Assembly: GCA_021828285.1 (NCBI GenBank)
Contig: JAKASG010000001.1
Span: 27,326-91,325 of the forward strand
Source of the DNA: Acidobacteriota bacterium
Lineage (GTDB): Bacteria; Acidobacteriota; Terriglobia; UBA7540
DNA length: 64,000 nucleotides
Direction of reading: 5' to 3'
In this document: in pieces, positions 1 to 64,000 of the stretch
Numbering within the stretch: the first letter of the stretch is position 1
Layout of the letters: each line of letters starts with the position of its first letter
The notes under the pieces: model-generated
Told to the model about the DNA's origin: nothing
Database searches by the model: none
What the model saw: only the letters and a program-made list of their open reading frames with translations
Made by a program: the position numbers and the translations under genes

Positions 1-481
1 ACAAGGTACGCATGGCTTCGGTGGATCCCAGCAGATCTCCCACGGCGTCCTTGCGCTCGAACTCCTCGCGCAAAATGCGGTTCTCGCGCTCGATCTGCAG
101 CTTCTCGACGGCGCGATTCAGGATGACGGCAAGGATGTCCGGATCAACCGGCTTCAGGAAGTAGTCATAAGCGCCGGCGTCCATCACTTTCAGCGCCGTG
201 GCCTTTTTTTCATCATCGCTCAGAACGATAACCACTGTGTCAATCGGACCTTTTTGGAGGTCCCGAAGGAGGGCAAGACACTCACGAAGGCCGCCCGAGG
301 GGAGGGTTAAGCTGAGGAGCAAAACGTCGAGGCTTCCCTCCAGCAGCAGGTTGTAGGCGGCCTTGTGGTCCTCGCCTCCGAGGATCTCAAATTGATTGCT
401 GAGCGAATCGGCAATCTTCGAGCGCTCCGGAGCATCGCCGTCCACGATTCCGATTCTGCCTCTGACTTTGGCCGCGGCCAT
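1..481 (-). CDS. sigma-54-dependent (NtrC-family) response regulator, N-terminal part; the gene continues beyond the window start
   Basis: Manual minus-strand translation from ATG 481..479 gives MAAAKVRGRIGIVDGDAPERSKIADSL...LDVLLLSLTLPSGG...VVIVLSDDEKKATALKVMDAGAYDYFLKPVDPDIL, a CheY-like receiver. It is followed by ...LLGSTEAMRTL, the usual entry into the sigma-54 AAA+ activator module. It is absent from the ORF track because it is cut by the window edge. Confidence 0.65.
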   Translation of the reverse strand, partial: MAAAKVRGRIGIVDGDAPERSKIADSLSNQFEILGGEDHKAAYNLLLEGSLDVLLLSLTLPSGGLRECLALLRDLQKGPIDTVVIVLSDDEKKATALKVMDAGAYDYFLKPVDPDILAVILNRAVEKLQIERENRILREEFERKDAVGDLLGSTEAMRTL

Positions 482-554
482 GTAAGGTATTTATGAGGAA
501 ACAGCGCTTCGATTCCGTCAGTCAATGAGCCATCTGCTTCCTTGAGATATCTGC

Positions 555-583
555 ATTCTATGGGCCGTGGGCGGAATTGTCAA
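555..583 (-). promoter_or_regulatory. sigma-70-like promoter for the response-regulator gene (TTGACA-N17-TAGAAT)
   Basis: On the minus strand, TTGACA lies at 583..578, a 17-nt spacer follows, and TAGAAT lies at 560..555. This is about 70 nt upstream of the ATG at 481. Confidence 0.4.
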
Positions 584-624
584 ACGCGGCTCGCCGACGC
601 GGCTCGCCGAACGCGGCTTGCCGA
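584..624. repeat. three tandem 13-14 bp direct repeats (ACGCGGCTCGCCG / ACGCGGCTCGCCGA / ACGCGGCTTGCCGA)
   Basis: Read directly: copies at 584-596, 597-610 and 611-624. The array abuts the -35 hexamer of the putative promoter above. Confidence 0.85.
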
Positions 625-924
625 ATCCATCCTTCTCGGATGACCCACGAAACATTCGCTTTGGCCGGAAGGACTCAGGTATTCTCCTCTCATGAGCGAT
701 ATTTTGAGCTGGAACCAATGCGATTTCATGGCGTTCCATGGATCATGTAACGATCGGGCGCGAGCCGCATCCAATCTCACACGCAGCAGGGGGTGCAATG
801 CAGAGGGGTGAGCCACCCCTCGGAAGCCCTCAAGGGCATTTAGAACAAGCTATTGAGGGGTGGCGTGCTGCCGGTGAGTTGCACGGCTCTATTCGCACGT
901 TCTTTTCGCAGAAAGAGGGGCACA

Positions 925-1830
925 ATGTCTCTTCGTCCAGTCAGGAAAATCATTGAAACCAAGCCCACGATCGAAGGTGCGGGGGTGAAGTTACAGCGCG
1001 CCTTCGGTTTCGGGCAGACCAAAGATTTCGATCCATTTCTTTTGTTGGATGACTTTCGCAATGAGAATCCCGAAGATTATCTCGCCGGATTCCCGTGGCA
1101 TCCGCATCGCGGAATCGAGACGATTACCTACGTTCTGGCAGGCTCCGTGGAGCACGGCGACAGCTTGGGAAATAAGGGCAAGATGACTGCGGGCGACGTG
1201 CAGTGGATGACGGCGGGAAGCGGCATTCTCCACCAGGAAATGCCGAAGGGCGACGCAAGAGGGCGCATGCACGGCTTCCAGTTGTGGGCCAATTTGCCCT
1301 CGTCGCTCAAAATGACCGACCCGCGCTATCAGGATATTCCTTCAAGCGCTATCCCCGAGGTCACAGACGACGATGGCACGCACGTTCGAGTCGTTTGCGG
1401 CGAGTTTTGGGGTAAGAAAGGGCCGGTCGAGGGCGTCGCAGCCGATCCGAATTATCTCGATGTCTTCGTTCCCGCGGGAAAAGAAAAAGTGTTGAAGGTC
1501 GAAACGGATCGCAACGCTTTTGCCTATGTGTTCGCGGGCTCAGGCACGTTCCGCGACGCGTCGAGTCCCCGAGCGGTGCTGACGGACAAAGTGGCGGATC
1601 CCAACGCGACGCCGGTCTATGACGCTCGCAACCATTCGCTCGTGCTGTTCGACCGCGGAGACAATATCAGGGTTCAAGCGGGCGATGAAGGCATTCGATT
1701 TCTGCTCGTGTCGGGCAAGCCGATTGAAGAACCCGTCGCCTGGTATGGCCCGATTGTGATGAACACCCAGGAACAGTTGCGCCAGGCATTTGCGGAGTTG
1801 CAAACCGGCAACTTCATCAAGCACAACTGA
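925..1830 (+). CDS. pirin family protein (bicupin)
   Basis: The ORF 853..1830 contains ...FPWHPHRGIETITYVLAGSVEHGDSLGN...VQWMTAGSGILHQE, the pirin signature region. The likely start is the internal ATG at 925 (MSLRPVRKIIET), preceded by a purine-rich AGAGGGG. Confidence 0.88.
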   Translation: MSLRPVRKIIETKPTIEGAGVKLQRAFGFGQTKDFDPFLLLDDFRNENPEDYLAGFPWHPHRGIETITYVLAGSVEHGDSLGNKGKMTAGDVQWMTAGSGILHQEMPKGDARGRMHGFQLWANLPSSLKMTDPRYQDIPSSAIPEVTDDDGTHVRVVCGEFWGKKGPVEGVAADPNYLDVFVPAGKEKVLKVETDRNAFAYVFAGSGTFRDASSPRAVLTDKVADPNATPVYDARNHSLVLFDRGDNIRVQAGDEGIRFLLVSGKPIEEPVAWYGPIVMNTQEQLRQAFAELQTGNFIKHN

Positions 1831-1928
1831 TTCGGGGATGATTGTGCCGGAGTGCGCCGTTCTCTCCGGTTGATCCATAGGGAGATTTGCCACAGCCACG
1901 CCGGCAGAGGAGCTGTTTTCGCGCACCG

Positions 1929-2978
1929 CTAGTAAGTTTCGTCTCCGCCTTCAAGGCTCACTTTGCCGGCGAAACTGCCGTAAACGTACACGGAATACCC
2001 GGTTACGAGAATCATGCCGATGATCCACCAGACGAGGCCAACTCGCAGGCCGTAATTTCCCGCTTCCGAATTTGAAACGGTAAGTGAATAAGCAGGGTTG
2101 GCGCTGGCAGGCAGGATCAGAGGGTACAATCCGAATACCACGCTGGTCAGCATGCCGAGGAGATAGGCGCAAGAGGATAGAAAACTCTTGAAGTCATCTT
2201 TTTTCAGGATGAACCACTCCATCCCGGCCAAACCCGCGCAGGCAAGCGCCGGAAAGATGTAGCCCCACGGATGATCCACGAGGTTCCCGGGCACGTGCGG
2301 CTGCACGGCGAAGGTCACCGCCGTCACGAGAATCGTGAAGGCGAGGACCGCCCACCATAAGCTTCGCGCGAGCCTCTGAGCGCGATCGTGGACCGCGCCG
2401 CCGGTTTTCAAAGCCAGCCAAAGCGCGCCGTGCAGGGCGAGCGTCACAAGCGCCGCGATGCCGACCAGAATCGTATACCAGTCAAGAATGCCCGTATCCG
2501 GCCCAAGCCTGAAATTCGTCCAGAGCGCCTCGAAAAAATAGCCTTTGTCGTCGAGCGGCACGCCGCGAACCACGTTCGCGAGCGCTGCGCCATAAAAAAT
2601 AGCCAGCAGCAAACTTGAGCCTGCAAAAACGACGTCCCAAAACCTGAACCACACTGGACTTTCCACTTGCCCGCGAAATTCGATGGAGATGCCTCGCAGG
2701 ATCAGCAGCCAGAGCACGATCATCAGCGGCAGATAAAAGCCGCTGAAGGCCGAGGCGTAAAGCGCCGGAAACGCAAAGTAAAGCGTTCCGCCGGCCGCCA
2801 GGAGCCAAACCTCGTTTCCGTCCCACACCGGCCCGATCGATCGGATCACAAGGCGGCGCTCCTCATCCGTCCGGGCCACGAACAAATGGATTGCCCCTGC
2901 GCCGAGGTCAAATCCGTCGAGCACGACGTACATGGCGATCATGAGGGCCACTAAGCAGAACCATATTGTTCCCATCAT
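1929..2978 (-). CDS. cydB: cytochrome bd ubiquinol oxidase subunit II
   Basis: A 349-aa polytopic membrane protein (MMGTIWFCLVALMIAMYVVLDGFDLGAG...) lying immediately downstream of cydA on the same strand. Confidence 0.9.
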   Translation of the reverse strand: MMGTIWFCLVALMIAMYVVLDGFDLGAGAIHLFVARTDEERRLVIRSIGPVWDGNEVWLLAAGGTLYFAFPALYASAFSGFYLPLMIVLWLLILRGISIEFRGQVESPVWFRFWDVVFAGSSLLLAIFYGAALANVVRGVPLDDKGYFFEALWTNFRLGPDTGILDWYTILVGIAALVTLALHGALWLALKTGGAVHDRAQRLARSLWWAVLAFTILVTAVTFAVQPHVPGNLVDHPWGYIFPALACAGLAGMEWFILKKDDFKSFLSSCAYLLGMLTSVVFGLYPLILPASANPAYSLTVSNSEAGNYGLRVGLVWWIIGMILVTGYSVYVYGSFAGKVSLEGGDETY

Positions 2979-3023
2979 CGTTTGACCTCAGATTTCATTC
3001 ATCAACTTTCGGCCATCCCTCTG

Positions 3024-4400
3024 TCAGCGCGCTGCGTCTCCGCCATGGGCCGGCTGAGGGGTCGTCTTGAGCGTTTCCGGGCCGCGCTCAACGACGCGAT
3101 AAATGAGCAAAAGGAAAAGAATGCTGAGCAGTGTATAAATTCCCATGAAACCCAGCAGCGTAAACCAGACGTTTCCTGAAGAGACTTGGGGCGAAACGCC
3201 CGCTGCTGTCCGCATCAATCCATAAATGATCCAGGGTTGACGGCCGGTTTCGGCAGTCATCCAGCCCGCGGTGTTGGCGATGTAGGGGAAAGGAAGGGAA
3301 AGCATGAGCGCCCAGAGCATCGGCCGAAAAGTAAAAAGCGTTCCTCGCCACAGCATCCATGCGGCAAGCCCCATAATGAGAATAAAGATGGTGCCGAGTC
3401 CCACCATGATGTGGTATGAGAAATACACAATCGGGACATTGTCCGGCCAAAGTTTTTGTGGAAACGCATCGAGGCCCTTGACGGTTGATTCCCAGCGGCG
3501 ATAGGTCAGGAAGCTGAGCGCGCGCGGCACTTCGAGCGGATTATCCAGCCGCTTCTTTCGCATGTCGGGCTGGCCGATGAGAGCAATGGGCGCTCCGGCT
3601 TGGGTGTGAAACAATCCTTCCATCGCCGCGAGGGTGACCGGCTGATTCTGCGCCAGCATTTGGCCCTGGCCGTCGCCGGTCGGAAAGAGCTGCATGATCG
3701 TCGCGAAGACTCCGACGATCACGCCCACGCGGACAAATGTGCGGCCGTAGTCGTCATGCCGTCCAACCAGCAGGTAGAAGGCTCCGAGCGCTGCCATGGC
3801 GAACGTTCCGGTAATCACCGCGCCGCACATGGTGTGCGCATACTGCCAAAGCGCCCAGTGATTCAGGAGCAAGCCCCAGAAGCTGGTCAGCGAGAGCTCG
3901 CCGTTCGGGCCGATCGCGTAGGCGACGGGGTGCTGCATCCAGGCGTTGGTAGCGACAATCAGATAACCCGAAAGCCAGGAGCCCAGAAACACCATCAATG
4001 CCGAAAACCAATGGCCCTTCCGTCCCAGCCGTTTTTCGCCGAACAAGAGCAGCCCCAGAAAGCTTGATTCGAGAAAGAAGGAGAACACGCCTTCCATCGC
4101 AAGCGTCTGCCCAATCACGCCGCCCGCAACTTTTGAAAACGCCGCCCAGTTGGTTCCGAACTGGAATTCCATCGGAATGCCGGTTACCACTCCCATGGCG
4201 AAGTTGATGGCGAAAACTTTCGCCCAGAATCGCGCGGCACGGTTGTAATGTTCGTTGCCGGTTCTGAGCGCCAACGTTTTGAGAATCAAAATCAGGAGCG
4301 CCAGCCCCATCGTGAGCTGCGGGAAGAGGTAGTGATAGGTGACAGTAAATGCGAAATGGAGGCGGTCAACGGTCAGAGCTTCAGACATAACAACCTCCAC
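3024..4400 (-). CDS. cydA: cytochrome bd ubiquinol oxidase subunit I
   Basis: 458 aa, with LHFAFTVTYHYLFPQLTMGLA... and GRQPWIIYGLMRT motifs typical of CydA. Confidence 0.9.
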   Translation of the reverse strand: MEVVMSEALTVDRLHFAFTVTYHYLFPQLTMGLALLILILKTLALRTGNEHYNRAARFWAKVFAINFAMGVVTGIPMEFQFGTNWAAFSKVAGGVIGQTLAMEGVFSFFLESSFLGLLLFGEKRLGRKGHWFSALMVFLGSWLSGYLIVATNAWMQHPVAYAIGPNGELSLTSFWGLLLNHWALWQYAHTMCGAVITGTFAMAALGAFYLLVGRHDDYGRTFVRVGVIVGVFATIMQLFPTGDGQGQMLAQNQPVTLAAMEGLFHTQAGAPIALIGQPDMRKKRLDNPLEVPRALSFLTYRRWESTVKGLDAFPQKLWPDNVPIVYFSYHIMVGLGTIFILIMGLAAWMLWRGTLFTFRPMLWALMLSLPFPYIANTAGWMTAETGRQPWIIYGLMRTAAGVSPQVSSGNVWFTLLGFMGIYTLLSILFLLLIYRVVERGPETLKTTPQPAHGGDAAR

Positions 4401-4772
4401 GAGAGAGCAAAGAGCTTTGGGCGGGAACGCCGCAGTTACAATTCAAAGAATCGCCCGATCCACGCCGTGGTTGCGAGCAGGAAGCTGCCGGTGAGCCTCG
4501 GCGAAGGCTTGGGATAACGCCCTTTGAGTGCGCGGGAGCGCAGCGCATTACGTTTCTCTTCAACCTCGTTACAACCAACATTCTAAGGCCGGCCGCGCGT
4601 TTCGTGGAGGTGATTTGCGTCACCTTCCTGTTCGGCCGTCGAACCTTCGGTTGACTCTCAGCCGCCGAGCGCAGGAGAAGATCGAGCAGATGTCTGGATG
4701 GACGGACGGAACCAGCGAGGCGCCAGCACAAAGCGCGTCCCGTGAGCGGCGCGAGAACGCCGGAGCTTTTGC

Positions 4773-5489
4773 TCACTTGTTGAAGAGCGCGTAATACGTT
4801 AGCCCTCCGGCAATTCCTCCGACGATGGGCCCGAGGATCGGCACCCACGCATAGCCCCAATCCGAGCCCTCCTTGCCTTCGATCGGCAGCAAGGCATGCG
4901 CAATGCGCGGAGCCAGATCGCGCGCAGGATTGATAGCGTAGCCCGTCGGGCCGCCGAGCGACAATCCAATCGCCAGCACCAGCAGGCCCACCAGCAGCGG
5001 TGTCAACCCCGACTGCGCAGCGGGATTGTTGGCGGAAATAGCGAGCAATCCGAATATCAGCACGAAGGTTCCAATCGCTTCGGTCAAGAAGTTCATGGGC
5101 GGCCGGCGGATGGCAGGAACGGTCGAGAAAGCCATCAATTTGCGCTGCGCGTCTTCGGTTTCGCTCCAGTGCGGGAGATAGGTGAGCCAGACCAGGACGG
5201 CTCCAAGAAAGCCGCCTGCCATCTGTCCCCCGATGTATTTTGGGACTTCGCTCCAGGGAAATTTGCCTGCCACGGCGAGCGCAATCGTCACCGCCGGATT
5301 GATGTGCGCGCCGCTGATTCGGCCGACCGCGTAAACCGGAATCGCCACGGCCAGCCCCCACCCGATCGTAATCACGATCCAGCCTGAATTCTCCGCTTTC
5401 GATTTCTTCAGCAGTACCCCTGCAACCACGCCGTCCCCAAAAAGAATCAGCATTGCCGTCCCGATGATTTCCGCAACCCAGGGTTTCAC
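4773..5489 (-). CDS. glpF: MIP-family channel, aquaglyceroporin-like
   Basis: 238 aa with two NPA boxes (SGAHINPAVT and YAINPARDLAPR). The Asp after NPAR is the glycerol-facilitator flavour. The symbol is tentative. Confidence 0.85.
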   Translation of the reverse strand: MKPWVAEIIGTAMLILFGDGVVAGVLLKKSKAENSGWIVITIGWGLAVAIPVYAVGRISGAHINPAVTIALAVAGKFPWSEVPKYIGGQMAGGFLGAVLVWLTYLPHWSETEDAQRKLMAFSTVPAIRRPPMNFLTEAIGTFVLIFGLLAISANNPAAQSGLTPLLVGLLVLAIGLSLGGPTGYAINPARDLAPRIAHALLPIEGKEGSDWGYAWVPILGPIVGGIAGGLTYYALFNK

Positions 5490-5648
5490 ACGCCTCCTCT
5501 CGCTCGGCCGAAAGTCGCCCGCGGGAAAGCCGAAAGGAGTATAGACTCACCCGGCGGCTAAAGCGCGCAGATTTTGCAGCGGGGAAATCAGGACACGCCG
5601 GCGGGAAAGAATCGGGCGAGAGTCCCGGGATGTTAACCGGAACGCTTG

Positions 5649-7547
5649 CTACGCGGGCTGCGTTCGTTCACGGCCGGGAACACTGGATGAGGGTTGCGGC
5701 TTCAGGACCTGGGTGACTTCCGGCTCCGCAGGCTTGGTCACGGGGAGCTCGGGCAAGGGTTTCCCCTCGATGAGCAATTTGACTTCGTTGGCGTTGAGCA
5801 CTTCGCGTTCGAGCAACGATTCGGCGATTCGCTTAAGGGTGTCGCGGTTCTTGCTCAAGACGTCTTTCGCGCGTTCGTAACCGGTGATCACGAACCGTTT
5901 CACTTCCTGATCGATTTTGATGGCCGTCGCTTCACTGAAGTCGCGCTGCGTCGTCAGGTCGCGTCCCAGGAAAATTTCCTGCTGGTTCTTGCCGAAAGCG
6001 AGCGGCCCAAGCTCGGACATCCCATATTCGCAGACCATTTCCCGGGCCAGGTGCGTGGCGCGCTCGATATCATTGCTCGCGCCGGTGGTCATGTGCTCGA
6101 GGAAAAGTTCCTCCGCCACGCGCCCGCCCATCAGCACCGCCAGTTCGGATTCCAGGTAGTCACGGGTATGCGTGTGCTTGTCGTCCACGGGGAGTTGCTG
6201 CGTCACGCCGAGCGCCCAGCCGCGCGGAATGATCGTCACCTTGTGGAGCGGGTCGGCGTGCGGCATCGAGGCTGCGACCAGTGCGTGCCCGGCTTCGTGA
6301 TAGGCGGTGTTCTTCTTTTCCTCGTCTGAGAGAATCAGGGACCGGCGCTCCGCGCCCATCAGCACCTTGTCCTTCGCATACTCGAAATCCGCCATGATGA
6401 CTTGTTTGCGGTTATGACGGGCGGCGAGCAACGCCGCTTCGTTCACCAAGTTCGCGAGATCGGCGCCCGAAAATCCCGGCGTGCCGCGCGAGAGCACGGA
6501 GATGTCCACGTCCTCGCCGAGCGGGATTTTCTTGGTGTGAACTTTGAGGATTCCTTCGCGCCCGCCCACATCGGGCAAGGGAACCATCACGCGGCGGTCG
6601 AAGCGCCCGGGTCGCAGAAGCGCCGGATCGAGAACGTCAGGGCGGTTCGTGGCGGCGATCATGATCACGCCTTCGTTCGATTCGAAGCCATCCATCTCAA
6701 CGAGCATCTGGTTGAGCGTCTGCTCGCGCTCGTCGTGCCCGCCGCCGAGCCCCGCGCCGCGGTGCCGGCCCACGGCGTCAATCTCGTCAACGAAGATGAT
6801 GCAGGGCGCGTTTTTCTTGCCTTGCTCGAAAAGGTCGCGGACGCGCGAAGCGCCTACGCCCACGAACATTTCCACAAAATCCGACCCGGAAATCGAGAAG
6901 AACGGAACATTTGCTTCGCCCGCGATCGCGCGCGCGAGCAGCGTCTTGCCCGTTCCGGGCGGCCCGACCAGCAGCACGCCCTTCGGAATGCGCCCGCCGA
7001 GCTTCTGGAATTTCTGCGGCTCCTTCAGGAACTCGATGATCTCATGGAGCTCGTCTTTCGCCTCTTCGACGCCTGCCACGTCTTTGAACGTCACTTTCTT
7101 TTGCTGGCTCGAGAGCAGCCGGGCACGGCTCTTCCCGAAGGAAAGGGCTTTGTTCCCTCCGGCCTGCATTTGCCTCATGAAGAAGATCCAAAGTCCGAGC
7201 AGAAGCAGGATAGGCAAGGCGTTGAACAGCCAGCCTTCCCAGGCGCTGCCGGATGCGTCCTTGATCACCACGTTCACGTTCTTAGTTTGCAGGCTGGTGT
7301 AAAGGTTCGGATAATTGGTCGGAATGGTCGTCTTGAATGCCTGGTTATTCTTTCGCAATTTCCCTTTGACGTCCATCCCTTCAATCGTCACGCTGAGGAC
7401 GTCTCCGTTGTTCACCTCATTCACGAATTGGGTGAACGTCAGTTGGGACACTTGAGGGGTTGACTGGGATTCCACCACTTTCCAAATCACCAGTGCAGCC
7501 ACGGCCATCAGAATCCAGAAAACGATATTTTTGACCGTTGAATTCAC
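5649..7547 (-). CDS. ftsH: ATP-dependent zinc metalloprotease FtsH
   Basis: 632 aa with Walker A GPPGTGKT, an SRH region, and the HEAGHA zinc motif. It has a GTG start and sits in the conserved tilS-hpt-ftsH order. Confidence 0.95.
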
Positions 7548-7644
7548 CGTCTTTACCGACCTTTCTCGACCCCTTGCCTGGGCATCTCACCCCTCACCGA
7601 AGTTTGATGCGCCAAAAGTCCTTTTCGACCCTTAACCGGCCCTG

Positions 7645-8235
7645 TTATTTCAATGCCGCGAGGTAAGGAAGATTTCTAAACTGCTCCTGATAACCGAGGC
7701 CGAAGCCGACCAGAAATCTTCCTGTTGTTCTGAAACCCACATAATCGGTCTTCACATCTGTCTTTCGCTCGTCCTGCCTCTCAACGAGAATCGCAGTCCG
7801 CACGGAATTTGGCCCCTGCCCGAGTACGGATCGGACCAGATGATCGAGCGTCACTCCAGATTGCAACAGGCCGTCCACCAGGAGAACGTCCTTTCCGTGC
7901 GCGTCAATTCGCGGCATGTAAAGGATCTCGTGCAGTTCCACGTTTCCTGAGGCGACCTCACGAGTTTCAGCCTTCACGAAGTGGCAGATTACCGGCATCG
8001 TCAGGGCGCGAACCAAATCTGCCATGAAAATGTAGCAGTTCTCGAGAATCCCGACCACGTGCAGCGTCTTTCCGCGGTAATCGCGGTTGATTTCCTTGGC
8101 CATCGCTGCGACCCGGTTGCGGATTCTTCGTTCTGGAACGACGACGCGAAGATACTTCGCATAAGCCTTGATCCTCGGCGCCGGGCGGGCCGGGCCTCTC
8201 CCCGTGCGCTTCTTTGCTCGGTTGCCCCGCTTCAT
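7645..8235 (-). CDS. hpt: hypoxanthine phosphoribosyltransferase
   Basis: 196 aa with the PRPP-binding loop VLLVDGLLQSGVTL. There is a 4-bp overlap with the tilS stop. Confidence 0.88.
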   Translation of the reverse strand: MKRGNRAKKRTGRGPARPAPRIKAYAKYLRVVVPERRIRNRVAAMAKEINRDYRGKTLHVVGILENCYIFMADLVRALTMPVICHFVKAETREVASGNVELHEILYMPRIDAHGKDVLLVDGLLQSGVTLDHLVRSVLGQGPNSVRTAILVERQDERKTDVKTDYVGFRTTGRFLVGFGLGYQEQFRNLPYLAALK

Positions 8236-9632
8236 AGCTGCTCCACGGCGTCCGATTCCTCGATCACCACCAGGTTGGCGCCTTTTCGCGGCGTCTTGCC
8301 CGGCGCCGACCCGTAACCCCTGACCCAGATGATCCCCTGGTTACTATCAAGCACGGGCCATTCGCGACGCGCCTCAGCAGGGATGCGCCGTTCGCGAAAA
8401 AGCTCTTTTAACTTCTCGGGCCTGCGCCTGCCCGCAGCCTGAAAGCGGTCGCCAGGACGCCAATTCCGGAGCATCATCCTTCCGGGCAATTTCAGCGGAT
8501 CGACCGCCAACAATCCGCTCTTATTATATGCCTCCCCGCCTTCTGCCGGGTCAACTATTTTAAACCGGAAAATCTTGCCGATTTCTCGTACCCGGCATTC
8601 TCCCGGTACGTTTACGGGATAGCTGAATTCGGCCTTCCGCTGGCCGGCAGGAAGGCTCAAAGCAAGCCAGTCGAAATCCTTTCTCCCGACCAAACCCGCG
8701 CCAAGCGAGAGGCTTCTGCCGCTCTGGCCGGAGCCGGCGAATCGCCGAAGCGCCTCAATCTCCCGGTAAGTGACTCCACGCAGGGTGCCGCGAACGCTTT
8801 GGATCATCTGCCGCAGCGCGCGCCGCGCGAGCGCCGGATGAAATTCCCCGAGCGCGCGCACGGGAATTTTCTCGGCGCCGTCCTCGCGCACGCGCCAGGC
8901 CTGTGCCCGTTCGCTCGCTTTCTCCTCGAGGAACGCTTCATCGTCGCGCGAGCGTTCGCTGAGCTCGTTCAGCAGCTTCACGATTTCCGGGCTGTACTCC
9001 CTTTCGAGCAGCGGCAGGAGTTCGGCGCGAATCTTGTTGCGCTGCAATTTCCGATTCGCATTGGAAGAGTCCGCGCGGTATTCGAGCCCGCGCCGCGCGA
9101 TTTCCGCCTCCACCTCGGCGCGTGTGACTCCGAGGAACGGCCGCACGACCGCTCCGTTGAGCGCAGGATAAATGCCGCCGAACCCGCGCGTGCCCGCTCC
9201 GCGGAACAGCCGCAGAAGCAAGGTTTCCGCCTGGTCGTTCGCTGTGTGCGCCGTGACCACTTTGTCGAGCAATCCCTGGCGAATCAAGCCGAAAAAATAG
9301 CGGTAGCGAAGCTCGCGAGCCGTCGCTTCCAGATTTCGATCGCGCGCCGCGTCGCGGACGCGCGCCGAGCCGTGCAAAAACCGCAGCCCCTTTGCGCACG
9401 CCAGTTCCCGCACGAAGCGTTCGTCGCCTTCCGACTCCTCGCCGCGCAGTTGATGGTTGAAATGGATCGCTGAGAGGACCAATCCCTTACGCTCGGCCAA
9501 GCGCCGCATGAAGTCGAGAAGCAATACCGAATCCGCGCCTCCCGAGACCGCAACGCCCACGCGCTCGCCCGGCCGGAACAGCTTTTCCGCTTCCCGCGCC
9601 CACCGCTCGTAAACCTCGCTCTGCGCGCGCAT
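8232..9632 (-). CDS. tilS: tRNA(Ile)-lysidine synthase
   Basis: 466 aa with the N-terminal PP-loop VAVSGGADS and a TilS C-terminal region. Confidence 0.9.
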   Translation of the reverse strand: MRAQSEVYERWAREAEKLFRPGERVGVAVSGGADSVLLLDFMRRLAERKGLVLSAIHFNHQLRGEESEGDERFVRELACAKGLRFLHGSARVRDAARDRNLEATARELRYRYFFGLIRQGLLDKVVTAHTANDQAETLLLRLFRGAGTRGFGGIYPALNGAVVRPFLGVTRAEVEAEIARRGLEYRADSSNANRKLQRNKIRAELLPLLEREYSPEIVKLLNELSERSRDDEAFLEEKASERAQAWRVREDGAEKIPVRALGEFHPALARRALRQMIQSVRGTLRGVTYREIEALRRFAGSGQSGRSLSLGAGLVGRKDFDWLALSLPAGQRKAEFSYPVNVPGECRVREIGKIFRFKIVDPAEGGEAYNKSGLLAVDPLKLPGRMMLRNWRPGDRFQAAGRRRPEKLKELFRERRIPAEARREWPVLDSNQGIIWVRGYGSAPGKTPRKGANLVVIEESDAVEQL

Positions 9633-9743
9633 GGATGCCCTCGCAGGTTTATCTTAGCACCGGCGGGCGCTCGGCGAGCGCAAAGCGACGGCGAAGCGCT
9701 GCGCCTTGCCGCGCGGTCGCCGTCGCTTTCAAATCGCGGAGCG

Positions 9744-10610
9744 TTACTGCTGGGCGTATTCGCCGTTCAGCAAGCGCGCAATCCGTTTTTGAATGGGAGG
9801 ATGGGTCGAAAAGAGGTTTGAGAACATCTGCCTGCCGGCGAGCGGCTGGCAGATGTAGAGGTGAGCCGTGGTCGGGGCCGCTCTCATTGGAATGCGCTTC
9901 GACCACTCGTCAATCTTCCGGAGCGCGCTTGCAAGGCCTTGCGGATTGCCCGTAATGCGCGCTCCCGTTGCGTCCGCTTCGTATTCGCGCGAGCGCGAAA
10001 TGGCCAGTTGAATCAGCGTTGCGGCAAGCGGGGCAAGAATCATCATCGCAAGACCGGAGAGAGCGCCGCCTTCGCGGTCGCGTCCTCCCCCTCCTCCTCC
10101 GAATCCGCCGAATAAGTCCGCAAACCACATCATTTGCGCGATCATCGTGATCGCTCCGGCAATCGTCGCCACCACGGCGCTCGTCAGAATGTCGCGGTTG
10201 CGCACGTGCCCCAATTCATGCGCCAGAACGCCCTCAATCTCCTGGTCGTCGCACAAGTCCAGGATCCCCCGGGTCACGGCCACCGATGCATGGTTCGGAT
10301 TCCTCCCCGTCGCAAAGGCGTTCGGAGAATCGGTGGGGATCAGGTAAATCTTCGGCACCGGAATATTGGCCTTCGCCGCCAGCCGCTCGACAATCTGGTA
10401 GAGCCTCGGCGCATCCTCGCGCGCAATCGGCTGTGCGCCGCTCTGTTTCAGAGCGATCTTATCAGAGTAAAAGTACGCGACTATGTTCATTACGGCTGCG
10501 AGCACAAACGCCAGGATCAGGCCTTGCCTGCCGCCCCACCAGTCGCCAACCGCAAGAAACAGCCCGGTCATCCCTGCCAACAGCACCGTTGTTTTCAAAT
10601 TATTCCACAT
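9744..10610 (-). CDS. htpX: zinc metalloprotease HtpX (M48B)
   Basis: 288 aa with N-terminal TM helices, HELGHV, and a Gly-rich linker. Confidence 0.9.
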   Translation of the reverse strand: MWNNLKTTVLLAGMTGLFLAVGDWWGGRQGLILAFVLAAVMNIVAYFYSDKIALKQSGAQPIAREDAPRLYQIVERLAAKANIPVPKIYLIPTDSPNAFATGRNPNHASVAVTRGILDLCDDQEIEGVLAHELGHVRNRDILTSAVVATIAGAITMIAQMMWFADLFGGFGGGGGGRDREGGALSGLAMMILAPLAATLIQLAISRSREYEADATGARITGNPQGLASALRKIDEWSKRIPMRAAPTTAHLYICQPLAGRQMFSNLFSTHPPIQKRIARLLNGEYAQQ

Positions 10611-10832
10611 AACCTTATGCTCCTTGCCGCTTTCACGTACATGCCCATTATATACTGATGCGCGGGCGCTCGTCCGGGTATCGCGCGGCCGCTTGTTTCG
10701 ATGGGCGGCTATTCGTGCTCGCCTGGCGCCGACTTAAGTCGTGGCGCTCGAATTGCACGCTTGCTATATTCGTGTCCTGCCTGCGCGGGCGGGCAGATTT
10801 TTACGTGGTCTTTTTGCACAAAGGAGCGCTCG

Positions 10833-11096
10833 ATGGCTTACGTTATTGCTGAACCCTGCATCAATACGAAAGATACCGCTTGCGTGGACGTGTGTCCTGT
10901 CGATTGCATTCATCCTCGCAAGGATGAAGCGAACTTCGCCGACGTGGCGATGCTTTATATTGATCCCGCGGAGTGCATTGATTGCGGCGCCTGTGTTCCG
11001 GTCTGTCCTGTTTCCGCCATCTTCCCCGTGGATGACCTGCCGGAAAAGTGGAAGAGCTTTACGGAAACGAATGCCGCCTATTTCCCCGCGAAGTGA
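10833..11096 (+). CDS. ferredoxin, 7Fe-type ([3Fe-4S][4Fe-4S]) pattern
   Basis: MAYVIAEPCINTKDTACVDVCPVDCIH...CIDCGACVPVCP. The ATG at 10833 is preceded by AAGGAG at 10821-10826. The longer track ORF (from 10701) is an N-terminal over-extension. Confidence 0.85.
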   Translation: MAYVIAEPCINTKDTACVDVCPVDCIHPRKDEANFADVAMLYIDPAECIDCGACVPVCPVSAIFPVDDLPEKWKSFTETNAAYFPAK

Positions 11097-11126
11097 ATCG
11101 GCCACGGGAGCTTGCCTCGCGCCGGA

Positions 11127-11194
11127 GCCTTTCGGGCGGCGCTGCGATTCCGCCGTCAATTCATTCTCCGAAAGGGCGGCGTTTTGCCGTTTTA
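11127..11194 (+). terminator. candidate intrinsic terminator downstream of the ferredoxin gene
   Basis: GCCTTTCGG (11127-11135) pairs with CCGAAAGGGC (11168-11177), enclosing an inner CGGCG/CGCCG stem. It is followed by GTTTTGCCGTTTTATT. Confidence 0.4.
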
Positions 11195-11356
11195 TTCGAG
11201 CGCTGCCTGCTTTTCAACGCGGCCGAGCTCCTGCTCGCCCTCTGAGGAGCGAAACTGCGGAGCGATCCGGGCTGCTTTCCGCAGGTTGAGCCATGCCGAA
11301 AGACGTTTCGGGCGGCGTATGGCCGGTTTTTTTCGAGGATAATGTGGAGTTTTTGG

Positions 11357-11385
11357 TTGAATCTTCGAAAGAGGGCTCGTAGAAT
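11357..11385 (+). promoter_or_regulatory. sigma-70-like promoter (TTGAAT-N17-TAGAAT) directly in front of the lytic transglycosylase gene
   Basis: Hexamers at 11357-11362 and 11380-11385. The first ATG of the ORF is at 11394, only 8 nt past the -10 hexamer. Confidence 0.35.
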
Positions 11386-11393
11386 TTGGCCTA

Positions 11394-13310
11394 ATGCAAT
11401 TTCGACGCTCAACTAGGCACGCCGTCGGAAAATCCGGGGCTCTGACTTCGAAGCTCTCGCTCCTGACCATCCTTATTTCTGTTTTAGCGCTTCTGGCCAT
11501 GGCCGGCTGCTCCCACCGGACGACCCGGGTCTATGTTCCTCCGGCCCCGGCTGCAACGCCGCAACCGTCCCAGACGGCGACCCCGCAGCAGCCCTCGCAG
11601 CAGCCTGCAAGCGCCGCAGTGGCGAAGCCGGAGGCGAGTGATGCGATCGGCCAGCTCATCACCAAGGCCGATGCTTTTTACCAGGACGGGATGCAACAAT
11701 ATCAGGCGGGGAATCTCGCCCATGCCCGCACGGATTTCGACCAGGCCCTCGGTGTTTTGCTCGGATCGAAATATGATATCGAGGTGCACCGCCGTCTCGA
11801 CAACGAGTTTGAAAAGCTGGTTCAAAACACCTACAGCCTCGAAGTTGCAAGCCTCAATCAGGGGAATGTCCTGAGCGAGCGGCCTTACGCTCCGCCCCCC
11901 ATTCAATCCCTTCGCAACCTTACTTTCCGCGTGAATCCGGCCATTCGCGCGCGCGTCCGGAATGAAATGAAGACAGTTCACTCCGACATCCCTTTAGTTT
12001 CGAATGATGCTGTGGACGCCGTCATTTCCTATCTCCAGACCGGCGGCCGCGACTATATGACCAAAGTTCTCAGGCGGATCGGCAAGTATCGGCCGATGAT
12101 TTCCAGGATTTTGCGGCAACACGGCCTGCCCCAGGACCTGATTTACCTTCCCGCCATCGAAAGCGGGTTCAATCCTTTCGCCGTTTCGGACGCGCGATGC
12201 GTCGGCCTTTGGCAGTTTGCCCTCGGAACCGGCCGGCTTTACGGCCTGGAGCGCACCCGCTGGGTGGATGAACGCAGCGATCCGGTGATGGCCACCGAAG
12301 CCGCTGCCGCGTACCTCAAAAGCCTCTATCAGGAATTCGGGGATTGGTATCTGGCGCTCGCTGCTTACGATACCGGCGATCTGAACGTGCAGCGCGCGAT
12401 TGAACGCACCGGCTACGCCAACTATTGGAAATTGCGGTCGCTCCACGCCCTGCTGCCGGAAACCCAGAATTACGTTCCCATTTTTCTCGCTACCGCCATC
12501 ATCGCCAAGGACCCCCAAGCTTACGGCTTCGACGTTCAGCCCGACCCGCCACTCACGGAAGACCACGTCAAGATCGGCGCGACCACTGATTTGCGCCTCG
12601 TTGCGGAAATCATCGGCTCGACGCCCCAAGAGCTGCTCCAGCTCAATCCTTCGCTTCTGCGCTGGACGACTCCCGCCGACGATCCCAACTTCGTTCTCAA
12701 CCTTCCCAAAGGTACGGCGCAGAAATTCGAGCAAGGCATCGCCCTGATCCCGCGCCGCGACCGCATCTGGTGGCGCGTCCACACCGTCGCTCCTGGCGAA
12801 ACGCTCGCGAGCATCGCGCGAGCCAATCATCTTTCCGAGTCGGCGCTCGCCCGCTCGAACCACGTCGGGCACGGCGACCCGCTTACCGCTGGTGAAGAGG
12901 TCGTTCTGCCCTTTCCTCCCGGCCATTATTGGGCGCTCTCGCGCTGGGGCGGCGCGGGACTGCGCCGGCCTCTTTGGTATCGCATTCGTCCCGGCGACTC
13001 GCTCGGCTTGATTGCCGACCGCTTCAATCTGACCGTTTACCAGATTCGCCGCTGGAACGATCTCCACAGCACGCGCATCATCGCGGGCCATTTACTGCGC
13101 CTCTATACGCCTCTTCGCGACCCTGCGCGCGGCCACTACCAGCGCGTTCACCTGCGCCCCGGACTCCACTTCTATCGCGTCCGTGCGGGCGATAACCTCG
13201 ATGCCATCGCTGCGCGCTTCGGCGTCAAGGTTGCCGATCTTCGCAGATGGAACGATCTGCATAGCAACCTCATCGTCGCCGGCCACACCCTAAAAATTTA
13301 CGTCCGATAG
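11394..13310 (+). CDS. membrane-bound lytic murein transglycosylase with C-terminal LysM repeats (MltD-like lipoprotein)
   Basis: 638 aa with a lipobox-like LLAMAGCS, the SLT catalytic region AIESGFNPFAVSDARCVGLWQF, and at least three LysM-like repeats (HTVAPGETLASIA..., YRIRPGDSLGLIADRF..., YRVRAGDNLDAIAARF...). Confidence 0.85.
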   Translation: MQFRRSTRHAVGKSGALTSKLSLLTILISVLALLAMAGCSHRTTRVYVPPAPAATPQPSQTATPQQPSQQPASAAVAKPEASDAIGQLITKADAFYQDGMQQYQAGNLAHARTDFDQALGVLLGSKYDIEVHRRLDNEFEKLVQNTYSLEVASLNQGNVLSERPYAPPPIQSLRNLTFRVNPAIRARVRNEMKTVHSDIPLVSNDAVDAVISYLQTGGRDYMTKVLRRIGKYRPMISRILRQHGLPQDLIYLPAIESGFNPFAVSDARCVGLWQFALGTGRLYGLERTRWVDERSDPVMATEAAAAYLKSLYQEFGDWYLALAAYDTGDLNVQRAIERTGYANYWKLRSLHALLPETQNYVPIFLATAIIAKDPQAYGFDVQPDPPLTEDHVKIGATTDLRLVAEIIGSTPQELLQLNPSLLRWTTPADDPNFVLNLPKGTAQKFEQGIALIPRRDRIWWRVHTVAPGETLASIARANHLSESALARSNHVGHGDPLTAGEEVVLPFPPGHYWALSRWGGAGLRRPLWYRIRPGDSLGLIADRFNLTVYQIRRWNDLHSTRIIAGHLLRLYTPLRDPARGHYQRVHLRPGLHFYRVRAGDNLDAIAARFGVKVADLRRWNDLHSNLIVAGHTLKIYVR

Positions 13311-13330
13311 TCGGGCATGCACCATCCCTC

Positions 13331-13359
13331 TTGACAGGACATGATTTGTGGTTTACATC
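13331..13359 (+). promoter_or_regulatory. sigma-70-like promoter (TTGACA-N17-TACATC)
   Basis: Hexamers at 13331-13336 and 13354-13359, about 90 nt upstream of the ATG at 13451. Confidence 0.4.
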
Positions 13360-13450
13360 TGCCCCACAGGGCTGGCGGAGCGGGAATCGCGAATCGAGCG
13401 TGGCCAGCCGCTGAACATTGACGACGGGGTTTTTCCCCGGAGGAGGAGTT

Positions 13451-13801
13451 ATGTCGTTTGATGATGAAAGGGAGCCCGGTGACGAGATGGAGGATATGGG
13501 TGACGAACTCTCCTCCGACTACGAGGAAGAAGAAGGCGGCGTGAGCGAAGAGAGCGAAGGCCTGGAAGAGGAGATTTCATACGAATCGGAAGAGACGCAA
13601 GTGATCGCGCCACTGGCGCCGGCTCCGGCCGCGACGCCGGCTCCCACGGCTCGCAAAGCGCCTTCGAAGGCGCGGACTCGGACGGCGAAAGCGAAGCCGA
13701 AAAAGCCCGCGAAGAAAGCCATGAAGCCTCGCGCCAAGGCCGCAAAAAAAGCAAAGGCGAAGCCCAAGCGCCGCCCCAAAGCGCGCGGCCGGCGACGCTG
13801 A
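13451..13801 (+). CDS. bipolar low-complexity protein: acidic N-terminal half and Lys/Ala/Pro-rich histone-H1-like basic C-terminal half
   Basis: MSFDDEREPGDEMEDMGDELSSDYEEEEGGVSEESEGLEEEISYESEE...TARKAPSKARTRTAKAKPKKPAKKAMKPRAKAAKKAKAKPKRRPKARGRRR. The ATG at 13451 is preceded by GGAGGAGGAG. Confidence 0.6.
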   Translation: MSFDDEREPGDEMEDMGDELSSDYEEEEGGVSEESEGLEEEISYESEETQVIAPLAPAPAATPAPTARKAPSKARTRTAKAKPKKPAKKAMKPRAKAAKKAKAKPKRRPKARGRRR

Positions 13802-13877
13802 ACATCCCGGCCGGATGGCGCGGCCGGGAATCAGCCATTCGCGTCAAAGGCGTGAGACTTCCCGCCGTGAGTGAGCC

Positions 13878-14780
13878 TTGATGGCCCGAGCCGGGATTGA
13901 CACCTCTCGAAACAGGCGGGCGAGCGCGGCCAAAACCGGAGATGGGTCCGCCCCCGCGCCCTCGAGTGAAGTTAGGCGCGTCGTCGCCGTCGAATACGTC
14001 CGCCGGATGCGTGGCGCTTCCCAACCCTTCCTGCTGCGTTGCGACGACGGCGGACTTTACGTCGTCAAGTTTCGCAACAATCCTCAGCACGTCCGCATTC
14101 TCGCGAACGAGCTGCTCGCGGCCTCGCTTGCGCGCCTCATCGGCTTGCCTGCGCCCTTGCCGGCGATTGTGGAGGTGCCCGCAGAGATGCTCGAAAAGAG
14201 CGCAAAACTTGAGTTCCAAATCGGCTCGCGCAATGAGCCGTGCCTGCCCGGCGCCCAGTTCGGCTCGCGGTATCCGGCGGGGTCGGAAGCGCTGCGGGTG
14301 GTAGATTTTCTGCCCGACCGCCTGCTGCGCCGAGTGCCTTCGGTGGAATCGCTCTTTATCGGCGCTTACGTTTTTGATAAATGGACTTGCAATTGCGACG
14401 GCCGGCAGGTGATCTTTTTCCGTTCGGACGAGCGTGAAGACCGCGCCTATTCCGCGGCGCTCATTGACCATGGCTTCTGCTTCAACGACGGCGAATGGAA
14501 TTTTCCCGACAGCCCCATTCGCAGCTTTTACCCGCGCCGGATTGTGTATGAGTCCGTCCGCGGCCTGCGGTCCTTTGAACCCTACCTCTCGCGCGTCGAA
14601 AATCTCGAAGCGCGTGAGATCAAGGAGTGCGTCGAAGCCATTCCCGGCGAATGGTGCGGCGACGCGCCCGATGAAGCGGCGCACCTCGGCGAACGCCTTG
14701 TCGAGCGCCGCCGGCGCCTGCGCCAGATGATCATTGAGGCGAGAGACAGCGCCCTTCGCCCGTTCCCCAATTGGGAATGA
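13878..14780 (+). CDS. HipA-like Ser/Thr-kinase-fold protein (the start codon is uncertain)
   Basis: 300 aa with GASQPFLLRCDDGGLYVVKFRNNPQ..RILANELLAASLARLIGLP at the N-terminus, a catalytic-loop-like FDKWTCNCDGRQVIF, and a DxG-like AALIDHGFCF. The call rests on pattern similarity to HipA-C-like kinases, judged by eye. Confidence 0.55.
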   Translation: MMARAGIDTSRNRRASAAKTGDGSAPAPSSEVRRVVAVEYVRRMRGASQPFLLRCDDGGLYVVKFRNNPQHVRILANELLAASLARLIGLPAPLPAIVEVPAEMLEKSAKLEFQIGSRNEPCLPGAQFGSRYPAGSEALRVVDFLPDRLLRRVPSVESLFIGAYVFDKWTCNCDGRQVIFFRSDEREDRAYSAALIDHGFCFNDGEWNFPDSPIRSFYPRRIVYESVRGLRSFEPYLSRVENLEAREIKECVEAIPGEWCGDAPDEAAHLGERLVERRRRLRQMIIEARDSALRPFPNWE

Positions 14781-14827
14781 GCGCCGGGCTGCACTTGGGA
14801 GCGCATTCGAAGACGGTTTGAACGCTC

Positions 14828-15643
14828 ATGCCCGCGAAGCCTGATTTGAAAGAATGTTCGCTTTACGTCGTACACTACGTTCCGGACCTGGTGCGCGGCG
14901 AATCCTTGAATATCGGCCTGCTCTTGCACAGCCCGGAGCAGCAATATCTCGGCTGCCTGTTTTCCGACGATTTTCGCCGCATCAAGCGGCTCGATCCTCA
15001 CGCCGACCTCGAGCTTTTGCGCGAGCTTCAACAGGATTTTGAGCAGCAGATTGATCTGCACGCCGCGAATCTCGATGAGTACGTTCGGGAGATGCGCGAG
15101 ACGCTTTCGAATCTCATTCAGCTTGATGCTCCACGCGTCTGCTATTTGCGCGACCCGCAGACCGAGCTGGCGAACCTCTTCGAGCGTTACGTGGGGGCGC
15201 GGCTTGGGGGTCCTCCGCCCGAAGATACTCGCCCTCGCATCAAGCAGCGGCTGACGACGGCGCTCGTTCAGGCGGGCGTCTGGGAACGGCTTGAAAAGCG
15301 GATTCCTGCCGGGCGGTGGACCCATCCGGGCGATCCCTTTGCCTTCGATTACGGCTATCGTCCCGTGGCCATCGGCGGCGCGCCGAACGGCCACATCAAG
15401 CTGATTCACGCGCTTTCCCTCAAGCGGGACGCGGACCTCGCGAAAGTGCTCGTTTACACGCTCGACCACGTTCGGCGCAGTGAGCGGGCGGAATTGACGG
15501 CCGTTGTCGAGCGCGCACCCTCGGCGCAGGATGACCCCGGCGCGGTTTCCAAGCGCATTCTCGCCGAAGGCGGCATCACGATTTGTCCGCTCGCTCAGGT
15601 GGGCGAGTTTGCCGCATCCATACGCCACGAACTCGTAATGTAA
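14828..15643 (+). CDS. DUF3037 domain protein
   Basis: 271 aa. The N-terminus CSLYVVHYVPDLVRGESLNIGLLLHSP matches the characteristic DUF3037 opening (Y..RYvPd..RgE..NvGvvl). Confidence 0.65.
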   Translation: MPAKPDLKECSLYVVHYVPDLVRGESLNIGLLLHSPEQQYLGCLFSDDFRRIKRLDPHADLELLRELQQDFEQQIDLHAANLDEYVREMRETLSNLIQLDAPRVCYLRDPQTELANLFERYVGARLGGPPPEDTRPRIKQRLTTALVQAGVWERLEKRIPAGRWTHPGDPFAFDYGYRPVAIGGAPNGHIKLIHALSLKRDADLAKVLVYTLDHVRRSERAELTAVVERAPSAQDDPGAVSKRILAEGGITICPLAQVGEFAASIRHELVM

Positions 15644-15683
15644 GCCGGCTCGCTTGCGCTGAGCCTTTTCGAGTCAATGCCGC

Positions 15684-15713
15684 TTGGAATAATACATCGC
15701 AGTATGATACAAT
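15684..15713 (+). promoter_or_regulatory. sigma-70-like promoter with an extended -10 (TTGGAA-N18-TGATACAAT) in an AT-rich island
   Basis: TTGGAA at 15684-15689 and TACAAT at 15708-15713, preceded by TGA. It is followed by a GCGCC/GGCGC hairpin and the marR-like ATG at 15765. Confidence 0.4.
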
Positions 15714-15764
15714 GACTTTCGTCGGGACAGCGCCTGGAAGGCGCCGCACCCCAGGGGCGGGCAA

Positions 15765-16265
15765 ATGGGCAATAGCAAAAATACGGTTGCGGGCTGGAAG
15801 GATTCCCTTCGGGGGGTCGAGGCCGCCGTAGCAGGGTTCAAACCGACGGCGTCCGCCGCGCTCACAAGGCGGCAGGCCTGGTTTCGCTATCAGCTTCGCC
15901 AATTTCTCCATTTCAGCGAGAAAGCCGCGCGGGCCGCAGGATTGACGCGGCAGCAGCACCAGCTCCTGCTTGGCGTTGCCGGCTTTACGGACCGCGGCTG
16001 GGCGACCATTTCAGAACTCGCGGAATTCCTTCAGGAACGTCACAACGCGGTGGTCGGCCTTGTACAGCGGGCGGCGCGCCGCGGATGGATCAGGAAGCGC
16101 GAGATCGCACGCGACCGGCGACTGGTGCGCGTCGAATTGACGCCGAAAGGCAGGACGATCCTGGCGAGGCTCACCCGGCTCCATCGCGACGAACTTGTAA
16201 GGTTCGAGGCGCGCCTCGCCGATTTCACCGCCGGGCGTGACAGCAAAATCAAAGAAGCCAATTGA
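15765..16265 (+). CDS. MarR-family transcriptional regulator
   Basis: 166 aa with a winged-HTH region LTRQQHQLLLGVAG...ISELAEFLQERHNAVVGLVQRAARRGWIRKREIARDRRLVRVELTPKG. Confidence 0.8.
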   Translation: MGNSKNTVAGWKDSLRGVEAAVAGFKPTASAALTRRQAWFRYQLRQFLHFSEKAARAAGLTRQQHQLLLGVAGFTDRGWATISELAEFLQERHNAVVGLVQRAARRGWIRKREIARDRRLVRVELTPKGRTILARLTRLHRDELVRFEARLADFTAGRDSKIKEAN

Positions 16266-16268
16266 CCA

Positions 16269-17675
16269 TTGATCTGGTTCCGAATGAGCCGACCCCCGAA
16301 AGCCGGTTTATTGGATCATCCTCAAGTCCGCAAGTATGCGCGCTTGTTTCGGCGCGATTTCTCGAAAGCTTATTCTCGGGATCTCTTAAAGTGGCTCATC
16401 ATCGGACCGATGATCGGAATCGCCACGGGTGTCGTCACAACGTTGCTCGTCGAGATTATCCTCGTGTGGCTTTGGCCACGCTTGCTCCGGTGGGATTTGG
16501 CGCACGTCGCATGGATCATTCCATTGACAACCCTCGGGTTCGTCATCGCCGGGGTTCTCATGCAGCGCTTCACACCCGACCCCAACGAGCACTCGACCGA
16601 AGAGATCATCCGCTCCTATCACGAACGCTCGGGCAAGGTGGAAATGAAGCCCTACGTGCCGAAGCTTCTCGCGGCGATCGCGACCGTGGGTTTCGGCGGC
16701 AGCGCGGCGCTCGAAGGCCCGAGCATCTATGGAGGCGGCGCACTCGGCTCGTGGCTCTGGACGCGGCTGCGGCGGCTTCGCCTGGATGCCCGCGACCGGC
16801 GAATCATGCTCATCAGCGGCGCGGCCGCCGGCATGGGAGCAGTGTTCCGCGCGCCGCTCACAGGGCTCGTCTTCGCGCTCGAAATGCCTTATAAGGATGA
16901 CTTGGCGCATGAAGCGCTCCTGCCCTCTTTGATCGCCTCCGTCATCTCATACGCCACGCTGGTTTCTTTCGTGGGCCCGAAGCCGCTCTTTTACTTCACC
17001 GGCGTGCACGCCTTTTCCCGGAGCGACTTGCTCTGGTCCGCGCTGCTCGGTCTGCTGATCGGCCTCGGAGTCATGCTCTTCGATTTGACGTATCGGCGTA
17101 TTCGATTATGGGCGATCCGGATCGCGAAGCCTCACTGGATCAAAATGGCCGTGGGAGGAGCGCTAACGGGCCTGTGCGGGGTGATTTTCATTTGGCTGTT
17201 TCCCGGGCAGCTTGTCCCCCTTGGACCGAATTATGAAGCGGCTCCCCTCATTCTCACGCAACATCACAGCACTGCCGAGCTTCTGGTTTTCGGATTTCTG
17301 AAACTGGCCGCAACGATCTTTTCGCTAGGGGTTGGAGGCGTGAGCGCGATGTTCGTGCCTCTTTATATCACCGGCGGAAGTTTCGGCGTAGCCTTCGCCC
17401 AGGCAGTCGTCCACAGCCCGACGATTGATTTGTTCGCGGCGGTCGGAATGGCTTCGTTCATCGCCGCGGGGTATAAAACGCCGCTCGCGGCGGTCATTTT
17501 TGTGGCGGAAGCGGCAGGCGGCCATACCTACATCATTCCCACATTGATTGGCGCCGCAGTCGCCTACGCGGTGTCGGGTGAGGCTTCCGTCTCGGGCGAT
17601 CAGCGCCTGCAGGAACGCGGCGAACCCGTCGAGCGGCCCGTACAAAGCGGAGACTTGATCCAATCCGAAGGGTAG
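16269..17675 (+). CDS. ClC-family chloride channel / H+-Cl- antiporter
   Basis: 468-aa polytopic protein with GFGGSAALEGPS (GxEGP-like selectivity/gating region) and GGVSAMFVPLY (GxFxP). It is almost contiguous with the marR-like gene. Confidence 0.85.
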   Translation: MIWFRMSRPPKAGLLDHPQVRKYARLFRRDFSKAYSRDLLKWLIIGPMIGIATGVVTTLLVEIILVWLWPRLLRWDLAHVAWIIPLTTLGFVIAGVLMQRFTPDPNEHSTEEIIRSYHERSGKVEMKPYVPKLLAAIATVGFGGSAALEGPSIYGGGALGSWLWTRLRRLRLDARDRRIMLISGAAAGMGAVFRAPLTGLVFALEMPYKDDLAHEALLPSLIASVISYATLVSFVGPKPLFYFTGVHAFSRSDLLWSALLGLLIGLGVMLFDLTYRRIRLWAIRIAKPHWIKMAVGGALTGLCGVIFIWLFPGQLVPLGPNYEAAPLILTQHHSTAELLVFGFLKLAATIFSLGVGGVSAMFVPLYITGGSFGVAFAQAVVHSPTIDLFAAVGMASFIAAGYKTPLAAVIFVAEAAGGHTYIIPTLIGAAVAYAVSGEASVSGDQRLQERGEPVERPVQSGDLIQSEG

Positions 17676-17794
17676 CGCCTCCGCCGATTCACCCTTTGGG
17701 AAACGGGAGTGAGGTCCAGGAAGCGAAAGCAGGAGGAAGGATGCGGCGGCCGGTCTTTCAAGATGCAACGGTCGCCGCACCCGGACGCCGCGGG

Positions 17795-18436
17795 TTATCT
17801 GACTTCGCGGTAGCTTTCGGCGCCAGCGCCGCAGTCAGGGCACTCAGCTTCGGAAGTCTCCGAAGTGTACCCGCAGACGGTGCAGACGTAGTACGTCACC
17901 TTCGAGTCGCGCAAGGAATTGAGATTCACCATCGCGTCGTGGAAGAGGACGAAAAGTTGCGCATCGCCTTCCTTCGCGAACTTGAATTCCTTGACGGCAT
18001 CCGGAATTTGTTCCTTTTCCGCCTGCTTGATGAACTTCGGGTAAAGGATATCCCGGGTGTAAGCGGCATCGAGGTTGGCCGCCGCCTCGAGATTCCGATA
18101 GGTGCTTCGCACGCGCGCCTGTTTCGTGATTCCGGCCTGGACTTTGCCGCCTAAAGCGCCAATCACGCGTTTATAGGCTTTTGCATGCACTTCTTCAGAA
18201 AGGGCGGCGGCCCGGAACAGGCTGGCCGCGCCGGTGTATCCTTCTTTATCCGCCTGCTGAGCGTAGGCCGTGAACGCGGCCCGGTTGTTATTTGTCTCAA
18301 CATAGGCGCGTTGCAAATCCCGCAGGGTCTTGCCTGATTGACCCTGGGAGGCGAGCGAAGCCGCTCCGGTTGCCAGAATTGCTCCGGCAAGAAGGAGAAC
18401 GCTCGGAATCCCAAGACGATTGAAATGCGCTTTCAT
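17795..18436 (-). CDS. rubrerythrin-like protein with an N-terminal signal-peptide-like segment and a C-terminal rubredoxin-type CxxC..CxxC knuckle
   Basis: 213 aa with MKAHFNRLGIPSVLLLAGAILATGAASLASQ, a ferritin-like E...EEVH half-site, and C-terminal YYVCTVCGY...CPDCGA. Confidence 0.7.
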   Translation of the reverse strand: MKAHFNRLGIPSVLLLAGAILATGAASLASQGQSGKTLRDLQRAYVETNNNRAAFTAYAQQADKEGYTGAASLFRAAALSEEVHAKAYKRVIGALGGKVQAGITKQARVRSTYRNLEAAANLDAAYTRDILYPKFIKQAEKEQIPDAVKEFKFAKEGDAQLFVLFHDAMVNLNSLRDSKVTYYVCTVCGYTSETSEAECPDCGAGAESYREVR

Positions 18437-18695
18437 TTGTACGCCTCCTTTTCCTCCCCTCGGGGAGGACCAGCGGACGTACCGCGTGCTTCCGGATTGC
18501 AGCCACGCCGCTCCACATCTATACTTCGCCCCAACGGGTTGGCGCGCTGTGATGGCGAAACCTGCGGATTGTGATTTGGGTCACACGCCGGGCGATCAGA
18601 TTGGAAGAGGCGGCATGACGGCGCGAGGGAAAAGATCAAACCCGCAGAGCCGGGTTCCGCTTGCGCACTGCCGGGCGTACAGATAACAATAGGAA

Positions 18696-20000
18696 ATGGT
18701 GGGACTTTTCGGACCCAAAAAGGTCAAGCAGATTCGCGCGGCCAAGCGCCTTCAGGGGATGGCGCGCATGCCGGGGGATAAATCCATTTCGCACCGGTAC
18801 GCGATGCTTGCGGCGATTGCTGAAGCGCGGAGCGAAATCCATTACTTTGCGACCAGCGCCGATTGCGCGAGCACTCTCGCCTGTCTCGAAAAGCTCGGCG
18901 GGAAGATTGAACGGAAGGACTCGCTCGTGACGGTCGAGGGCGCAGGCGCGAGCGGGCTCCGCGCGCCGCACACGAGACTCGACGCAGGGAACTCCGGCTC
19001 GACGATGCGGATGCTCGCCGGCATTCTCGCGGGCCAGCCGTTTCATTCGGCGATTGGGGGCGACGCTTCACTTTCGCGGCGGCCCATGCGGCGCATCATC
19101 GAGCCGCTGACGCGCATGGGTGCGCGCATCGAGGCGTCGCCGGGCGGCCTGCCGCCGCTCGAAATCGAAGGCGGCCGGCTCAAGCCTATTCGCTACGAGT
19201 TGCCCGTTGCAAGCGCGCAAGTCAAATCGGCGGTGCTTTTGGCAGGGCTATTTGCAGAAGGCGAAACGCAGGTCATTGAACCTGCCCGCACACGCGACCA
19301 CACGGAAATCGCTCTCGAGCACATGGGTGCGGAGATCACTCGCGAGGGGAATACGATCGCCCTGCGGGGACCGGCGCGGCTCCAGGGCGGCAAACTGTTC
19401 GTTCCGGGCGACATTTCTTCAGCGGCGTTTTTCCTTTGCGCTGCGCTGCTGGTTCCCGAATCGAACCTGATGATTCAAAATGTGGGTTTGAATCCGACGC
19501 GCACGGCGATTCTCGACGTTCTCGCGGGAATGGGCGGACAGATCCACATCTCAAATCTCGAATCGCTGAACGGCGAGCTCGTCGGCGACTTGCACGCAGA
19601 GTCGAGCCCGCTCAAGGGCGGAGAAATTCCCCGGGCGTTCGTCCCTCAACTGATTGACGAGCTGCCGGTGCTTTCAGTTTTGGGCACGCAAACGGAGGAA
19701 GGGGTTTGGTTCCACGGCGCCGAAGAGCTTCGCGTGAAGGAAAGCGACCGGATCGCCGCCATCGCGGGGAATCTGCGCCGCATGGGAGCGGACGTCGAAG
19801 AGTTTCCGGACGGCTTGCGAGTGGGCGGGCGGCAGGCATTACGCGGCGCGGAAATTGACCCGCAAGGCGATCATCGCATTGCCATGGCCTTTGCGGTCGC
19901 GGGCCTGGTGGCCAGCGGCGTCACGGCGATTGGCGACTTCGAATGCGCCCGCATTTCCTTTCCGAGCTTTTTCGAGGACCTCGAACGGCTTATTGCTTAG
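18696..20000 (+). CDS. aroA: 3-phosphoshikimate 1-carboxyvinyltransferase (EPSP synthase)
   Basis: 434 aa with PGDKSISHR, LDAGNSGSTMRML, and a RVKESDRI region. Confidence 0.95.
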   Translation: MVGLFGPKKVKQIRAAKRLQGMARMPGDKSISHRYAMLAAIAEARSEIHYFATSADCASTLACLEKLGGKIERKDSLVTVEGAGASGLRAPHTRLDAGNSGSTMRMLAGILAGQPFHSAIGGDASLSRRPMRRIIEPLTRMGARIEASPGGLPPLEIEGGRLKPIRYELPVASAQVKSAVLLAGLFAEGETQVIEPARTRDHTEIALEHMGAEITREGNTIALRGPARLQGGKLFVPGDISSAAFFLCAALLVPESNLMIQNVGLNPTRTAILDVLAGMGGQIHISNLESLNGELVGDLHAESSPLKGGEIPRAFVPQLIDELPVLSVLGTQTEEGVWFHGAEELRVKESDRIAAIAGNLRRMGADVEEFPDGLRVGGRQALRGAEIDPQGDHRIAMAFAVAGLVASGVTAIGDFECARISFPSFFEDLERLIA

Positions 20001-20053
20001 CCGATGATTCTGAGGTTTCATGGTTTGCGAAGGCGATTGACCGGGATCATGGC

Positions 20054-20083
20054 TTGACCCGGGGGCTGGTACTTTCGTACTAT
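20054..20083 (+). promoter_or_regulatory. possible sigma-70-like promoter (TTGACC-N18-TACTAT) inside the aroA / toast-rack convergent spacer
   Basis: Hexamers at 20054-20059 and 20078-20083, in a locally lower-GC stretch. Confidence 0.25.
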
Positions 20084-20204
20084 TCCATGGTCCATAGAAA
20101 ACGGATAGACTGGTTTTTCTCTGAGGCTTGGGGGCTCGGATGCCTCAGGAATTCATGGGCGAGTTCGGAAGGCAGGTACTGCGAGTATGGTGCTAGGAGA
20201 TGCA

Positions 20205-20239
20205 AGCACGAGGGTGGTTGCGCTGGGCCTCGCTTTTTT
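20205..20239 (+). terminator. candidate intrinsic terminator
   Basis: AGC(AC)GAGG pairs with CCTCGCT across a 14-nt loop and runs into TTTTTT (20034-offset read: 20234-20239). Confidence 0.4.
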
Positions 20240-20284
20240 CTTCCCGCTGTCGATCATCGTCTGGATGGTCGTGGACTACCTCCA

Positions 20285-21772
20285 TCAAGGCGTTGCAGAA
20301 GTTGAGTTGCGCGCCTCCCAGAGCGGATCTGCAACCGATCCAACCAAATAGGCCGAGCTCGACAGAGGCGCCCGCCCGGGCGAGTTTGCTGCCGTGCTGC
20401 TTTGCTGCGACGAAGAGCCCGTATACTGAGACAATCGAATCGTCCCGTAAGTTGTGCGCAGGCGAATGGTCGGGCCGTTCGCTCCAATGCCGCCTGAAAT
20501 CGAAGGCCGGCCGCCTCCTTTCGACAAATGCAGGCCTGGCGCTGAAAAGCTGCTATAGACGTCTCCGCCACGAGCTACCGCGTCAATCTGGAAGGCTGCG
20601 GATGCCGGCAAATCCAATTCGATATCTCCTTTTTTAAGATCAACCTCAATGGGATGTTTGAGCGGCGCAGCGGGTCGAAGCTGGACGTCGCCATTCGCGT
20701 CCGTGATGTGCGCGTCGTAATCGAAGTTCGCGAGGCGAATGTCTTTCTGTCGGGTCGTGAGGTTGAACGGGCCGCCCACGCCATCGGCATCGAGCGAACC
20801 TATATCCATGTTGAGGTGGCCGGAAATCTTCTCGACCGTCAGATCGGTGCGCGATGAAGTGAAGCGAAGTGTCTGCGACACGTTTTGGAATTGCATCGCG
20901 CCTGAAAAATCGCCTTCAATGGTGACGGAACCGGTCACGCCGGAGACTTGCACGTCTTCGCCGCGCCCCTCGAGGTGAATGTCGCCGGTCATGCTGCTCA
21001 CCACCGTGGACCCGCCGGACTTATCGATCTGCAATCGGCCACTGGCGTTCATCACATGCACATCCCCGTGCTTGTCGGTGAGCCGAGCGGAGCCGCTCAA
21101 GCCGTCCAGGAGGATATCGCCCTGGCCGGCGGTGAGGTCGGCGGAGGTTTCGGCCGGAGCGTGAAGCACAATATCCAGACGGATGTTTGAGCCGCCGCGG
21201 GGCAATTGGCTGAGGTTCGATTGGAGCGTATAAGCGCCGCCTTGGTGAGAAAAGGAAAGCTGAATTTGCCTTGCGAGCTCGTCGGCGGACTGGCGGTCGT
21301 TCGCGGTTACGGTCTCTTTGATGGAGGCGGAAAGCTCCGGCGCGCTTGAAGCGTGCACCTCGATATCACCCCAGGGATCGACGACAACCAGATGGTCCGG
21401 CGCGGTGACCGGTTGCGAAAGAGTCTGGGAATAGGTGTAAGAATTCATGAAAAGCTCGCCCATGCCGCGTCCCATCGGCCCCCAGCGTCCCCATGGATGG
21501 AGCACGATCGCCGAGACCAGAGATCCGAAGATGAGGATGAGCACGAGGAGAACGACTTCACTCGCCGTAAAAACAGGCGGAGGCGTCCCGGGTCGCGGCG
21601 TGAGGTGCTCGATCAGCTTGGAAATACCCCAGATGATAATCAACGCAGGCCAGTACTTGGCGATGATCTCCCACGGGTGGACGGCTGGATTGAATTGTTG
21701 GTAGAGAAACAGCACGCCCACCGAAATCAGAATCAACGGCCAGAAAATGGATCGGCGACGATAGCTATCCAT
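20285..21772 (-). CDS. membrane-anchored DUF4097 (toast-rack beta-repeat) protein with a LiaF-like N-terminal TM region
   Basis: The N-terminus SIFWPLILISVGVLFLYQQF...YWPALIIIWGISKL gives 2-3 TM helices. It is followed by repeated beta-strand motifs (GDILLDGLSGSARL, GDVHVMNASGRLQI, GDIHLEGRGEDVQVSGVTGSVTIEG, GDVQLRP, GDIELDLP). The start is ATG 21772 or the upstream ATG at 21841. Confidence 0.7.
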   Translation of the reverse strand: MDSYRRRSIFWPLILISVGVLFLYQQFNPAVHPWEIIAKYWPALIIIWGISKLIEHLTPRPGTPPPVFTASEVVLLVLILIFGSLVSAIVLHPWGRWGPMGRGMGELFMNSYTYSQTLSQPVTAPDHLVVVDPWGDIEVHASSAPELSASIKETVTANDRQSADELARQIQLSFSHQGGAYTLQSNLSQLPRGGSNIRLDIVLHAPAETSADLTAGQGDILLDGLSGSARLTDKHGDVHVMNASGRLQIDKSGGSTVVSSMTGDIHLEGRGEDVQVSGVTGSVTIEGDFSGAMQFQNVSQTLRFTSSRTDLTVEKISGHLNMDIGSLDADGVGGPFNLTTRQKDIRLANFDYDAHITDANGDVQLRPAAPLKHPIEVDLKKGDIELDLPASAAFQIDAVARGGDVYSSFSAPGLHLSKGGGRPSISGGIGANGPTIRLRTTYGTIRLSQYTGSSSQQSSTAANSPGRAPLSSSAYLVGSVADPLWEARNSTSATP

Positions 21773-21849
21773 GGTTCGCCTCGAATTGCCAATTGGCCTG
21801 AAAAGCCCCATGCCGTTTCGACCGGCATGCATCAACGGCAATTATTCGC

Positions 21850-22041
21850 TTACTTGCCTTGCTTCACTCTCTGAAGCTCCTCTTCAAGCTCGCGCATCCT
21901 TCGTGCATGTTCCCTTTCCTCGGGCTCGAGTTTACACACCGTGTCGGCCTCACTGTCGTGGAGGCGCGCCATCACAACGATCCCCACAATCAGGACCACA
22001 GCGAGGAAAACCCCGAGGGGAATAATGAACGGTGAATTCAT
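21850..22041 (-). CDS. small single-pass membrane protein with a charged coiled-coil tail (paralog A, PspB-like architecture)
   Basis: MNSPFIIPLGVFLAVVLIVGIVVMARLHDSE...EEREHARRMRELEEELQRVKQGK. It shares NPFIIPLG.F with paralog C. The longer track ORF (to 22146) would overlap paralog B. Confidence 0.55.
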   Translation of the reverse strand: MNSPFIIPLGVFLAVVLIVGIVVMARLHDSEADTVCKLEPEEREHARRMRELEEELQRVKQGK

Positions 22042-22090
22042 GGCCTCGCTCTTTTCCGCGGCACGGGGCGTCTCGCCTGCGCGGCAACCG

Positions 22091-22303
22091 TCAGGCGACC
22101 TTCTGGCCCGCCTGCTGCGCCTTCGTTTTCTCGATTTCCAGGTCAAGCTCTTTCATGTGCCGCTCGTGCTCCATCTCACGGATGCGCAATTCCTGGTGGA
22201 TTTTGAGCTCGTGCTCACGAGTTTTCCCCCAGACGCCGACGGCAACGACGGCGATAATCATGATCCACACGCCCATCGAAGACAAAAAATGAAAAATTGA
22301 CAT
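22091..22303 (-). CDS. small single-pass membrane protein with a charged coiled-coil tail (paralog B)
   Basis: MSIFHFLSSMGVWIMIIAVVAVGVWGKTREHELKIHQELRIREMEHERHMKELDLEIEKTKAQQ.... GGAGG lies 7 nt upstream of ATG 22303. The KTRE.EL..H..LR.REMEHER..K segment is shared with paralog C. Confidence 0.6.
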   Translation of the reverse strand: MSIFHFLSSMGVWIMIIAVVAVGVWGKTREHELKIHQELRIREMEHERHMKELDLEIEKTKAQQAGQKVA

Positions 22304-22317
22304 TGTCGAACCTCCTT

Positions 22318-22441
22318 GATTTATTGGCGATTGATGAGAGCCCTCAGCCATCAGGTCTCGGCTTTCAGCGCTAACACCCTCGGCCCTTTGCTGAGAGCTG
22401 ACCGCTGAAAGCTCTCAATCGCAAATCGCCAATCAGAAATC
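22318..22441 (-). promoter_or_regulatory. nested inverted repeats forming a large predicted RNA structure between paralogs C and B
   Basis: The outer arms GATTTATTGGCGATTGA (22318-22334) and TCAATCGCAAATCGCCAATCAGAAATC (22415-22441) pair as 5+9 bp helices. The inner perfect 10-bp arms are GCTTTCAGCG (22361-22370) and CGCTGAAAGC (22403-22412). Confidence 0.4.
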
Positions 22442-22450
22442 CCAAATCCT
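22416..22450. repeat. five tandem heptamers (CAATCGC AAATCGC CAATCAG AAATCCC AAATCCT)
   Basis: Read directly. The array begins at the stop codon of paralog C. Confidence 0.7.
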
Positions 22451-22671
22451 CAGTGGCTGCCTCCCGCTTTCGTTTTCTCAAGCTCGATCTTGGCCTTTTC
22501 GATCTCCATCTGCTTCAGTTGGCGCTCGTGCTCCATTTCACGCATTCGCAGATCGCGGTGGGCTTCCAGCTCTTTTTCCCGCGTCTTGCGATAGGACCAG
22601 ATTGCGACGATGACAATCACCATCGCAAACGCCCCCAACGGAATAATGAAAGGATTTTGTAACCAATCCAT
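22450..22671 (-). CDS. small single-pass membrane protein with a charged coiled-coil tail (paralog C)
   Basis: MDWLQNPFIIPLGAFAMVIVIVAIWSYRKTREKELEAHRDLRMREMEHERQLKQMEIEKAKIELEKTK, with GGAGG upstream of the ATG. Confidence 0.6.
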   Translation of the reverse strand: MDWLQNPFIIPLGAFAMVIVIVAIWSYRKTREKELEAHRDLRMREMEHERQLKQMEIEKAKIELEKTKAGGSH

Positions 22672-22732
22672 GCGCGTTCACCTCCTCCAGATATTCGCTC
22701 CCTGAATGGTTAATCCTCATTTTCGGCCTTTC

Positions 22733-22942
22733 CTATTGTACTGCGTGCTGCCGCTCTCCATGCCGCACGAGCAGCCAAATTCCAACGCCAATGAGGATGA
22801 ACGGGCTCAGCGGAATCAGCAGACCCAGGCCGATGCCCAGAAGCGCTCCGCCGAGGCCGAACAGAATTCCCAGCGCGCCGGTCATCAATCCAAAAACCAG
22901 CGCGCACATCCCTATCGCCAAACCGAAGATTAGTCTGAACAT
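22733..22942 (-). CDS. Gly-rich (glycine-zipper-like) small membrane protein
   Basis: MFRLIFGLAIGMCALVFGLMTGALGILFGLGGALLGIGLGLLIPLSPFILIGVGIWLLV. GGAGGG lies 5 nt upstream of ATG 22942. Confidence 0.5.
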   Translation of the reverse strand: MFRLIFGLAIGMCALVFGLMTGALGILFGLGGALLGIGLGLLIPLSPFILIGVGIWLLVRHGERQHAVQ

Positions 22943-22999
22943 CTTAGCCCTCCGAAGAATTCGGCTTCCGGGAATTGCCAACCCTCCCCGCGATTCCGC

Positions 23000-23686
23000 C
23001 TACAGGCTCATTCCGCCGCCCGTTTTGGAATCCTGAGCGCCCGCGCCGGGAGGATTCGCCGGCGGCTGCTGCGGTGACGCGACAATATGGCTGGTGCGCT
23101 TCTGCAGGATCAGAATCCCCAAGACGATCAAGAGCACCGGCCAGAACTTGGAAGCTTCTCTGAATACCGGGATGCCGAGATTATCGAGCATAAAGAGCGT
23201 TCCCAGAACGATGAGAAGGCCCGCGGCAACCGGACCGGTCATTTTGAAATCGCCCAGGCCGAACCATTCCTGCGGCTGCTGTCCGAGCTGCTTCGCGCGC
23301 GCCGTCTGATAGGAATCGAAGACCATGTAAAAATAGAAGGCCGCCGAAGCGAAACCAAAAATGGTGCTCAAAGGGTCGGCGACGCGATTGCTGATTGCGA
23401 TCAGCGAACCGAAGAGCAGAACCTGAATGAACCCTTTCATGATCTGCCCGTTGTAAATCGCTCCCACGCCGGGGATGAATCCCAGGGCGAGCGCGACGCC
23501 GGGGCTGGGCGCTCCGGGAACGCCAAAAGCCGGCGGAATACCAGTCGAGGAGCGTAAGCGAGCTGCCAGGCAAGCCTCACAGTAAACGGCTCCGCTGACC
23601 GTGCGCTTGCAGTCCGCACAGAGCGCGCGGCCGCACTGTCCGCAATAGGCAACCGAATCAACGAGTGGATGGTTTGAGCATTTCAT
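23000..23686 (-). CDS. B-box/zinc-ribbon N-terminal domain fused to a polytopic membrane region (the C-terminal TM pair resembles the LiaF-type N-terminal TM region)
   Basis: MKCSNHPLVDSVAYCGQCGRALCADCKRTVSGAVYCEACL is followed by GFIPGVGAIYNGQIMKG... and FWPVLLIVLGILILQKR. The gene is tightly packed (2-nt gap) behind the anti-sigma gene. Confidence 0.65.
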   Translation of the reverse strand: MKCSNHPLVDSVAYCGQCGRALCADCKRTVSGAVYCEACLAARLRSSTGIPPAFGVPGAPSPGVALALGFIPGVGAIYNGQIMKGFIQVLLFGSLIAISNRVADPLSTIFGFASAAFYFYMVFDSYQTARAKQLGQQPQEWFGLGDFKMTGPVAAGLLIVLGTLFMLDNLGIPVFREASKFWPVLLIVLGILILQKRTSHIVASPQQPPANPPGAGAQDSKTGGGMSL

Positions 23687-23688
23687 GG

Positions 23689-24348
23689 TTATGGCTTCCT
23701 CGCGGACGCCGCCAGGCGGTCTATTTTGGAAGTCCCAATCCAGGCCATTTGGGAATCTCGCGCAACACCCTTGTCGCTGGCGCCGCCCGCGGGCCGAGCC
23801 GGCTCGGAAGCGGGCTTCCGCGCATTCGAGGGCCGCAATTGGCTCAGCCGCGACTCGATCTCGTAAACCACGCGAAGATCGTAGTAGAACCTTTCAGCGC
23901 GCGCGGCAAGCAGGTGACCCGCCTGGTTAGCGCGGTAAAACCAGGTTCCTGGATTCAAATCGCTCAAGCGGAGTTTGCGCACGTTTAATCCTGAGGCATT
24001 GATGAGGATGGAGATCGAAAAGACCGCCATCGCCACCGTATAGGCAACGCGCAGTTGGAAGACCGGCCGCAGAAACGCCTGCAGGCGCTCGCTGAACGCC
24101 GGGCGGCTCTCGCCGATAGTGGCGCGAAGAATGTTCGGGACCATCCACGGCGGCGGTTCAAGCGCTTCGGCTGTGTGGCACAAATCGAGCGCCTCGCGCA
24201 GGCTTCCCATGAGGCCCCTGCACTCTTCGCAAGCGTCCAGGTGCTTTTCCATCTGCGCCCGGGCCGCCGCATCAAGCTGGCCTTCCAGGTAATCGCTCGC
24301 GAGATGTTCGATCTCGAGGTGCGTCATTGCGCTTCCTTCAACCCTCAC
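23689..24348 (-). CDS. anti-sigma factor (zf-HC2 type) with one TM segment
   Basis: HLEIEHLASDYLEGQLDAAARAQMEKHLDACEECRGLM is an H-x3-C-x2-C motif. The GTG start at 24348 overlaps the sigma stop (GTGA). An alternative ATG lies at 24327. Confidence 0.8.
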   Translation of the reverse strand: MRVEGSAMTHLEIEHLASDYLEGQLDAAARAQMEKHLDACEECRGLMGSLREALDLCHTAEALEPPPWMVPNILRATIGESRPAFSERLQAFLRPVFQLRVAYTVAMAVFSISILINASGLNVRKLRLSDLNPGTWFYRANQAGHLLAARAERFYYDLRVVYEIESRLSQLRPSNARKPASEPARPAGGASDKGVARDSQMAWIGTSKIDRLAASARKP

Positions 24349-24905
24349 TCATCCATACGCTTTATGAGGCGCGCAAGTTCCAGGCGCCCGCGGTTGATTC
24401 GGGACTTCACGGTGCCCTGCGGGACACTTAAAACCTGCGCAATTTCAGCGTAATCCAAGTCCTGCAAATCCCTGAGGATAACGGCCTCGCGCAACTCCGG
24501 CGACAGATGTTCGAGCGCCGCCTGGAGAGCCTCATGGCGTTCGCGGTGTTCCAGGCGCTCGATGGGATGCTCGCCCCTGGCAGGCTTTTCTTCGATCCGC
24601 ACGCTCGTCTCTTCGAGTGAAGATGTGACGCGGTCTTTCTTCGTGCGGCGGTAATGGTCCACCAGGTGGTTGCGCGCCACGCGGTTCAGCCAGGTCGAAA
24701 AACTCCCTTGCGCAGGGTCGAACGACTTCAGCGTCTGGAAGATTTTGATGAACACTTCCTGCGTCAGATCGTCCGCGTCCTCGCGCCGGCCGGTGAAACG
24801 GTAGCACAGGTTGTAGATTTTCCGGCTGTGCAGATGAAGCAGATTCTCCCAGGCCAGGTTGTCGCCGGTGAGGCATTGCTTCACCAGTTCGTGGTCTTGC
24901 TCCAC
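24345..24905 (-). CDS. ECF (group IV) RNA polymerase sigma factor
   Basis: 186 aa with sigma-70 region 2 (YNLCYRFTGRREDADDLTQEVFIKIF) and region 4 (DLQDLDYAEIAQVLSVPQGTVKSRINRGR). Confidence 0.9.
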   Translation of the reverse strand: MEQDHELVKQCLTGDNLAWENLLHLHSRKIYNLCYRFTGRREDADDLTQEVFIKIFQTLKSFDPAQGSFSTWLNRVARNHLVDHYRRTKKDRVTSSLEETSVRIEEKPARGEHPIERLEHRERHEALQAALEHLSPELREAVILRDLQDLDYAEIAQVLSVPQGTVKSRINRGRLELARLIKRMDE

Positions 24906-25051
24906 GCACGGTCTCCTCGCTCAAGCTCGCGAGCCCGGAGAATGGACGCGAGTCGCACGACGCGCGGCTCTCTCGACTAAAGCTCGTCGGGCATTTTACC
25001 AGAGCCGAAGGGGATTTTGCCGTGATTGCAAGCCCGGGGCCGTCCGCGCTT

Positions 25052-28000
25052 TCATTTCGCCGGCGCGAGCGGAGGAAGCAGCATATAGCCGGGGCGGGTT
25101 TCATCATGTTGCAGATATTCGCGGTACGCCGGCGTCGAAGGCCGATGGTCTCCGGAAGGCGGCGGGTATCCGGTCATGCTGAGGAAAGGCATGGGACCGA
25201 CGGTGCGGGAGTCGGCGGTGTTCGGCTCGCCATCCTTCGCGTAGCCCACGAGATCGAGGAAAAAGTCGCGCTTCCAGCCGGGCTTGAGCGGAGGCAGCCG
25301 GCGTGCGTCGAACTGGAGAGTGATATCGTCTCCGGGCGCGAGCACCACGAGCCGGTTGTCGGCGTGGCCGAGCAGATTCGCCACATCTCCGTACCGCGTG
25401 TAATTACCCTTCAGAGGATTCCACGGAGGCTCTTTCATCAGCTTCGCATATTCGAAGAAATCCGGCTTGCGATTATCGGGATCGGTCACCGGAGTTGAGA
25501 ATCCGCGATAGTGCAAGCGGGCGGCCGCCAGAGGCACGGTGATGGGCGCGGGAACGGACGCTTCGCGCGTGGTGAAGAAGATGCGGTCCCAATACACCGC
25601 GAGATTTGTCACAATCCGGATATGATGATCGGAAGTCAGGAATTTTCCGGTCAAATCAACGCGCATCGTGCGGTTCGTTCCGCTCGGCAGGCCCATATCC
25701 GGGATGACGGTTTCCCACTTGCCCGCGGTATTGCGCACCTGGAGATAGGGCATAATCATTTTCAGCCTGGGGTCCGCCATCAGCGCGCGCGAAGCATTCG
25801 AATCCGTCCAGAAGACCCAGCCCGTCAGATAAAGGGCAACGGGATCTGAATTACGGAAGCGGCCCAGATTGAGCGTCAACGCGTGGAGCCTCGCAAGGCC
25901 GAGGATGCGGTTCAAGCGGAAATCCGTCGGAAAACGGCCGTCCACGGCGAGCAGGTCGGGCAGGACATTATGCCCGCGATCGTCAACGGCGGAGACGGGG
26001 AAACGCTTCCGAACCACAGCGTAAATTTTGGGATGCACGGGGTTCGAGGAATAAATCTCATTCGAATAGAGCGATTCGCCCGCGGGATGATCCACTGCGA
26101 GCAGGCGCGCGCGATCCACAAAATCCACTTCGCGCATTTCTGAGGTGAGCTGGAAAGTGTAAAACCCGTTTTGCGGTTTGGGATGGCTGCCGAGACGGAC
26201 GTATTCTTCGGGATTGGCGCGCGCCCAGGTCCCGTCCGGCTGAAGTTCACCGAGCGGTGAAGCGCCGAGCACGTCGGTGAAGTAGACATACTGTTTCCCG
26301 TTCCAAACGTAGAGGAACGGGCAAGAGCTTGCCAGCCGCTCGGACTCTCGAACGTTCAAGACCGTGTCCGTCTTGACGTTCACGGAATTTTCCACGATGC
26401 CGTTCGGCCACGTCACGCGGACGACGTCGAGCTGCGAAAGGCCGTCGGTGTAGATGCGCAGCGGCGACCTGCGGGCGACGACTTTATCGTAGAAATTTCC
26501 CGCCTTGACTTCGACGACGTCGCCCACGCCCTCGTAATTGCTCTTTTCTCCGGTGAGTTTTACTTCGAGCCAGTGCGGCGCCGGGCCGGCGCGCTTCCAG
26601 GCGATCAACTGCCCTTTTTCGGTCACGCCGGCCAGATCCACGCCCGCTTGGCGTGAAAACCAGGTCGGATGGAGCGCGGCGATCCGGACGCCCAAAGCGA
26701 GGGGCAGCGTGATCGGCAGCTCTTTGAAATGGCCCGCGAGATCCGCAATAAATCGCCAGCGACCGGAAGAGTCCTGGAGCAACAAGCCCGGAAAGCCGTC
26801 GCCTTCGAGGTCGGCAATCGTTCCGCGAAACGCCAGCGGCCCGCGCGGCGGCTTGACAGCCGGCAGACCGGCGTAAGGGGTGAAATGAGCGTGGCCGTCA
26901 TTGCGAAGGACGGTGTAACCGGAAGCCGTCCAGAGCGCGAGATCAAAATTCCCGTTGTGGTCGAAATCCGCAACCCCTCCGCCGGCGGCCGTGGCGCTTG
27001 AAAACACCGGTCCTGCAGCCGCGGACGCATTCCTGAAGCGGTCGCCGCCTTCGTTGAGATAGAGCAGCGGCGGGCCGTCGTCCCTGAAAAACACCAGGTC
27101 CAGATAACCGTTGTTATCGAAGTCGGCGAAAGCTGCGCCGCGCATTCGGCCGATAGCGCCGCCGAGCCCTGACGCACTGGTGATATCGGTAAACGACCCG
27201 TCACCGTCGTTGCGATAGAAGTGCGGGGCGACGCCCGGGAAATCGGCGGGAAAATTGAAGCTCGCGTTTTTCGGCGCGTGAGAGAAGTTGGTGTAGCCGG
27301 TGACCAGGAGGTCAAGAAAGCCGTCGTTGTCCGCGTCGAAAAGGATGGCGCGAGTATCAAGCTCGCCGAAGTCGGCTCTGGGCAGCGCAAGGCCCGATTT
27401 GGCCGTCACATCCGTGAACGTTCCGTTGCCGTTATTCCTGTAAAGATGCACGCCGCCGAGGCCGACGACGAAGAGGCTCGGGTGGCCGCTGTTATTGTAA
27501 TCAGCGAACGTTGCGGAAACCGAGTCCGGAGGGCCGCTCACACCCGCCTGGGCCGTTACATCGGTGAAAGTTCCATCCCCATTGTTGCGGAGCAGATGAT
27601 TGCTTCCCGCCGGGTTGACGATGTAGAGATCGGGCAGGCCATTCCCCAAATAATCTCCCACTGCGATGCAAGGGCCGAAGAGCGGCAAGAGCTCGCGGCG
27701 GGCGTAATCGAGGGAGTAATCCTTCGCCCGAATCGTCGCCGAACGGCCGGTTGCAAGGGCGCTGCGGGATTCTGCAAGCGATACGCCAGGAGGGACAGGG
27801 ACAAAAGACAATTCTTCAGACGCCGCGTAAGCTTCCGGCATTGCGGGCGCCGTGGCGGGGACGATGATGGCGCCGTATTTACCGCTCTCAAGCGCCGTCG
27901 CTTGCACTGACAGCCCCGGCACCTTGTTGTGCACCTTCTGATGCATCGCCAGATATTTCACGGCCTCCGCCCGGTGGCCGAGGCGGATGTCGATCGTAAA

Positions 28001-28621
28001 GCAGTGGAACAGGGCTGCAACATAAAAGTTCTGAGCGCGCGTGAAGCCCAGATGAACCACGTGGAGGTCGGCGTTGAGAGCGGCTTCCAGCTTCGTGTTT
28101 TTTTGCGCCGGCGTCACGGCCGACTCAGCCTCGTCGAAATAAACGTCGCCCAGGTTGAACCATGAAGAAGGATCGCTCGGATTTTTTTCCGCCACTTCGC
28201 GCAGCTCGCGTTCCGCCTCCGGATAATGGAGTTCGCGCTTGTAGAGAATGCCGAGATTGAAATGGGCGGCGAGCAAGTCCGGCGCCATCTCTCGAGCGGT
28301 TGTCAACTCGCCGAGCGCGGCATTGTATTCACCCGCTTGCATCAGAGACATGCCGAGATCGAGATGATCGGTCGCAAGCGCCTTGCCGGCGCCGATGATC
28401 TTCAGGAATTCCGCCGCCGCTTTGTGGTAGTGCCCTTGTTCGTAATAGGCTTTGCCGATGTTTCGCAAAGTCTGAATCTGGGCTGAGGAAAGGACCGGAT
28501 CGGAAGGGCGGGTGCTTTGCAACGCCGGACGCTGGGCCTGAGTGCGTCCGGCGTTGAAGGAAAGAAAAAGCAGACCGAGAATCGCCGCTGTCATTCGCAA
28601 ATATTTTCCGCTTGCTGACAT
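25052..28621 (-). CDS. secreted TPR + FG-GAP/VCBS repeat + ASPIC/UnbV protein (CRTAC1-family)
   Basis: 1189 aa with a signal peptide, N-terminal TPR repeats, repeated FADYNNSGHPSLFV / DADNDGFLDLLV / FADFDNNGYLDLVF / ADFDHNGNFDLAL calcium-binding FG-GAP motifs, and then a VRVTWPNG UnbV-type module. Confidence 0.8.
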   Translation of the reverse strand: MSASGKYLRMTAAILGLLFLSFNAGRTQAQRPALQSTRPSDPVLSSAQIQTLRNIGKAYYEQGHYHKAAAEFLKIIGAGKALATDHLDLGMSLMQAGEYNAALGELTTAREMAPDLLAAHFNLGILYKRELHYPEAERELREVAEKNPSDPSSWFNLGDVYFDEAESAVTPAQKNTKLEAALNADLHVVHLGFTRAQNFYVAALFHCFTIDIRLGHRAEAVKYLAMHQKVHNKVPGLSVQATALESGKYGAIIVPATAPAMPEAYAASEELSFVPVPPGVSLAESRSALATGRSATIRAKDYSLDYARRELLPLFGPCIAVGDYLGNGLPDLYIVNPAGSNHLLRNNGDGTFTDVTAQAGVSGPPDSVSATFADYNNSGHPSLFVVGLGGVHLYRNNGNGTFTDVTAKSGLALPRADFGELDTRAILFDADNDGFLDLLVTGYTNFSHAPKNASFNFPADFPGVAPHFYRNDGDGSFTDITSASGLGGAIGRMRGAAFADFDNNGYLDLVFFRDDGPPLLYLNEGGDRFRNASAAAGPVFSSATAAGGGVADFDHNGNFDLALWTASGYTVLRNDGHAHFTPYAGLPAVKPPRGPLAFRGTIADLEGDGFPGLLLQDSSGRWRFIADLAGHFKELPITLPLALGVRIAALHPTWFSRQAGVDLAGVTEKGQLIAWKRAGPAPHWLEVKLTGEKSNYEGVGDVVEVKAGNFYDKVVARRSPLRIYTDGLSQLDVVRVTWPNGIVENSVNVKTDTVLNVRESERLASSCPFLYVWNGKQYVYFTDVLGASPLGELQPDGTWARANPEEYVRLGSHPKPQNGFYTFQLTSEMREVDFVDRARLLAVDHPAGESLYSNEIYSSNPVHPKIYAVVRKRFPVSAVDDRGHNVLPDLLAVDGRFPTDFRLNRILGLARLHALTLNLGRFRNSDPVALYLTGWVFWTDSNASRALMADPRLKMIMPYLQVRNTAGKWETVIPDMGLPSGTNRTMRVDLTGKFLTSDHHIRIVTNLAVYWDRIFFTTREASVPAPITVPLAAARLHYRGFSTPVTDPDNRKPDFFEYAKLMKEPPWNPLKGNYTRYGDVANLLGHADNRLVVLAPGDDITLQFDARRLPPLKPGWKRDFFLDLVGYAKDGEPNTADSRTVGPMPFLSMTGYPPPSGDHRPSTPAYREYLQHDETRPGYMLLPPLAPAK

Positions 28622-28818
28622 CGTGCGCGCCTGCGGCGCAAACCACCTCGCCTTTCCTTCCGCTTGCCGTCTCGCAGCCGGTAATTATATCCTTTCCTGC
28701 TTCGCGCGGGCGAGTTTTGACGGCGGGGGAGTGGAACGCAATCCGTTGGGCGAGAGGGTTGCGGCGCTCGAAACGCGCGACCGAATCAAAGGGGCGCTAC
28801 AATCAGAATGGTTTTCCC

Positions 28819-30219
28819 ATGAGCGAACCCGCAGGGGCGGTCATTCCGGAGCGGCGCCCTTTGGTGTCAATCCGAAAAACCGTCCACATGTCCATGCTGG
28901 CCTTCGCATTTCTTTTGCCGTTCCTCACCTGGGAGGAAGCGGCCGGCTGCGCGGCGCTCGCGCTCGTTTTCAACACGCTTATTCTTCCGCGCCTTGGAGT
29001 GGACTTGAGCAAAGCGGCCGTAAACTCGGCTGCCGCGAGCGCAATCGGGGAAGCGCCCGTGAGTGCGCACGGAATGTGGACGGGTATCGTGCTCTATCCC
29101 GTCTCAGTGCTCGCGCTTATTTTGCTCTTCCCGCATCATCTCGAAGTTGTCGCCGCCGCCTGGGCGATGATGGCTCTCGGCGACGCGCTGGCAGGCATCG
29201 CGGGCGAAGCCATCGCAAGTCCTGCCCTCGCGTGGAACACCCGAAAATCGTGGGTGGGTTTCGCAGCGTTCATCGCAGCGGGCACGTTCGGCGCCACCGT
29301 GCTCATCCGCTGGACGGCGCCCTGGCTTGCGCCGGAAAGGGCGCTTGCCGTCTGCGCGGCGGCCGCGGTCGTCGGCGCAATCGCCGAATCACTTCCCATC
29401 CGCCTGGACGATAATCTCACCGTTCCTCTCATCTGCGGCGCCTTCCTTTTTTGTGCGCTGCACGTGGGACGCGCTGCGCTTGCGAGCAACGAGCCCTATC
29501 TCGCAACGCGCCTGGCGGTCGCCCTAGGCGTGAATCTGATATTTGCGCTGGCGGCGCTCGCACTCAAGACGGCCAGCCGTTCGGGCGCGGCCATGGGCTT
29601 CTTTCTTGGAGTTCTGGTTTATCTCGGCTACGGCTACAAGAGTTTCGCCGTTTTGCTTGCCTTTTTCGTGCTGGGATCCGTGGTGACGCGCCTCGGCTAC
29701 GCGAAGAAGGCGGCGCGCGGGATATCGGAAAAGCGCGGCGGAGCGCGTGGCTGGCGTGAGGCGGCTGCGAACCTTCTGGTCGGAGCGTTCTGCGCAGTTC
29801 TGGTCATTACGACGCATTGCGAAAAAATATTTCTCGTAGCCCTCGTCGCCGCGTTCTCCGAAGCTGCTGGCGATACCACCTCAAGCGAAATTGGACAATG
29901 GCTTTCCACCCGCGCCTATCTGATTACAAATTTCCGGCCGGTTGCCGCGGGCGAAGACGGCGGGATGACGCTTGCCGGGACGCTCGCCGGCTTCGTCTCA
30001 TCGGCATTGGTCGCCGCCAGCGGTTTGGCCGTGGGGTTGGTGAGCGTCGAGGGGGCTGCCGCGGCGCTTGCGGCGGGCTTCGCGGGGAATCTTTTCGACA
30101 GCTTTCTCGGGGCCACTCTCGAACGGCGTGGATTAGTCACCAATGGCATCGTGAACTTTGCCGGAACGGGTTTTGCCGCCGCCCTCGCCGGCGTGATCGC
30201 CTTTCATCTGCATCTCTAG
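28819..30219 (+). CDS. fusion of a polyprenol (dolichol/phytol)-kinase-like CTP-transferase-1 domain with a DUF92/TMEM19 (VTE6-type) domain
   Basis: The N-terminal half has ...AAAWAMMALGDALAGIAGEAI...RKSWVGFAAFIAAGTFG (the GDxxA..G...KSxxG motif). The C-terminal half has GGARGWREAAANLLVG...SEAAGDTTSSEIGQ...GGMTLAGTLAG...NLFDSFLGATLE, typical of DUF92. The ATG at 28819 is preferred, because the track start 28612 overlaps the divergent gene. Confidence 0.6.
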   Translation: MSEPAGAVIPERRPLVSIRKTVHMSMLAFAFLLPFLTWEEAAGCAALALVFNTLILPRLGVDLSKAAVNSAAASAIGEAPVSAHGMWTGIVLYPVSVLALILLFPHHLEVVAAAWAMMALGDALAGIAGEAIASPALAWNTRKSWVGFAAFIAAGTFGATVLIRWTAPWLAPERALAVCAAAAVVGAIAESLPIRLDDNLTVPLICGAFLFCALHVGRAALASNEPYLATRLAVALGVNLIFALAALALKTASRSGAAMGFFLGVLVYLGYGYKSFAVLLAFFVLGSVVTRLGYAKKAARGISEKRGGARGWREAAANLLVGAFCAVLVITTHCEKIFLVALVAAFSEAAGDTTSSEIGQWLSTRAYLITNFRPVAAGEDGGMTLAGTLAGFVSSALVAASGLAVGLVSVEGAAAALAAGFAGNLFDSFLGATLERRGLVTNGIVNFAGTGFAAALAGVIAFHLHL

Positions 30220-30261
30220 TGTCGCGTAGCGGAAGAAAGTGACGCATGCCGTCACCGGGCT

Positions 30262-30342
30262 GTCATGCTGGGCGAAGCGAGGCATCTGCTGCGCCCCCAG
30301 AGGAATAGGCAAGAGCGGATTCTTCGCTGCGCGCGAAATGAC
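30262..30342. repeat. REP/MITE-like inverted-repeat element, copy 1
   Basis: GTCATGCTGGGCGAAGCGAGGCATCTGC (30262-30289) faces the reverse complement of GTCATTTCGCGCGCAGCGAAGAATCCGC (30315-30342). It lies in the intergenic spacer between the DUF92 fusion gene and coaD. Confidence 0.75.
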
Positions 30343-30531
30343 GGGTTATCGGACGTGCAACTTACTTCGGGAACGCGACAGGAGTTCGCAAGCCATTTCA
30401 GCGGCTCTCGCCCGTAGCGCGTCTCGCTCAACGATTTCTTCGGCGCAGATTGTGGTTTACAATCTTTGAAGCCAGCCGCTAGAATGCATAAGGAAGGTAG
30501 CAGCGGCTCGCCCGTGACTTCCCCTCGTCCC

Positions 30532-31032
30532 ATGGCGGCAACGCGCGCGATATATCCCGGGTCGTTCGATCCGATTACCAACGGCCACCTCGACCTCGTG
30601 GAACGCGCCAGCAAGCTTTTCGGCCACTTGGTGGTCGCGGTGCTGACGAATTTTGAGAAGCGGCCGCTGTTTACGCCCGAAGAGCGCGTGGCAATGCTCG
30701 AGCAGGTGACGAAGGATTATCGCAACGTGTCCGTCGAAACGTTCGGCGGGCTTCTGGTGGATTACGCCGCGCAGAAGAAAGCGCAGGCCATCGTGCGCGG
30801 GATCCGGGCTTTTTCGGATTTCGAGTACGAAATGCAAATGGCATTAATGAACCGCAAACTCGCTCCCAAACTCGAAACAGTGTTCCTGATGCCGGCGGAA
30901 TCCTATACGTACGTCAGCTCGCGGCTGGTGCGCGAGATTTTCTGCCACGGCGGATCGGTGAAGGGCCTCGTGCCTCAACTGGTTGAGGAGCAGCTGCGAA
31001 AGAAATTTTCAGGGAAAAATCGGAAGGGATAG
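30532..31032 (+). CDS. coaD: phosphopantetheine adenylyltransferase
   Basis: MAATRAIYPGSFDPITNGHLDLVERA.... The internal ATG at 30532 is preferred over the track start. Confidence 0.9.
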   Translation: MAATRAIYPGSFDPITNGHLDLVERASKLFGHLVVAVLTNFEKRPLFTPEERVAMLEQVTKDYRNVSVETFGGLLVDYAAQKKAQAIVRGIRAFSDFEYEMQMALMNRKLAPKLETVFLMPAESYTYVSSRLVREIFCHGGSVKGLVPQLVEEQLRKKFSGKNRKG

Positions 31033-31036
31033 GGCC

Positions 31037-32209
31037 ATGCAATTTTCAGAACGGATTGGACGCATTTCAATCTCTTCGACCGCTGCGGTCGTTCAGAAAG
31101 CGGACCGCCTGAAGGCTGCCGGGGCAGACCTGGTTGATTTCGGCGCAGGTGAACCGGATTTCCCGACGCCGGAAAATATCAAGCGCGCAGCGGTCCGGGC
31201 GATCGAGGAAAACTTCACCAAATACACGCCGACGGGCGGCATTCGCGAATTGAAGCAGGCGATCATCGAGCGACATGCCAGAGACTTCGGCTCCGCTTAT
31301 ACGCCCGAGGAAAGCCTGGTCACGGTCGGCGGGAAGCAGGCGATTTTCGAAGCCGTCGCCGCGACCATCAATCAGGGCGACGAAGTCATTCTTCCTTCGC
31401 CTTACTGGGTTTCTTATCTCGATATCATCAACTACGCCGGCGGCAAAGCGGTGATCCTCGAAGCGAGCGAAGAGGAAAATTTTGCCGTTCGCGCTGAAGC
31501 CGTGGAACGGCTCATGACGCCGAAAACCCGTATGATCGTCGTCAATTCACCGGCCAATCCCACGGGCGCCGTGGCGCCGCCGGAAGAGATGGAAAAGCTT
31601 CTCGCGCTCGCGGTGCGCCGGGGAGTGCTTTTACTCTCCGACGAGTGTTATTGTCACTTTCTTTACGACGGCCTTCCGCGATTCTCGCTCGGAGCGTCGC
31701 GCAACAAGGAAAATCTGATCATCGTCGGATCGCTTTCGAAGACTTATGCGATGACGGGATGGCGGGTGGGTTTTGCGCTCGGCGCGCCGAAGCTGCTCGG
31801 CGCCCTGCTGAAGCTGCAAAGCCATTCCACTTCGAACCCGAATTCGATTGCGCAGAAAGCCGCCCTCGAAGCGCTGACGGGTCCACAGGAATCGGTTGAA
31901 GCCATGCGCGCGGAATACGAACGCCGACGCAATCGCATCGTGGCCGGGCTCCGAGCGATTCCGGGAATTCACTGCACGAATCCGGCAGGAGCGTTCTACG
32001 TCTATCCGAACGTTGGAGCGCATCTCGGCAAAGACGGAATCGGCGACGCCACACGGCTTGCGGATTTGCTCCTCGAAAAAGCCTGCGTCGCGCTCGTGCC
32101 CGGCGGCGCTTTCGGCACCGCGCAGCACGTTCGCATTTCCTATGCGGCGTCGCAGGAGCGCATTGACGAGGGACTCCGGCGAATGAAAGATTTCCTCGCG
32201 CGGCTCTAA
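31037..32209 (+). CDS. PLP-dependent aspartate-family aminotransferase (class I)
   Basis: About 390 aa with the SKTYAMTGWRVG Lys motif and NPTG. The start is at ATG 31037. Confidence 0.85.
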   Translation: MQFSERIGRISISSTAAVVQKADRLKAAGADLVDFGAGEPDFPTPENIKRAAVRAIEENFTKYTPTGGIRELKQAIIERHARDFGSAYTPEESLVTVGGKQAIFEAVAATINQGDEVILPSPYWVSYLDIINYAGGKAVILEASEEENFAVRAEAVERLMTPKTRMIVVNSPANPTGAVAPPEEMEKLLALAVRRGVLLLSDECYCHFLYDGLPRFSLGASRNKENLIIVGSLSKTYAMTGWRVGFALGAPKLLGALLKLQSHSTSNPNSIAQKAALEALTGPQESVEAMRAEYERRRNRIVAGLRAIPGIHCTNPAGAFYVYPNVGAHLGKDGIGDATRLADLLLEKACVALVPGGAFGTAQHVRISYAASQERIDEGLRRMKDFLARL

Positions 32210-32215
32210 TTTTCC

Positions 32216-33310
32216 ATGGCGAAGCTTTCCACTCCCTTGCGGCTTTCGCCCGTCTTCAAGGAGAAAATCTGGGGCCGCGAGGATCTTTCTCCGCTTTTTC
32301 CGCGCGCCGCAGAGGGCGTGCCCGCCGTCGGAAATCATCCGTCCCGGCGTGACGCCGGCGATCCTCGGCTCTACGGCGAAGCGTGGCTCACTGACGATGC
32401 GTCCGAATTCATGAACGGCCCCGTCGCCGGACGTGCGCTGGCAGAGGTCTCGGCGGAATACGGCAAAGGTCTTTGGGGCGCGGCGTGGAAAGGCAATCGC
32501 TTTCCCATCCTCGCAAAATACATTTTCACTGCGGAATGGCTCTCGATCCAGGTCCACCCCGATGATGAGCAAGCGCGCCGCTATGACCCCGGCAGCGCAG
32601 GCAAAAGCGAGATGTGGTATGTCGCCGCGGCCGAGGCGAATGCGGCGATTCTTCTCGGCCTGAAGCCAGGCGTTTCAAAGGAACAATTGCGATTCGCCTG
32701 CGCGGAGGGTTCTGCACGCAGCCTACTCCGCGAATGGAATCCGCGCGAGCAGGAAGCGCTATTCGTTCCTCCCGGCACAGTGCATGCGATCGGTCCCAGC
32801 CTCACGCTTTTTGAGACCGAGCAGAACTCGGACCTCACTTACCGCCTCGATGATTACGGACGGCCTGGACAGGATGGAAAGCCCCGCCCGCTCCACCTGG
32901 ATAAGGGAATTGGCGTGACGCGCGTCGAAGCGCCCGCGCATAGAAATCTTCCCCATGCCGTTGTCCGCGAGCCTTTTGGATTGCGGCGGTATGTCCTCGC
33001 ATGCCGGCATTTTGCCGTCGAGGAGTTGACGCTCGATAAAACGGGAAAATTTACGGCTGTTGAGGCGCGCGTCGAGATGCTTTCCGTCTTGCAAGGTGCG
33101 GGGCGTGTCGAGACTGCGGCAGGATGGTTCGGTTATCATCCCGGTGATACGTGGCTGATTCCTCCCGGTGATTACCGCTATCGCCTGGAACCTCGGAGCA
33201 ACACGCGAATGCTGAAGGTTTACGTGCCGGACTCGACGGAAGACTGGCGCCGGACTTTGCGAAGGCGCCGGGTCAAGAAGACTCTCCTCGACCGCATCAT
33301 CTTTGATTGA
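32216..33310 (+). CDS. manA: class I mannose-6-phosphate isomerase
   Basis: 364 aa with FKEKIWGRE, LSIQVHPDD, EMWYV, and HAIGPSL cupin motifs. Confidence 0.75.
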   Translation: MAKLSTPLRLSPVFKEKIWGREDLSPLFPRAAEGVPAVGNHPSRRDAGDPRLYGEAWLTDDASEFMNGPVAGRALAEVSAEYGKGLWGAAWKGNRFPILAKYIFTAEWLSIQVHPDDEQARRYDPGSAGKSEMWYVAAAEANAAILLGLKPGVSKEQLRFACAEGSARSLLREWNPREQEALFVPPGTVHAIGPSLTLFETEQNSDLTYRLDDYGRPGQDGKPRPLHLDKGIGVTRVEAPAHRNLPHAVVREPFGLRRYVLACRHFAVEELTLDKTGKFTAVEARVEMLSVLQGAGRVETAAGWFGYHPGDTWLIPPGDYRYRLEPRSNTRMLKVYVPDSTEDWRRTLRRRRVKKTLLDRIIFD

Positions 33311-33316
33311 ACGCCC

Positions 33317-34426
33317 ATGGCTGCCCGCCGCCAAATCGCTTCGAATCCGCTCGCTCACGCCTACGCGGTCATCCTGGCGGGAGGCAGCGGCACGCGCTTC
33401 TGGCCGCTCAGCCGCCAGGCTCGCCCGAAGCAACTGCTGAGCCTGTTTGGAAAGGGAACGCTCCTCGGCCAGACCGTCGGGCGAATTCGCCCTCTCGTTC
33501 CCGTGTCGCGCATTTTTGTTTTCACTCATGAAGCGATGCGGCGGCAAGTCGAGCGGCTTTTGCCGGAAATTCCACGGCGGCAAATCATCGGCGAACCCGC
33601 GCGGTGCAACACAGCGCCGACCATCGGCCTTGCGGCTCACGAAGTTCTGAGTCGCGATTCCGATGGCATGATGATCATCTTGCCCTCCGATCAGCGTGTC
33701 GAAAAGGCCTCAGCGTTTCGTGAGGCGCTCGCCGCCGCCTGCCGATGGGCGGCGACGGAAGGACGCTCCGTGGTGATTGGCATCAAGCCGGATCGGCCGG
33801 ATACGGGTTACGGGTACGTGCGTCTTGGGCGGCGCGCCGCGCGCCTCGCCGGCCAAAACGTTTTTGAGGTTGAAGAATTCACTGAGAAACCCACTCGAGC
33901 CGTTGCAAAGCGCTATCTCGCCTCCGGGCATTTTCTGTGGAATGCCGGCATTTTTGTCTGGCGAGCCTCGACGCTGCTCGATAACCTCGCCCGATTCGAG
34001 CCGCAGATGGCGAAGGTGCTTGAAGGCATCTCTCGCGCCGGTGGCGCGGCGAATTCAAAGGCGATGCGGAGCCATTTCCCGCGCCTGAAAAGAATCTCGA
34101 TTGATTACGCTCTGATGGAGAGGATCGGCGGCGTCTTTGCCGTCCCTGCGGAAATCGGCTGGAGCGACTTGGGCAGTTGGGAAGTCGCCTATCGGCTGCA
34201 AAAAAAAGATGGCCAGGGTAACGTCGCGCCGAGAAACAGCATTGCCATTGACGCTCGCGGCAATCTGATTCTCTCGGATCGAAAACTCGTTGCAGCGGTC
34301 GGCGTGCGGGACATGGTGATTATTGAGACCGAGGACGCGCTGCTGGTTTGCGCGCGGGACCGCTCGCAGGATGTCGGACGAGTGGTCGAGGAAGCCGCTC
34401 GTCGCGGTTTGCGGGAAATTCTCTAA
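33317..34426 (+). CDS. manC: mannose-1-phosphate guanylyltransferase
   Basis: 369 aa with AVILAGGSGTRFWPLSR, YGYV, and the IDYALME region. Confidence 0.85.
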   Translation: MAARRQIASNPLAHAYAVILAGGSGTRFWPLSRQARPKQLLSLFGKGTLLGQTVGRIRPLVPVSRIFVFTHEAMRRQVERLLPEIPRRQIIGEPARCNTAPTIGLAAHEVLSRDSDGMMIILPSDQRVEKASAFREALAAACRWAATEGRSVVIGIKPDRPDTGYGYVRLGRRAARLAGQNVFEVEEFTEKPTRAVAKRYLASGHFLWNAGIFVWRASTLLDNLARFEPQMAKVLEGISRAGGAANSKAMRSHFPRLKRISIDYALMERIGGVFAVPAEIGWSDLGSWEVAYRLQKKDGQGNVAPRNSIAIDARGNLILSDRKLVAAVGVRDMVIIETEDALLVCARDRSQDVGRVVEEAARRGLREIL

Positions 34427-34460
34427 AGCCTGAGTCCGGGACGGCGGCTCTTTCAGAGAA

Positions 34461-35873
34461 ATGGCCTCTCAGATCAAACTCGGCACCGATGGCTGGCGCG
34501 CCCTCATCGGCGAGGAATTTACTCTCGCGAATGTCGAGCGCGTCGCCGGCGCTTTTGTCGCGCATCTCCGCGACCGCCGGCGCGCCGGGCGCAAAGTGGT
34601 CATCGGTTTCGACACCCGCTTTCTTTCTCCTGAAGCGGCGGAAGCAGCGGCTGAAACAGTCCGCTCCGCGGGCATTGATGTCATTTTGGCCGACCGCCCG
34701 ACGCCCACTCCCGCTTTGAGTTATGCCGTCGTGTCGAACCACGCTTCGGGCGGCATCGTCATCACCGCCAGCCACAACCCCTGCCGCTGGAATGGCGTGA
34801 AATTCAAAGCAGATTATGGCGGATCGGTATCCATTGGAATCGCCCGGGAAATTGAAAAGCGCCTCGCGCAGAAGAGCGCGAAGGCTTTGCGCCGCGCCGG
34901 GAAATCCGGCTCAATCGAGCGTCGCGATCTGGTCACGCCTTATCTCGAGAACGTCAAGCGCATGGTGGATCTCGACAGCATCCGCTCGAGCGGCCTTCGG
35001 TTCGCGCTCGATCCCATGTTTGGGGCAGGGCGTGGATGTCTCGCGCGAATCTTCAGCGAAGCTGGAATTCCTTCAATGGAAATCCACGGCGAGCACAATC
35101 CGCTTTTCCCCGGCCTCAATCCCGAACCTATCGAGCCGCACGTCGAGGCGTTGCGAAGCGCCGTGCTCGAAGGCGGATACGATGCAGGCTTTGCCACCGA
35201 CGGAGACGCCGACCGCATTGGCGCGATGGACCGCAGCGGCGCGTTCGTTGATTCGCACAAAATCTTCTCGATTCTCCTCGTTCATTTGGTGGTGGATCGA
35301 AAGAAAACCGGTGAAGTCATAAAAACCTTTTCGAGCACTGATTGGATTGATCGCCTCGGCCGCCGCTATGGCCTGAAAGTTCACACGACGCGCATCGGCT
35401 TTAAATATATTTGCGCTCTCATGCTGACGCGCAACGTTCTGATGGCGGGCGAGGAAAGCGGCGGGCTTGCGATGGGAGGCCAATTGCCCGAGCGCGACGG
35501 CATCCTCAACGCCTTGCTGCTGGCCGAAGTCATGGCCGAGCGCGGCAAACTCCTCAGCGGACTTATCGAAGAAATTGCCGCGGCGGTCGGGCGGCTTGAA
35601 TATAAGCGCATGGATCTTGAAATGGACCGGGCCGCGGCGCAACGAATCATCCGGGAAGTCGGGCAAAGCAAGCATTTGAAGATCGGCGGCCTCACGGCGA
35701 CTACCGTCGAAATCCTCGACGGCGCCAAGCTGCGCTTTGGCGATGCCGGTTGGATTCTCTTCCGCGCCTCGGGCACTGAGAACCTGTTGCGGCTCTACGC
35801 TGAGTTCCCGGCGAAGAGCGAAGTGCGGCGGATGCTTGACGCGATGGCTGAATTCGCACGCAGCCGGAGTTGA
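34461..35873 (+). CDS. phosphomannomutase/phosphoglucomutase
   Basis: 470 aa with the active-site loop TASHNPCRWNGVKF, the metal loop ATDGDADR, and GEESGG. Confidence 0.85.
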   Translation: MASQIKLGTDGWRALIGEEFTLANVERVAGAFVAHLRDRRRAGRKVVIGFDTRFLSPEAAEAAAETVRSAGIDVILADRPTPTPALSYAVVSNHASGGIVITASHNPCRWNGVKFKADYGGSVSIGIAREIEKRLAQKSAKALRRAGKSGSIERRDLVTPYLENVKRMVDLDSIRSSGLRFALDPMFGAGRGCLARIFSEAGIPSMEIHGEHNPLFPGLNPEPIEPHVEALRSAVLEGGYDAGFATDGDADRIGAMDRSGAFVDSHKIFSILLVHLVVDRKKTGEVIKTFSSTDWIDRLGRRYGLKVHTTRIGFKYICALMLTRNVLMAGEESGGLAMGGQLPERDGILNALLLAEVMAERGKLLSGLIEEIAAAVGRLEYKRMDLEMDRAAAQRIIREVGQSKHLKIGGLTATTVEILDGAKLRFGDAGWILFRASGTENLLRLYAEFPAKSEVRRMLDAMAEFARSRS

Positions 35874-35879
35874 ACCGGG

Positions 35880-37091
35880 ATGAACGAGCCGAAAGCCGAA
35901 ACTGGCGCGCCGCTTCCAGGACCGCCGAACGGGCTCTCACCAATTTCCGGCCAAGCCGCGCCGGATGAAGAGCAAGCGAGAACGTATCATCGCGCGCAGC
36001 GCGTGCTGAGCGTCGTCGGATTCGTCGTAGATTTTGCCTTGCTGATGCTCCTGCTTCTGGCGGGATGGTCGGTCGGCTTTCGAGAGGCCGCCGAGCGCGT
36101 GAGCCGCCATCCAGCGCTCGCATTACTCATTTATTTGCTTCTGCTCGGCCTGCTGTTCAAAATCCCGGACCTCGTGATCGGTTTTTTGAAAGGCTACTGG
36201 CTGGAGCATCGCCACGGCCTTTCGCGAATGACATTCGGCCAATGGCTGCTCGATGAGGCGAAAGGCGCGGCCATTGGCGCGGCGATCGGCGCGCTCGGTG
36301 CGGAGGCGCTTTACGCGGCGATCCGGCTTTGGCCGCGTGATTGGTGGGTGGTCTGCGCCGCAGCCTTTTCCTTATTTTTCATTCTTCTCGCCCATCTCGC
36401 ACCGGTGCTGCTCTTCCCGATATTTTTCAAATTCAAGCCGGTCGAGGACTCGGCGCTCGTCGCCCGTCTCGAAGACCTTTCCCGCCGTGCACGCACGCGC
36501 GTCCGGGGCGTTTACGAATGGAAGCTCGGCGAGAAAACGAAAAAGGCGAACGCGGCCCTCATGGGTTCAGGAAGCACCCGCCGCATCATTCTTTCGGACA
36601 CGCTTCTTTCAAATTTCCAGCCCGATGAGATTGAAGCCGTGCTCGCCCATGAGTTTGGGCATCACGTTCGCCGTCATCTGCTTTGGGGAATGCTTGTGCA
36701 GACGGCCATCACCTTCGCGGGATTCTATCTCGCGAACCGGGCGCTCGCGCGCTGGAGCCATGCGTTCGGTCTCCGCGGGCCTTCGGACTTTGCGAATTTG
36801 CCGCTGTTGATTCTCACCGGCTTCGCGCTTTCGCTGATACTGCTGCCTGCTTTGAGCGCCTTTTCACGCCGAATGGAGCGCGAGGCGGATGCCTACGCGC
36901 TCGGCTCGATTCCCGACAGGGAAGCGTTCATTCGAAGCATGGAAAAGCTCGCGCAGCTCAACCTCGGCGAGCGCCGGCCGCCCAGGTGGATTGAATTCAT
37001 TTTTCACTCTCACCCTTCCATCGAGCGGCGGATTCAATTCGCGCGGGAGTGGAATCCGGCGCGCCGGCGCACTTCTCAGGCAGGAGCTTGA
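35880..37091 (+). CDS. M48-family zinc metalloprotease (Ste24/CAAX-prenyl-protease-like)
   Basis: 403 aa, polytopic, with HEFGHH and a downstream E...D metal region. Confidence 0.8.
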   Translation: MNEPKAETGAPLPGPPNGLSPISGQAAPDEEQARTYHRAQRVLSVVGFVVDFALLMLLLLAGWSVGFREAAERVSRHPALALLIYLLLLGLLFKIPDLVIGFLKGYWLEHRHGLSRMTFGQWLLDEAKGAAIGAAIGALGAEALYAAIRLWPRDWWVVCAAAFSLFFILLAHLAPVLLFPIFFKFKPVEDSALVARLEDLSRRARTRVRGVYEWKLGEKTKKANAALMGSGSTRRIILSDTLLSNFQPDEIEAVLAHEFGHHVRRHLLWGMLVQTAITFAGFYLANRALARWSHAFGLRGPSDFANLPLLILTGFALSLILLPALSAFSRRMEREADAYALGSIPDREAFIRSMEKLAQLNLGERRPPRWIEFIFHSHPSIERRIQFAREWNPARRRTSQAGA

Positions 37092-37113
37092 GAGTCCGTG
37101 ACCCTTCAGGGCT

Positions 37114-37533
37114 TCAACTGGGTTTTGCTTCGGTGAGCGACTGGCGGATGTTATCGAGAACGCCGTTGATGAATTCGACCGAATCCTCGCTTGAATAAAT
37201 CCGGGCAATTTCCAGCGCCTCGTTGATGACCACCGCGGGCGGAGTTTCCGGACGATGCATCAGCTCAAAGAGCGCAATGCGAAGAACATTCCGATCCACG
37301 GCAGGCATGCGCGCAACTCGCCAGTGCTTCGAATGCCGCCCTATCGTCCGGTCGAGCGTTTCCACTTCAGCCACCGCGCCCACGAACAGGTCTTTGGCGA
37401 ACGCTTCGACTTCGGGATTGAGCTTCTTGGTCTGAAGCGTGTTGCGGAGCACATCGGCGGGTTCATGGCTGCCCACTTCCCATTGGAACAGCATCTGGAG
37501 CGCGAGCTCGCGAGCTTTTCTGCGCGATGCCAT
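37114..37533 (-). CDS. nusB: transcription antitermination factor NusB
   Basis: 139 aa: RRKARELALQMLFQWEV...DRNVLRIALFEL...VVINEALEIAR. Confidence 0.9.
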   Translation of the reverse strand: MASRRKARELALQMLFQWEVGSHEPADVLRNTLQTKKLNPEVEAFAKDLFVGAVAEVETLDRTIGRHSKHWRVARMPAVDRNVLRIALFELMHRPETPPAVVINEALEIARIYSSEDSVEFINGVLDNIRQSLTEAKPS

Positions 37534-37620
37534 CAGAAATCAGGCCTCAGCCTTTCGGCAAACAGTTCGCCCGCGGAAGTGAATCTTAGCGAGGGCATCG
37601 GCGTGGAGCAGCATGGAGGG

Positions 37621-38403
37621 TCATTTGCCGGCAAATTTTGCCTCGCGCTTCTCAAGAAATGCGCGAGTGCCTTCTTTCATATCCTCGGTCGCGCAACAAG
37701 CGCCGAAGAGCGCCGCTTCCAGAAATTCGCCGTCGGAATGGGAAAGGTCCGCGCCGTGGCGAACGGCTTCGAGCGCAAACTTGATGGCCAGCGGCGCATT
37801 GCTCAGGATCTTACGTGCCAGGGCTTCGGCCGCCGGCTTCAATTCATTCGCGGGAACGGCCTGATTGACCAGCCCAATGCGAAACGCCTCTTGCGCGTTG
37901 ATCGCCTCGCCGGTCAGGATGAGTTCGAGCGCTTTGCCTTCACCCACCAGACGCCGAAGCCGCTGCGTTCCCGCGTAACCCGGAATGATTCCCAGCTTAA
38001 CTTCGGGCTGTCCGAACATCGCGTTTTCGGAGGCGATGCGAAGCGTGCAGGCCATGGCCAGCTCGCATCCGCCGCCGAGCGCATATCCATTGACTGCGGC
38101 AATGACCGGCTTGCCGAGGTTCTCAATGAGGTCGAGAGTTCTCTGCCCGCGAATCGAAGTTTCCCGGCCGGAAATCGGAGATTGAACGGCCAGTTCGCCG
38201 ATGTCGGCGCCAGCTACAAAGGCTTTGTCGCCCGCGCCGGTCAGTATTGCAACGCGCGCTTCGGCGTCCGACGCAATTTCCCGGAAACAGGAATCCAGCT
38301 CTTCCATGACCCGCTGGTTCAGCGCATTCCGCTTTTCCGGGCGATTGACCGTCACCCAGACAATGCCTTCGCGTTTCTCGGCAAGCAACGTTTGATACGG
38401 CAT
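37621..38403 (-). CDS. enoyl-CoA hydratase (crotonase family)
   Basis: 260 aa with VTVNRPEKRNAL, FVAGADI, and NGYALGGGCELAMAC. Confidence 0.9.
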   Translation of the reverse strand: MPYQTLLAEKREGIVWVTVNRPEKRNALNQRVMEELDSCFREIASDAEARVAILTGAGDKAFVAGADIGELAVQSPISGRETSIRGQRTLDLIENLGKPVIAAVNGYALGGGCELAMACTLRIASENAMFGQPEVKLGIIPGYAGTQRLRRLVGEGKALELILTGEAINAQEAFRIGLVNQAVPANELKPAAEALARKILSNAPLAIKFALEAVRHGADLSHSDGEFLEAALFGACCATEDMKEGTRAFLEKREAKFAGK

Positions 38404-38519
38404 GATTTGACTCCGTTAACTCAGCCGCCGCAATGCTCGAAACCGCCGCTTGGCGGCGAATCCCCTTTTGCAGCGAATGCGTCGCGGAGAGTGCAGATCG
38501 CGCCCTCAAGCATCACAGA

Positions 38520-39419
38520 CTAAAGCAGCTCGTTGGGCCGGGGATTCTTCGGGTCCGTATAATCGTAAAATCCCTTGCCCGTTTTGCGTCCGTAGAGCCC
38601 CGCCATCACCATCCTCTTCATCAGCGGCGGCGGCGCAAATCGTTTTTCCCGATATTCGGTGAACAGGATTTCGGCGATGTAATAGGTGGTATCAATCCCC
38701 ACAAAATCGAGCAGCGTAAAAGGACCCATCGGATGATTGCAGCCGAGCTTCATTCCGGCGTCAATGTCTTCAATGCTGCCGAAGCCTTCTTCAAGCGCAC
38801 GGACAGCGTCGAGCAGGTAAGGAACCAGCAAGCGATTGACGATAAATCCTGCTCGGTCGGAAGTGAGGATAGGTGATTTCCCCAGGCGCTTCCCGAACGC
38901 GAGGCCTTCCTCGACGGCGCCGGGATCGGTCGCCACGGTTTTCACCACTTCGACAAGCTTCATCAAAGGCACGGGATTGAAGAAGTGCAAACCGAGAAAC
39001 CGCGGGGCGCGGCGGGTCGCGGTCATCAGCTCGGTAATCGAAAGCGAGGACGTGTTGCTTGCAAAAACCGCTTCGGGCTTTACGATTTTGTCCAATTCTG
39101 AAAAGAGGATTCGCTTTTTCTCGAGGTTTTCGATGACCGCCTCAATCACCAAATCGCAATCGGCGAAGTCATTGAGCCGCAGGGTGGGCTTCAGCCGGGC
39201 GAGCGTTTGAGTCTTGTCGCCGGCGGGAAGCTGCCCCTTCTCCACGAATTTGCCGAGCGATTTCTCAATGGATGCCATCCCGCGATCGAGCAGGTCCTGC
39301 GAAACTTCGCGCACCACGGTCGGAAATCCTGCCATTGCTGAAACCTGAGCGATGCCCGAACCCATCAGTCCGCAACCCACGACTCCCACTCTTTCAATGG
39401 TCATGATTCTTGTCCTCAA
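38520..39419 (-). CDS. 3-hydroxyacyl/3-hydroxybutyryl-CoA dehydrogenase
   Basis: 299 aa with the Rossmann motif VGVVGCGLMGSGIAQ, NTSSLSI, and HFFNPVP. Confidence 0.9.
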   Translation of the reverse strand: MRTRIMTIERVGVVGCGLMGSGIAQVSAMAGFPTVVREVSQDLLDRGMASIEKSLGKFVEKGQLPAGDKTQTLARLKPTLRLNDFADCDLVIEAVIENLEKKRILFSELDKIVKPEAVFASNTSSLSITELMTATRRAPRFLGLHFFNPVPLMKLVEVVKTVATDPGAVEEGLAFGKRLGKSPILTSDRAGFIVNRLLVPYLLDAVRALEEGFGSIEDIDAGMKLGCNHPMGPFTLLDFVGIDTTYYIAEILFTEYREKRFAPPPLMKRMVMAGLYGRKTGKGFYDYTDPKNPRPNELL

Positions 39420-39544
39420 TCAGCCTTGCGACGTATCCGGATAAAAGGCCCGCGCGGACTGTCCCGAATCGCCGCTCATCCAGCCGCCGGGCCGCGGCAA
39501 CCCCCAAGGATTCAGCTTCGCCGCCCCAGCTCCGGACCGGCGCC

Positions 39545-42088
39545 TTATTCTTCAAACGGCGAGACGACGATCTGCTTGCCGCCCTGTTTTCTCGCTTGCT
39601 CGATGGCCGCTTGCAGGCGGTTGATGACTTCCGTGGTTCCGTCCGCGGCGTCAAATGAAGGCTCGACGTGAAGGTCGCAGATCGCCGAGCAGAAACCCGC
39701 AGGCTCCATCCGGTCGGGCTTGATATCCATGAGGACGCGGCGCAGTTTTTCGACGGCCAGGGCGCCTTGCGCGAGTGCCGTTCCGGGAAAAAGCACGGCG
39801 ACCGAAACCGGGGTATAGCGGATCGCAATGTCATTCTGACGCAGGTTCGCGCTGATCGCTTTGCCGATCTGCTGGACGTATTTCTGCATTCCCGCATCGC
39901 CCAAAGTTTTGCTGACGCCCGCCGCATTCTCCGGCTCGATGATGCAGACCGCAACCGGCTGCGACTGTTCCCGGGCCCGTTGAGCTTCGGCAAGAAGACA
40001 ATCCACGTAGGAGCCGCGCGGCAGCAATCCGGTTTCAGGGTCGGTGCTCGCAAGCGAGCGAACCAGGCGGCGCAGCCGGGTGTTATTGACGGCGACGATG
40101 ATCTGCGGCGCAACCGTCCTCAGCAGAATCACGTCGCCCTGCGACCACCGCCGTTGCGAATCGCACTGCTGAATCAGCAGCAATCCCGCAGGCTCTTCCT
40201 TATCCGTCAGCGGCAGCGCCAGGAGGGACAAGGCATCAATCTTTTCGATCTCGCCCGCCACGGTGCTGAGCGCCGGCTCCAGATTGACGTCATCAATCAG
40301 CCAGCCGTCGCGCCTCGACGCAGCTTGCTTCATCAAAGCGCCGAATATTCGGAAGAGCGCCGGCGCATGCGCGGGCTGCGTCGAGGCGTCGCAGTATTCC
40401 GCGAAGAGCACCGGCGGGAGACCCGGCGTTCCCAGCGCCCCCCAGCATCGGTTCGCGCGAAGCGCCCGGCCCAGTTCATTCATGGCTGCTTGCATCACTC
40501 CTTCGGCGGTTCCCTCCCGGTAGATATTGGCCGTGATGCTCGAAATCCGCGATAGTTCTTCAATCGTCTGGGTTGTTTCGGTCGGCCGCGCAGCTTGTGC
40601 CGGCTTGGGAGCGGCCGGATCGGCGGTTTTTGCGGTTGGCGGAGGCGCGTGTTTGGGAACGTATCCGGCGGTGTCGTATAGCTGCTGCAGCCGCGGATTC
40701 CGTTCCTGCGCTCCCGGATAGAGCTCGTCGATTTTTTCGAGCGTGTCTTTCAGCCTTGCTGAGAGCTGATAGCGATAAAACATTTCGGCTTCGACAATCA
40801 GCTCTTCGAGGGCCGTCTGTTTCGGAGAGGCCGCAGCGCCCGGCGCGTCCGCACCTTGTTCTGAGCGCACACCCGCAAAAGGCTCAACCCGATCGGCGAT
40901 GTTTTTGTACCAGGTCCCGTCAATGTGGCCTTCGAGGTTCAAAAGGCGGTCGCGATGGCCAGAGCCGTAAGGATCAACGTCGAGGATCCGCTCGAAGATT
41001 TCCGCGGCTCTGTCGTAATGTTCCGCTGCCAGGTTCAGGCTGAAAAGCCGCGCCAGCGAACGGCGCAGCGGGTCCTCTCGATTCATCTCGTTATAAAGCT
41101 CAGAGAGCATTTCCAATACCGCGAGGTTCGATTCATCCCGCTCGTAAATCTCTTCGATGAGCTTCAGGAATTCACTGCGCTTACCCTGCTGCATCATCGA
41201 AGACTTCAATTCCCCGGCAACAGCGAGAGCCTTCTCAGTTTCGCCGATACTGAGATAACCGCTGACGAGCTCTTGCAGTAGGTCGCCCGCTTCGGGCTGC
41301 ACCCGGAAAACCTTCCAGCAGACCGGTTCGGCCTGGGCATATTCCTTCGAGCCGAGCGAGGCGGAAGCCAGCAGGCGCAGCACTTCCGGATCATCCGGCT
41401 TTGCCTCAATCAGCGGCTTGAGCAGGGAAGCCGCTTCCGTATAGCGTTGTTTTTGTATCCGCACTTCCGCGGCAGCGAGGGAAGCCGTCTCGCTCGAAGG
41501 TTCGAGGGCGTAAGCGCGCTCAGCGAGGTCGGCCCAGCGCTCATTGGCATTCTGTGCGCGCGCCAGTTTCGCCGCTTGGAGAAACGCCGGCGCTGCGATT
41601 TTTGGCTGGCCTTGCCTGGCGGACTCCTCGGCGAGCGCCACTTGCGCTTCGAGATCCCCCGGCTCGAGCCGCGCAATGTGCTCGAGACATTCGAGCATGG
41701 GAGCCGCGGCCTGGTTCCGGCGGTAAAGAGCCAGGGCCGCGCGGAATGCTTCAGCCGCTTCGCCGGTCTTCTGGGTTTTTTCCAGCATCAGGGCAAGCTT
41801 CATCTGGACTCCCGCATCCTGCGGGGTGATCTTCAGCACTTTGCGGCATGCGCTGATGGCTCGCACCGCGTCATTCCGGCGGACGTAGAATTCGACCAGA
41901 ATGCCGTAATAGCGCTCAGCATCAGAGGGGCGATTCAGTTTCAGTGCGAGATCGCCGAGAGTCAGGAGAACGTCGCTATTCTGCGGGTCAAATTTATACA
42001 CTTCCTGGTAGGCCGAAAAAGCAGCGTCAAAGCGCTGCTTTTGCAGATACTTTTCGGCTTTTTCAACCAGTTTTTCGATGTCCGGCAT
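39545..42088 (-). CDS. TPR - GAF - degenerate GGDEF multidomain signalling protein
   Basis: The start is taken at MPDIEKLVEKAEKYL (ATG 42088), because the track extension to 42448 overlaps lepA. It has long TPR arrays, a GAF-like region, and a C-terminal GGDEF-fold in which VSVAVLFPGT replaces the GG(D/E)EF signature. Confidence 0.7.
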   Translation of the reverse strand: MPDIEKLVEKAEKYLQKQRFDAAFSAYQEVYKFDPQNSDVLLTLGDLALKLNRPSDAERYYGILVEFYVRRNDAVRAISACRKVLKITPQDAGVQMKLALMLEKTQKTGEAAEAFRAALALYRRNQAAAPMLECLEHIARLEPGDLEAQVALAEESARQGQPKIAAPAFLQAAKLARAQNANERWADLAERAYALEPSSETASLAAAEVRIQKQRYTEAASLLKPLIEAKPDDPEVLRLLASASLGSKEYAQAEPVCWKVFRVQPEAGDLLQELVSGYLSIGETEKALAVAGELKSSMMQQGKRSEFLKLIEEIYERDESNLAVLEMLSELYNEMNREDPLRRSLARLFSLNLAAEHYDRAAEIFERILDVDPYGSGHRDRLLNLEGHIDGTWYKNIADRVEPFAGVRSEQGADAPGAAASPKQTALEELIVEAEMFYRYQLSARLKDTLEKIDELYPGAQERNPRLQQLYDTAGYVPKHAPPPTAKTADPAAPKPAQAARPTETTQTIEELSRISSITANIYREGTAEGVMQAAMNELGRALRANRCWGALGTPGLPPVLFAEYCDASTQPAHAPALFRIFGALMKQAASRRDGWLIDDVNLEPALSTVAGEIEKIDALSLLALPLTDKEEPAGLLLIQQCDSQRRWSQGDVILLRTVAPQIIVAVNNTRLRRLVRSLASTDPETGLLPRGSYVDCLLAEAQRAREQSQPVAVCIIEPENAAGVSKTLGDAGMQKYVQQIGKAISANLRQNDIAIRYTPVSVAVLFPGTALAQGALAVEKLRRVLMDIKPDRMEPAGFCSAICDLHVEPSFDAADGTTEVINRLQAAIEQARKQGGKQIVVSPFEE

Positions 42089-42275
42089 CGGCGAAGTGTG
42101 AAGCTCCTCGCAGCAGCCTTTGCCCGGCTGGGGAAATTGACAGAATAGACCCCTTTTGTTAGATTTGCAAAGGGTTTGAATTCGCCTCCCGCGAACGCGC
42201 GCCTTTGCCCGCCTGGCTCCTGGAGCCGACCCTGCGGCCGAAGCACCCCTTGGCGCGGGGGTCTCCGGAAGACCA

Positions 42276-44078
42276 ATGACTTCAGGGTTGAACATCCGAA
42301 ATTTCTCGATTGTCGCCCACATTGACCATGGCAAATCCACTTTGGCCGACCGGCTTCTCGAGAGGACCGGAGCGCTTTCCAAGCGCGAAATGTCCGCACA
42401 AGTTCTCGATTCCATGGATCTCGAGCGGGAGCGCGGGATCACCATCAAGGCCCATGCCGTTCGCCTGCTTTATGAAGCCCGCGACGGCCAGACCTATCAA
42501 TTGAACCTCATCGACACCCCTGGCCATGTGGACTTCAGTTACGAAGTTTCGCGCAGCCTTTCTGCTTGTGAAGGAGCGCTGCTGGTGATTGACGCTTCGC
42601 AGGGCGTTGAGGCGCAGACGATCGCCAACGCTCAGCTCGCCATGAACAACCACCTCACCATCATTCCGGTCATCAACAAAATCGATTTGCCGGGCGCCGA
42701 CGTTGAAGCGACCAAGCAGCAGATTGAGCATGCTCTGGCGCTCGATCCCTCGGAAGCGTTGCTCATCAGCGCCAAACAGGGGACAGGCATTGATGCGGTC
42801 CTCGAAGCCGTGGTTGAGAGAGTTCCTCCGCCGCGCGGCACCGAGGAGGCGCCCCTTCGCGCCCTGATTTTCGATTCCTGGTTCGACGCCTATCGCGGGG
42901 TCGTCGTCCTTGCGCGCGTGGTTGAGGGAACGATGAATGTGGGGACGAAAATGCGCCTCTGGGCGAATGGCCAGGTTTACACCGTCGAAGAACTCGGCGT
43001 GCTCACGCCGAAGCCGATGCGCGTCGAATCGCTGCGCGCGGGCGAAGTCGGCTTTCTCATCGCCAACATCAAGCGCGTGGCCGACACCCGCATCGGTGAC
43101 ACCCTCACGGACGATGAGCGTCCGGCGGCCGCGCCGCTTCCGGGTTTTGAAGAAACCAAGGCCATGGTTTTCGCCGGGCTTTATCCCGTTGAAGCGAACG
43201 CCTATGGCATGCTGCGCGACGCGCTTGAAAAACTTCGCCTGAATGACGCTTCTTTCTTTTACGAGCCGGAAAATTCCGCGGCTCTCGGCTTCGGCTTCCG
43301 CTGCGGCTTCCTCGGCTTGCTCCACATGGAAATCATTCAGGAGCGGCTCGAACGGGAGTTCAATCTCGAGCTGATTACCACGGCCCCGGGCGTCCGCTAT
43401 CGCGTCGCAACCAAAGACGGCGAGGTGCTCGAGGTCAATAATCCCGCCCGATTTCCCGCGCCCACGGAGATCGCCCGCATTGAAGAGCCCGTGATTCGCG
43501 CGCTCATTCTGACGCCGGACGAATACCTTGGCGGCATCTTGAAACTCGTCGAGGAAAAACGTGGCACGCAAAAGGGTTTCGAGTATGTCTCCCCGAAGCG
43601 CGTCCTGCTCACCTATGAGCTTCCGCTCAATGAAATCGTGCTCGATTTTTATGATCGCCTCAAGTCCGTTTCCCGCGGCTACGCGTCTTTGGATTACCAT
43701 CTTGCCGGCTACTGGGAGTCCGACCTTGTGAAAGTGGACTTGCTCGTCGCAGGCGAGCCGGTGGACGCGCTTTCCTTCATTTGCCATCGCGAGCAAGCCT
43801 ACGCGCGCGCCCGCTCGCTTTGCGAGAAGATGCGCAAGCTGATTCCTCGCCAGCTTTTTGAAGTCGCCATTCAGGCGAGCATCGGCTCGAAAATCATTGC
43901 GCGCGAAAATGTGGCCGCCATTCGCAAGAACGTTCTCGCCAAATGCTATGGCGGCGACATCACGCGCAAGCGCAAGCTCCTCGAAAAACAGAAGGAAGGC
44001 AAGCGGCGCATGAAGCGCGTCGGCAAGGTGGATATCCCCCAAGAGGCTTTTCTCGCGGTCCTCAAGGTGTCTGAATGA
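42276..44078 (+). CDS. lepA: translation elongation factor 4 (LepA)
   Basis: 600 aa: [33 protein letters not shown], and the LepA C-terminal domain. Confidence 0.95.
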
Positions 44079-44974
44079 CGTCGCATCCGCCGATGATGAG
44101 GGTCTTCATCGGTCCGAAAGGCGTGAGGGCCGGATGGCGGTTGCTGGCGTTTCTCGGCATCGCCGCAATTCCCACTTACCTCCTGATTGGCATTCAGCAC
44201 CGCATTATCCCTGCTTCGCTACAGGGCATTCCTTTCATTGGCGCGATGATTCTTGGGGAAAGTCTGCTCCTCGTCGCCGTCTTTTTTGCCTCGGGGCTTA
44301 TGGCGCGCATTGAGAGCCGGAGCTTTGCCGAGTTCGGCCTGCCGCTGCGGCAAGCCTTCGGCACGCGATTCTGGCAGGGAGCGCTCTGGGGATTTCTCGC
44401 ATTGACGCTCCTGCTGCTCGCGATTCACGCCGGCGGAGGCTTCAGTTTCGGAGGGCTTGCTTTGCACGGCAGCGCGCTCGCCAAGTATGCGGCTGCGTGG
44501 GCTTTGTTTTTCCTCGTTGTGGGATGCTTTGAAGAGTTTCTGATGCGCGGTTACGCGCTGTTCACGCTCTCGACGGGCATCGGCTTCTGGCGGGCGGCCT
44601 TGCTGGTCTCCGTGATTTTTGGCGCCATTCATATCAGCAACCGCGGCGAGTCGTGGTTCGGCGCGCTCAGCGCCGCGGCGATTTCTCTATTCTTCTGCCT
44701 CACGCTGCGCCGCACCGGCAGCCTGTGGTTCGCCATCGGATTCCACGCCATGTGGGATTATTCCGAGAGCTTCATTTATTCCGTGCCGGATAGCGGATTC
44801 AAGAGTCCGGGACATCTTCTGGCCTCCTCGCTGCACGGCCCGCATTGGCTCACCGGCGGTTCGGTCGGGCCGGAAGGAAGCTGGCTGGCTTTTATCCTGA
44901 TTGCGGGGCTCTTCGTGATCTTCTCCCGCCTCTGCCGCGAGGTTCGCTTCCCCTTGCCATCGCGTGAGTCCTGA
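44075..44974 (+). CDS. CPBP-family intramembrane glutamic protease (CAAX/Abi-like)
   Basis: 299 aa, polytopic, with [13 protein letters not shown], and HAMWD motifs. There is a 4-bp overlap with lepA. Confidence 0.8.
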
Positions 44975-45013
44975 CGCCTTTCAATCCGTGTTATCATTCA
45001 CGCGATCAACGCT

Positions 45014-45496
45014 ATGGATCTCAAAATCGTCAAAATCGAAAAGCCCGCCAGCATGAATTTTATCCTCGGCCAATCGCACTTCATCAAGACGGTCGAGGAC
45101 CTTTATGAAGCCGTCGTGCAGACCGTTCCCGGCATAACATTTGGCATCGGTTTTTGCGAGTCCTCCGGGCCGGCGCTCGTCCGCTGGGCAGGCAACGACC
45201 CAAAGCTCATCGAGCTGGCGCAGAGAAATGCGCTCGCGCTCGCCTGCGGCCATTCCTTCATCGTCTTCATGGAGGGCGGATTCCCCGTCAACATCCTCAA
45301 CACCGTCAAAAACGTTCCCGAAGTCTGCCAGATTTTCTGCGCCACGGCCAATCCCGTCGAAGTCCTCGTCGCCGAAACCGAACAAGGCCGCGGCATCCTC
45401 GGCGTCATTGACGGCGTGAAAACCAAAGGCCTCGAATCCGAAGCCGATATCAAGGGCCGCAAGGAATTCCTCCGCAAGATCGGCTATAAACTGTAG
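45014..45496 (+). CDS. adenosine-specific kinase family protein
   Basis: 160 aa: [34 protein letters not shown]...[18 protein letters not shown]. The call is by recollection of this small, mostly archaeal/bacterial family. Confidence 0.7.
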
Positions 45497-45761
45497 CGTA
45501 GACTCGTGTCGGTCGCGGCCTGTGGCTCGTCCCTTACTAGTCCGCAACGTGAGGGGAGATAAGGCTGTCGTCGTCTGAGCCCCCGAGCCACTGGACGATT
45601 TCGGGTAGGCGGCGCCCAGCTTCAGCGAAGCCACCATACCATATGGCCACGCGGTGCGGGGCATCAACTCCGAACGCGCCCGCACGTGCACCGGGCCGTT
45701 ATCTGCTTCAGCCGCGGACAAGCGCAGACTTTCGCTCTTTAAGCTACGGCACTCCCTCGCG

Positions 45762-45962
45762 TCACGCGCGACGCGAGCCCCTCAGGAGGCGCGCGGGAAG
45801 CAGGATAATACCCTTGAGCAGTTCGAAGACGCCGGTGACGGCGATGCCAAGGATTCGAAAAGGAAGCAGGAGCAGCCAGATTAAGGGATAAAGGACGAGC
45901 GCGAGAATTGCGAGCGGCCAGCAAAGAACGAGGAGAATGCACCAAAGCAGAAATTTCGCCAT
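45762..45962 (-). CDS. hypothetical small two-TM membrane protein
   Basis: MAKFLLWCILLVLCWPLAILALVLYPLIWLLLLPFRILGIAVTGVF... is strongly hydrophobic, but no convincing SD is seen. Confidence 0.4.
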   Translation of the reverse strand: MAKFLLWCILLVLCWPLAILALVLYPLIWLLLLPFRILGIAVTGVFELLKGIILLPARLLRGSRRA

Positions 45963-46045
45963 AGCTCAGGCAAGGGCCTCCGCCTTGTTCTTACGCGGCG
46001 CCTGAAGAAAAGTTCCGCTGGCTCGAGCGAGGCCCGTCGTAGCGC

Positions 46046-47560
46046 TCAGAGCTTTTTTCTGCGGATTTCCGCGCCCAGCTCGCCGCGCGCGAGGCGCACG
46101 GAAATTTCATCGCCTTTTTCAACCTGTGCGGCGTCACGAACGATGCGTCCCTCGGCATCGCGCGTGATCGAATATCCTCGTCCGAGCACCGTCATGGGGC
46201 TGCGCTCGCCGAGCAGCGCCACCGAATACTTCAATCTCGCCTCGCAATCTGTCCAGCGCTTTTTGAATCCGGCGTCCAAACCGCGCGAGCGTTCGCCGAA
46301 CGCCGCCTGCTTGAGCTGAAGAAAGCGCGTGAAATCGAAGCGCACGACGCCCGCGGAACGCGCAAGCCAGCGCTCGCGGCTACGGCTCTGCGTTTCAGTT
46401 ACGAGGCGCGCGAGGTCGGCCACGCTGCGCTCGAGGCGCGATTTTTGCTGATCGAGCCGCGCTCGCCGCAACTCCACGAGCCGCCCCGGCTCGAAGCGCA
46501 TCAGGCGGCCGCTCATCGTCAGGAACGCTTCACGTTTGCGGCTGAGTTCTTGCGCGAACGCGCGCTCCATCTGCGCGAGTGCGTCATCCACGCGCTGCGC
46601 CCGCTCCGCGATGCGCGCCGGAAGCGTTTGGAACGCCCGATGATGCTGCAGGCCGGTGAGCCGTTCGCGCGTCTCAGAAACTTGCAGGCGCAGAGAATGC
46701 GCCAGGCGCCGCATACGGTTCTCAAGCTCGGAAATGAGTTCGTCTTTCGGACGGACAACCAGCTCCGCTGCGGCCGAAGGCGTCGGAGCGCGCAAGTCGG
46801 CGGCGAAATCGGCAAGCGTGAAATCCGTTTCGTGCCCGACGGCGGAAATAACCGGAACTTCAGACGCCGCAATCGCGCGCACCACCGTTTCCTCGTTGAA
46901 CGCCCACAGGTCTTCGACCGAGCCGCCTCCTCGCCCCACAATCAGTGCGCCGGCAAGAGGATGGCGGTTGAAATAGGCGATGCCTTCCGCGATCTCTTCC
47001 GCTGCGCCCTCGCCCTGCACTTTGACGGGATAAAGATAAATATCCATGTTGCGGAAACGCCGGTGAAGGACGCGGATGATATCGCGCACCGCGGCGCCGT
47101 GCGGCGAAGTCACGATGCCGACCGCGCGTGGAAGGGCAGGCAAGGGTTTCTTGCGCGCGGGATCGAACAGGCCTTCGCGCGCAAGTTTTTTCTTCAACTG
47201 CTCGAACGCCACCTGCAGCGCGCCCAAGCCCGCGGGCTCGAGATAATCCACGACGAGCTGATATTCGCCGCGCGCTTCGTAGGCGCTCAAGCGGCCGCGA
47301 GCAATCACCGCCAAGCCGTCCGCGGGCTTGAACTTCAGGTAGCGCGCCTGGTTGCGAAAGCAAACCGCGCGAAGCTGCGCCGATTCGTCCTTGAGGGTGA
47401 AATAGAGATGCCCCGATCCCGCTCCGCGAAAATTCGAAATTTCGCCCGTCACCCAAACGTCGGGAAATTTGCCTTCGAGCAGCGCTTTGATCCCTGCGCT
47501 CAGCTCGGCGACCGTATAAATCTTTCGCTCGGGAATGAGATTAAGCGGAATTTGACTCAT
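46046..47560 (-). CDS. xseA: exodeoxyribonuclease VII large subunit
   Basis: MSQIPLNLIPERKIYTVAELS...VWVTGEISNF (OB fold), GRGGGS, and a coiled-coil C-terminus. The start at 47560 gives a 4-bp overlap with the upstream DUF2905 gene. Confidence 0.9.
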   Translation of the reverse strand: MSQIPLNLIPERKIYTVAELSAGIKALLEGKFPDVWVTGEISNFRGAGSGHLYFTLKDESAQLRAVCFRNQARYLKFKPADGLAVIARGRLSAYEARGEYQLVVDYLEPAGLGALQVAFEQLKKKLAREGLFDPARKKPLPALPRAVGIVTSPHGAAVRDIIRVLHRRFRNMDIYLYPVKVQGEGAAEEIAEGIAYFNRHPLAGALIVGRGGGSVEDLWAFNEETVVRAIAASEVPVISAVGHETDFTLADFAADLRAPTPSAAAELVVRPKDELISELENRMRRLAHSLRLQVSETRERLTGLQHHRAFQTLPARIAERAQRVDDALAQMERAFAQELSRKREAFLTMSGRLMRFEPGRLVELRRARLDQQKSRLERSVADLARLVTETQSRSRERWLARSAGVVRFDFTRFLQLKQAAFGERSRGLDAGFKKRWTDCEARLKYSVALLGERSPMTVLGRGYSITRDAEGRIVRDAAQVEKGDEISVRLARGELGAEIRRKKL

Positions 47561-47802
47561 TTTCGCGTCAGCAGTGACACGACCCACCACGCGAGCGTCA
47601 GCGCCGCGCTCAAAATCAGGCAACTGACAATTGGAAAGTAAAACGCGCCGTGCTTTCCTTTATAGACGATGTCACCCGGCAGGCGGCCGAACCCGAAAAA
47701 GGAAAATCGCGCGCCCGCCATCAGCAGGATTCCAAGCGCGATAAAGAAGAATCCAGCAAAAACCAGTATTTTGCCAATCTGCATCACCGGCCCGCCGGTC
47801 AT
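47557..47802 (-). CDS. DUF2905 family small membrane protein
   Basis: 81 aa: ...FGRLPGDIVYKGKHGAFYFPIVSCLILSAALTL. Confidence 0.7.
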   Translation of the reverse strand: MTGGPVMQIGKILVFAGFFFIALGILLMAGARFSFFGFGRLPGDIVYKGKHGAFYFPIVSCLILSAALTLAWWVVSLLTRK

Positions 47803-47838
47803 AAGATCATTTTACCGCCGCCGCGCGTGGCGGGAGCA

Positions 47839-48258
47839 TCAAAGGAGTTTGATGCCGGGAAAGAAAAAACCGATTTCAAACGCCGCGGTTTCCCGCGCGT
47901 CTGAACCGTGGATGGCGTTGTGCTCGATATTTGAGGCAAAGAGTTTGCGGATGGTCCCGGGAGCGGCTTGAGCGGGGTTGGTGGCGCCCATCACTTCCCG
48001 CAGCCGAGCAATGGCGTTTTCACGCTCGAGCACGAGGACCAGCGCCGGGCCCGACGACATGAACGTCGTCAGGCTTTCGAAGAACGGCCGGCTGCGATGA
48101 ACGGCGTAAAATCCCTCCGCTTCTTTCTTGGTGAGGGAAACCAGGCGTGTCGCCGCGAACCAGAAGCCGTCCGATTCGAGAATCTTCAGAATGTCGCCCA
48201 CGTGGCCCGCGGCCACTGCGTCCGGCTTGATGATCGTCAACGTCCGTTCAATGGTCAT
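47839..48258 (-). CDS. ndk: nucleoside-diphosphate kinase
   Basis: MTIERTLTIIKPDAV...NAIHGSD. The internal ATG at 48258 is preferred. Confidence 0.92.
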   Translation of the reverse strand: MTIERTLTIIKPDAVAAGHVGDILKILESDGFWFAATRLVSLTKKEAEGFYAVHRSRPFFESLTTFMSSGPALVLVLERENAIARLREVMGATNPAQAAPGTIRKLFASNIEHNAIHGSDARETAAFEIGFFFPGIKLL

Positions 48259-48331
48259 AGAGAAGAACAGGCGCTCGGATGAAAAATGCGCAGTCAGCGC
48301 CAAGTCCGGGAGCTTCGCCCGAAACCCTCTT

Positions 48332-49231
48332 TCAGTGCGCTTCTTTCGCCCGCTGGCCCGTTGTTTTCAACCTTTCTTTGAGGGTTTCGCCGATGAGCGC
48401 CGGGCTGGGCGAAACCATAACGCCCGCAGCCTCGAACGCGGCAATCTTATCCGCGGCTGTTCCTTTTCCGCCGGAGATGATGGCTCCCGCGTGGCCCATG
48501 CGCCGGCCGGGCGGAGCGGTTCTTCCGGCGATGAAGCCGACGACGGGCTTTTTGACGCTCGCATGAATGAACGCAGCCGCTTCTTCTTCCGCCGATCCGC
48601 CGATTTCGCCGATCATCACGATGGCGTGCGTTTCCGGGTCATCATTCATCATTCGCAGCACATTAATGAATTGCGTGCCGATAATCGGATCGCCGCCGAT
48701 GCCGACGCACGTGGATTGGCCGATGCCGAGCGCGGTGAGCTGTCCCACCGCTTCGTAAGTGAGGGTACCGCTGCGTGAAATCACGCCCACGTGGCCTTCG
48801 CGATGGATTATGCCCGGCATGATGCCGATCTTGCATTTGCCCGGCGAAATGACGCCCGGACAATTCGGTCCGACGAGGTGCGTCCCGCGCGACGAGAGAA
48901 ATTGCTTCACTCGAACCATATCGAGCGTCGGAACGCCTTCCGTGATGCACACAACCAGCGGAATGCCGGCGTCCGCGGCTTCCATGATCGCATCGGCGGC
49001 GAAAGGCGGCGGCACGAAAATCACCGAAGCGTTCGCGCCGGTTTCCTCGGCCGCTTCGCGAACCGTATTGAAGACCGGCACGCCTTCCGCTTTCGATCCG
49101 CCCTTACCGGGCGTCACGCCCGCGACGACCTTCGTTCCGTACTCCATCGCCTGCCGCGTGTGGAACGAACCTTCCCGGCCCGTAATGCCCTGAACCAAAA
49201 GACGGGTATTTGTATCAACGAGAATCGCCAT
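48332..49231 (-). CDS. sucD: succinate-CoA ligase (ADP-forming) subunit alpha
   Basis: 299 aa with [20 protein letters not shown], and GHAGAII. Confidence 0.95.
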
Positions 49232-49289
49232 AAGATGGGGTCACTCGGTCATTGCTTCCGTCGGCTGAATGAGTCCATGAACCAATGAT

Positions 49290-50456
49290 TCAATTCTTCG
49301 CTTTCGAGAGCGCGACCACTTTTTCCGCCGCGTCTCTCATATTCTTCGCGACGGTGAAATTCAGTCCCGAGTCTCTCAGGATTTTTTGTCCCAGTTCGAC
49401 GTTCGTGCCTTCAAGGCGCACGACGATAGGAATTTTGACGCCCAGCGTTTTCGTCGCACTCACCACGCCGTTCGCGACGATATCGCAGCGCATGATGCCG
49501 CCGAAGATATTGATGAGCACGGCGCGCACGTTCGGATCGCCCAGGATGATTTCAAAGCCGCGCCGCACCTGCTCCTCGCTCGCGCCGCCGCCCACGTCAA
49601 GAAAATTCGCCGGGCTGCCGCCCGCGTACTGAATGATGTCCATGGTCGCCATGGCGAGCCCCGCGCCGTTCACCATGCAGCCCACTTCGCCGTCGAGGCG
49701 AATGTAATTGAGCGACGAGCGGCTCGCCTTCAGTTCGAGCGGATCCTCTTCATCGGGGTCGCGCAGCTCGCGGATTTCCGGATGGCGAAAGAGGGCGTTA
49801 TCATCGAAATTCATCTTGGCGTCGAGCGCCAGCAGCTTCCCCGCCTGCGTAACGACCAGAGGATTGATTTCCGCGAGCGAAGCGTCCGTCGCCTCAAAAG
49901 CCCGGTAAAGGGCCGAGAAAAACCTGACGGCTTCCGACACCGTCTCACCTTCAAGCCCCAAACCAAACGCCAGCTTGCGCGCCTGAAAAGCCTGGAAACC
50001 GACGGCGGGATCCACAAATTCTTTCAGGATTTTTTCCGGATGCTCCGTCGCGACCACCTCAATCTCCACGCCCCCTTCGGTCGAAGCCATGAAAACCGGC
50101 CGGCCGGCCGTGCGGTCCACGACGAGTCCAAGATAAAGCTCGCGGGCGATCGGCAGCGCTTCTTCAACGAGCACGCGGTGCACCACGCGCCCTTCAGGAC
50201 CCGTCTGGTGCGTCACGAGCGTCATGCCGAGAATCTTACTCGCGACCTCCGCCGCTTCATCCGGCCCGTTCGCGAGCTTGACGCCGCCGCCCTTGCCGCG
50301 GCCCCCGGCGTGGATCTGCGCTTTCACCACCACCCTGCCGCCGAACTTCTGGGCCGTCGCGCGAGCTTCTTCGGGGACTGCGGCCACTTCGCCGCGCGGA
50401 ACCGCCACGCCGTATCGGGCAAGAATTTGTTTCGCCTGGTATTCGTGAACTTTCAT
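49290..50456 (-). CDS. sucC: succinate-CoA ligase (ADP-forming) subunit beta
   Basis: 388 aa with [12 protein letters not shown], the ATP-grasp fold, and GGIMRCD. Confidence 0.95.
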
Positions 50457-50587
50457 TCTGAAAAGCGGCTCATCGCTGCCTGTGGCTGGTCAGGCACGGG
50501 CGCTCAAGCTACAATCAGATTGCGAGCTTCGAGCGGAATTTTTGAGTATAGGGAATGCGCGGGCAATTTGCAACGCGTTCAGGAACA

Positions 50588-51658
50588 ATGAATCCCCAGT
50601 CCGTCAAACTGATTCACGAAACCACGGAGAGACTCCGCAAGGGCGAGGACCTCAGCCGCGAAGGCGCGCGCACCGTGATGCGGTGTCTGCTCTCCGGCTC
50701 CGTGCCGGATCAGGAAATCGCCGGCTTGCTCATCGCGTTGCGCGACAAGGGCGAAAAGGCGGAAGAACTCACCGGGTTTGCAGAAATCATGCGCGCGCAT
50801 GCGGCGGAAACACTTGAGCGGGCCGGCGTGCGCGGCGAGGCGATTGCGGGCGATGGCCCGCTGCTCGACACCTGCGGGACGGGCGGCGACGGCCACAAAA
50901 CCTTCAATGTTTCAACCGCTGCGGCGCTGGTCGTCGCGGCGGCGGGCGTTCGCGTCGCAAAGCACGGCAACCGCTCGATCTCAAGCCAAAGCGGGAGCGC
51001 CGACGTGCTCGAAGCCCTGGGCGTCGCGCTCGAGCTTCCGCTCGAGCGCATTCCCGAGTGCCTCGAAACCGTCGGAATGGTTTTCCTGTTCGCCCCTCAT
51101 CTCCATCTCGCCATGAAGCACGTAATGCCCGCGCGCCGGAGCATCAAAACCAAAACGGTTTTCAACCTTCTCGGCCCGCTCACAAATCCCCTGGCCGCTT
51201 CCGTCCAGCTCACCGGCGTTTACGACCGCGGCCGCGCCCGGATGATGGCGGAAGCGCTCTGCGCGCTCGGGACGCGCAGAGCTTTCGTCGTCACGGGTTC
51301 GGAGGGCCTTGATGAAGTGACGCTCGCTGGCCCGACCTTCATCGCCGAAACGCACGGGAAGACCCTCAGCACGCGGGAAATTGCTCCGGAAGGCTTCGGC
51401 CTCAGGCGTTCTCCCCTCGCGGCGCTCGTGGGCGGGAGCCCGGCGGAAAACGCGCGGGCGCTCGCTCGCGCGCTTTCGGGCGATCGCGGCCCCATTCGCG
51501 ACTTCATTCTTGCGAACGCTTCCGCCGCGCTCGTCGTCGCGGGCCGCGCCCGCGATTTTTCCGAAGGCGCGGATGGCGCGGCTGAGGCGATTGATTCCGG
51601 CCGGGCGCGCCGCACCCTCAGCGCCCTGGTCGAATTCACCCAGAGGCGCCGGAAGTAG
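50588..51658 (+). CDS. trpD: anthranilate phosphoribosyltransferase
   Basis: DTCGTGGDGHKTFNVSTAAA and KHGNRSISSQSGSADVLE. Confidence 0.9.
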   Translation: MNPQSVKLIHETTERLRKGEDLSREGARTVMRCLLSGSVPDQEIAGLLIALRDKGEKAEELTGFAEIMRAHAAETLERAGVRGEAIAGDGPLLDTCGTGGDGHKTFNVSTAAALVVAAAGVRVAKHGNRSISSQSGSADVLEALGVALELPLERIPECLETVGMVFLFAPHLHLAMKHVMPARRSIKTKTVFNLLGPLTNPLAASVQLTGVYDRGRARMMAEALCALGTRRAFVVTGSEGLDEVTLAGPTFIAETHGKTLSTREIAPEGFGLRRSPLAALVGGSPAENARALARALSGDRGPIRDFILANASAALVVAGRARDFSEGADGAAEAIDSGRARRTLSALVEFTQRRRK

Positions 51659-51687
51659 GAGAGCGCTTCGCGCCACAATCTCGCCGC

Positions 51688-51766
51688 GTCATGCTGAGGG
51701 GAGCGAAGCATCTGCTTCTCATTCTTACCGGATGTAAACCGCATCCTTCACTTCGGTCAGGGTGAG
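51688..51766. repeat. REP/MITE-like inverted-repeat element, copy 2
   Basis: GTCATGCTGAGGGGAGCGAAGCATCTGC (51688-51715) with a degenerate opposing arm GCATCCTTCACTTCGGTCAGGGTGAG (51741-51766). It lies between trpD and trpG. Confidence 0.65.
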
Positions 51767-51794
51767 ACGATTCGGAGAGTTTCCGGGCAAGGGG

Positions 51795-52379
51795 TCAAAG
51801 CTTGAGGAAGTTGGCCAGCAGGCGCTTGCCCGAGTCTGTCAGGACCGATTCCGGATGGAATTGCACGCCTTCGATTTTCCAATTCTCATTCTTGTGCCGA
51901 AGTCCCATGACCAGGCCGTCGGGAGAAGTGGCCGAGACTTCAAGGCATGCGGGAAGCGTTTCGCGCCGAACAATTAAAGAATGGTAACGCGTGGCGGGAA
52001 AGGGATTGGGCAGGCCCGCGAAGATGGTCCTGTTATCATGCGCGATAGAGCTGGTTTTTCCGTGCATCACTTCAGGCGCCCGCACCACCTCCCCGCCAAA
52101 CGCCTGGCCGATCGCCTGGTGCCCCAGGCAAACACCCAAAATCGGCGTCTTGCCCGCGAATTCCTGGATCAGCTCGAGACAAATTCCCGCTTCACTCGGA
52201 GTCTTCGGCCCGGGCGAGATGACGATTTGCTCCGGAGCCATACGGCCGACTTCGCCGACCGTCGTCTGATCGTTCCGGCGCACTTCAACCTGCGCGCCCA
52301 ATTCGCCGAGATATTGGACCAGGTTGTACGTGAAGGAATCGTAGTTGTCTATCACCAGCAGCATAAAATCAGGGACCAT
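51795..52379 (-). CDS. trpG: anthranilate synthase component II (glutamine amidotransferase)
   Basis: 194 aa with [20 protein letters not shown], and GVQFHPES. Confidence 0.9.
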
Positions 52380-52438
52380 TATTATACGCGCGCCCCCCTC
52401 GAAAATTGCCCCGGGAGGAACGCGCAGACGATGCGTCG

Positions 52439-53941
52439 TTACAAGCCTCGCTCCGCGATTTCAAAGGCTTTCAGCACGGCTTTCGCTTTGTTCAAGGATT
52501 CTTCGTATTCGAGAGCCGGCACGGAATCGGCGACGATTCCGGCGCCCGCCTGGAGGTAGGCTTTGCGGCCCTTGATGACGACAGTGCGGATGACGATGCA
52601 GGAATTGAGATTGCCGGAAAAATCGGCGTAAAGAATCGAGCCGCCGTAAAGGCCGCGGCGCGTGGGCTCAAGCTCGTCAATGATTTCCATGGCGCGAATT
52701 TTGGGCGCGCCGGTCAGCGTGCCGGCGGGGAAGCAGGCGGCGAGCGCGGCGTAGCTGTCCTGATCCGCGCGCAGCCGCCCGCGGATTTGCGAGACCAGGT
52801 GCATCACGTGCGAATACCGCTCGACGAACATGATGCGCTCCGGTGAGACCGAGGAAATTTCCGCCACGCGCCCGACGTCGTTCCGTCCCAGGTCTACGAG
52901 CATGATGTGCTCGGCGCGCTCTTTCTCATCCGTCAGCAATTCCTGCTCAATGCGCCGGTCTTCTTCCGGGTTCCGGCCGCGCGGCCGCGTGCCGGCGATC
53001 GGGCGGTACTCGATTTCGCGCCCCGCGACTTTCACCAGCATCTCGGGCGATGAGCCGAGCACGACGGTCTCGCCGGCGCGAAGAAAATACATGTAAGGCG
53101 ACGGATTCACGGCCCGCAGCGCACGGTAAACCTTGAACGGCGGCACGCGCATCGGCGCCTCCAACCGCTGCGACACGACGATCTGGAAAGCGTCGCCCGC
53201 CCGGATGTATTCTTTCGAGCGCTCGACCATCGCTTCGAAAGCGGCGCGCTTCATGTTGGCCCGCACCGGCAACCGCCCTCGCGGCCGCGCGAATCGCGCT
53301 ATCCGCAGCGGCCCGGCCAAGGCGCGCTCCATGCTCGTGAGCCGGCCATTCGCGCGCTCGTATTTCGAGCGCAAGCTCCCATCGCCGTCCTCCGTCCGCA
53401 CGTTCGCGATGAGAAGCAGCCGGTGCTGCACGTGGTCGAACGCCACGAGGTTGTCGAAATACATGAAAACCGCATCGTCCAAATCCACGTCCGGCGGGAC
53501 GCGCGCCGGCAGCCGCTCGAGCCGCCGCACGGCTTCATACGCGAGATACCCGACCGCGCCGGCCGTGAAGGGCGGCAAGCCCGCGACCGCGACCGAGCGG
53601 TAAGGTGCGCTCGCTTCGCGCAGGAAGTCGAAAATATTTCCCGATTCTTCGCTTCGACGTGCGCCGCGCGTGACGGTAATCCGTTCGCCGCGCGCCGAAA
53701 CCACCATGAAGGGGTCTACGCCAAAGAACGTGTAGCGACCGACGTGCTCGCCGCCTTCCACGCTTTCCAGCAGGAAAGTATAAGGATGCGCATTGAGTCC
53801 GCTCGCCGTCTGCGGCGCGAGCTTCAGGAACGCGGAAACGGGACTCAGCAGGTCGGCGGCGATGGCCCGGTAGACCGGCACCACGGTCCCCTCGCGCGCG
53901 AGGCGGCGGAACTCGACAAAACTTTGCTGCGTTTGAGACAT
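52439..53941 (-). CDS. trpE: anthranilate synthase component I
   Basis: [16 protein letters not shown], and [11 protein letters not shown] motifs. The start is taken at MSQTQQSF (53941). Confidence 0.9.
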
Positions 53942-54013
53942 GCAAGTTCCTTCGGGCGCGGCCGGCGTGTTCATCTCACGCGGCCCGCATCGCCCGAGTC
54001 CGCGCTTCAATTG

Positions 54014-55012
54014 CTAATGCGTCTGGTGTTCGGTGTGCCCGCCGCCGGGATTGCGCTCGGCCGCCCGCTCTTCCTGTATCACTTCGCGGACAACCGCTCT
54101 CAATTCCTCGCGGTCGTATTCCATTTTAATGGCGACCGGCTTGCTGGCCTCGCCAAAATAGAGACTGGTATGCGGGAAAGGAATTTCGATGCCTTCCTCG
54201 TCGAATCTTTTCTTGATGCGCCGGTTCATTTCCCGCCCCACCGTCCATTGCTGGATGGGCGGCGTTTTGATCCGCGCTTTGACGATCACCGCCGAATCTC
54301 CGAATTTGTCCACGCCCAGCACCTCGATCGGTTCCAGCATCAGCGGCCTGTATTTCTCCTCTTTCATCATGCCGTCGGCGATCTCTTTGAGCACCTGCGT
54401 CACGCGATCCGTGTCCTCCTTGTAGGCCACGCCCACGTCGAATACGTAGTAGGAATAGCCGTGCGTCATGTTGGAGAGTGAATTGATCGCGCCGTTCTGG
54501 AAGACGTGGATTGTTCCGTCCTGGCCGCGCAGCACGATGGTCCGCAAGTTGATTTGCTCCACCAGTCCGCCGGTCCCGTTGATGATAGCCACGTCGTTCA
54601 CGCGCACCTGGTCTTCGAGCAGGATGAACAGCCCGGCCATATAATCGCGCACCACGTTTTGCGCGCCAAAACCAACGGCCAGGCCCACCACGCCCGCGCC
54701 CGCGAGAATCGGCCCGACGTCGAAGCCGGCTTCCCTGAGCGCCATAATGAAGGCGATCACCCAAATGATCGCGGCCGCCGACTTGCGGAAAATTGCCCCG
54801 AGCGTCGCGGCGCGTTTTTCCGTCTCGACGTCGCTGCGCCCGCCCCGCTGGATGGTTGCCAAAAAGCTCGACCGCAACTTCGGTTCCGAGCGATGGACGA
54901 TGCGAGTGACGACATACGCGACCGCCAGAATGGCGACCATCCGCGCCACGTGATACAGGAATGGATAGAAATCTGAAAAAACCGGCAACCGGGGAATCGC
55001 AATGGCGGCCAT
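54014..55012 (-). CDS. MscS-family mechanosensitive ion channel
   Basis: 332 aa with TM helices followed by GAGVVGLAVGFGAQNVVRDYMAGLFILLEDQVRVND. Confidence 0.85.
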   Translation of the reverse strand: MAAIAIPRLPVFSDFYPFLYHVARMVAILAVAYVVTRIVHRSEPKLRSSFLATIQRGGRSDVETEKRAATLGAIFRKSAAAIIWVIAFIMALREAGFDVGPILAGAGVVGLAVGFGAQNVVRDYMAGLFILLEDQVRVNDVAIINGTGGLVEQINLRTIVLRGQDGTIHVFQNGAINSLSNMTHGYSYYVFDVGVAYKEDTDRVTQVLKEIADGMMKEEKYRPLMLEPIEVLGVDKFGDSAVIVKARIKTPPIQQWTVGREMNRRIKKRFDEEGIEIPFPHTSLYFGEASKPVAIKMEYDREELRAVVREVIQEERAAERNPGGGHTEHQTH

Positions 55013-55154
55013 GGCCTAATGCTAACGTAATCGTTAATGGCTGTCACGAGCCGTATTTCGGCCTGTGACCGACGCAACATTTACTCGCGGCGCGAGCCGC
55101 CGAATTCACGGAAGCGAAGGAAGCCTTTGGAGGAAGAACGTCCCGGGTTTTACT

Positions 55155-55257
55155 GTCATTCTGAGGAGTCCCGATTCATTACGTCGGGACGGCGAAGCAT
55201 CCGCTTTTGCTTGAATCCGCCGCGCAGAAACAAATTCTTCGATTCGCTCAGAATGAC
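55155..55257. repeat. REP/MITE-like inverted-repeat element, copy 3 (carries an extra nested hairpin)
   Basis: GTCATTCTGAGGAGTCCCGATTCATTACGTCGGGACGGCGAAGCATCCGC (55155-55204, with a nested GTCCCGA/TCGGGAC stem) faces AATTCTTCGATTCGCTCAGAATGAC (55233-55257). Confidence 0.75.
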
Positions 55258-55273
55258 ATCCTTCGAGCCGCCC

Positions 55274-57400
55274 TCAGCGGCTGACGATCGCGAGCGCGCC
55301 GATCTGCCACAGCATGAATTGCATCTCGCGCGCCGTCTCCGCGATTTGCCTCGGCAACGGCAATCCACCCGAGTGTCCCGAACTTGTATCGTAATGAATC
55401 ACGATGGGCCGGCTGGAGCCGTTTGCCCATTGCATCATCGCGCACATTTTGCGCGCGTGCAAGGGCGCGACGCGAGTGTCGGAATCGCCGGTCACGAACA
55501 TCACCGCGGGATATTTCACGCCCTTCGCGACGTGCTGATAGGGCGAATATTTGTAAATGTACTTGAACTGCTGAGGATTCGTTGCGGAGCCGTATTCCGA
55601 AACCCAGTACTTCGCGACGAAGAATTTCTGATAGCGGAGCATATCGAGCAGGGGATACTGGCAGACGATCGCGCGGAAAAGGTGCGGCTGCTGCGTCATC
55701 GCCGCGCCCATCAAAAGTCCGCCGTTGCTCGCGCCCATCGCGGCGATCTTCGAGGGGTTCGTGTATCCGTTCTTCACCAGCCATTCCGCCGCCGCGTAGA
55801 AATCGTTGAACACGTTTTGTTTGTTCTGGAACATCCCCGCCTTGTGCCACGCTTCGCCGAATTCACCTCCGCCGCGTAAATTGGGCAACGCAAAAAGGCC
55901 GCCCTCTTCCGCCCACACCACCGCCTCCGGCCAGTAGAACGGCGTCATGCTGATGTCGAAGCCGCCGTAAGCGGTCATCAGCGTCGGAATTTTGCCGTCG
56001 GGTTTGAGCCCTTTCTTGAACATCAGGAACATCGGCACGCGCGTTCCATCTTTCGAGTGATACCAGATTTGCCGGAGCTCGAAATCGCTGCTCTTGATGG
56101 GGACGTTCATCCGCGCCCAGGCGTTGCGCTCCTCCGTTTTCACGTCATAGTGGTAAATCGTCGTCGGAACGGCGAATGAAGTGAACTCGAAAAACGCATT
56201 GTCGCTTTTCCATCGCCCGCTCACTCCGCTCACCGTGCCAAGCGTCGGGAAGGCGATGTGGCCTTCCGCGCGGCCCTCGGCGCTGAAGATCTTCAGGCTG
56301 GAAGTCGCGTCTTCGGTGTAATTCACCATCAGCTTTCCGCCCGCGGGATAAATTCCCTGGATCACCGCGCTACCCTGCGGAATGATTTCTTTCCAATGTG
56401 CGCGACCGGGTTCCCTGAGCGACGTGGCGAAAACCCGTCCGCGCGGCGCGCCCCAATCCGTCCAAATAAAAAGCGTTTTGCCGCCAAACCGGGCGATGAA
56501 CCGCGAGTGAAGATCCTTTACGACCGGCACAATCGGTCCGCCCGCCGCGACGTTCTTGAGATAGAGATCCGTCCGGTCGCCCGCTGCGCCGTGATAGACA
56601 GTGATCAGCAGATAGCGACCGCCGGGAGATAGCCGGGTGCTGATAATCTTGTCCTGCCCGTAACCCTGGCCGAATATCATGCGGTCGGCGGCCGGATTGC
56701 CGCCCATCGCGTGGTAATAGACGCGCGGCCCGGCGGCGTCCTGCCGCGCGTAGTAAAAGCCCTTCATGTCGGGCGTGAAGTTCGCGCCAAAATACCGCGT
56801 CGAGGGCAGCACGTCCGCCAGGTCTCGGCCGGAATCGACTTTGCGGAACTTGACTTCCACCTGGTCCGCCCCGCCGCGCCGGATGCCGTAGGCAATCAGC
56901 GAGCCATCGTTCGAAATCGCGAGCAATTGAACCGTCGTCGTATGGTTGGCGCTCATTGGCGCGGGATTCACGAGGACGCGTCCTTTTCCTTCAAGTCCGT
57001 CGCGCACGCAAATGGAGAAAAGGTCCTGCCCTTGCAGCCGGCGCATATAAAAGTACCGGCCGTTTCGCTCCGCCGGCATTCTCGTTACGTCCACGTTTTC
57101 GAGCGCTGTGAGCCGCTTGATGAGCGCCGCTCTTCCTGGAAGTTTGCTGAGGATGCTGTGCGTGTAATCGTCTTCAGTTTTGATCCACGCGCGGGTTTCC
57201 GGGCTGGTTTGATTTTCGAGCCATCGGTAGGGATCGGGAATGCGAATTCCCCACATCACGTCCACAACGCTGTCGCGCCGTGTCACCGGCGGCTTGGGAA
57301 CGCCGCGGCTTTGCGCCTGCCCTGCGAGCGGCATCGCCCCCATCATCGCCATCGCCGCCGCAACCAGCGCGACCGCTCGGAACCGAATCCTCGTTTTCAT
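55274..57400 (-). CDS. secreted prolyl oligopeptidase (S9 family)
   Basis: The signal peptide MKTRIRFRAVALVAAAMAMMGAMPLAGQAQS starts at ATG 57400, which has AAGGAGG upstream. It has a beta-propeller region and the catalytic GASNGGLLMG Ser motif. Confidence 0.85.
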   Translation of the reverse strand: MKTRIRFRAVALVAAAMAMMGAMPLAGQAQSRGVPKPPVTRRDSVVDVMWGIRIPDPYRWLENQTSPETRAWIKTEDDYTHSILSKLPGRAALIKRLTALENVDVTRMPAERNGRYFYMRRLQGQDLFSICVRDGLEGKGRVLVNPAPMSANHTTTVQLLAISNDGSLIAYGIRRGGADQVEVKFRKVDSGRDLADVLPSTRYFGANFTPDMKGFYYARQDAAGPRVYYHAMGGNPAADRMIFGQGYGQDKIISTRLSPGGRYLLITVYHGAAGDRTDLYLKNVAAGGPIVPVVKDLHSRFIARFGGKTLFIWTDWGAPRGRVFATSLREPGRAHWKEIIPQGSAVIQGIYPAGGKLMVNYTEDATSSLKIFSAEGRAEGHIAFPTLGTVSGVSGRWKSDNAFFEFTSFAVPTTIYHYDVKTEERNAWARMNVPIKSSDFELRQIWYHSKDGTRVPMFLMFKKGLKPDGKIPTLMTAYGGFDISMTPFYWPEAVVWAEEGGLFALPNLRGGGEFGEAWHKAGMFQNKQNVFNDFYAAAEWLVKNGYTNPSKIAAMGASNGGLLMGAAMTQQPHLFRAIVCQYPLLDMLRYQKFFVAKYWVSEYGSATNPQQFKYIYKYSPYQHVAKGVKYPAVMFVTGDSDTRVAPLHARKMCAMMQWANGSSRPIVIHYDTSSGHSGGLPLPRQIAETAREMQFMLWQIGALAIVSR

Positions 57401-57525
57401 TGTGAAGCCCCCTCCTTTTGCCGTCCGGCCATTGTAGCTCAGGGGCTGTTTTCGAGGCTGAAAGAATCTTCGCATTTTCACTTGCCCTTCCCGCTGCTGG
57501 AGTTTTGGCGTGGAAAGTATGCCGC

Positions 57526-57588
57526 GCCATTCTGAGCGGAGCGAAGAATCCGCTTCTCCTACGCAAAGGATGGATGGTGCGGCATGAC
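57526..57588. repeat. REP/MITE-like inverted-repeat element, copy 4
   Basis: GCCATTCTGAGCGGAGCGAAGAATCCGC (57526-57553) with a degenerate opposing arm ending ...GGTGCGGCATGAC (to 57588). Confidence 0.6.
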
Positions 57589-57655
57589 TTCCTCGCCTTG
57601 AGAACGCCTATCCATGAGGCTCGACTGCAGTTGAGATCATTGCGGTCCCATCAGC

Positions 57656-58228
57656 TCATTTGGGGCGGGGTTTGAGGGAGCGGAGGCTATGACGGATCAG
57701 GTTTGGAACGGCGTGGAAGAAATGTCCGGGCCGGGGAACGACGAGCTTTCGTTTTGGCGCCGCGGCCGCTTGAGAATCACCGAGCAGCCGCAGGACGTCC
57801 GAAGCGGTGACGCGCGCGGCGATGCCGTCAATCGAGGCGTGGGTCACGGTTCGGTCCCGGGCGAGAATGAACATCGCAGGCTTGGCAATACCGCCCTTTT
57901 CACGCGCGTTGTAAACGCCCCACCGCTGCACTACTCTTCGCTCGGTATCGCACAGGATCGGGAACGGCAGACGAAGCTGCTCGCGGATAACCCGCGAATC
58001 TTTTGCTCCGTCCACGGAAATGGCGGCAAGATGAGCGTCCGCGGCGCGGATTGCCGGTTGCAGGTCGCGAAATCCCGCCAACTGGCGGAGACAGAAAGCT
58101 CACCAATATCCTCGATAGAACAGCAGAACGAGTCGCCCTGAATCGCAAAGCTCGGAGAGTCGCCGTGGCGTGCCGTCGGAGTCATGAAGCTCGAAATCCG
58201 GCGCAATTTCGCCGGCCTGTGGAGGCAT
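57656..58228 (-). CDS. peroxiredoxin-like (AhpC/TSA-redoxin family) protein with an in-frame TGA at the first CxxC position: candidate selenoprotein (or, alternatively, a nonsense pseudogene)
   Basis: Manual translation from ATG 58228 gives MPPQAGEIAPDFELHDSDGTPRRLSELCDSGRLVLLFYRGYW-[TGA 58102..58100]-AFCLRQLAGFRDLQPAIRAADAHLAAISVDG...LPFPILCDTERRVVQRWGV.... The track shows only the 3-prime 141 codons (57656..58081), which are in the same frame. An alternative GTG start at 58255 has AGGA upstream. Confidence 0.6.
58043..58089 (-). promoter_or_regulatory. candidate bacterial SECIS hairpin(s) immediately 3-prime of the in-frame UGA
   Basis: In the mRNA, UGA-N11-CCGCC-AGUU-GGCGG (58088..58075) forms a 5 bp stem plus a U.G closing pair, with G at loop position 2. 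An alternative 9-bp stem GGCGGGAUU/AAUCCGC(G)CC (58079..58043) has one bulge. Confidence 0.4.
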
Positions 58229-58454
58229 CTTGCGAGCTGTGAGAGAAGAACTCACCGTTTGTCCTTTTTGTAAAATTCCCTAGAGGCCATTTTATCTCCC
58301 TTCAATAGGTCCGGCCAGCATATCCCCGCGGGCAGTAGAGGCGGCTTCACGCCGCCACGGCCCAATTGGGAAAGGCTCATCGCGCCACGATCCTTGCAAA
58401 GCAAACTTGCCGCCGCAAGAATGCCGGCAGCGCGCGCGTGGGGCGGTTCGCAGG

Positions 58455-60029
58455 CTACGAATGGGAAGAGGATTGAGAGAGCGCGTGGCGGGCGGCCTGT
58501 TCCATCAAGGCGCGGGGGGCGGCGAGGCCGGTCCAGATCTCGAACTGCCGCGCGCCCTGAGCGACAAGCATTTCGATGCCGGAGATGGTGATCATGCCCC
58601 TCCCGCGAGCATCCGCGAGGAAGCGGGTTTCGAGCGGATGATAGACCATATCGAAAACCACGCGGGCGCGCAGCCGCGAGAGGTCGAGCGGCGAGCTTTG
58701 CGGATGAGGCGCCATGCCGACGGGCGTCGCGTTGACCACTGCATCCACTTCAAGCCCATCCACGCTGTCCCACGGAACGATTTGCGCGGAGACGGCGCGC
58801 GCCAGGCGCTTTGCGGCCGCCTCGCGCCGCGCGGCAATCAGAACATTCACGCCTTCGGTCCGCAGAGCATAGGCCGCGGCGCGCGCCGCCCCGCCCGAGC
58901 CGAGAATCAGAATCACGCTCCCGGCAAGACGCAGGCGTTTCGAGACCACCTCAATAATGGCTGCCGCGTCCGTGTTCCACCCCATCCAACGGCCGTGCTG
59001 CACGGCGACGGTGTTGCAAGCGCCGATGCGCATCGCCAAGGGGTCCACCCAATCGAGTTCGCGCATCACGGCCCGCTTGAAGGGCATTGTCACGCTGAAG
59101 CCCGCGAAGCCGAGCGCCCGCGCGAACGCGACGAAATCCCGGAACCGCGGCGTCTCACAGGGCAGATAGACCGCATTGACGCGCTTCGCCTGAAAGGCCA
59201 TATTTTGCATGGCGGGCGATAAGGAGATGGATGCGCGCGATCCAACGACTCCGAAAAGCAGCGAGCGCCGGTCGAGACGGTCCGCCCGGTAAACTGCTCG
59301 GACCACTTCCACGGGCAATTGTCCGGCAGCAACCGCCATCGAGCTTCCGGCGGAGGCATAAGTGAACGCGGAACCCCAGCGCAGCGCCAATAGGCGCGAT
59401 GGAATCCCCGAAGGCCCGAGCCCGAATGCGACCAGCTTCGGTTTGCGCGGGTGATGCGCCTTGAGAAGGCTGTAAATCTTCACATTGTCGCGGAGATGCC
59501 GGGCGTGCGTTGCGATTTTGACCACCTGCGCGTGCGAGCGCGCGAGTCGCCGGTAAAGCGGCGCAAGCGGCGGCGTCTGCCGGTAGTTGTGATGGGAAAC
59601 GATGACCTTCGCCGGCCCAAACTCGTCAATCGCCCCGCCTCCGCTCCGATCGAGCGAGTCCCACTCAAGATCCACCCATTGACAGCCGCTTTGCGCGGCG
59701 GATTTGAGAATTGCAATCTGTTCGGAAACTGTCCCTCGAAACAACCCGCCTGCCCTCGCGCGGCGGCAGGTAGCAATCACCGGCGGAAACCGCAGCGCCG
59801 TGAGCAGGGGACGCAATTGGGTTTCCACCTCTGAAATATCTCGAAGATAATCGAGCCGCAGCTCATAGCCCACGTGAGGAAGTGCGAGTTTGGTGACTAA
59901 GTTCTCCGCCGCCTGCAGGGTTGGGACCGCGAGAGTCACAAAGATTCGCGGAAGTTTCAAAGTCCTGGTCAACGCTGGGTCCGAGTGGCTCCCTTCTTTG
60001 GGTTGCCAATGCGATGAAATATAAAGCAT
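58455..60029 (-). CDS. bifunctional 3-dehydroquinate dehydratase (type I) / shikimate 5-dehydrogenase fusion
   Basis: 524 aa. The N-terminal half is AroD-like (IFVTLAVPT...YELRLDYL...KVIVSHHNY). The C-terminal half is AroE-like (FGVVGSRASISLSPAMQNMAF, ILGSGGAARA, NATPVGM). The exact start is uncertain. Confidence 0.8.
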   Translation of the reverse strand: MLYISSHWQPKEGSHSDPALTRTLKLPRIFVTLAVPTLQAAENLVTKLALPHVGYELRLDYLRDISEVETQLRPLLTALRFPPVIATCRRARAGGLFRGTVSEQIAILKSAAQSGCQWVDLEWDSLDRSGGGAIDEFGPAKVIVSHHNYRQTPPLAPLYRRLARSHAQVVKIATHARHLRDNVKIYSLLKAHHPRKPKLVAFGLGPSGIPSRLLALRWGSAFTYASAGSSMAVAAGQLPVEVVRAVYRADRLDRRSLLFGVVGSRASISLSPAMQNMAFQAKRVNAVYLPCETPRFRDFVAFARALGFAGFSVTMPFKRAVMRELDWVDPLAMRIGACNTVAVQHGRWMGWNTDAAAIIEVVSKRLRLAGSVILILGSGGAARAAAYALRTEGVNVLIAARREAAAKRLARAVSAQIVPWDSVDGLEVDAVVNATPVGMAPHPQSSPLDLSRLRARVVFDMVYHPLETRFLADARGRGMITISGIEMLVAQGARQFEIWTGLAAPRALMEQAARHALSQSSSHS

Positions 60030-60255
60030 TCACAGTGCTAAGGCAAGGTAAAAAGATTGCTTCCTGCGAGCGGCGTACGCAGGCGTTGAGCGCCATAAAC
60101 GCCGTCCACTATGCTGATAAATAACGTATTGCCAACACATTGCGAGCGCGCCTCAAAACGATATAGTGGAAGTAGCATGATAAGGTTTCTCTGAATTCTG
60201 CGCCTTTTCGTGGCTTAATTGAGGTTGCGGCGAGGTTTGCGGAAGGATCGGAACA

Positions 60256-60714
60256 ATGAAGCGTGAATATCCGAAGCTCCCGATTGTCGGCGTGGGCGGA
60301 GTTGTGATTAAAGGCGATGAGGTTTTGCTGGTTCGTCGCGGAAAGCCCCCGATGAAGGGCCGTTGGACGATACCGGGCGGAATGGTCGAGTTGGGCGAGA
60401 GCCTGCCGCAAGCCGTTCAGCGGGAGATCAAGGAGGAAACCCGACTTGAGGTTCGGCCGGTTGGCGTGATTGCCGTTCTCGACCGAATCTTCAAAAAGAG
60501 CGGGCGAGTCCGATTCCATTACGTCATTGTGGATTATGCCTGCCGGGTCAAAAGCGGAAAACTTCGCGCGGCCTCTGACGTGCTCGACGCGCGCTGGGTG
60601 AAGCGTACGGAACTCTCGCGTTATCGCTTGCCCACCGCCGCGAGAAGCGTGATTCGCCGGGCCTTCGAACGGTCAAAGGGGCGCGGCGCGTCTGCGCACC
60701 GCCTTTCGGTCTGA
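60256..60714 (+). CDS. NUDIX hydrolase
   Basis: 152 aa with the Nudix box GGMVELGESLPQAVQREIKEETRLEV. Confidence 0.88.
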   Translation: MKREYPKLPIVGVGGVVIKGDEVLLVRRGKPPMKGRWTIPGGMVELGESLPQAVQREIKEETRLEVRPVGVIAVLDRIFKKSGRVRFHYVIVDYACRVKSGKLRAASDVLDARWVKRTELSRYRLPTAARSVIRRAFERSKGRGASAHRLSV

Positions 60715-60717
60715 ATG

Positions 60718-60767
60718 CAAACGAAAAGCCCCCGGCCTTGCGCAAGTAAAATCGCAAGACCGGGGGC
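60718..60767 (-). terminator. intrinsic terminator (minus strand)
   Basis: A long GC-rich hairpin GCCCCCGG..TTGCG / CGCAA..CCGGGGGC (60728-60767) is followed on the minus strand by CTTTTCGTTTGC. Confidence 0.6.
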
Positions 60768-60882
60768 CGGGCCACTGTTGGGATTGGCTGCCCGAACTCT
60801 CCGAGCTGCGGCGCCGACCAGCGCCCTCTTGCCTGCTTCCCTTCGCTAAGGGAAGCTCCCACGTGCAAGCGCCAGTGAGCGC

Positions 60883-60924
60883 CTAAGCCTCAGGGCCCTC
60901 GCTTAAGTTACTTTCCAATGACAT
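60883..60924 (-). CDS. 13-codon sORF (MSLESNLSEGPEA) behind a 16-nt perfect anti-SD complement
   Basis: On the minus strand, AGAAAGGAGGTGATCC (60940..60925) is followed directly by ATG (60924..60922), and the reading frame ends at TAG (60885..60883). Confidence 0.3.
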   Translation of the reverse strand: MSLESNLSEGPEA

Positions 60925-60952
60925 GGATCACCTCCTTTCTAGCGTTGCCGCG

Positions 60953-60981
60953 ATAATAAAATTCCACGCGGCCCGAGTCAA
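60953..60981 (-). promoter_or_regulatory. near-consensus sigma-70 promoter (TTGACT-N17-TATTAT) with a duplicated AAAATTTCC motif upstream
   Basis: On the minus strand, TTGACT lies at 60981..60976 and TATTAT at 60958..60953. AAAATTTCC occurs twice immediately upstream (60982-61004 region). Confidence 0.5.
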
Positions 60982-61054
60982 GGAAATTTTGACAGGAAAT
61001 TTTGCGCGGGGATTGAGGGCCTCTGCCGTCAGTGGGCAGCTCTCAGCAGGTGCC

Positions 61055-61579
61055 TCACTGCTTTATTCCGATGCCCTCGTCAGTGACCGTCCAGTGGACG
61101 CCATCCGTGGATTTTTCAATTGTCACCTTGACTCGCCGGGACGATTCCCAAACATAGACGATCCGATCCCGAGACTTCTTTCCCGGCTCATCCTCGATCC
61201 ACCGATTGCCCTTGACCGTCATGGGGGTAACGTAAGGATGCGCGCCATGTTCGCCGCTCGCATAGAGTTCGTAATGCCAGAACTCGTGGTCGGCGCTGTT
61301 GTACGTATCCACGACGAGCGACTCCACGGGCTTGCCCGACCAGACGTTACTGAACGTGCATTCGAGAAAAAGGCGGTTTTGCGACCACGCGCAATCCTCA
61401 TTCCAGGTCCACACGCCTGGCTTTGCGCCCGGTTTTCCGAATGTTTTGCCGTGAAAGACCCATCGGCCGAGAGAAATTTCCAGTTTCCGGACGCTCGCAG
61501 AAGGCCGGCTTTCCGCCCCGAGAGCCAGTTGCAAAAATAGAGTGCCGCAAATGAGCGTCAGCAATCCGATCCGTTTCAA
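61055..61579 (-). CDS. hypothetical secreted protein
   Basis: The TTG start at 61579 has AAGGAGG 5 nt upstream. The signal peptide is (M)KRIGLLTLICGTLFLQLALGAES. The mature part is Trp-rich (WVFHGKTFGKPG...WTWNEDCAW...). The track ORF to 61714 is probably over-extended. Confidence 0.55.
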   Translation of the reverse strand: MKRIGLLTLICGTLFLQLALGAESRPSASVRKLEISLGRWVFHGKTFGKPGAKPGVWTWNEDCAWSQNRLFLECTFSNVWSGKPVESLVVDTYNSADHEFWHYELYASGEHGAHPYVTPMTVKGNRWIEDEPGKKSRDRIVYVWESSRRVKVTIEKSTDGVHWTVTDEGIGIKQ

Positions 61580-61748
61580 TTTCGCCTCCTTCACGTTCCG
61601 CCGAGTGGCGCTTCGGTCAAACGCTTCCAAGAGCCTCCATAGAAATACGCTGTTCTCATTTCTGGCGCAAGCCCTTACGCCTGGGCAGTCCGTCCCGGAC
61701 GATGCGATTTTCATTCCGCGAGGTTCGCTTCCGGAACGCGGCTCTTGA

Positions 61749-62483
61749 TTAGAGCGGGTATTTACCCGTCAATTGGCGCCAGCGCAGGGCGATGAGGTCG
61801 AGGAACATGCGGGAGGAATCGCGCAGGAAGTGGACTTTGGTGGCGGGGTTGTCATCCCAGCGAACAGGGACTTCGACGATCTTGCCGCCCGAGCGGCGAA
61901 TGAGAAACAGAATTTCGGGGTCGAAGCCGAAGCCATCAACGCGCTGCAGTTCGAAGGCGCGGCGAGTCGCCGCGCGGCGGAAGAGCTTGAAACCGCACTG
62001 CGTGTCGCGAAGCGGGAGGCCGGTGAAGAGCCGCACCAGCAGGTTGAAAAACTTTCCGCTCATCTCCCGTGTCCACGGCTGGCGCACCCCGATCAAGCTT
62101 CGGTCGAGAGCCCGGGAGCCGATGGCAACGTCGGCGTTTTGCGCTTCGAGCGCGGCCATCAGCTTCGTCGCTTCCTCGATGGGCGCGGAAAGGTCGGAGT
62201 CGGTAAAGAGAACGAATTCACCCTGCGCTTCCAAAACTCCTCGCCGCACGCTATAGCCTTTGCCACGATTCGGCTGGTTGCGCAAAATGCGCGTTGCCGG
62301 ATGGCGCGATTGGAATTCGCGCATCAGCTCGGGCGTTCGGTCGCTCGACCCGTCATCCACCAGAATCAGCCCGACAGGCCCGGCCTGCCCTTCGATATAA
62401 CCGGCAATCTTCTCGAGCGACTTTCCGAGGCGCGCGGCCTCATTGTAAGCGGGAATGACGATGCACAGGCGCGGTTCGCCCAT
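61749..62483 (-). CDS. family 2 glycosyltransferase (polyprenyl/dolichyl-phosphate glycosyltransferase-like)
   Basis: 244 aa with CIVIPAYNEA, LVDDGSSDRT, and FTDSDLS (the DxD region). Confidence 0.85.
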   Translation of the reverse strand: MGEPRLCIVIPAYNEAARLGKSLEKIAGYIEGQAGPVGLILVDDGSSDRTPELMREFQSRHPATRILRNQPNRGKGYSVRRGVLEAQGEFVLFTDSDLSAPIEEATKLMAALEAQNADVAIGSRALDRSLIGVRQPWTREMSGKFFNLLVRLFTGLPLRDTQCGFKLFRRAATRRAFELQRVDGFGFDPEILFLIRRSGGKIVEVPVRWDDNPATKVHFLRDSSRMFLDLIALRWRQLTGKYPL

Positions 62484-62770
62484 GGAGACAAACTATATGG
62501 AGTCATGGGAAAAGTGTCAAAGGCGAACACCCCCCATGCCTTGCCATTCCGAGCGGCGTGAGGAATCTTGCAATACAAACTGACTCCTCGTCGCCCGCCG
62601 GACTCCCCGCAATGACAGCGGCAGTGAGCTTATCAGCAGCTTGTTATGAGCGCCGGGACGGCAGCTTGCAAAATTTGGAACAAAACAGACATCTCTATTG
62701 TCGAAGGGTACAGAACAGGGTGGAAAGCGGGATTGCGGGCAAAAGGCAATCCTGCTATGGTGAAGTTACC

Positions 62771-63406
62771 ATGGCGATAGCGCGGCCGATGAATCCGGCG
62801 GTCGAAGCGACGGCGCGCAGCGCGAGCAGCGAAACGGCGCTCGTCGGTGAATTGACGGCCGGTTCCGAGCAGGCGTTCGCCTATCTGCTCGCCATCTATC
62901 AAAATCCCGTTTTCAATTTCGTTACGCACGTCCTCGGCAATGAGGTGGACGCCGCCGACGTGGTGCAAAACGTTTTCGTCAAGGTCTTCCGCGGCATCAA
63001 GCATTTCCACGAGGAAAGCACTCTCAAAACGTGGATTTACCGGATCGCCGTGCATGAAGCGCTCAATCACCGGCGAAGCTGGCTCCGGCGGCTGTTTCAT
63101 GAACCTGTCTCGATGGACGATCCTGAAACCGGCGGCGCGCTCGCCATGCATCACGCGGACCGAAGTCTCGCCGCTCCCGACCGTTTGCTCGAACAAGCGG
63201 AAACGCAGGAGTTGGTGAGGAGAGCCCTGATGAGCATCCCACCGCCCTATCGCCTGATTCTCGTGCTGCGCGAGATTGAGGATTTGAGCTACGAGGAAGT
63301 GGCGGCGGTTACGGGTTTGGCCGAGGGCACGGTGAAATCGCGGCTGCGGCGCGGGCGTGACCTGCTGCGCCGGAAGCTCGAAGGACATCCGGGGGTTTCA
63401 AGCTGA
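62771..63406 (+). CDS. ECF RNA polymerase sigma factor
   Basis: The start is taken at ATG 62771 (MAIARPMNPAVE). Region 2 is NPVFNFVTHVLGNEVDAADVVQNVFVKVF and region 4 is EIEDLSYEEVAAVTGLAEGTVKSRLRRGR. Confidence 0.85.
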   Translation: MAIARPMNPAVEATARSASSETALVGELTAGSEQAFAYLLAIYQNPVFNFVTHVLGNEVDAADVVQNVFVKVFRGIKHFHEESTLKTWIYRIAVHEALNHRRSWLRRLFHEPVSMDDPETGGALAMHHADRSLAAPDRLLEQAETQELVRRALMSIPPPYRLILVLREIEDLSYEEVAAVTGLAEGTVKSRLRRGRDLLRRKLEGHPGVSS

Positions 63407-64000
63407 TGCGCGACGGGATGTGCGAACACGTTCGCGGTCGGATTTCCGATTACCTGGACAACGCGTGCAGTCCGGAATCGCTGCGCGGCATTCTGTCCCA
63501 TCTCGGCGCGTGCCAGGCCTGCCGTGAGGAATTTGCGCGGGCGGAATCGGTCTCGCAGGCGCTGCGCAGCGCTCCACGGCTGCGCGTCTCACCCGACCTG
63601 GCGCTTCGGCTTCGCGTGCTGCTTTCGCAGGAAGTCCACCGAAACGCCTGGGGCCGGCTGTGGGTGCATTTCCAAAACGCTTTTCAGCCGCTTTGGCTGC
63701 CCGCTTCAGGCGGAATCGTGAGCGCACTGATTTGCCTGGGACTTCTCATGGGCCAGGGCGTGCCGCCGGCGGCCCACACGCCCGATGTTCCCACGGATAT
63801 TTCGACTCCGGCGACTTTGCAGGATCTGAATCCCGTGAGTTTCAACGTGGGTGCGAAACCCGTAATCGTTCTCACCACGGTGGACGCGCAGGGACAAGCG
63901 ACGGGCTATAAGATCCTTTCCGGCCAGCATTCCCCCCAACTGACGCGGCAGCTTGACCGCATGATTTACTTCAGCTTATTTCATCCCGCCACGATGTTCG
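63406..64000 (+). CDS. anti-sigma factor (zf-HC2), partial; runs off the window end
   Basis: Manual translation from ATG 63406 (overlapping the sigma stop as TGATG) gives MRDGMCEHVRGRISDYLDNACSPESLRGILSHLGACQACREEF..., then a TM segment GGIVSALICLGLLMG. The frame stays open to position 64000. Confidence 0.7.
   Translation, partial: MRDGMCEHVRGRISDYLDNACSPESLRGILSHLGACQACREEFARAESVSQALRSAPRLRVSPDLALRLRVLLSQEVHRNAWGRLWVHFQNAFQPLWLPASGGIVSALICLGLLMGQGVPPAAHTPDVPTDISTPATLQDLNPVSFNVGAKPVIVLTTVDAQGQATGYKILSGQHSPQLTRQLDRMIYFSLFHPATMF

Follow-up and report, generated by a model that had tools for sequence, protein, structure and literature searches.

A chromosomal HipA_2 kinase/DUF3037 gene pair in an Acidobacteriota bacterium related to the PDC-M66, DS-6 and HipAD systems

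Two adjacent genes of an Acidobacteriota bacterium, found in a 64,000-nucleotide stretch of DNA that was analysed as a whole (the window), are homologous to an established pair of proteins and were assigned by profile and sequence matching to the HipA_2 kinase/DUF3037 family (PADLOC PDC-M66, DS-6, HipAD) as a chromosomal member. By analogy with the tested homologues, we consider it probable (roughly 0.6) that the locus belongs to this family as a toxin-antitoxin-like system of phage-triggered growth arrest; that the kinase is toxic here, that the partner neutralises it and that the locus protects against phage are all expectations carried over from the homologues. An earlier note on this DNA had described a two-gene module of unknown function. 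The two-gene module was borne out, but the label on its function was outdated, because PADLOC lists such pairs as the candidate system PDC-M66 and experiments on homologues have established them as an anti-phage system of kinase toxin and DUF3037 antitoxin (PMC12548924; PMC13092281).

Both open reading frames were found on the plus strand (Table 1), co-directional and with the short gap that had been described. The kinase reading frame has its first codon, TTG, at 13878, and public gene calls start at the ATG that follows. All motifs quoted earlier from the two proteins were recovered (RGASQPF..YVVKF..NNPQH..ANELLAASLARLIGLP, FDKWTCNCDGRQ, LIDHGF and YVVHYVPDLVRGESLNIGLLL), and the view that the downstream marR-ClC unit is separately promoted agrees with a promoter-like site found at 15684-15713, in front of marR. 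Scans of the whole window for Rfam families and tRNAs found nothing. A decaying remnant was rejected as an explanation of the pair, since orthologues of 47-69% identity agree in length, retain the catalytic residues and share many invariant positions.

Table 1. Features of the kinase/DUF3037 locus in the window.
Feature	Position	Strand	Description
Candidate accessory 'bipolar' gene	13451..13801	+	116 aa; without Pfam family
Hairpin	13805..13829	+	perfect 9-bp stem, TCCCGGCCG-N7-CGGCCGGGA; just 3' of bipolar-gene stop codon
HipA_2 (PF20613) protein-kinase-like gene	13881..14780	+	299 aa; Pfam and PADLOC match
Kinase N-terminal ~32 aa			disordered, variable
Kinase core			K64 (YVVKF); catalytic loop D167-x4-N172 (FDKWTCN); Mg-binding D197 (LIDHGF)
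Kinase C-terminus			conserved helix, ends in RPFPNW tail
Inter-gene spacer	14781..14827	+	kinase stop to DUF3037 start; 47 nt, no overlap
DUF3037 partner gene	14828..15643	+	271 aa, two domains; Pfam DUF3037
DUF3037 domain, partner N-terminus	14849-15193	+	~residues 8-122
Partner C-terminal domain	15230-15637	+	~residues 135-270; alpha-beta-beta-beta-alpha-beta, after linker helix

The first gene had been read as a HipA-type kinase, and profile searches agreed with this reading. HipA_2 (PF20613) matched with an E value of 7.3e-18 and a score of 65.1 bits, above the gathering cut-off of 27, aligning kinase residues 42-275 with profile positions 6-222 of 240, and it was the only Pfam family that scored above threshold. 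The PADLOC model PDC-M66A matched the protein at full length (E 4.7e-14). The kinase was 34% identical over 236 aa (E 3e-24) to the 'HipA toxin' of Escherichia phage PhiR5_1, and its catalytic residues aligned with YVFDKW..N.D and LIDH of this phage protein. In a proper alignment the catalytic residues were present: K64, D167, N172 and D197 were invariant in 40 homologues and kept in 77-78 of 78 locus-derived kinases. The catalytic-loop-like motif pointed out in the earlier note was also there, but the catalytic role falls to D167 in the D-x4-N loop, and not to the Asp of 'NCDGRQ' (D174), which was replaced by Asn in 9 of 78 relatives. Judged from its sequence, the kinase is most likely catalytically competent and of the Ser/Thr type.

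The AF2 model of the kinase was of low confidence (pLDDT 65, catalytic core <50). Its Foldseek matches were all protein-kinase-like folds, namely Fam20C, CtkA, PI4KIIalpha and Rio; because the model is poor, they support a 'protein-kinase-like fold' only. The best PDB match had an E value of 1.8e-4 (4kqa) and CtkA gave a TM score of 0.36-0.38, both obtained with this low-confidence model. The likeness to Fam20C/Golgi casein kinase, H. pylori CtkA, PI4K type II alpha and Rio kinases lay in the overall kinase fold, at 12-15% identity, and no gene context or partner was held in common with them. When the kinase-family HMM and the partner-family HMM were run against all PDB sequences, nothing was found (best E 0.66 and 0.97, respectively).

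The second gene had been recognized as DUF3037 from its opening segment, which was confirmed with the PF11236 profile (E 2e-19, 70.4 bits versus a cut-off of 22.6; partner residues 14-122 on profile positions 3-118 of 118). Similarity to known partners was confined to this part of the protein. By BLASTP, residues 10-123 aligned with phage HipD at 29% identity, covering the N-terminal domain only, and by hhalign a profile of the partner subfamily aligned with HipD over residues 7-156, leaving the C-terminal domain unmatched. The PADLOC model PDC-M66B matched the partner at residues 13-86 only (E 1.9e-10), whereas HipD matched this model at positions 6-271 of 281. Because the C-terminal domain aligned with neither HipD nor PDC-M66B, neutralisation and sensing may differ at this locus. 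Another difference concerned DS-6B, which carries DUF1829; this domain was found in 0 of 70 members of the partner subfamily.

In comparison with the kinase, the partner gave a better AF2 model, with a pLDDT of 89 and a pTM of 0.85. Its C-terminal domain was covered by no Pfam family, and in a Foldseek search of the partner model against the PDB there was no match below E 0.01. The weak matches of the C-terminal domain were of PD-(D/E)xK type only, to Can2 (0.012), BstEII, NucS, Cas4-like and EcoO109I structures. From this cluster of weak nuclease matches and from the modelled topology, the domain was tentatively regarded as PD-(D/E)xK nuclease-fold-like; the canonical (D/E)xK motif was not conserved in the partner family. 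Residues invariant across the wide family were Y17, P19, N28, G30, D60, Q98, R135, D169, D174 and Y177. The domain architecture of the partner varied within the kinase/DUF3037 family: the DUF3037 domain stands alone in the Bacteroides partner (127 aa) and carries different C-terminal domains in phage HipD and in the Terriglobia partner. This modularity fits a kinase-binding N-terminal domain combined with a C-terminal domain that would act as a variable sensor.

The pairing of the two genes is not due to chance. According to the earlier note the two families tend to be neighbours, and in 77 of 78 evaluable Terriglobia species loci the kinase gene indeed immediately preceded the DUF3037 gene on the same strand. 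Among 79 related loci, the gap between the two genes ranged from 7 to 239 nt with a median of 37 nt, and they never overlapped. The same kinase-then-DUF3037 order was observed outside the phylum in 3/3 loci, from an E. coli phage, a Bacteroides plasmid and a Nonomuraea replicon, and the association of HipA-like and DUF3037 genes has been reported independently (PMC12548924). The locus sampling covers the Terriglobia clade; broad DUF3037 alignments were too diverse for the search for related loci. Conservation of the ferredoxin extends well outside this clade, and of 80 loci from a metagenome scan anchored on its gene only 2 were relevant, both with the block.

The closest known systems share this layout, with a HipA_2 kinase gene followed by a DUF3037 gene on the same strand in the order of phage PhiR5_1, and both PADLOC models of PDC-M66 matched the adjacent co-directional genes of the locus. 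The details of HipAD given here come from PMC13092281 and from the GenBank annotation of PhiR5_1 (PV340545.1); the name is credited there to Brenes & Laub 2025 (PMC13092281). Several experimental results bear on the family, all obtained with homologues that defend E. coli against phage. Deletion of HipA in the Retron-Sda1-linked pair abolished defence against Bas51, and deletion of DUF3037 was toxic (PMC12548924). In DS-6, a catalytic mutant of the kinase lost defence, and contacts of A with B and of B with DNA were predicted by AF3 (PMC13092281). The present locus differs from these systems in several respects. Compared with the phage kinase of 249 aa, its kinase is extended by a disordered N-terminus of ~32 aa and by the conserved C-terminal RPFPNW tail, and its genes are separated by 47 nt, whereas those of PhiR5_1 overlap by 4 nt. 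An extra conserved gene, coding for the bipolar protein, lies upstream, which is not so in HipAD, DS-6 and PDC-M66. Moreover, in contrast to HipAD, DS-6 and the Retron-Sda1 pair, the locus occupies a syntenic chromosomal site at which it is inherited vertically, outside prophage, retron and defence island; the mobile-element, prophage or defence-island context with patchy distribution that is typical, though not strictly defining, of PDC-M66, DS-6 and HipAD was absent.

The resemblance to HipBA of E. coli K-12, in which HipA acts on GltX (PMC13092281), is one of concept, in that a Ser/Thr kinase toxin would be checked by a co-encoded partner, and of catalytic logic (Lys, D-x4-N loop and Mg-binding Asp). 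HipA belongs to the HipA_C/HipA_N family and has 440 aa, whereas the locus kinase matched HipA_2 only (Pfam) and has ~300 aa. In HipBA, hipB precedes hipA, the opposite of the locus, in which the kinase comes ahead of its partner, and where HipBA has the HTH antitoxin HipB upstream, the locus has the bipolar protein, for which no Pfam family was matched. Between the kinase family and K-12 HipA, hhalign gave a probability of 1% with no meaningful alignment, and the PDB profile search was also without similarity. MarR was ruled out as a HipB-like regulator. The downstream marR was not conserved with the pair and adjoined it in this genome only, and hence no HipB-like HTH antitoxin belongs to the unit, just as the earlier note had maintained.

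On the reading preferred here, the DUF3037 protein would bind the kinase through its conserved N-terminal domain and keep it inactive. The lineage-specific C-terminal domain of the partner, weakly nuclease-fold-like, may bind DNA and would sense a signal or regulate the system. Loss, titration or triggering of the partner, as might happen on phage infection, would release the kinase, which would phosphorylate an essential target and arrest growth, leading to abortive infection or dormancy. The wide spacing of the genes relative to the phage pair and the poorly modelled catalytic core of the kinase were also weighed against this mechanism.

The chromosomal setting counts against the defence part of it. 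The pair has been inherited vertically over the long term at one chromosomal site in Terriglobia, located downstream of MltD and followed by a 2-oxoacid dehydrogenase operon, which was also found near the pair of a 33%-identical relative. The neighbours were housekeeping genes, and no tRNA, integrase, GC shift or defence island was seen around the pair, so that the context is not defence-like. The pair co-diverged with the neighbouring MltD (Mantel r of 0.81 and 0.69), and the kinase was better conserved than MltD, with mean identities of 68% and 60%, respectively. Both observations are unusual for defence genes with their fast turnover. On the other side, the cassette of bipolar, kinase and DUF3037 genes was missing as a unit from genomes whose MltD was ~80% identical to that of cassette carriers, which indicated that it is dispensable, as expected for a toxin-antitoxin or defence module.

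The upstream bipolar protein had been singled out in the earlier note, and its gene was found to co-occur with the pair. It was directly upstream of the kinase gene in 67 of 73 evaluable loci, and among MltD-anchored loci it was present in 4/4 with the pair and in 0/4 without the pair, close relatives included. The acidic head of the protein carries a conserved ELSSDY-EE...EEVSYE motif, and its basic tail is rich in Lys, Ala and Pro. Its gain or loss together with the pair, the conservation of the acidic-head motif and the vertical, syntenic inheritance between MltD and the 2-oxoacid dehydrogenase operon favour another explanation, that the locus is a domesticated signalling cassette and not a defence system. 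The kinase would then phosphorylate conserved serines of the acidic head (ELSSDY and EEVSYE, both S-x-[DE]), phosphorylation would switch the nucleic-acid binding of the basic tail, the DUF3037 protein would be the regulator and the bipolar protein would be nucleoid-protein-like. Slow-growing soil bacteria would in this way control their dormancy or the state of their nucleoid. The gene upstream of the pair of the 33%-identical relative codes for a dual-specificity phosphatase whose HC-x5-R motif is intact, suggesting reversible phospho-signalling, and the best structural matches of the low-confidence kinase model were to acidophilic S-x-E kinases of Fam20C type.

The basis of this explanation is nevertheless purely gene neighbourhood and motifs, and the homologues with experimental data are toxin/antitoxin defence systems. 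The bipolar gene was lacking from three relocated pairs (L005, L016 and L022), which implies that the pair can stand alone, and the dispensability of the cassette in close relatives also tells against it. The hairpin 3' of the window's bipolar gene was not kept in relatives: comparable hairpins were found in 3 of 60 related loci versus 2 of 60 shuffled controls, by which a conserved terminator or operator was ruled out. It is probably a local terminator or a chance occurrence and not a conserved part of the module. Taken with these objections, a signalling role in place of defence appears unlikely. A bolder version, which we regard as slightly less likely still, is that the pair of this uncultured Terriglobia lineage is no mobile immune gene but belongs to an ancient three- or four-gene cassette passed on vertically, in which a defence-type pair was co-opted as a chromatin or dormancy phospho-switch, with the acidic head of the bipolar protein (ELSSDY/EEVSYE) as kinase substrate. 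Besides the kinase, the cassette would comprise the nucleoid-like bipolar protein, the DUF3037 partner with its nuclease-fold domain and, in some cases, a protein of ~80 aa; in the distant relative, the phosphatase occupies the position of the bipolar gene.

It appears quite improbable that the pair is a classical chromosomal toxin-antitoxin module without a role in phage defence, acting as a selfish addiction or persistence module or as a stabiliser of the local region. The same architecture and homologue data would be accounted for, including the toxic loss of DUF3037, as would a solitary pair in housekeeping surroundings with no further defence genes nearby. Selfish toxin-antitoxin modules are usually patchy and horizontally mobile, whereas the position of this pair is fixed and its divergence tracks that of the neighbour gene, and all experimentally tested homologues defended against phage. 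A kinase acting on a lipid or small molecule, with DUF3037 as an unrelated cofactor, is highly improbable: one NCBI homologue is named 'phosphatidylinositol kinase', the Bacteroides homologue had a weak PI3_PI4_kinase match below the cut-off (E 0.0055), and PI4KIIalpha and aminoglycoside/macrolide phosphotransferases were among the weak Foldseek matches, but HipA_2 alone exceeded the profile threshold, those HipA superfamily members whose activity is known are protein kinases, and strict pairing with a neutralising partner and toxicity on partner loss in a homologue fit a protein-kinase toxin better.

The HipA-like kinase/DUF3037 module is already described in the literature, where it has in part been validated (PDC-M66, DS-6/HipAD and the Retron-Sda1 neighbour), and the value of this locus is comparative. 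A kinase-based system of this family is also a long-lived, syntenic chromosomal resident, in >200 species-level Acidobacteriota genomes. If the target or trigger of HipAD remains unknown, the bipolar protein, the phosphatase neighbour and the variable C-terminal domains of the partner may serve as natural hints. The locus also raises the question of whether some 'defence' kinases hold housekeeping roles in slow-growing soil bacteria.

Two co-directional open reading frames separated by 47 nt were found where the earlier note had placed a HipA-like kinase and a DUF3037 protein, and all of its quoted motifs were present in the window proteins. Public gene predictions on the same contig (GCA_027389235.1, DAHYBK010000025.1, Terriglobia MAG) start the kinase at the ATG at 13881. 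Both family assignments were borne out by profile searches: the kinase matched Pfam HipA_2 (PF20613, E 7.3e-18, 65 bits vs cut-off 27), and residues 14-122 of the partner matched DUF3037 (PF11236, E 2e-19). No NCBIfam model matched either protein. GC content was flat across the region of the pair, and tRNA and Rfam scans of the whole 64-kb window gave no match. Two antisense ORFs overlapping the pair, at 13449-14684 (-, 411 aa) and 14582-15628 (-, 348 aa), were rejected as typical high-GC shadow ORFs; homologue conservation favours the plus-strand genes.

Features of the kinase-DUF3037 pair and of compared loci (L-numbers; other positions are in the window)
Feature	Position	Strand	Description
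Bipolar protein	13451-13801	+	116 aa; acidic head, Lys/Ala/Pro-rich tail
Perfect 9-bp inverted repeat	13805-13829		TCCCGGCCG-N7-CGGCCGGGA; after bipolar stop codon, before kinase gene
Kinase gene	13878/13881-14780	+	300/299 aa; ORF
Kinase N-terminal extension	13881-13976	+	~32 aa, variable, disordered; Terriglobia kinases
Kinase C-terminal helix	14730-14780	+	ends RPFPNW; conserved; Terriglobia kinases
Partner gene	14828-15643	+	271 aa; ORF, 47-nt gap after kinase gene
Partner N-terminal domain	residues 8-121		DUF3037; AF2
Partner C-terminal domain	residues 135-270		after linker helix; alpha-beta-beta-beta-alpha-beta topology; AF2
Dual-specificity phosphatase	L178 3597-4055; L179 3263-3721		152 aa; Pfam DSPc; HCAAGVHR (HC-x5-R) motif intact
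2-oxoacid dehydrogenase operon (examples)	L005 11178-14738; L178 7121-10807	opposite to pair	
Phage hipA/hipD	L175 (Escherichia phage PhiR5_1) 2743-4316		between cI and kil, lambdoid immunity region; 4-nt overlap

In an alignment of 40 homologues, kinase conservation started at about residue 33, residues 1-32 being variable and predicted to be disordered (AF2). The invariant positions included K64 (YVVKF), D167 and N172 (FDKWTCN, a classical D-x4-N catalytic loop), D197 (LIDHGF) and the C-terminal PFPNW tail. The catalytic residues were intact in the kinases of related genomes (K64, D167 and N172 each in 78/78, D197 in 77/78). The Asp highlighted earlier in 'NCDGRQ' (D174) is not the catalytic base, because it is Asn in several homologues. 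The AF2 model of the kinase was mediocre (pLDDT 65); its PDB neighbours were all protein-kinase-like folds, namely Fam20C (E 1.8e-4), CtkA, PI4KIIalpha and Rio. No sequence-level link of the kinase to E. coli HipA, or to any solved structure, was found.

A scan of GTDB species representatives with the partner gave 221 relatives, and the best 80 loci, all from Acidobacteriota/Terriglobia MAGs, were taken for neighbourhood analysis. The proposed conserved neighbourhood was confirmed: in 77 of these best 80, a kinase gene of the same orientation directly precedes the partner gene. Two of the others were cut by contig ends, and only L064 was a genuine orphan. In related loci the gap between the genes was 7-239 nt (median 37), and they overlapped in none. 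A 33%-identical member of the two-domain partner subfamily had its kinase 2 nt upstream. The same order was also observed at three sites outside the phylum: Escherichia phage PhiR5_1, a Bacteroides finegoldii plasmid, whose DUF3037 protein consists of a single 127-aa domain, and an 11.85-Mb Nonomuraea gerenzanensis replicon ('plasmid I' in PLSDB). The phage genes, annotated in GenBank as 'HipA toxin' and 'HipD antitoxin', occupy the position that rexAB has in lambda. In L064 (3999-4784, 5270-6913), the orphan has a large DNA methyltransferase-like ORF next to it, and the region looks rearranged.

Homology and linkage thus support the reading of a conserved kinase/partner module. Its function had been called unknown, which does not hold, since both the association and a defence role have already been published and entered in PADLOC. 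The pair matched the paired PADLOC-DB v2 models PDC-M66A (E 4.7e-14) and PDC-M66B (E 1.9e-10). [quoted passage not shown] The validated system DS-6 pairs DS-6A, which is HipA-like, with DS-6B, in which DUF3037 is combined with DUF1829; defence was lost in a catalytic mutant of the kinase, and contacts of A with B and of B with DNA were predicted by AF3 (PMC13092281). According to that paper, Brenes & Laub 2025 found the system independently and gave it the new name HipAD.

The window kinase was 34% identical to phage HipA (E 3e-24), and the partner 29% identical to HipD over residues 10-123 only. Phage HipA (249 aa) lacks both the N-terminal extension and the RPFPNW tail of the Terriglobia kinases; the tail is kept in the 45%-identical kinase of L178, which is paired with the same type of partner C-domain. 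HipD matched PDC-M66B over its full length, whereas the window partner and its subfamily profile matched through the N-domain and linker only. The partner C-domain is missing in Bacteroides, is of HipD type in the phage, is DUF1829 in DS-6B, resembles a winged helix in Sda1 and has its own type in the window; DUF3037 is thus the constant element and the C-domain exchangeable. In the simplest reading, DUF3037 would bind and neutralise the kinase, and the C-domain would serve as a variable sensor or regulator.

The partner was modelled confidently as two domains (pLDDT 89, pTM 0.85). An exhaustive search gave 835 related clusters (50% identity), most of them 265-280 aa and matching end to end, so that proteins with both domains make up a subfamily of considerable size. 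No Pfam family covered the C-domain in the window protein or in 70 diverse relatives. Foldseek matches in the PDB were weak but enriched for PD-(D/E)xK nucleases (Can2, E 0.012; BstEII, NucS/EndoMS, a Cas4-like protein, EcoO109I, FAAP24). In a viral structure library the matches were two unnamed phage proteins, similar in length (E 2e-10 and 7e-9), and a protein with a DUF1828 domain (E 8.6e-3). Across the wider family D169, D174 and Y177 (GDP..D.GY) were invariant and a canonical (D/E)xK was not conserved. Given this and the weak matches, a nuclease-like, possibly DNA-binding fold is suggested tentatively.

The setting of the pair was neither a mobile nor a defence context. The usual block is ferredoxin, MltD-like LysM transglycosylase, bipolar protein, kinase and DUF3037. 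It is followed, in roughly 45 of the 80 GTDB loci, by an ~80-aa protein without annotation or Pfam match (...VECYAGxKADERPxRF...DQWYG..YQCFKVRADDGNxYxLRH; L004 10838-11080, L005 10819-11088, about 45 of L007-L086); the window does not have its gene. A 2-oxoacid dehydrogenase operon (E2, E1beta, E1alpha) lay on the opposite strand a few kb downstream in 39 of 92 searched sequences, and its presence near the pair of the 33%-identical relative as well suggests that the synteny is deep; the window has marR-ClC-rubrerythrin-aroA on this side instead. Mantel comparison of pairwise-identity matrices over 46 loci gave r of 0.81 for kinase vs partner, 0.81 for kinase vs MltD and 0.69 for partner vs MltD (each p <= 0.001). 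Because these correlations were strong and the kinase was more conserved than MltD (mean identity 68% and 60%), the sequences indicate a long vertical co-inheritance of the pair with MltD. Among eight MltD-anchored loci, picked because the list of partner hits did not contain them, four had the bipolar gene and the pair and four lacked all three. Two of the empty loci had MltD about 80% identical to that of cassette-bearing genomes and no cassette remnants in their gaps; in one (L173) DNA homology stopped at the MltD stop. The three-gene cassette can therefore be dispensed with, and its genes are gained or lost together. Elsewhere in the window, ~20285-24905 (15458-20078 in L001) encodes an ECF sigma factor, a zf-HC2 anti-sigma factor and two LiaF/DUF4097-like membrane proteins; four small unannotated ORFs (58-73 aa) lie in a row between them.

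A bipolar-type gene immediately preceded the kinase gene in 67 of 73 evaluable loci; three relocated pairs (L005, L016, L022) lacked it, and in close relatives it was lost along with the pair. Since it co-occurs with the pair, its product is a candidate third component. The protein, without a Pfam family, has the head consensus M.FD.E.EpGdElEd.gdELSSDY.EE.EE...EEvSyE and a tail of 44% Lys+Arg and 41% Ala+Pro. As both conserved serines stand in S-x-[DE] contexts, it could, speculatively, be a substrate. The inverted repeat behind its gene was not conserved in related loci. In the distant relative L178/L179 (partner 33%, kinase 45% identical), the dual-specificity phosphatase takes the position of the bipolar gene, which hints at reversible phosphorylation. 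The main rival, a domesticated phospho-signalling cassette that includes the bipolar protein, was judged rather improbable.

Homology, catalytic integrity, linkage and inheritance only were established in this analysis. The window pair belongs to a subfamily in which the partner C-domain is distinct and the kinase has extra tails. The mechanism judged most likely, with a probability of roughly 0.6, is that the kinase would be a toxin held by its DUF3037 partner, and that a trigger would release it to arrest growth.

Follow-up and report, generated by a model that had tools for sequence, protein, structure and literature searches.

A conserved acidobacterial operon combining an ECF sigma/anti-sigma pair, Lia-type membrane proteins and a tandem array of small membrane proteins

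The cell-envelope stress systems Lia of Bacillus subtilis (LiaIH-LiaGFSR) and Vra of Staphylococcus aureus (VraTSR) contain LiaI-LiaF-TM domains, in LiaI, LiaF and VraT, and Toastrack domains, in LiaF, LiaG and VraT; bound to the membrane, both kinds of domain modulate a transcriptional switch whose output is the two-component system LiaSR or VraSR. LiaF has four transmembrane (TM) helices and a cytoplasmic domain. In the sigM-yhdL-yhdK and sigY-yxlCDE operons of B. subtilis, the genes of a sigma factor, its anti-sigma factor and one or more small membrane proteins stand together, and these small proteins modulate the anti-sigma factor; to our knowledge, neither operon has LiaI-LiaF-TM or Toastrack partners. 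For Acidobacteria, Ravi et al. 2024 (mSystems) predicted operons of the type sigma/anti-sigma-ZF/LiaI-LiaF-TM/Toastrack (PMC11237479, Table S4, Text S2.4), for example Granulicella mallensis AciX8_0610 (AEU34960.1), with a B-box + LiaI-LiaF-TM variant in Acidobacterium capsulatum (ACO33311.1), and proposed that they transduce membrane signals as Lia does, via the sigma factor (section 27, Text S2.4).

The locus analyzed here lies in a 64,000-nt stretch of acidobacterial contig JAKASG010000001.1 (the window) and shares with the operons of Ravi et al. the phylum, the four core genes and their order: sigma factor, single-pass zf-HC2 anti-sigma factor, (B-box) LiaI-LiaF-TM protein, and a protein joining LiaI-LiaF-TM, an extra TM helix and Toastrack. 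The initial annotation regarded the combination as not a described system, but the acidobacterial core had already been described (PMC11237479), computationally as in the present work. Absent from that description are the tandem single-pass mini-proteins (one to five in complete loci), an optional Gly-rich peptide and a stand-alone gene for a LiaI-like hairpin protein, whereas the DUF2089 (ZnR-HTH-SHOCT) gene, part of the four-gene core of other lineages in Ravi et al., is missing here. LiaI-LiaF-TM and Toastrack domains are shared with the Lia and Vra systems, and the relatives of this locus also encode a small LiaI-like hairpin protein as Lia systems do. However, an ECF sigma/anti-sigma pair takes the place of the two-component system as output, a PspA homolog such as LiaH is lacking, and the Toastrack protein differs from LiaF in its three TM helices and in the predicted periplasmic location of its Toastrack domain. 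The likeness to sigM-yhdL-yhdK and sigY-yxlCDE is one of operon make-up.

An ORF check placed eight co-directional genes on the minus strand just where the initial annotation had them, and the public gene calls on the same contig give the same genes (Table 1). The first product matches Sigma70_r2 (2e-22), Sigma70_r4_2 (2.4e-18) and Sigma70_ECF (1.9e-7) in Pfam and TIGR02937 in NCBIfam (128.7 bits against a cutoff of 42.9), in agreement with its annotation as a sigma-ECF; no named NCBIfam equivalog matched at its own cutoff, and the protein is found exactly in public gene calls. The zf-HC2 anti-sigma factor, also as annotated, has an H-x3-C-x2-C motif and one TM helix, followed by a conserved segment of about 50 residues and a variable low-complexity tail. 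Its start is most likely ATG 24327, further downstream than previously assumed, because this codon is preceded by a Shine-Dalgarno sequence (GAAGGAAG), conservation begins there and database calls use it. The Toastrack gene likewise starts downstream of the earlier assignment, at ATG 21772. With these two starts moved, the intergenic gaps are 17, 2, 57, 61, 146, 49 and 77 nt, and the GTGA overlap of sigma and anti-sigma genes is probably unused. Neither an internal promoter nor a significant terminator was found within the operon. The ECF sigma/ZAS anti-sigma pair and the Lia-type membrane proteins are supported as one conserved, predicted transcription unit.

Table 1. Features of the operon, in window coordinates
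Feature	Position	Strand	Basis or remark
Extended -10 promoter element TGGTAAAATG	24992..25001	-	conserved; 87 nt 5' of sigma start codon
ECF (group 4) sigma-70 factor, 186 aa, GTG start	24345..24905	-	Pfam/NCBIfam
Single-pass ZAS-type anti-sigma factor, 212 aa	23689..24327	-	zf-HC2 1.1e-8 (Pfam)
B-box-like + LiaI-LiaF-TM membrane protein, 228 aa	23000..23686	-	PF18917, PF22570
Gly-rich membrane peptide, 69 aa, two hydrophobic helices	22733..22942	-	exact protein in public calls
Mini-protein A, 73 aa, first subfamily	22450..22671	-	positional clustering; dN/dS 0.16
146-nt intercistronic spacer, long imperfect hairpin	22304..22449	-	folding
Mini-protein B, 70 aa, middle subfamily	22091..22303	-	positional clustering; dN/dS 0.21
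Mini-protein C, 63 aa, last subfamily, most divergent	21850..22041	-	positional clustering; dN/dS 0.25
LiaF-like Toastrack membrane protein, 495 aa	20285..21772	-	DUF4097, PF18917, PF22570

The synteny survey suggested by the initial annotation found the block in the same order at 80 species-level loci, all from Terriglobia/Acidobacteriota MAGs and none from a cultured organism, and 59 of the 80 have the complete canonical order. This order runs from sigma factor, ZAS anti-sigma factor, B-box + LiaI-LiaF-TM protein and the optional Gly-rich peptide to mini-proteins A, B (in variable number) and C, a LiaI-like hairpin protein of about 70 residues, and the LiaF-TM + Toastrack protein. Its recurrence in 80 species-level genomes is far above chance. 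Because a convergent aroA follows the operon at 53 loci and the upstream neighbors vary, the block is self-contained. The LiaI-like hairpin gene, present between mini-proteins and Toastrack gene in nearly all relatives, is missing from the window; either this part is dispensable, or the copy in the window is atypical.

Upstream of the sigma start codon, the pattern TGnTAnAAT occurs at 65 of 68 loci, against 0.4 expected from shuffles, at a distance of 31 to 153 nt (typically about 85 nt, positional standard deviation 12). In the window, this extended -10 element is followed by a G+C-rich stretch and has no -35 hexamer. Classical ECF-type bipartite motifs precede the sigma gene at no more than 3 of the 68 loci, equal to shuffles, and a search limited to canonical motif patterns and inspection by eye gave no ECF-type promoter either before the operon or within it. 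Judging by these motifs, in place of the ECF autoregulatory promoter sought upstream of 24905, the operon appears to have a housekeeping-type, sigma-70 extended -10 promoter. The same promoter type also precedes an unrelated gene at 15705.

The two larger membrane proteins share a domain. The 228-aa protein carries a B-box-like double-zinc domain at its N-terminus, then a TM2-like segment, and at its C-terminus a LiaI-LiaF-like TM hairpin (PF18917, LiaI-LiaF-like_TM1, 2.4e-9; PF22570, LiaF-TM, 2.1e-8). In the 495-aa protein, the LiaI-LiaF TM hairpin precedes one more TM helix, the Toastrack beta-repeat domain and a disordered Ser/Pro-rich tail (DUF4097 3.6e-14, PF18917 7.6e-10, PF22570 9e-9). 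Since both families match both proteins, the likeness between the last TM pair of the former and the N-terminus of the latter, seen already by the initial annotation, is a real shared domain. For the zinc domain, initially read as a B-box-type Zn-ribbon, 50 homologs share eight zinc ligands without variation (C3, H6, C15, C18, C23, C26, C36 and C39) and the AlphaFold2 (AF2) model of this domain has a pLDDT of about 96, but the Pfam zf-B_box match (0.0014; 19.2 bits) is below the gathering score of 24.1, and Foldseek gave only weak matches to RING, LIM and B-box folds. For the 495-aa protein, the AF2 model (pLDDT 87, pTM 0.75) shows three TM helices and, between residues 110 and 450, beta structure, and the Foldseek matches of this predicted structure (4qrk, E 4e-7; 4opw, 3.7e-4) confirmed the Toastrack fold of the membrane-anchored DUF4097 protein that had been annotated. 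The N-terminus of this protein carries a net charge of +1.95, and the part following TM3 one of -2.9. Judging only by TM count and the positive-inside rule, the Toastrack domain would be periplasmic, in contrast to the published view that Toastrack domains are mostly intracellular (PMC11237479). The inferred topology places the sigma-binding domain of the anti-sigma factor, the B-box and the charged mini-protein helices on the cytoplasmic side, and the anti-sigma factor's conserved post-TM segment on the periplasmic side.

Two further features of the initial annotation, a Gly-zipper peptide and a structured spacer, were both recovered. The glycine zipper GxxxGxxxG is directly readable in the 69-aa peptide, which has no Pfam or NCBIfam match; homologous Gly-rich peptides occur at only about 17 to 20 of 77 related loci, and the peptide is an accessory part of the system. 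The 146-nt spacer folds into a hairpin of -66.7 kcal/mol (z -4.8), has no Rfam match and is unique in sequence within the window, while the same junction in related loci has a median of 52 nt and is unstructured. This spacer is specific to the genome and stands outside the conserved system.

The three mini-proteins are paralogous, as first proposed, with B and C being 47% and 38% identical to A. In mini-protein A, a short N-out end leads into a TM helix (PLGAF) and a charged cytoplasmic helix with the REMEHER motif, and both helices are conserved in the mini-proteins, with invariant residues. A always opens the array, B varies in copy number among relatives, and members of the C cluster and its relatives come last in 63 of the 69 complete loci; these loci hold one to five copies, and the related-locus scan gave up to six matches. 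All 242 homologs of A are 70 to 111 aa long, and no Pfam domain was found in them. With a dN/dS of 0.16 to 0.25 and most variation at third codon positions, sequence comparison showed the mini-proteins to be genuine genes under purifying selection. B is found exactly in public gene calls; one public assembly calls an antisense ORF in place of C. Among 1.84 billion proteins, the family forms 155 clusters at 50% identity, and every named cluster is from Terriglobia. These tandem membrane proteins of 60 to 75 residues form a new family with three ordered subfamilies.

The initial annotation called the mini-proteins PspB-like, which would make them divergent PspB homologs and the module a Psp system with a triplicated PspB gene. 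E. coli PspB indeed comes from an envelope-stress operon and is a single-pass protein of about 70 residues; size (63 to 73 versus 74 aa), predicted architecture (N-out, one TM helix, charged cytoplasmic helix) and an "IPL..F" TM-helix motif are alike, and PspB is duplicated in some psp operons (PMC11237479). However, Pfam PspB matched none of the three window mini-proteins at E<=1 and none of 42 family members at E<=10, hhalign against verified E. coli PspB gave probabilities of 3.4% and 5.6%, the better run aligning only 19 TM columns, and the defining REMEHER helix has no PspB counterpart. PspA, PspC and PspF are also absent from the operon by Pfam scan, and for PspA and PspC the related-locus scan agrees with this and with the initial annotation. 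On the Pfam and hhalign results the PspB homology was rejected, and we consider this reading very unlikely; the resemblance appears to be one of architecture, not demonstrable homology, although interaction via TM helices, as in PspB/PspC, is plausible. Still less probable is that inherited synteny alone keeps the downstream small ORFs next to the sigma pair, with no joint function. All loci come from one bacterial class, so ancestry alone could keep the order for some time, but synonymous sites are saturated (median pS about 0.7) and upstream neighbors unconserved while the block order is invariant; the short gaps without internal promoter or terminator, and the same domain combination in other acidobacterial genera (PMC11237479), also argue against it.

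We think it probable that the operon, with its housekeeping-type promoter, is a complete membrane-signaling unit and a lineage-specific elaboration of the sigma/anti-sigma-ZF/LiaI-LiaF-TM/Toastrack systems, a function inferred from domain families of which only some Lia/Vra members have been studied. In unstressed cells, the anti-sigma factor would keep sigma at the membrane inside a complex built in the bilayer from LiaI-LiaF TM hairpins and mini-protein TM helices, where A, B (in one or more copies) and C may form a hetero-oligomer. The TM hairpins, the periplasmic Toastrack domain or both would sense membrane or envelope perturbation, which would alter this complex so that the anti-sigma factor frees sigma or is degraded, and the freed sigma would activate a regulon elsewhere in the genome. 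The accessory proteins would act as co-anti-sigma or adaptor subunits, comparable to LiaF for LiaS and PspB/C for PspA. Alternatively, the anti-sigma factor alone senses, and the six downstream genes have no regulatory role but encode effectors that protect the membrane in place of LiaI/LiaH or PspA and are simply co-expressed with sigma, with the charged mini-protein helices coating or stiffening the inner leaflet. We regard this as possible but rather unlikely. It would fit the role of B. subtilis LiaI as effector anchor and the B. subtilis Toastrack/PspC operon yvlABCD as an ECF sigma target (PMC11237479); protection would need another provider in an operon without PspA, and genes for dosage-tuned structural or effector proteins typically vary in copy number. 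However, with a housekeeping-type promoter and no ECF-type one found by canonical motifs and by eye, stress induction of the operon by its own sigma is not supported, and the fixed A-B-C order and highly conserved TM helices suggest a specific complex, not bulk coating. Because the promoter is of constitutive type, the accessory proteins are more likely stoichiometric sensor parts of the signaling unit than stress-induced effectors.

In sum, the locus is a genuine operon, strongly conserved in uncultured soil Acidobacteria; its core belongs to an operon type already predicted by comparative genomics, in a description that includes neither the new tandem mini-protein family nor the Gly-rich peptide.

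The eight genes occupy 24905 to 20285 of the minus strand and all run in the same direction, as the initial annotation had proposed, and identical public gene calls exist on the same contig. Two of the start sites given originally have been replaced. The anti-sigma gene most likely starts at the ATG at 24327, which is preceded by the Shine-Dalgarno sequence GAAGGAAG and from which conservation among relatives begins, and the Toastrack gene starts at the ATG at 21772, matching the 'MS.Y.YRRGSIFW' at which its homologs start. Because of these two revisions, the intergenic gaps amount to 17, 2, 57, 61, 146, 49, and 77 nt in gene order from sigma to Toastrack. Within the operon, no terminator-like or promoter-like site rises above chance level. 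The upstream neighbor (25052-28621, same strand) encodes a TPR and FG-GAP/VCBS-repeat protein of about 1180 aa, and it was placed outside the system because its adjacency to the operon is not kept in relatives.

Genes of the operon, listed in the direction of transcription
Feature	Position	Strand	Product length
Sigma	24905-24345	-	186 aa
Anti-sigma	24327-23689	-	212 aa
Zn-ribbon membrane protein	23686-23000	-	228 aa
Gly-rich peptide	22942-22733	-	69 aa
Mini-protein A	22671-22450	-	73 aa
Mini-protein B	22303-22091	-	70 aa
Mini-protein C	22041-21850	-	63 aa
Toastrack protein	21772-20285	-	495 aa

The three tandem single-pass membrane proteins, mini-proteins A, B, and C, are paralogs and form a real, narrow protein family. 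A word-seeded search recovered 242 relatives of 70 to 111 aa, none of them with a Pfam domain, while just 155 clusters emerged when 1.84 billion cluster representatives were searched exhaustively with a profile, and all of these clusters that carry a name are from Terriglobia. The mini-proteins are translated genes: their synonymous sites are close to saturation, variability peaks at the third codon position, and pairwise dN/dS is 0.16 for A, 0.21 for B, and 0.25 for C. In one public assembly, a 58-aa antisense ORF was called in place of mini-protein C (window 21859-22035, plus strand, equivalent to 3637-3813, minus strand, of the related locus L081), illustrating how prone to mis-annotation such small genes are.

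Conservation is found both in the TM helix (P11, L12, G13, F15) and in the cytoplasmic helix (K..RE.EL.AH..LR.REMEHER) of the mini-proteins. The residues ahead of the TM helix are acidic or neutral, and behind it comes an R/K cluster; an N-out, C-in orientation is therefore expected. Residues E45, H48, and R50 of 'REMEHER', together with E34 and E58 (mini-protein A numbering), are invariant across the three subfamilies; this His/Glu cluster on the charged helix might coordinate a metal or bind a protein partner specifically. The mini-proteins had no match to PDB sequences at E<=10, and against Pfam they gave sub-threshold, composition-driven matches only, for example to DUF5384 and ATP-synt_E. 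Comparison with the PADLOC defence models gave only two marginal matches (E ~7e-4, 16-18 bits), both to unrelated models.

The mini-proteins had initially been described as PspB-like paralogs, a likeness that turned out to be one of architecture only. The Pfam PspB model (PF06667) matched neither the three mini-proteins of the window (E<=1) nor 42 relatives (E<=10). Homology was likewise not supported by hhalign against the verified E. coli K-12 pspB from NC_000913.3, with probabilities of 3.4% and 5.6%, the better run covering only 19 TM columns. The accompanying statement that PspA and PspC are missing was correct, neither domain being present in any of the eight proteins. There is also no pspA/pspC association at the flanks, which are occupied by aroA and the TPR/FG-GAP protein, and the operon contains no histidine kinase, response regulator, or PspA, that is, neither the LiaS/LiaR output nor the LiaH effector. 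Compared with classical LiaFSR, the operon has an ECF sigma/anti-sigma pair in place of the two-component output.

One genome per GTDB species was scanned by pattern, which yielded 93 stretches encoding a mini-protein relative, and the best 80 of the 93 were analyzed. All 80 come from Terriglobia/Acidobacteriota MAGs, and no named cultured genus is among them. When the ORFs of these loci were searched with the eight proteins of the window, a single order emerged throughout: sigma, anti-sigma, Zn-ribbon protein, an optional Gly-rich peptide, mini-proteins, and Toastrack protein. The complete canonical order is present in 59 of the 80 loci, the others being fragmented or cut by contig ends. The Gly-rich peptide, found in about 17 to 20 of 77 loci, is accessory. 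Downstream of the operon, 53 loci have a convergent aroA; the neighbors on the upstream side vary, and the block is therefore self-contained.

The mini-proteins fall into three subfamilies in fixed order, with A as the first or sole copy, B in the middle in variable number, and C last. The 69 complete loci carry one (3 loci), two (4), three (35), four (21), or five (6) copies, and the divergent type C ends the array in 63 of them; the A-B-C array of the window is the commonest arrangement. Additionally, nearly all relatives have an extra gene between mini-protein C and Toastrack, encoding a stand-alone LiaI-like hairpin protein of about 70 aa with the pattern '...GPVILITLGVMFLLDQFVPGWGI.KTWPALLIVIGVLKLID..RPPRPPEGPRV', of which RPPRPPEGPRV is the conserved C-terminal tail. 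The spacing filter of our script found this gene in 68 of 73 loci (for example, L001, 6519-6743, and L003, 7819-8067). In three of the five missed loci it overlaps the Toastrack ORF, which leaves only L063 and the window truly without it; between mini-protein C and Toastrack, the window has only the 77-nt gap at 21773-21849.

The core proteins could be assigned by domain searches and structure models. The sigma contains Sigma70_r2 (residues 24 to 89, 2e-22) and Sigma70_r4_2 (residues 125 to 177, 2.4e-18), and with regions 2 and 4, no region 3, and a length within about 170 to 200 aa, it belongs to the ECF (group 4) sigma factors. TIGR02937 scored 128.7 bits against a cutoff of 42.9, and no named equivalog (SigE, SigW, and others) reached its own cutoff. 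The anti-sigma matches zf-HC2 (PF13490, 1.1e-8, 35.5 bits versus a cutoff of 22.2) and has the features of the ZAS/zf-HC2 type, namely an N-terminal H-x3-C-x2-C (HLDACEEC, kept in relatives), a hydrophobic TM helix after it, and a gene beside that of the sigma. Past this single TM helix come a conserved segment of about 50 residues and then a variable tail.

The likeness between 'FWPVLLIVLGILILQ' of the Zn-ribbon protein and 'FWPLILISVGVLFL' of the Toastrack protein, which the initial annotation had picked out, reflects a genuine domain common to both. At a gathering cutoff of 27 bits, LiaI-LiaF-like_TM1 (PF18917) and LiaF-TM (PF22570) matched the Zn-ribbon protein with 2.4e-9 (37.6 bits) and 2.1e-8 (35.4 bits) and the Toastrack protein with 7.6e-10 (39.2 bits) and 9e-9 (36.5 bits), respectively. 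The B-box model PF00643 scored 19.2 bits on the Zn-ribbon protein of the window, below its cutoff of 24.1; some close homologs have a precomputed PF00643 match, and some are named 'B-box zinc finger protein' by NCBI. The eight Cys/His ligands are invariant among 50 homologs, and the zinc domain was modeled by AlphaFold2 with a pLDDT of about 96, with weak RING/LIM/B-box-type matches only in Foldseek (best E 0.38). In the Toastrack protein, DUF4097 (PF13349) was recognized with 3.6e-14 (53.2 bits versus a cutoff of 22.9). Its AlphaFold2 model (pLDDT 87, pTM 0.75) combines three TM helices with a beta-repeat domain at residues 110 to 450, the latter with a pLDDT of about 97. A sequence search against the PDB gave no match for this protein and the fold search alone succeeded, with 4qrk (E 4e-7) and 4opw (E 3.7e-4) as the best PDB matches in Foldseek, both of which are named as Toastrack exemplars by Ravi et al. 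2024 (PMC11237479). The toast-rack fold itself resembles a right-handed beta-helix that is single-stranded.

Charge distribution allowed us to predict the topology of these proteins. Among 62 homologs of the Toastrack protein, the net charge is +1.95 before TM1 and -2.9 over the 20 to 25 residues after TM3; with three TM helices, this bias would therefore place the Toastrack domain outside the cytoplasm. Such a periplasmic placement would set the protein apart from LiaF and depart from the view of Ravi et al. (PMC11237479), who state in general terms that most Toastrack domains are intracellular. In the Zn-ribbon protein, the tail behind the final helix carries a charge of +2.8, and this tail and the loop 124 to 150 are predicted to lie inside, which therefore gives a LiaI hairpin with both ends cytoplasmic; the stand-alone LiaI-like protein would adopt the same form. 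The broken helix 62 to 78 of the Zn-ribbon protein is probably re-entrant, keeping the Cys-rich zinc domain cytoplasmic. It seems that the charged mini-protein helices and the B-box share the cytoplasmic face with the sigma and the ZAS domain of the anti-sigma, and that the periplasmic face holds the Toastrack domain together with the post-TM segment conserved in the anti-sigma.

An autoregulatory ECF-type promoter ahead of the own operon is common for ECF sigmas, though not universal. The one suspected upstream of 24905 was found neither by pattern enrichment nor by inspection, and canonical ECF bipartite motifs occurred in at most 3 of 68 upstream regions, no more than in shuffles. What precedes the sigma gene in 65 of the 68 regions (0.4 in shuffles) is TGnTAnAAT, typically about 85 nt from the start (31 to 153 nt; position sd 12) and in most loci flanked as TTC-TGnTACAAT-GCC. 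This element is a sigma-70-type extended -10 with no conserved -35, and its copy in the window is TGGTAAAATG at 25001-24992 (minus strand). On sequence evidence, we may therefore conclude that a housekeeping-type promoter drives the operon, which is not autoregulated. The spacers between the Zn-ribbon gene and mini-protein A contain no such extended -10. A conserved G+C-rich 'GCCGCC' discriminator-like stretch follows the -10 in the sigma operons. TGnTAnAATG occurs twice in the 64 kb, at 24992-25001 (minus strand) and 15705-15714 (plus strand), each about 50 to 90 nt upstream of a start codon; the second copy stands about 50 nt before an unrelated 166-aa ORF starting at 15765. No conserved leader RNA was detected in the ~80 nt before the sigma gene (RNAalifold consensus -1.15 kcal/mol; folding versus shuffles, mean z -0.18).

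The 146-nt spacer between mini-proteins A and B (window 22304-22449) folds into a long hairpin with imperfect pairing (dG -66.7 kcal/mol, z about -5). As a component of the system it was rejected: Rfam contains no match, the window holds no second copy, and in relatives this junction is unstructured, with 52 nt as the median length and an unremarkable stability. In many relatives, including L010-L012, L015, L017, L021, L029, L030, and L039, the spacer between the Zn-ribbon gene and mini-protein A contains G+C-rich, REP-like palindromes unrelated to the window hairpin (for example, GTAGGGCCGCC...GGCGGCCCTAC and GTAGCACAGCCACTCCTGGCTGTGC), and their family differs by sub-clade. With unrelated palindromes in the spacers of other loci, the hairpin is therefore best read as a sporadic lineage-specific insertion; a palindromic insertion and an mRNA processing or stability element are both possibilities for its origin or role.

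The combination had been taken for a system not described before, which does not apply to its core. The four core architectures are co-directional and in the same order as in the sigma/anti-sigma-ZF/LiaI-LiaF-TM/Toastrack operons predicted by Ravi et al. (Table S4 and Text S2.4, PMC11237479), where Text S2.4 includes variants with a B-box plus LiaI-LiaF-TM protein in Acidobacterium; the core is therefore already catalogued, by computation only. The main text of the ECF classification paper (PMC7826278) mentions neither DUF4097 nor LiaF, and a literature search for an ECF sigma combined with DUF4097/LiaF gave no matches. The novelty lies in the family of mini-proteins arrayed in ordered tandem, in the accessory peptide with its Gly zipper, in the clade's third LiaI-like gene, which stands alone, and in the conserved housekeeping-type promoter, along with the periplasmic location predicted for the Toastrack domain. 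Overall, the observation made initially holds and its interpretation holds in part: the core was known from computation, and the mini-proteins are a genuinely new family.

Beyond gene content, conservation, and fold, the mechanism is what we infer. The operon most likely encodes a constitutively present membrane sensor complex in which the sigma would be sequestered by the anti-sigma, and LiaI-LiaF TM hairpins and mini-protein TM helices would make up the intramembrane part. Envelope perturbation may be detected by the periplasmic Toastrack domain, by the bilayer-embedded hairpins, or by both, and the signal would pass to the anti-sigma, leading to release of the sigma or proteolysis of the anti-sigma; the sigma regulon would then lie elsewhere in the genome. 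In the main rival explanation, the downstream proteins would act not as regulators but as protective effectors, and the promoter evidence speaks mildly against it. On the most far-reaching reading, the mini-proteins A-B(n)-C would assemble, through their PLGAF TM and REMEHER helices, into an ordered hetero-oligomer with the B-box/LiaI-LiaF-TM proteins, which would replace the adaptor/effector role of PspA/PspB/PspC or LiaH/LiaI in a PspA-less, ECF-sigma-wired envelope-stress sensor whose periplasmic Toastrack domain touches the anti-sigma. We regard this detailed arrangement as a rather unlikely conjecture; if true, it would represent a distinct architecture in which membrane stress is sensed on both membrane faces.

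Many envelope-stress and antibiotic-response systems, LiaFSR and VraTSR among them, contain Toastrack and LiaI-LiaF-TM proteins, and how these proteins work is poorly understood. Practical value is limited, because the carriers are all uncultured soil and peat Acidobacteria and the core is already catalogued. The clade nevertheless offers a natural variant of these systems, with an ECF sigma as output, a Toastrack domain that is probably periplasmic, and an inserted, conserved and ordered set of tiny single-pass proteins. If the mini-proteins are sensor subunits, the short list of small membrane proteins tuning signaling complexes would grow by one family, and the mini-proteins would show how membrane state can be coupled to transcription without PspA.

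Follow-up and report, generated by a model that had tools for sequence, protein, structure and literature searches.

Peroxiredoxin (Prx)-like thiol:disulfide oxidoreductases that belong to PF00578 and carry selenocysteine (Sec) in a UxxC or UxxU motif, with WP_010940744.1 of Geobacter as their prototype, are among the selenoproteins predicted in bacteria (PMC1794560; PMC13188914; Zhang and Gladyshev). They have been accepted as a predicted bacterial selenoprotein family since 2005-2006, and a 2026 review also lists an entry named "Redoxin family protein, UxxC". The kind of protein considered here, a UxxC selenoprotein on a Prx or thioredoxin (Trx) fold, is already known from that time, and the literature bears out the original prediction for this DNA where it called Prx-like UxxC proteins an established bacterial selenoprotein family (PMC1794560; PMC13188914). 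PrxU and other Sec peroxiredoxins (TxxU; NF040737) also place Sec on a Prx scaffold, and the eukaryotic SelL is Prx-like with a UxxU motif. The Acidobacteria are on record as a phylum that decodes Sec (PMC1794560).

The locus described here lies on the minus strand of a 64-kb stretch of acidobacterial DNA, which we call the window. An open reading frame (ORF) of the AhpC/TSA fold runs over 57656..58255 with one internal in-frame TGA at 58102..58100, exactly where it had been predicted inside a redoxin-like frame. The frame translates as VSSSLTARKMPPQAGEIAPDFELHDSDGTPRRLSELCDSGRLVLLFYRGYW-TGA-AFCLRQLAGFRDLQ... and ends at the stop 57658..57656; the residues directly before the internal TGA are ...GRLVLLFYRGYW, those after it are AFCLRQLAGFRDLQ..., and the local reading around the stop is FYRGYW-U-AFC. 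With Cys substituted at the internal stop, the window protein was matched across the TGA by Pfam PF00578 (AhpC-TSA) over residues 6-130 (E = 9.6e-26; 90.6 bits against a cutoff of 26), and Pfam Redoxin also crosses this position (E = 6.5e-15). The AhpC/TSA (peroxiredoxin) fold is followed by a basic C-terminal tail of ~45 aa. The features of the locus are:

57656..58255, minus strand: complete gene of the predicted selenoprotein (translation; PF00578 match across the TGA; 80 orthologs with the same architecture)
58253..58255, minus strand: probable start codon GTG (Shine-Dalgarno-like AAGGA at 58266..58262; N-termini of orthologs)
58100..58102, minus strand: predicted Sec codon UGA, first position of W-U-A-F-C (TGA in 81/81 sequences; aligned with TGC of Cys forms)
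58091..58093, minus strand: codon TGT of the partner Cys of the UxxC motif (Cys in 81/81 sequences; equivalent to the peroxidatic Cys)
58074..58089, minus strand: predicted SECIS hairpin UCCGCC-AGUU-GGCGGG (RNAalifold consensus of 81 sequences; synonymous freeze; bSECIS criteria)
57878..57880, minus strand: Pro codon CCT in a near-invariant G-G-I-A-K-P, at the position of the Prx catalytic Arg (pairwise alignments)
57656..57658, minus strand: true terminator, itself TGA (sequence; terminators of orthologs vary among TAA, TAG, and TGA)
57689..58141, plus strand: spurious antisense ORF of 150 aa (no Pfam match; gene tables of the source contig)

The gene has 199 codons including Sec when counted from GTG 58255 and 190 when counted from ATG 58228. 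The GTG is probably the start codon, judging from the AAGGA 6 nt upstream of it and from an N-terminal extension that aligns with the MSTSAYPIR-type N-termini of the orthologs; the alternative, ATG 58228..58226, had been taken as the gene start and is probably wrong. TGA is an ordinary stop in the window genome because it terminates the selenoprotein gene itself, and it also ends the neighboring peptidase gene.

With each GTDB species represented by a single genome, a scan yielded 80 orthologous loci, nearly all of them labeled as Acidobacteriota/Terriglobia MAGs (Acidiferrales, Sulfotelmatobacter, Acidobacteriaceae, Bryobacterales, and Solibacteraceae), which together with the window copy make 81 sequences. 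Their proteins are 49-60% identical to the window protein, and all 80 have TGA at the same codon, within a family motif of FYRG[HNSDYQ]W-TGA-[PA]FC[LVH]RQL. Such conservation of TGA at one codon in 81/81 sequences is far beyond chance. The true terminators of the orthologs vary (TAA in 37, TAG in 26, and TGA in 17) while the internal TGA is fixed, which therefore does not reflect a stop-codon preference. Over the 36 codons that precede the TGA, pairs of sequences differ on average by 0.27/0.20/0.57 at codon positions 1/2/3, and past the TGA by 0.24/0.18/0.56; this likeness indicates that both parts are translated and under the same protein-level selection. The partner Cys of the UxxC motif is invariant (81/81), and the window copy retains all 19 invariant residues of the family.

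Three full-length homologs (P0002, P0003, and P0005) carry TGC at the Sec position and read FYRGYW-C-AFCLRQL; the stop falls exactly in the column of their first Cys, as expected from the original claim that it replaces the catalytic Cys. These three Cys-form genes are closely related among themselves and still differ at four of the five codons over the hairpin described below. In two of the three the hairpin is gone (-2.0 and -4.0 kcal/mol), while the Cys form L092 retains a 4-bp remnant of it, which looks like a fossil SECIS. A further homolog, P0001, had been considered as a form with Trp at this position because its JGI record shows W; its DNA has TGA.

The gene has largely escaped correct annotation. 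As had been pointed out, a mechanical ORF list gives just a 141-aa fragment from TTG 58081 for the greater part of the gene, and we see in addition a 51-codon upstream piece. In ENA ERZ27237313 k141_87358 and NCBI DAHYBK010000025.1 (GCA_027389235.1) the antisense ORF at 57689..58141 is recorded instead of the selenoprotein gene. A protein search returned 325 relatives, and only four of the best 120 fall outside a length of 119-145 aa; 36 of 41 truncated database homologs begin exactly at the TTG seven codons past the TGA. Truncation of this kind is typical of selenoprotein mis-annotation, the outcome when gene callers meet a Sec codon.

Just downstream of the TGA the transcript is predicted to form a small hairpin. 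The element originally proposed, CCGCC-AGUU-GGCGG starting 11 nt past the UGA, is present, and one further U-G pair extends its stem to 6 bp (58089..58084 paired with 58079..58074) around the loop AGUU at 58083..58080. Its folding energy is -10.1 kcal/mol, within a family range of -7.8 to -11.0 kcal/mol on a fixed 19-nt segment. RNAalifold applied to the 81 sequences returns the 6-bp/AGUU stem as the sole consensus structure around the UGA in 48, 66 or 105 nt. The alternative 9-bp stem that had been suggested further 3' does not appear in this consensus fold, and a lower stem of UAUCGCGG (upstream) with UAUCGCGA (downstream) is likewise absent from it at each of these three lengths. Across the 81 sequences 99.8% of hairpin cells are paired, against 19-67% when the partners are slid. 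The changes seen are one compensatory C-G to U-A exchange (L011), 19 one-sided substitutions that all give G-U or U-G, and one broken cell; 17 of 500 shuffles reach the observed score. So little of the hairpin varies that covariation proper is thin.

Stronger evidence for an RNA element than covariation comes from the freezing of synonymous sites. This is confined to codons +4 to +8 (mean differences 0.01/0.02/0.07), and third-position diversity drops from 0.56 to 0.07 over the hairpin codons. Here Leu is encoded by CTC or CTT only, Arg by CGC (78) or CGT (3), Gln by CAG (81/81), the next Leu by TTG (81/81), and Ala by GCG (77/77), while columns elsewhere in the same gene with an invariant Leu, Ala, Arg or Pro use four to six codons. 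The synonymous codons never seen over the hairpin coincide exactly with those whose use would disrupt a pair or alter the G or U of the loop.

The published bSECIS model calls for a stem of 4-16 bp and a loop of 3-9 nt that has G at one of its first two positions and lies 16-37 nt from the UGA, with a minimum free energy of at most -7.5 kcal/mol (PMC13188914). The proposed SECIS-like hairpin agrees with this model, having a loop of 4 nt, a stem of 6 bp, G at loop position 2 and -10.1 kcal/mol, with a UGA-to-loop spacing of 16 nt that is the lower limit of the model. It resembles the E. coli fdhF-type SECIS and the bSECISearch consensus in being a minimal stem-loop within the coding region that starts 11 nt past the UGA, with a small apical loop bearing G then U and an energy below -7.5 kcal/mol; an 11-nt rule is known for the E. 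coli mini-SECIS. In contrast to the fdhF SECIS, the Acidobacteriota hairpin is much shorter, with a perfect 6-bp stem and without a bulged U or a lower stem, and its primary sequence is unrelated. An Rfam search of the locus with E up to 10 gave no family matching the hairpin, and no further copies with an upstream TGA were found in the window and 92 loci beyond the genes of the family.

As predicted, the window holds no selA, selB, selC or selD. Among ~40 window ORFs scanned with Pfam there is no SelA, SelB or SelD, and the 64 kb contain no tRNA and no Rfam family at gathering score. The scanned ORFs are of a housekeeping kind (cytochrome bd, FtsH, TilS, EPSP synthase, LepA, SucCD, TrpE/D, prolyl oligopeptidase, and AroDE). 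In the ~8 kb of source contig on either side of the window, ~16 kb of additional flank in all, there is no sel gene and no tRNA either, and tblastn with approximate E. coli SelA, SelB, and SelD queries over 955 kb of sequence matched only LepA and other GTPases. A tRNA-Sec with anticodon UCA lies on the same contig as the gene, within 6 kb of it, in two orthologue-bearing species (L068 and L075), where it was found by both ARAGORN and Rfam RF01852 (72 bits against a cutoff of 47). We infer Sec decoding in the window organism from the integrity of the gene and from these relatives. The surroundings of the gene are not shared, with none of nine window neighbors adjoining the orthologs and no neighbor cluster common to more than eight of the 80 loci; the context offers neither an operon partner nor a clue to function. 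When all in-frame TGAs of the window flanked by long open frames were inspected, no other stood beside a Cys in a redox-type motif. One such candidate, a MarR/CLC pair at 15708..17675, turned out to be two ordinary genes sharing one frame.

Four other explanations of the internal TGA have to be weighed. For a window taken from a metagenome-assembled contig one might think of a TGC or TGT misread in sequencing or assembly; however, 81 independent assemblies all have the identical codon, as do two independent assemblies of the window contig, which rules out such an error for practical purposes and leaves it with a vanishingly small probability. An inactivated gene, in which a nonsense mutation has struck the Cys codon of a redoxin, is also extremely improbable. 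A single in-frame stop does resemble a fresh nonsense mutation, gene callers treat the gene as such or miss it, and no Sec machinery is seen in the window. Against this, the orthologs of different species have the same TGA in 80/80 cases with frames intact on both sides and no other disruption, purifying selection acts both before and after the TGA, and the window copy keeps its 19 invariant residues together with the hairpin. Identities of just 49-60% to the window copy mean that the orthologs are not assembly duplicates. The check for decay in relatives called for by the original prediction thus finds none, and with the TGA conserved, the frames intact and coding selection on both sides a pseudogene is effectively refuted.

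Two further readings accept the conserved stop and are very unlikely to a similar degree. In one, the gene is split into a 51-residue peptide ending at the TGA and a separate 141-aa protein starting at the TTG seven codons on, with the conserved bases serving re-initiation. This TTG is invariant in 81/81 sequences and is the start that gene callers choose, but it is preceded by no Shine-Dalgarno-like sequence and the conserved bases form the hairpin. Terminators vary, yet neither TAA nor TAG ever takes the place of the internal TGA, which falls exactly on the Cys of contiguous Cys-form homologs; tRNA-Sec is present in related genomes, and splitting the protein would sever its fold between strand beta-1 and the helix of the active site. 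The other reading, which we rate as no less doubtful, is that read-through of the UGA inserts a standard amino acid (Trp, Cys or Gly), through near-cognate or suppressor decoding or under an alternative code. One JGI record (P0001) translates the codon as W and most family members have the leaky UGA-C context, but TGA is an ordinary terminator in the genome and the family, including the window gene itself, Trp or Gly would destroy the redox motif, and the signals specific to Sec, namely a SECIS hairpin, tRNA-Sec in relatives and a Cys/Sec pair, are all present. It is highly probable, in our assessment, that the locus is a functional Sec-encoding gene. This selenoprotein reading, which was the core of the original prediction, is upheld by the TGA in 81/81 sequences, the Cys/Sec pair, the synonymous freeze over the hairpin, the fit to the bSECIS model and the tRNA-Sec in two orthologue-bearing species.

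The type of protein that this gene encodes can be judged from its fold and its active-site residues. An AF2 model of a Cys-form homolog (pLDDT 88.6) has Bcp4, AhpC2, BcpB, and AhpE as its best Foldseek matches, and the closest solved structures by both sequence and fold are the Bcp/PrxQ, AhpE, and AhpC peroxiredoxins. For Bcp/PrxQ and AhpE (2cx3, 3hjp, 5epf, and 1xvw) the match reaches E = 1e-16 by sequence and a TM score of up to 0.87 on target. Residue alignments agree across five structures, four Bcp/PrxQ and an AhpE R116A mutant, in aligning Sec with the Thr/Ser of the Prx motif PxxxT/SxxC and the Cys of U-A-F-C with the peroxidatic Cys. The Pro of that motif is Arg in the selenoprotein family (R-G-Y-W-U-A-F-C), so that only its Cys is kept, and where peroxiredoxins have their catalytic Arg (R116 of AhpE, A-K-R of the Bcps) there is the near-invariant Pro of G-G-I-A-K-P, in which K is invariant and P conserved in at least 90%. 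This Pro is presumably in cis, as thioredoxin-fold knowledge would have it. In contrast to Bcp/PrxQ/AhpE, the Acidobacteriota family is without the Prx peroxidase triad, and the second Cys position of its motif corresponds to their peroxidatic Cys.

Judged by these residues, the family falls outside the catalytic definition of a peroxiredoxin although it has the Prx fold and the PF00578 match. The description of the gene as peroxiredoxin-like accordingly holds for fold and Pfam family but not for a canonical peroxiredoxin, with the catalytic Thr and Arg replaced by Sec and Pro. The active site reads as a thioredoxin/TlpA-type signature, namely W-[C/U]-x-x-C and a Pro opposite the active site. 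The attribution of W-C-P-x-C to AhpC/TSA-redoxin proteins in the original prediction is corrected by this, W-C-P-x-C being of the thioredoxin/TlpA type and the AhpC/Prx motif being PxxxTxxC. TlpA/ResA proteins share with the family W-[C/U]-x-x-C and a Pro preceding the strand that faces the active site, a likeness that suggests, by analogy, the same disulfide-exchange chemistry. Unlike them, the Acidobacteriota protein has no anchor; the ResA model scores 36.8-46.5 bits against a cutoff of 170, and the sequence is overall nearer to Bcp. No signal peptide, membrane anchor or hydrophobic N-terminus was detected in the protein sequence. The basic tail of ~45 aa is conserved, with invariant R160 and P165 (ATG numbering), and is predicted with lower confidence as a short strand and a helix in the AF2 model of the Cys form.

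Among selenoproteins the nearest relation is to the Prx-like oxidoreductases, whose definition by PF00578 and UxxC (PMC13188914) describes the window protein as well. The two are alike in the AhpC/TSA fold, in Sec as the first residue of UxxC at the Prx Thr position, in a SECIS just downstream within the coding region and in having been predicted by Cys/Sec pairing. Set beside the prototype WP_010940744.1 by family description rather than by sequence alignment, the Acidobacteriota family differs in being restricted to Terriglobia as far as sampled, in its basic ~45-aa tail and in its almost invariant 6-bp/AGUU hairpin. In PrxU it is the peroxidatic Cys that is replaced by Sec (TxxU), whereas in the Acidobacteriota family Sec replaces Thr and the Cys is kept (UxxC); the corresponding model NF040737 scores 23-32 bits against a cutoff of 270. 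The best-scoring curated model is NCBIfam NF040769 (SelL-related redox protein), which has the Prx-like fold and the site of its redox dyad in common with the family. The window protein scores 46.7 bits with it, and two orthologs and a Cys form score 47.2-59.1 bits, against a cutoff of 120, so that the family is not a member. The UxxC of this family also differs from the UxxU of eukaryotic SelL. No NCBIfam model reaches its cutoff for the window protein, the two orthologs or the one Cys form.

We would expect the UGA at 58102..58100 to be recoded as selenocysteine, giving a cytoplasmic selenoprotein of ~199 aa on a peroxiredoxin (AhpC/TSA) scaffold. SelB-GTP-Sec-tRNA(Sec) would bind the 6-bp/AGUU hairpin starting 10-11 nt downstream, and the hairpin-bound SelB complex may then outcompete release factor 2. 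Given Sec at the Prx Thr position and Pro for the catalytic Arg, the likely chemistry would be thiol/disulfide (selenenylsulfide) exchange, in which, to go by the motifs, Sec may act as the attacking nucleophile, and a thioredoxin-like reductant would recycle the Sec/Cys center. Canonical Prx peroxide reduction would not be the expected chemistry.

A Terriglobia-wide subfamily with a minimal, near-invariant SECIS appears not to be captured in curated resources. It is quite possible, and we propose it tentatively, that this is a distinct and uncurated selenoprotein family spread across the Terriglobia orders Acidiferrales, Terriglobales, and Bryobacterales in peat and soil, in which a Prx scaffold has been turned to W-U-x-x-C/Pro, decoding relies on a tiny near-invariant SECIS (UCCGCC-AGUU-GGCGGA), and the gene is truncated in databases nearly everywhere. 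In at least 80 species-level genomes, and in hundreds of metagenome entries, it is present only as a 130-141-aa fragment named "peroxiredoxin" or "hypothetical protein", and a U-containing family model together with the 16-nt hairpin would correct these truncated annotations. The conceptual gain is small, and the value lies mainly in annotation and in the selenium ecology of soil Acidobacteria. If the reading is true, the hairpin would be the minimal recognition element of acidobacterial SelB, and as a near-invariant minimal SECIS it would offer a convenient handle on how SelB recognizes its target in phyla other than Proteobacteria and Firmicutes. Soil Acidobacteria would then use Sec more widely than annotation suggests, and the family would mark the Terriglobia lineages that carry it as selenium users, which bears on trace-element ecology in acidic peat and soil.

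The redoxin gene is uncalled in either public record of the source contig (ENA ERZ27237313 k141_87358 and NCBI DAHYBK010000025.1; handles L089/L090), and in both an antisense ORF is called at its locus, for which Pfam returned no match. In a database homologue, P0001 from JGI, the Sec codon is TGA in the DNA, yet the product carries Trp; evidently TGA was taken as a Trp codon when this gene was translated.

57689..58141 of the window (14343..14795 in L089/L090), + strand in the window: antisense ORF, 150 aa, from the public gene calls
841..1392 of locus L081: P0001 gene

The selenoprotein gene is adjoined on its upstream side by AroDE, likewise on the minus strand. A terminator-like hairpin lies by AroDE at 58419..58406, which suggests that AroDE is transcribed apart from the selenoprotein gene. 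The same contig carries a second large redoxin-type gene about 5 kb past the right window edge, with an ECF sigma/zf-HC2 anti-sigma pair nearby. Elsewhere in the window, a MarR-family regulator and a CLC chloride-channel gene share one frame with a single TGA between them; recoding of this TGA was rejected, as the MarR Pfam match shows an ordinary gene end.

58455..60029, - strand: AroDE, fused type I 3-dehydroquinase and shikimate dehydrogenase, 524 aa
4408..5892 of L090: redoxin-type protein, 494 aa, with AhpC-TSA, Redoxin and Thioredoxin_8 matches
15708..16262, + strand: MarR-family regulator ORF
16269..17675, + strand: CLC chloride-channel gene

Typical family members were also found under the labels Candidatus Dormiibacterota and Solirubrobacteraceae (L023 and L067). 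Horizontal transfer could account for these two, but is less likely than mis-binning of the contigs, which is probable because all other loci bear an Acidobacteriota-type label. In the family alignment, 77% of the 81 sequences have a third Cys outside the UxxC, and its thiol may serve a resolving or regulatory function.

Codon +50 after the TGA, about 57950..57952 of the window: third Cys, motif P-I-L-C-D-T

A tRNA-Sec gene lies near the selenoprotein gene in two of 80 loci, each from a different species, against roughly 0.2 expected by chance on a rough estimate, and this excess hints at a loose linkage of the two genes. In L068 the tRNA-Sec directly follows a GTPase ORF, taken by eye as Obg-like.

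694..790 of L068, + strand: tRNA-Sec gene, 5.3 kb upstream of the selenoprotein gene
8855..8949 of L075, - strand: tRNA-Sec gene, 2.7 kb downstream of the selenoprotein gene

The Cys-form homologue P0005 retains CGCC-AGUU-GGCG (-9.1 kcal/mol) 3' of its motif; the hairpin is gone from two close Cys-form relatives.

1001..1597 of locus L092: P0005, with a TGC codon

This hairpin resembles a fossil SECIS that a recent replacement of Sec with Cys left behind.
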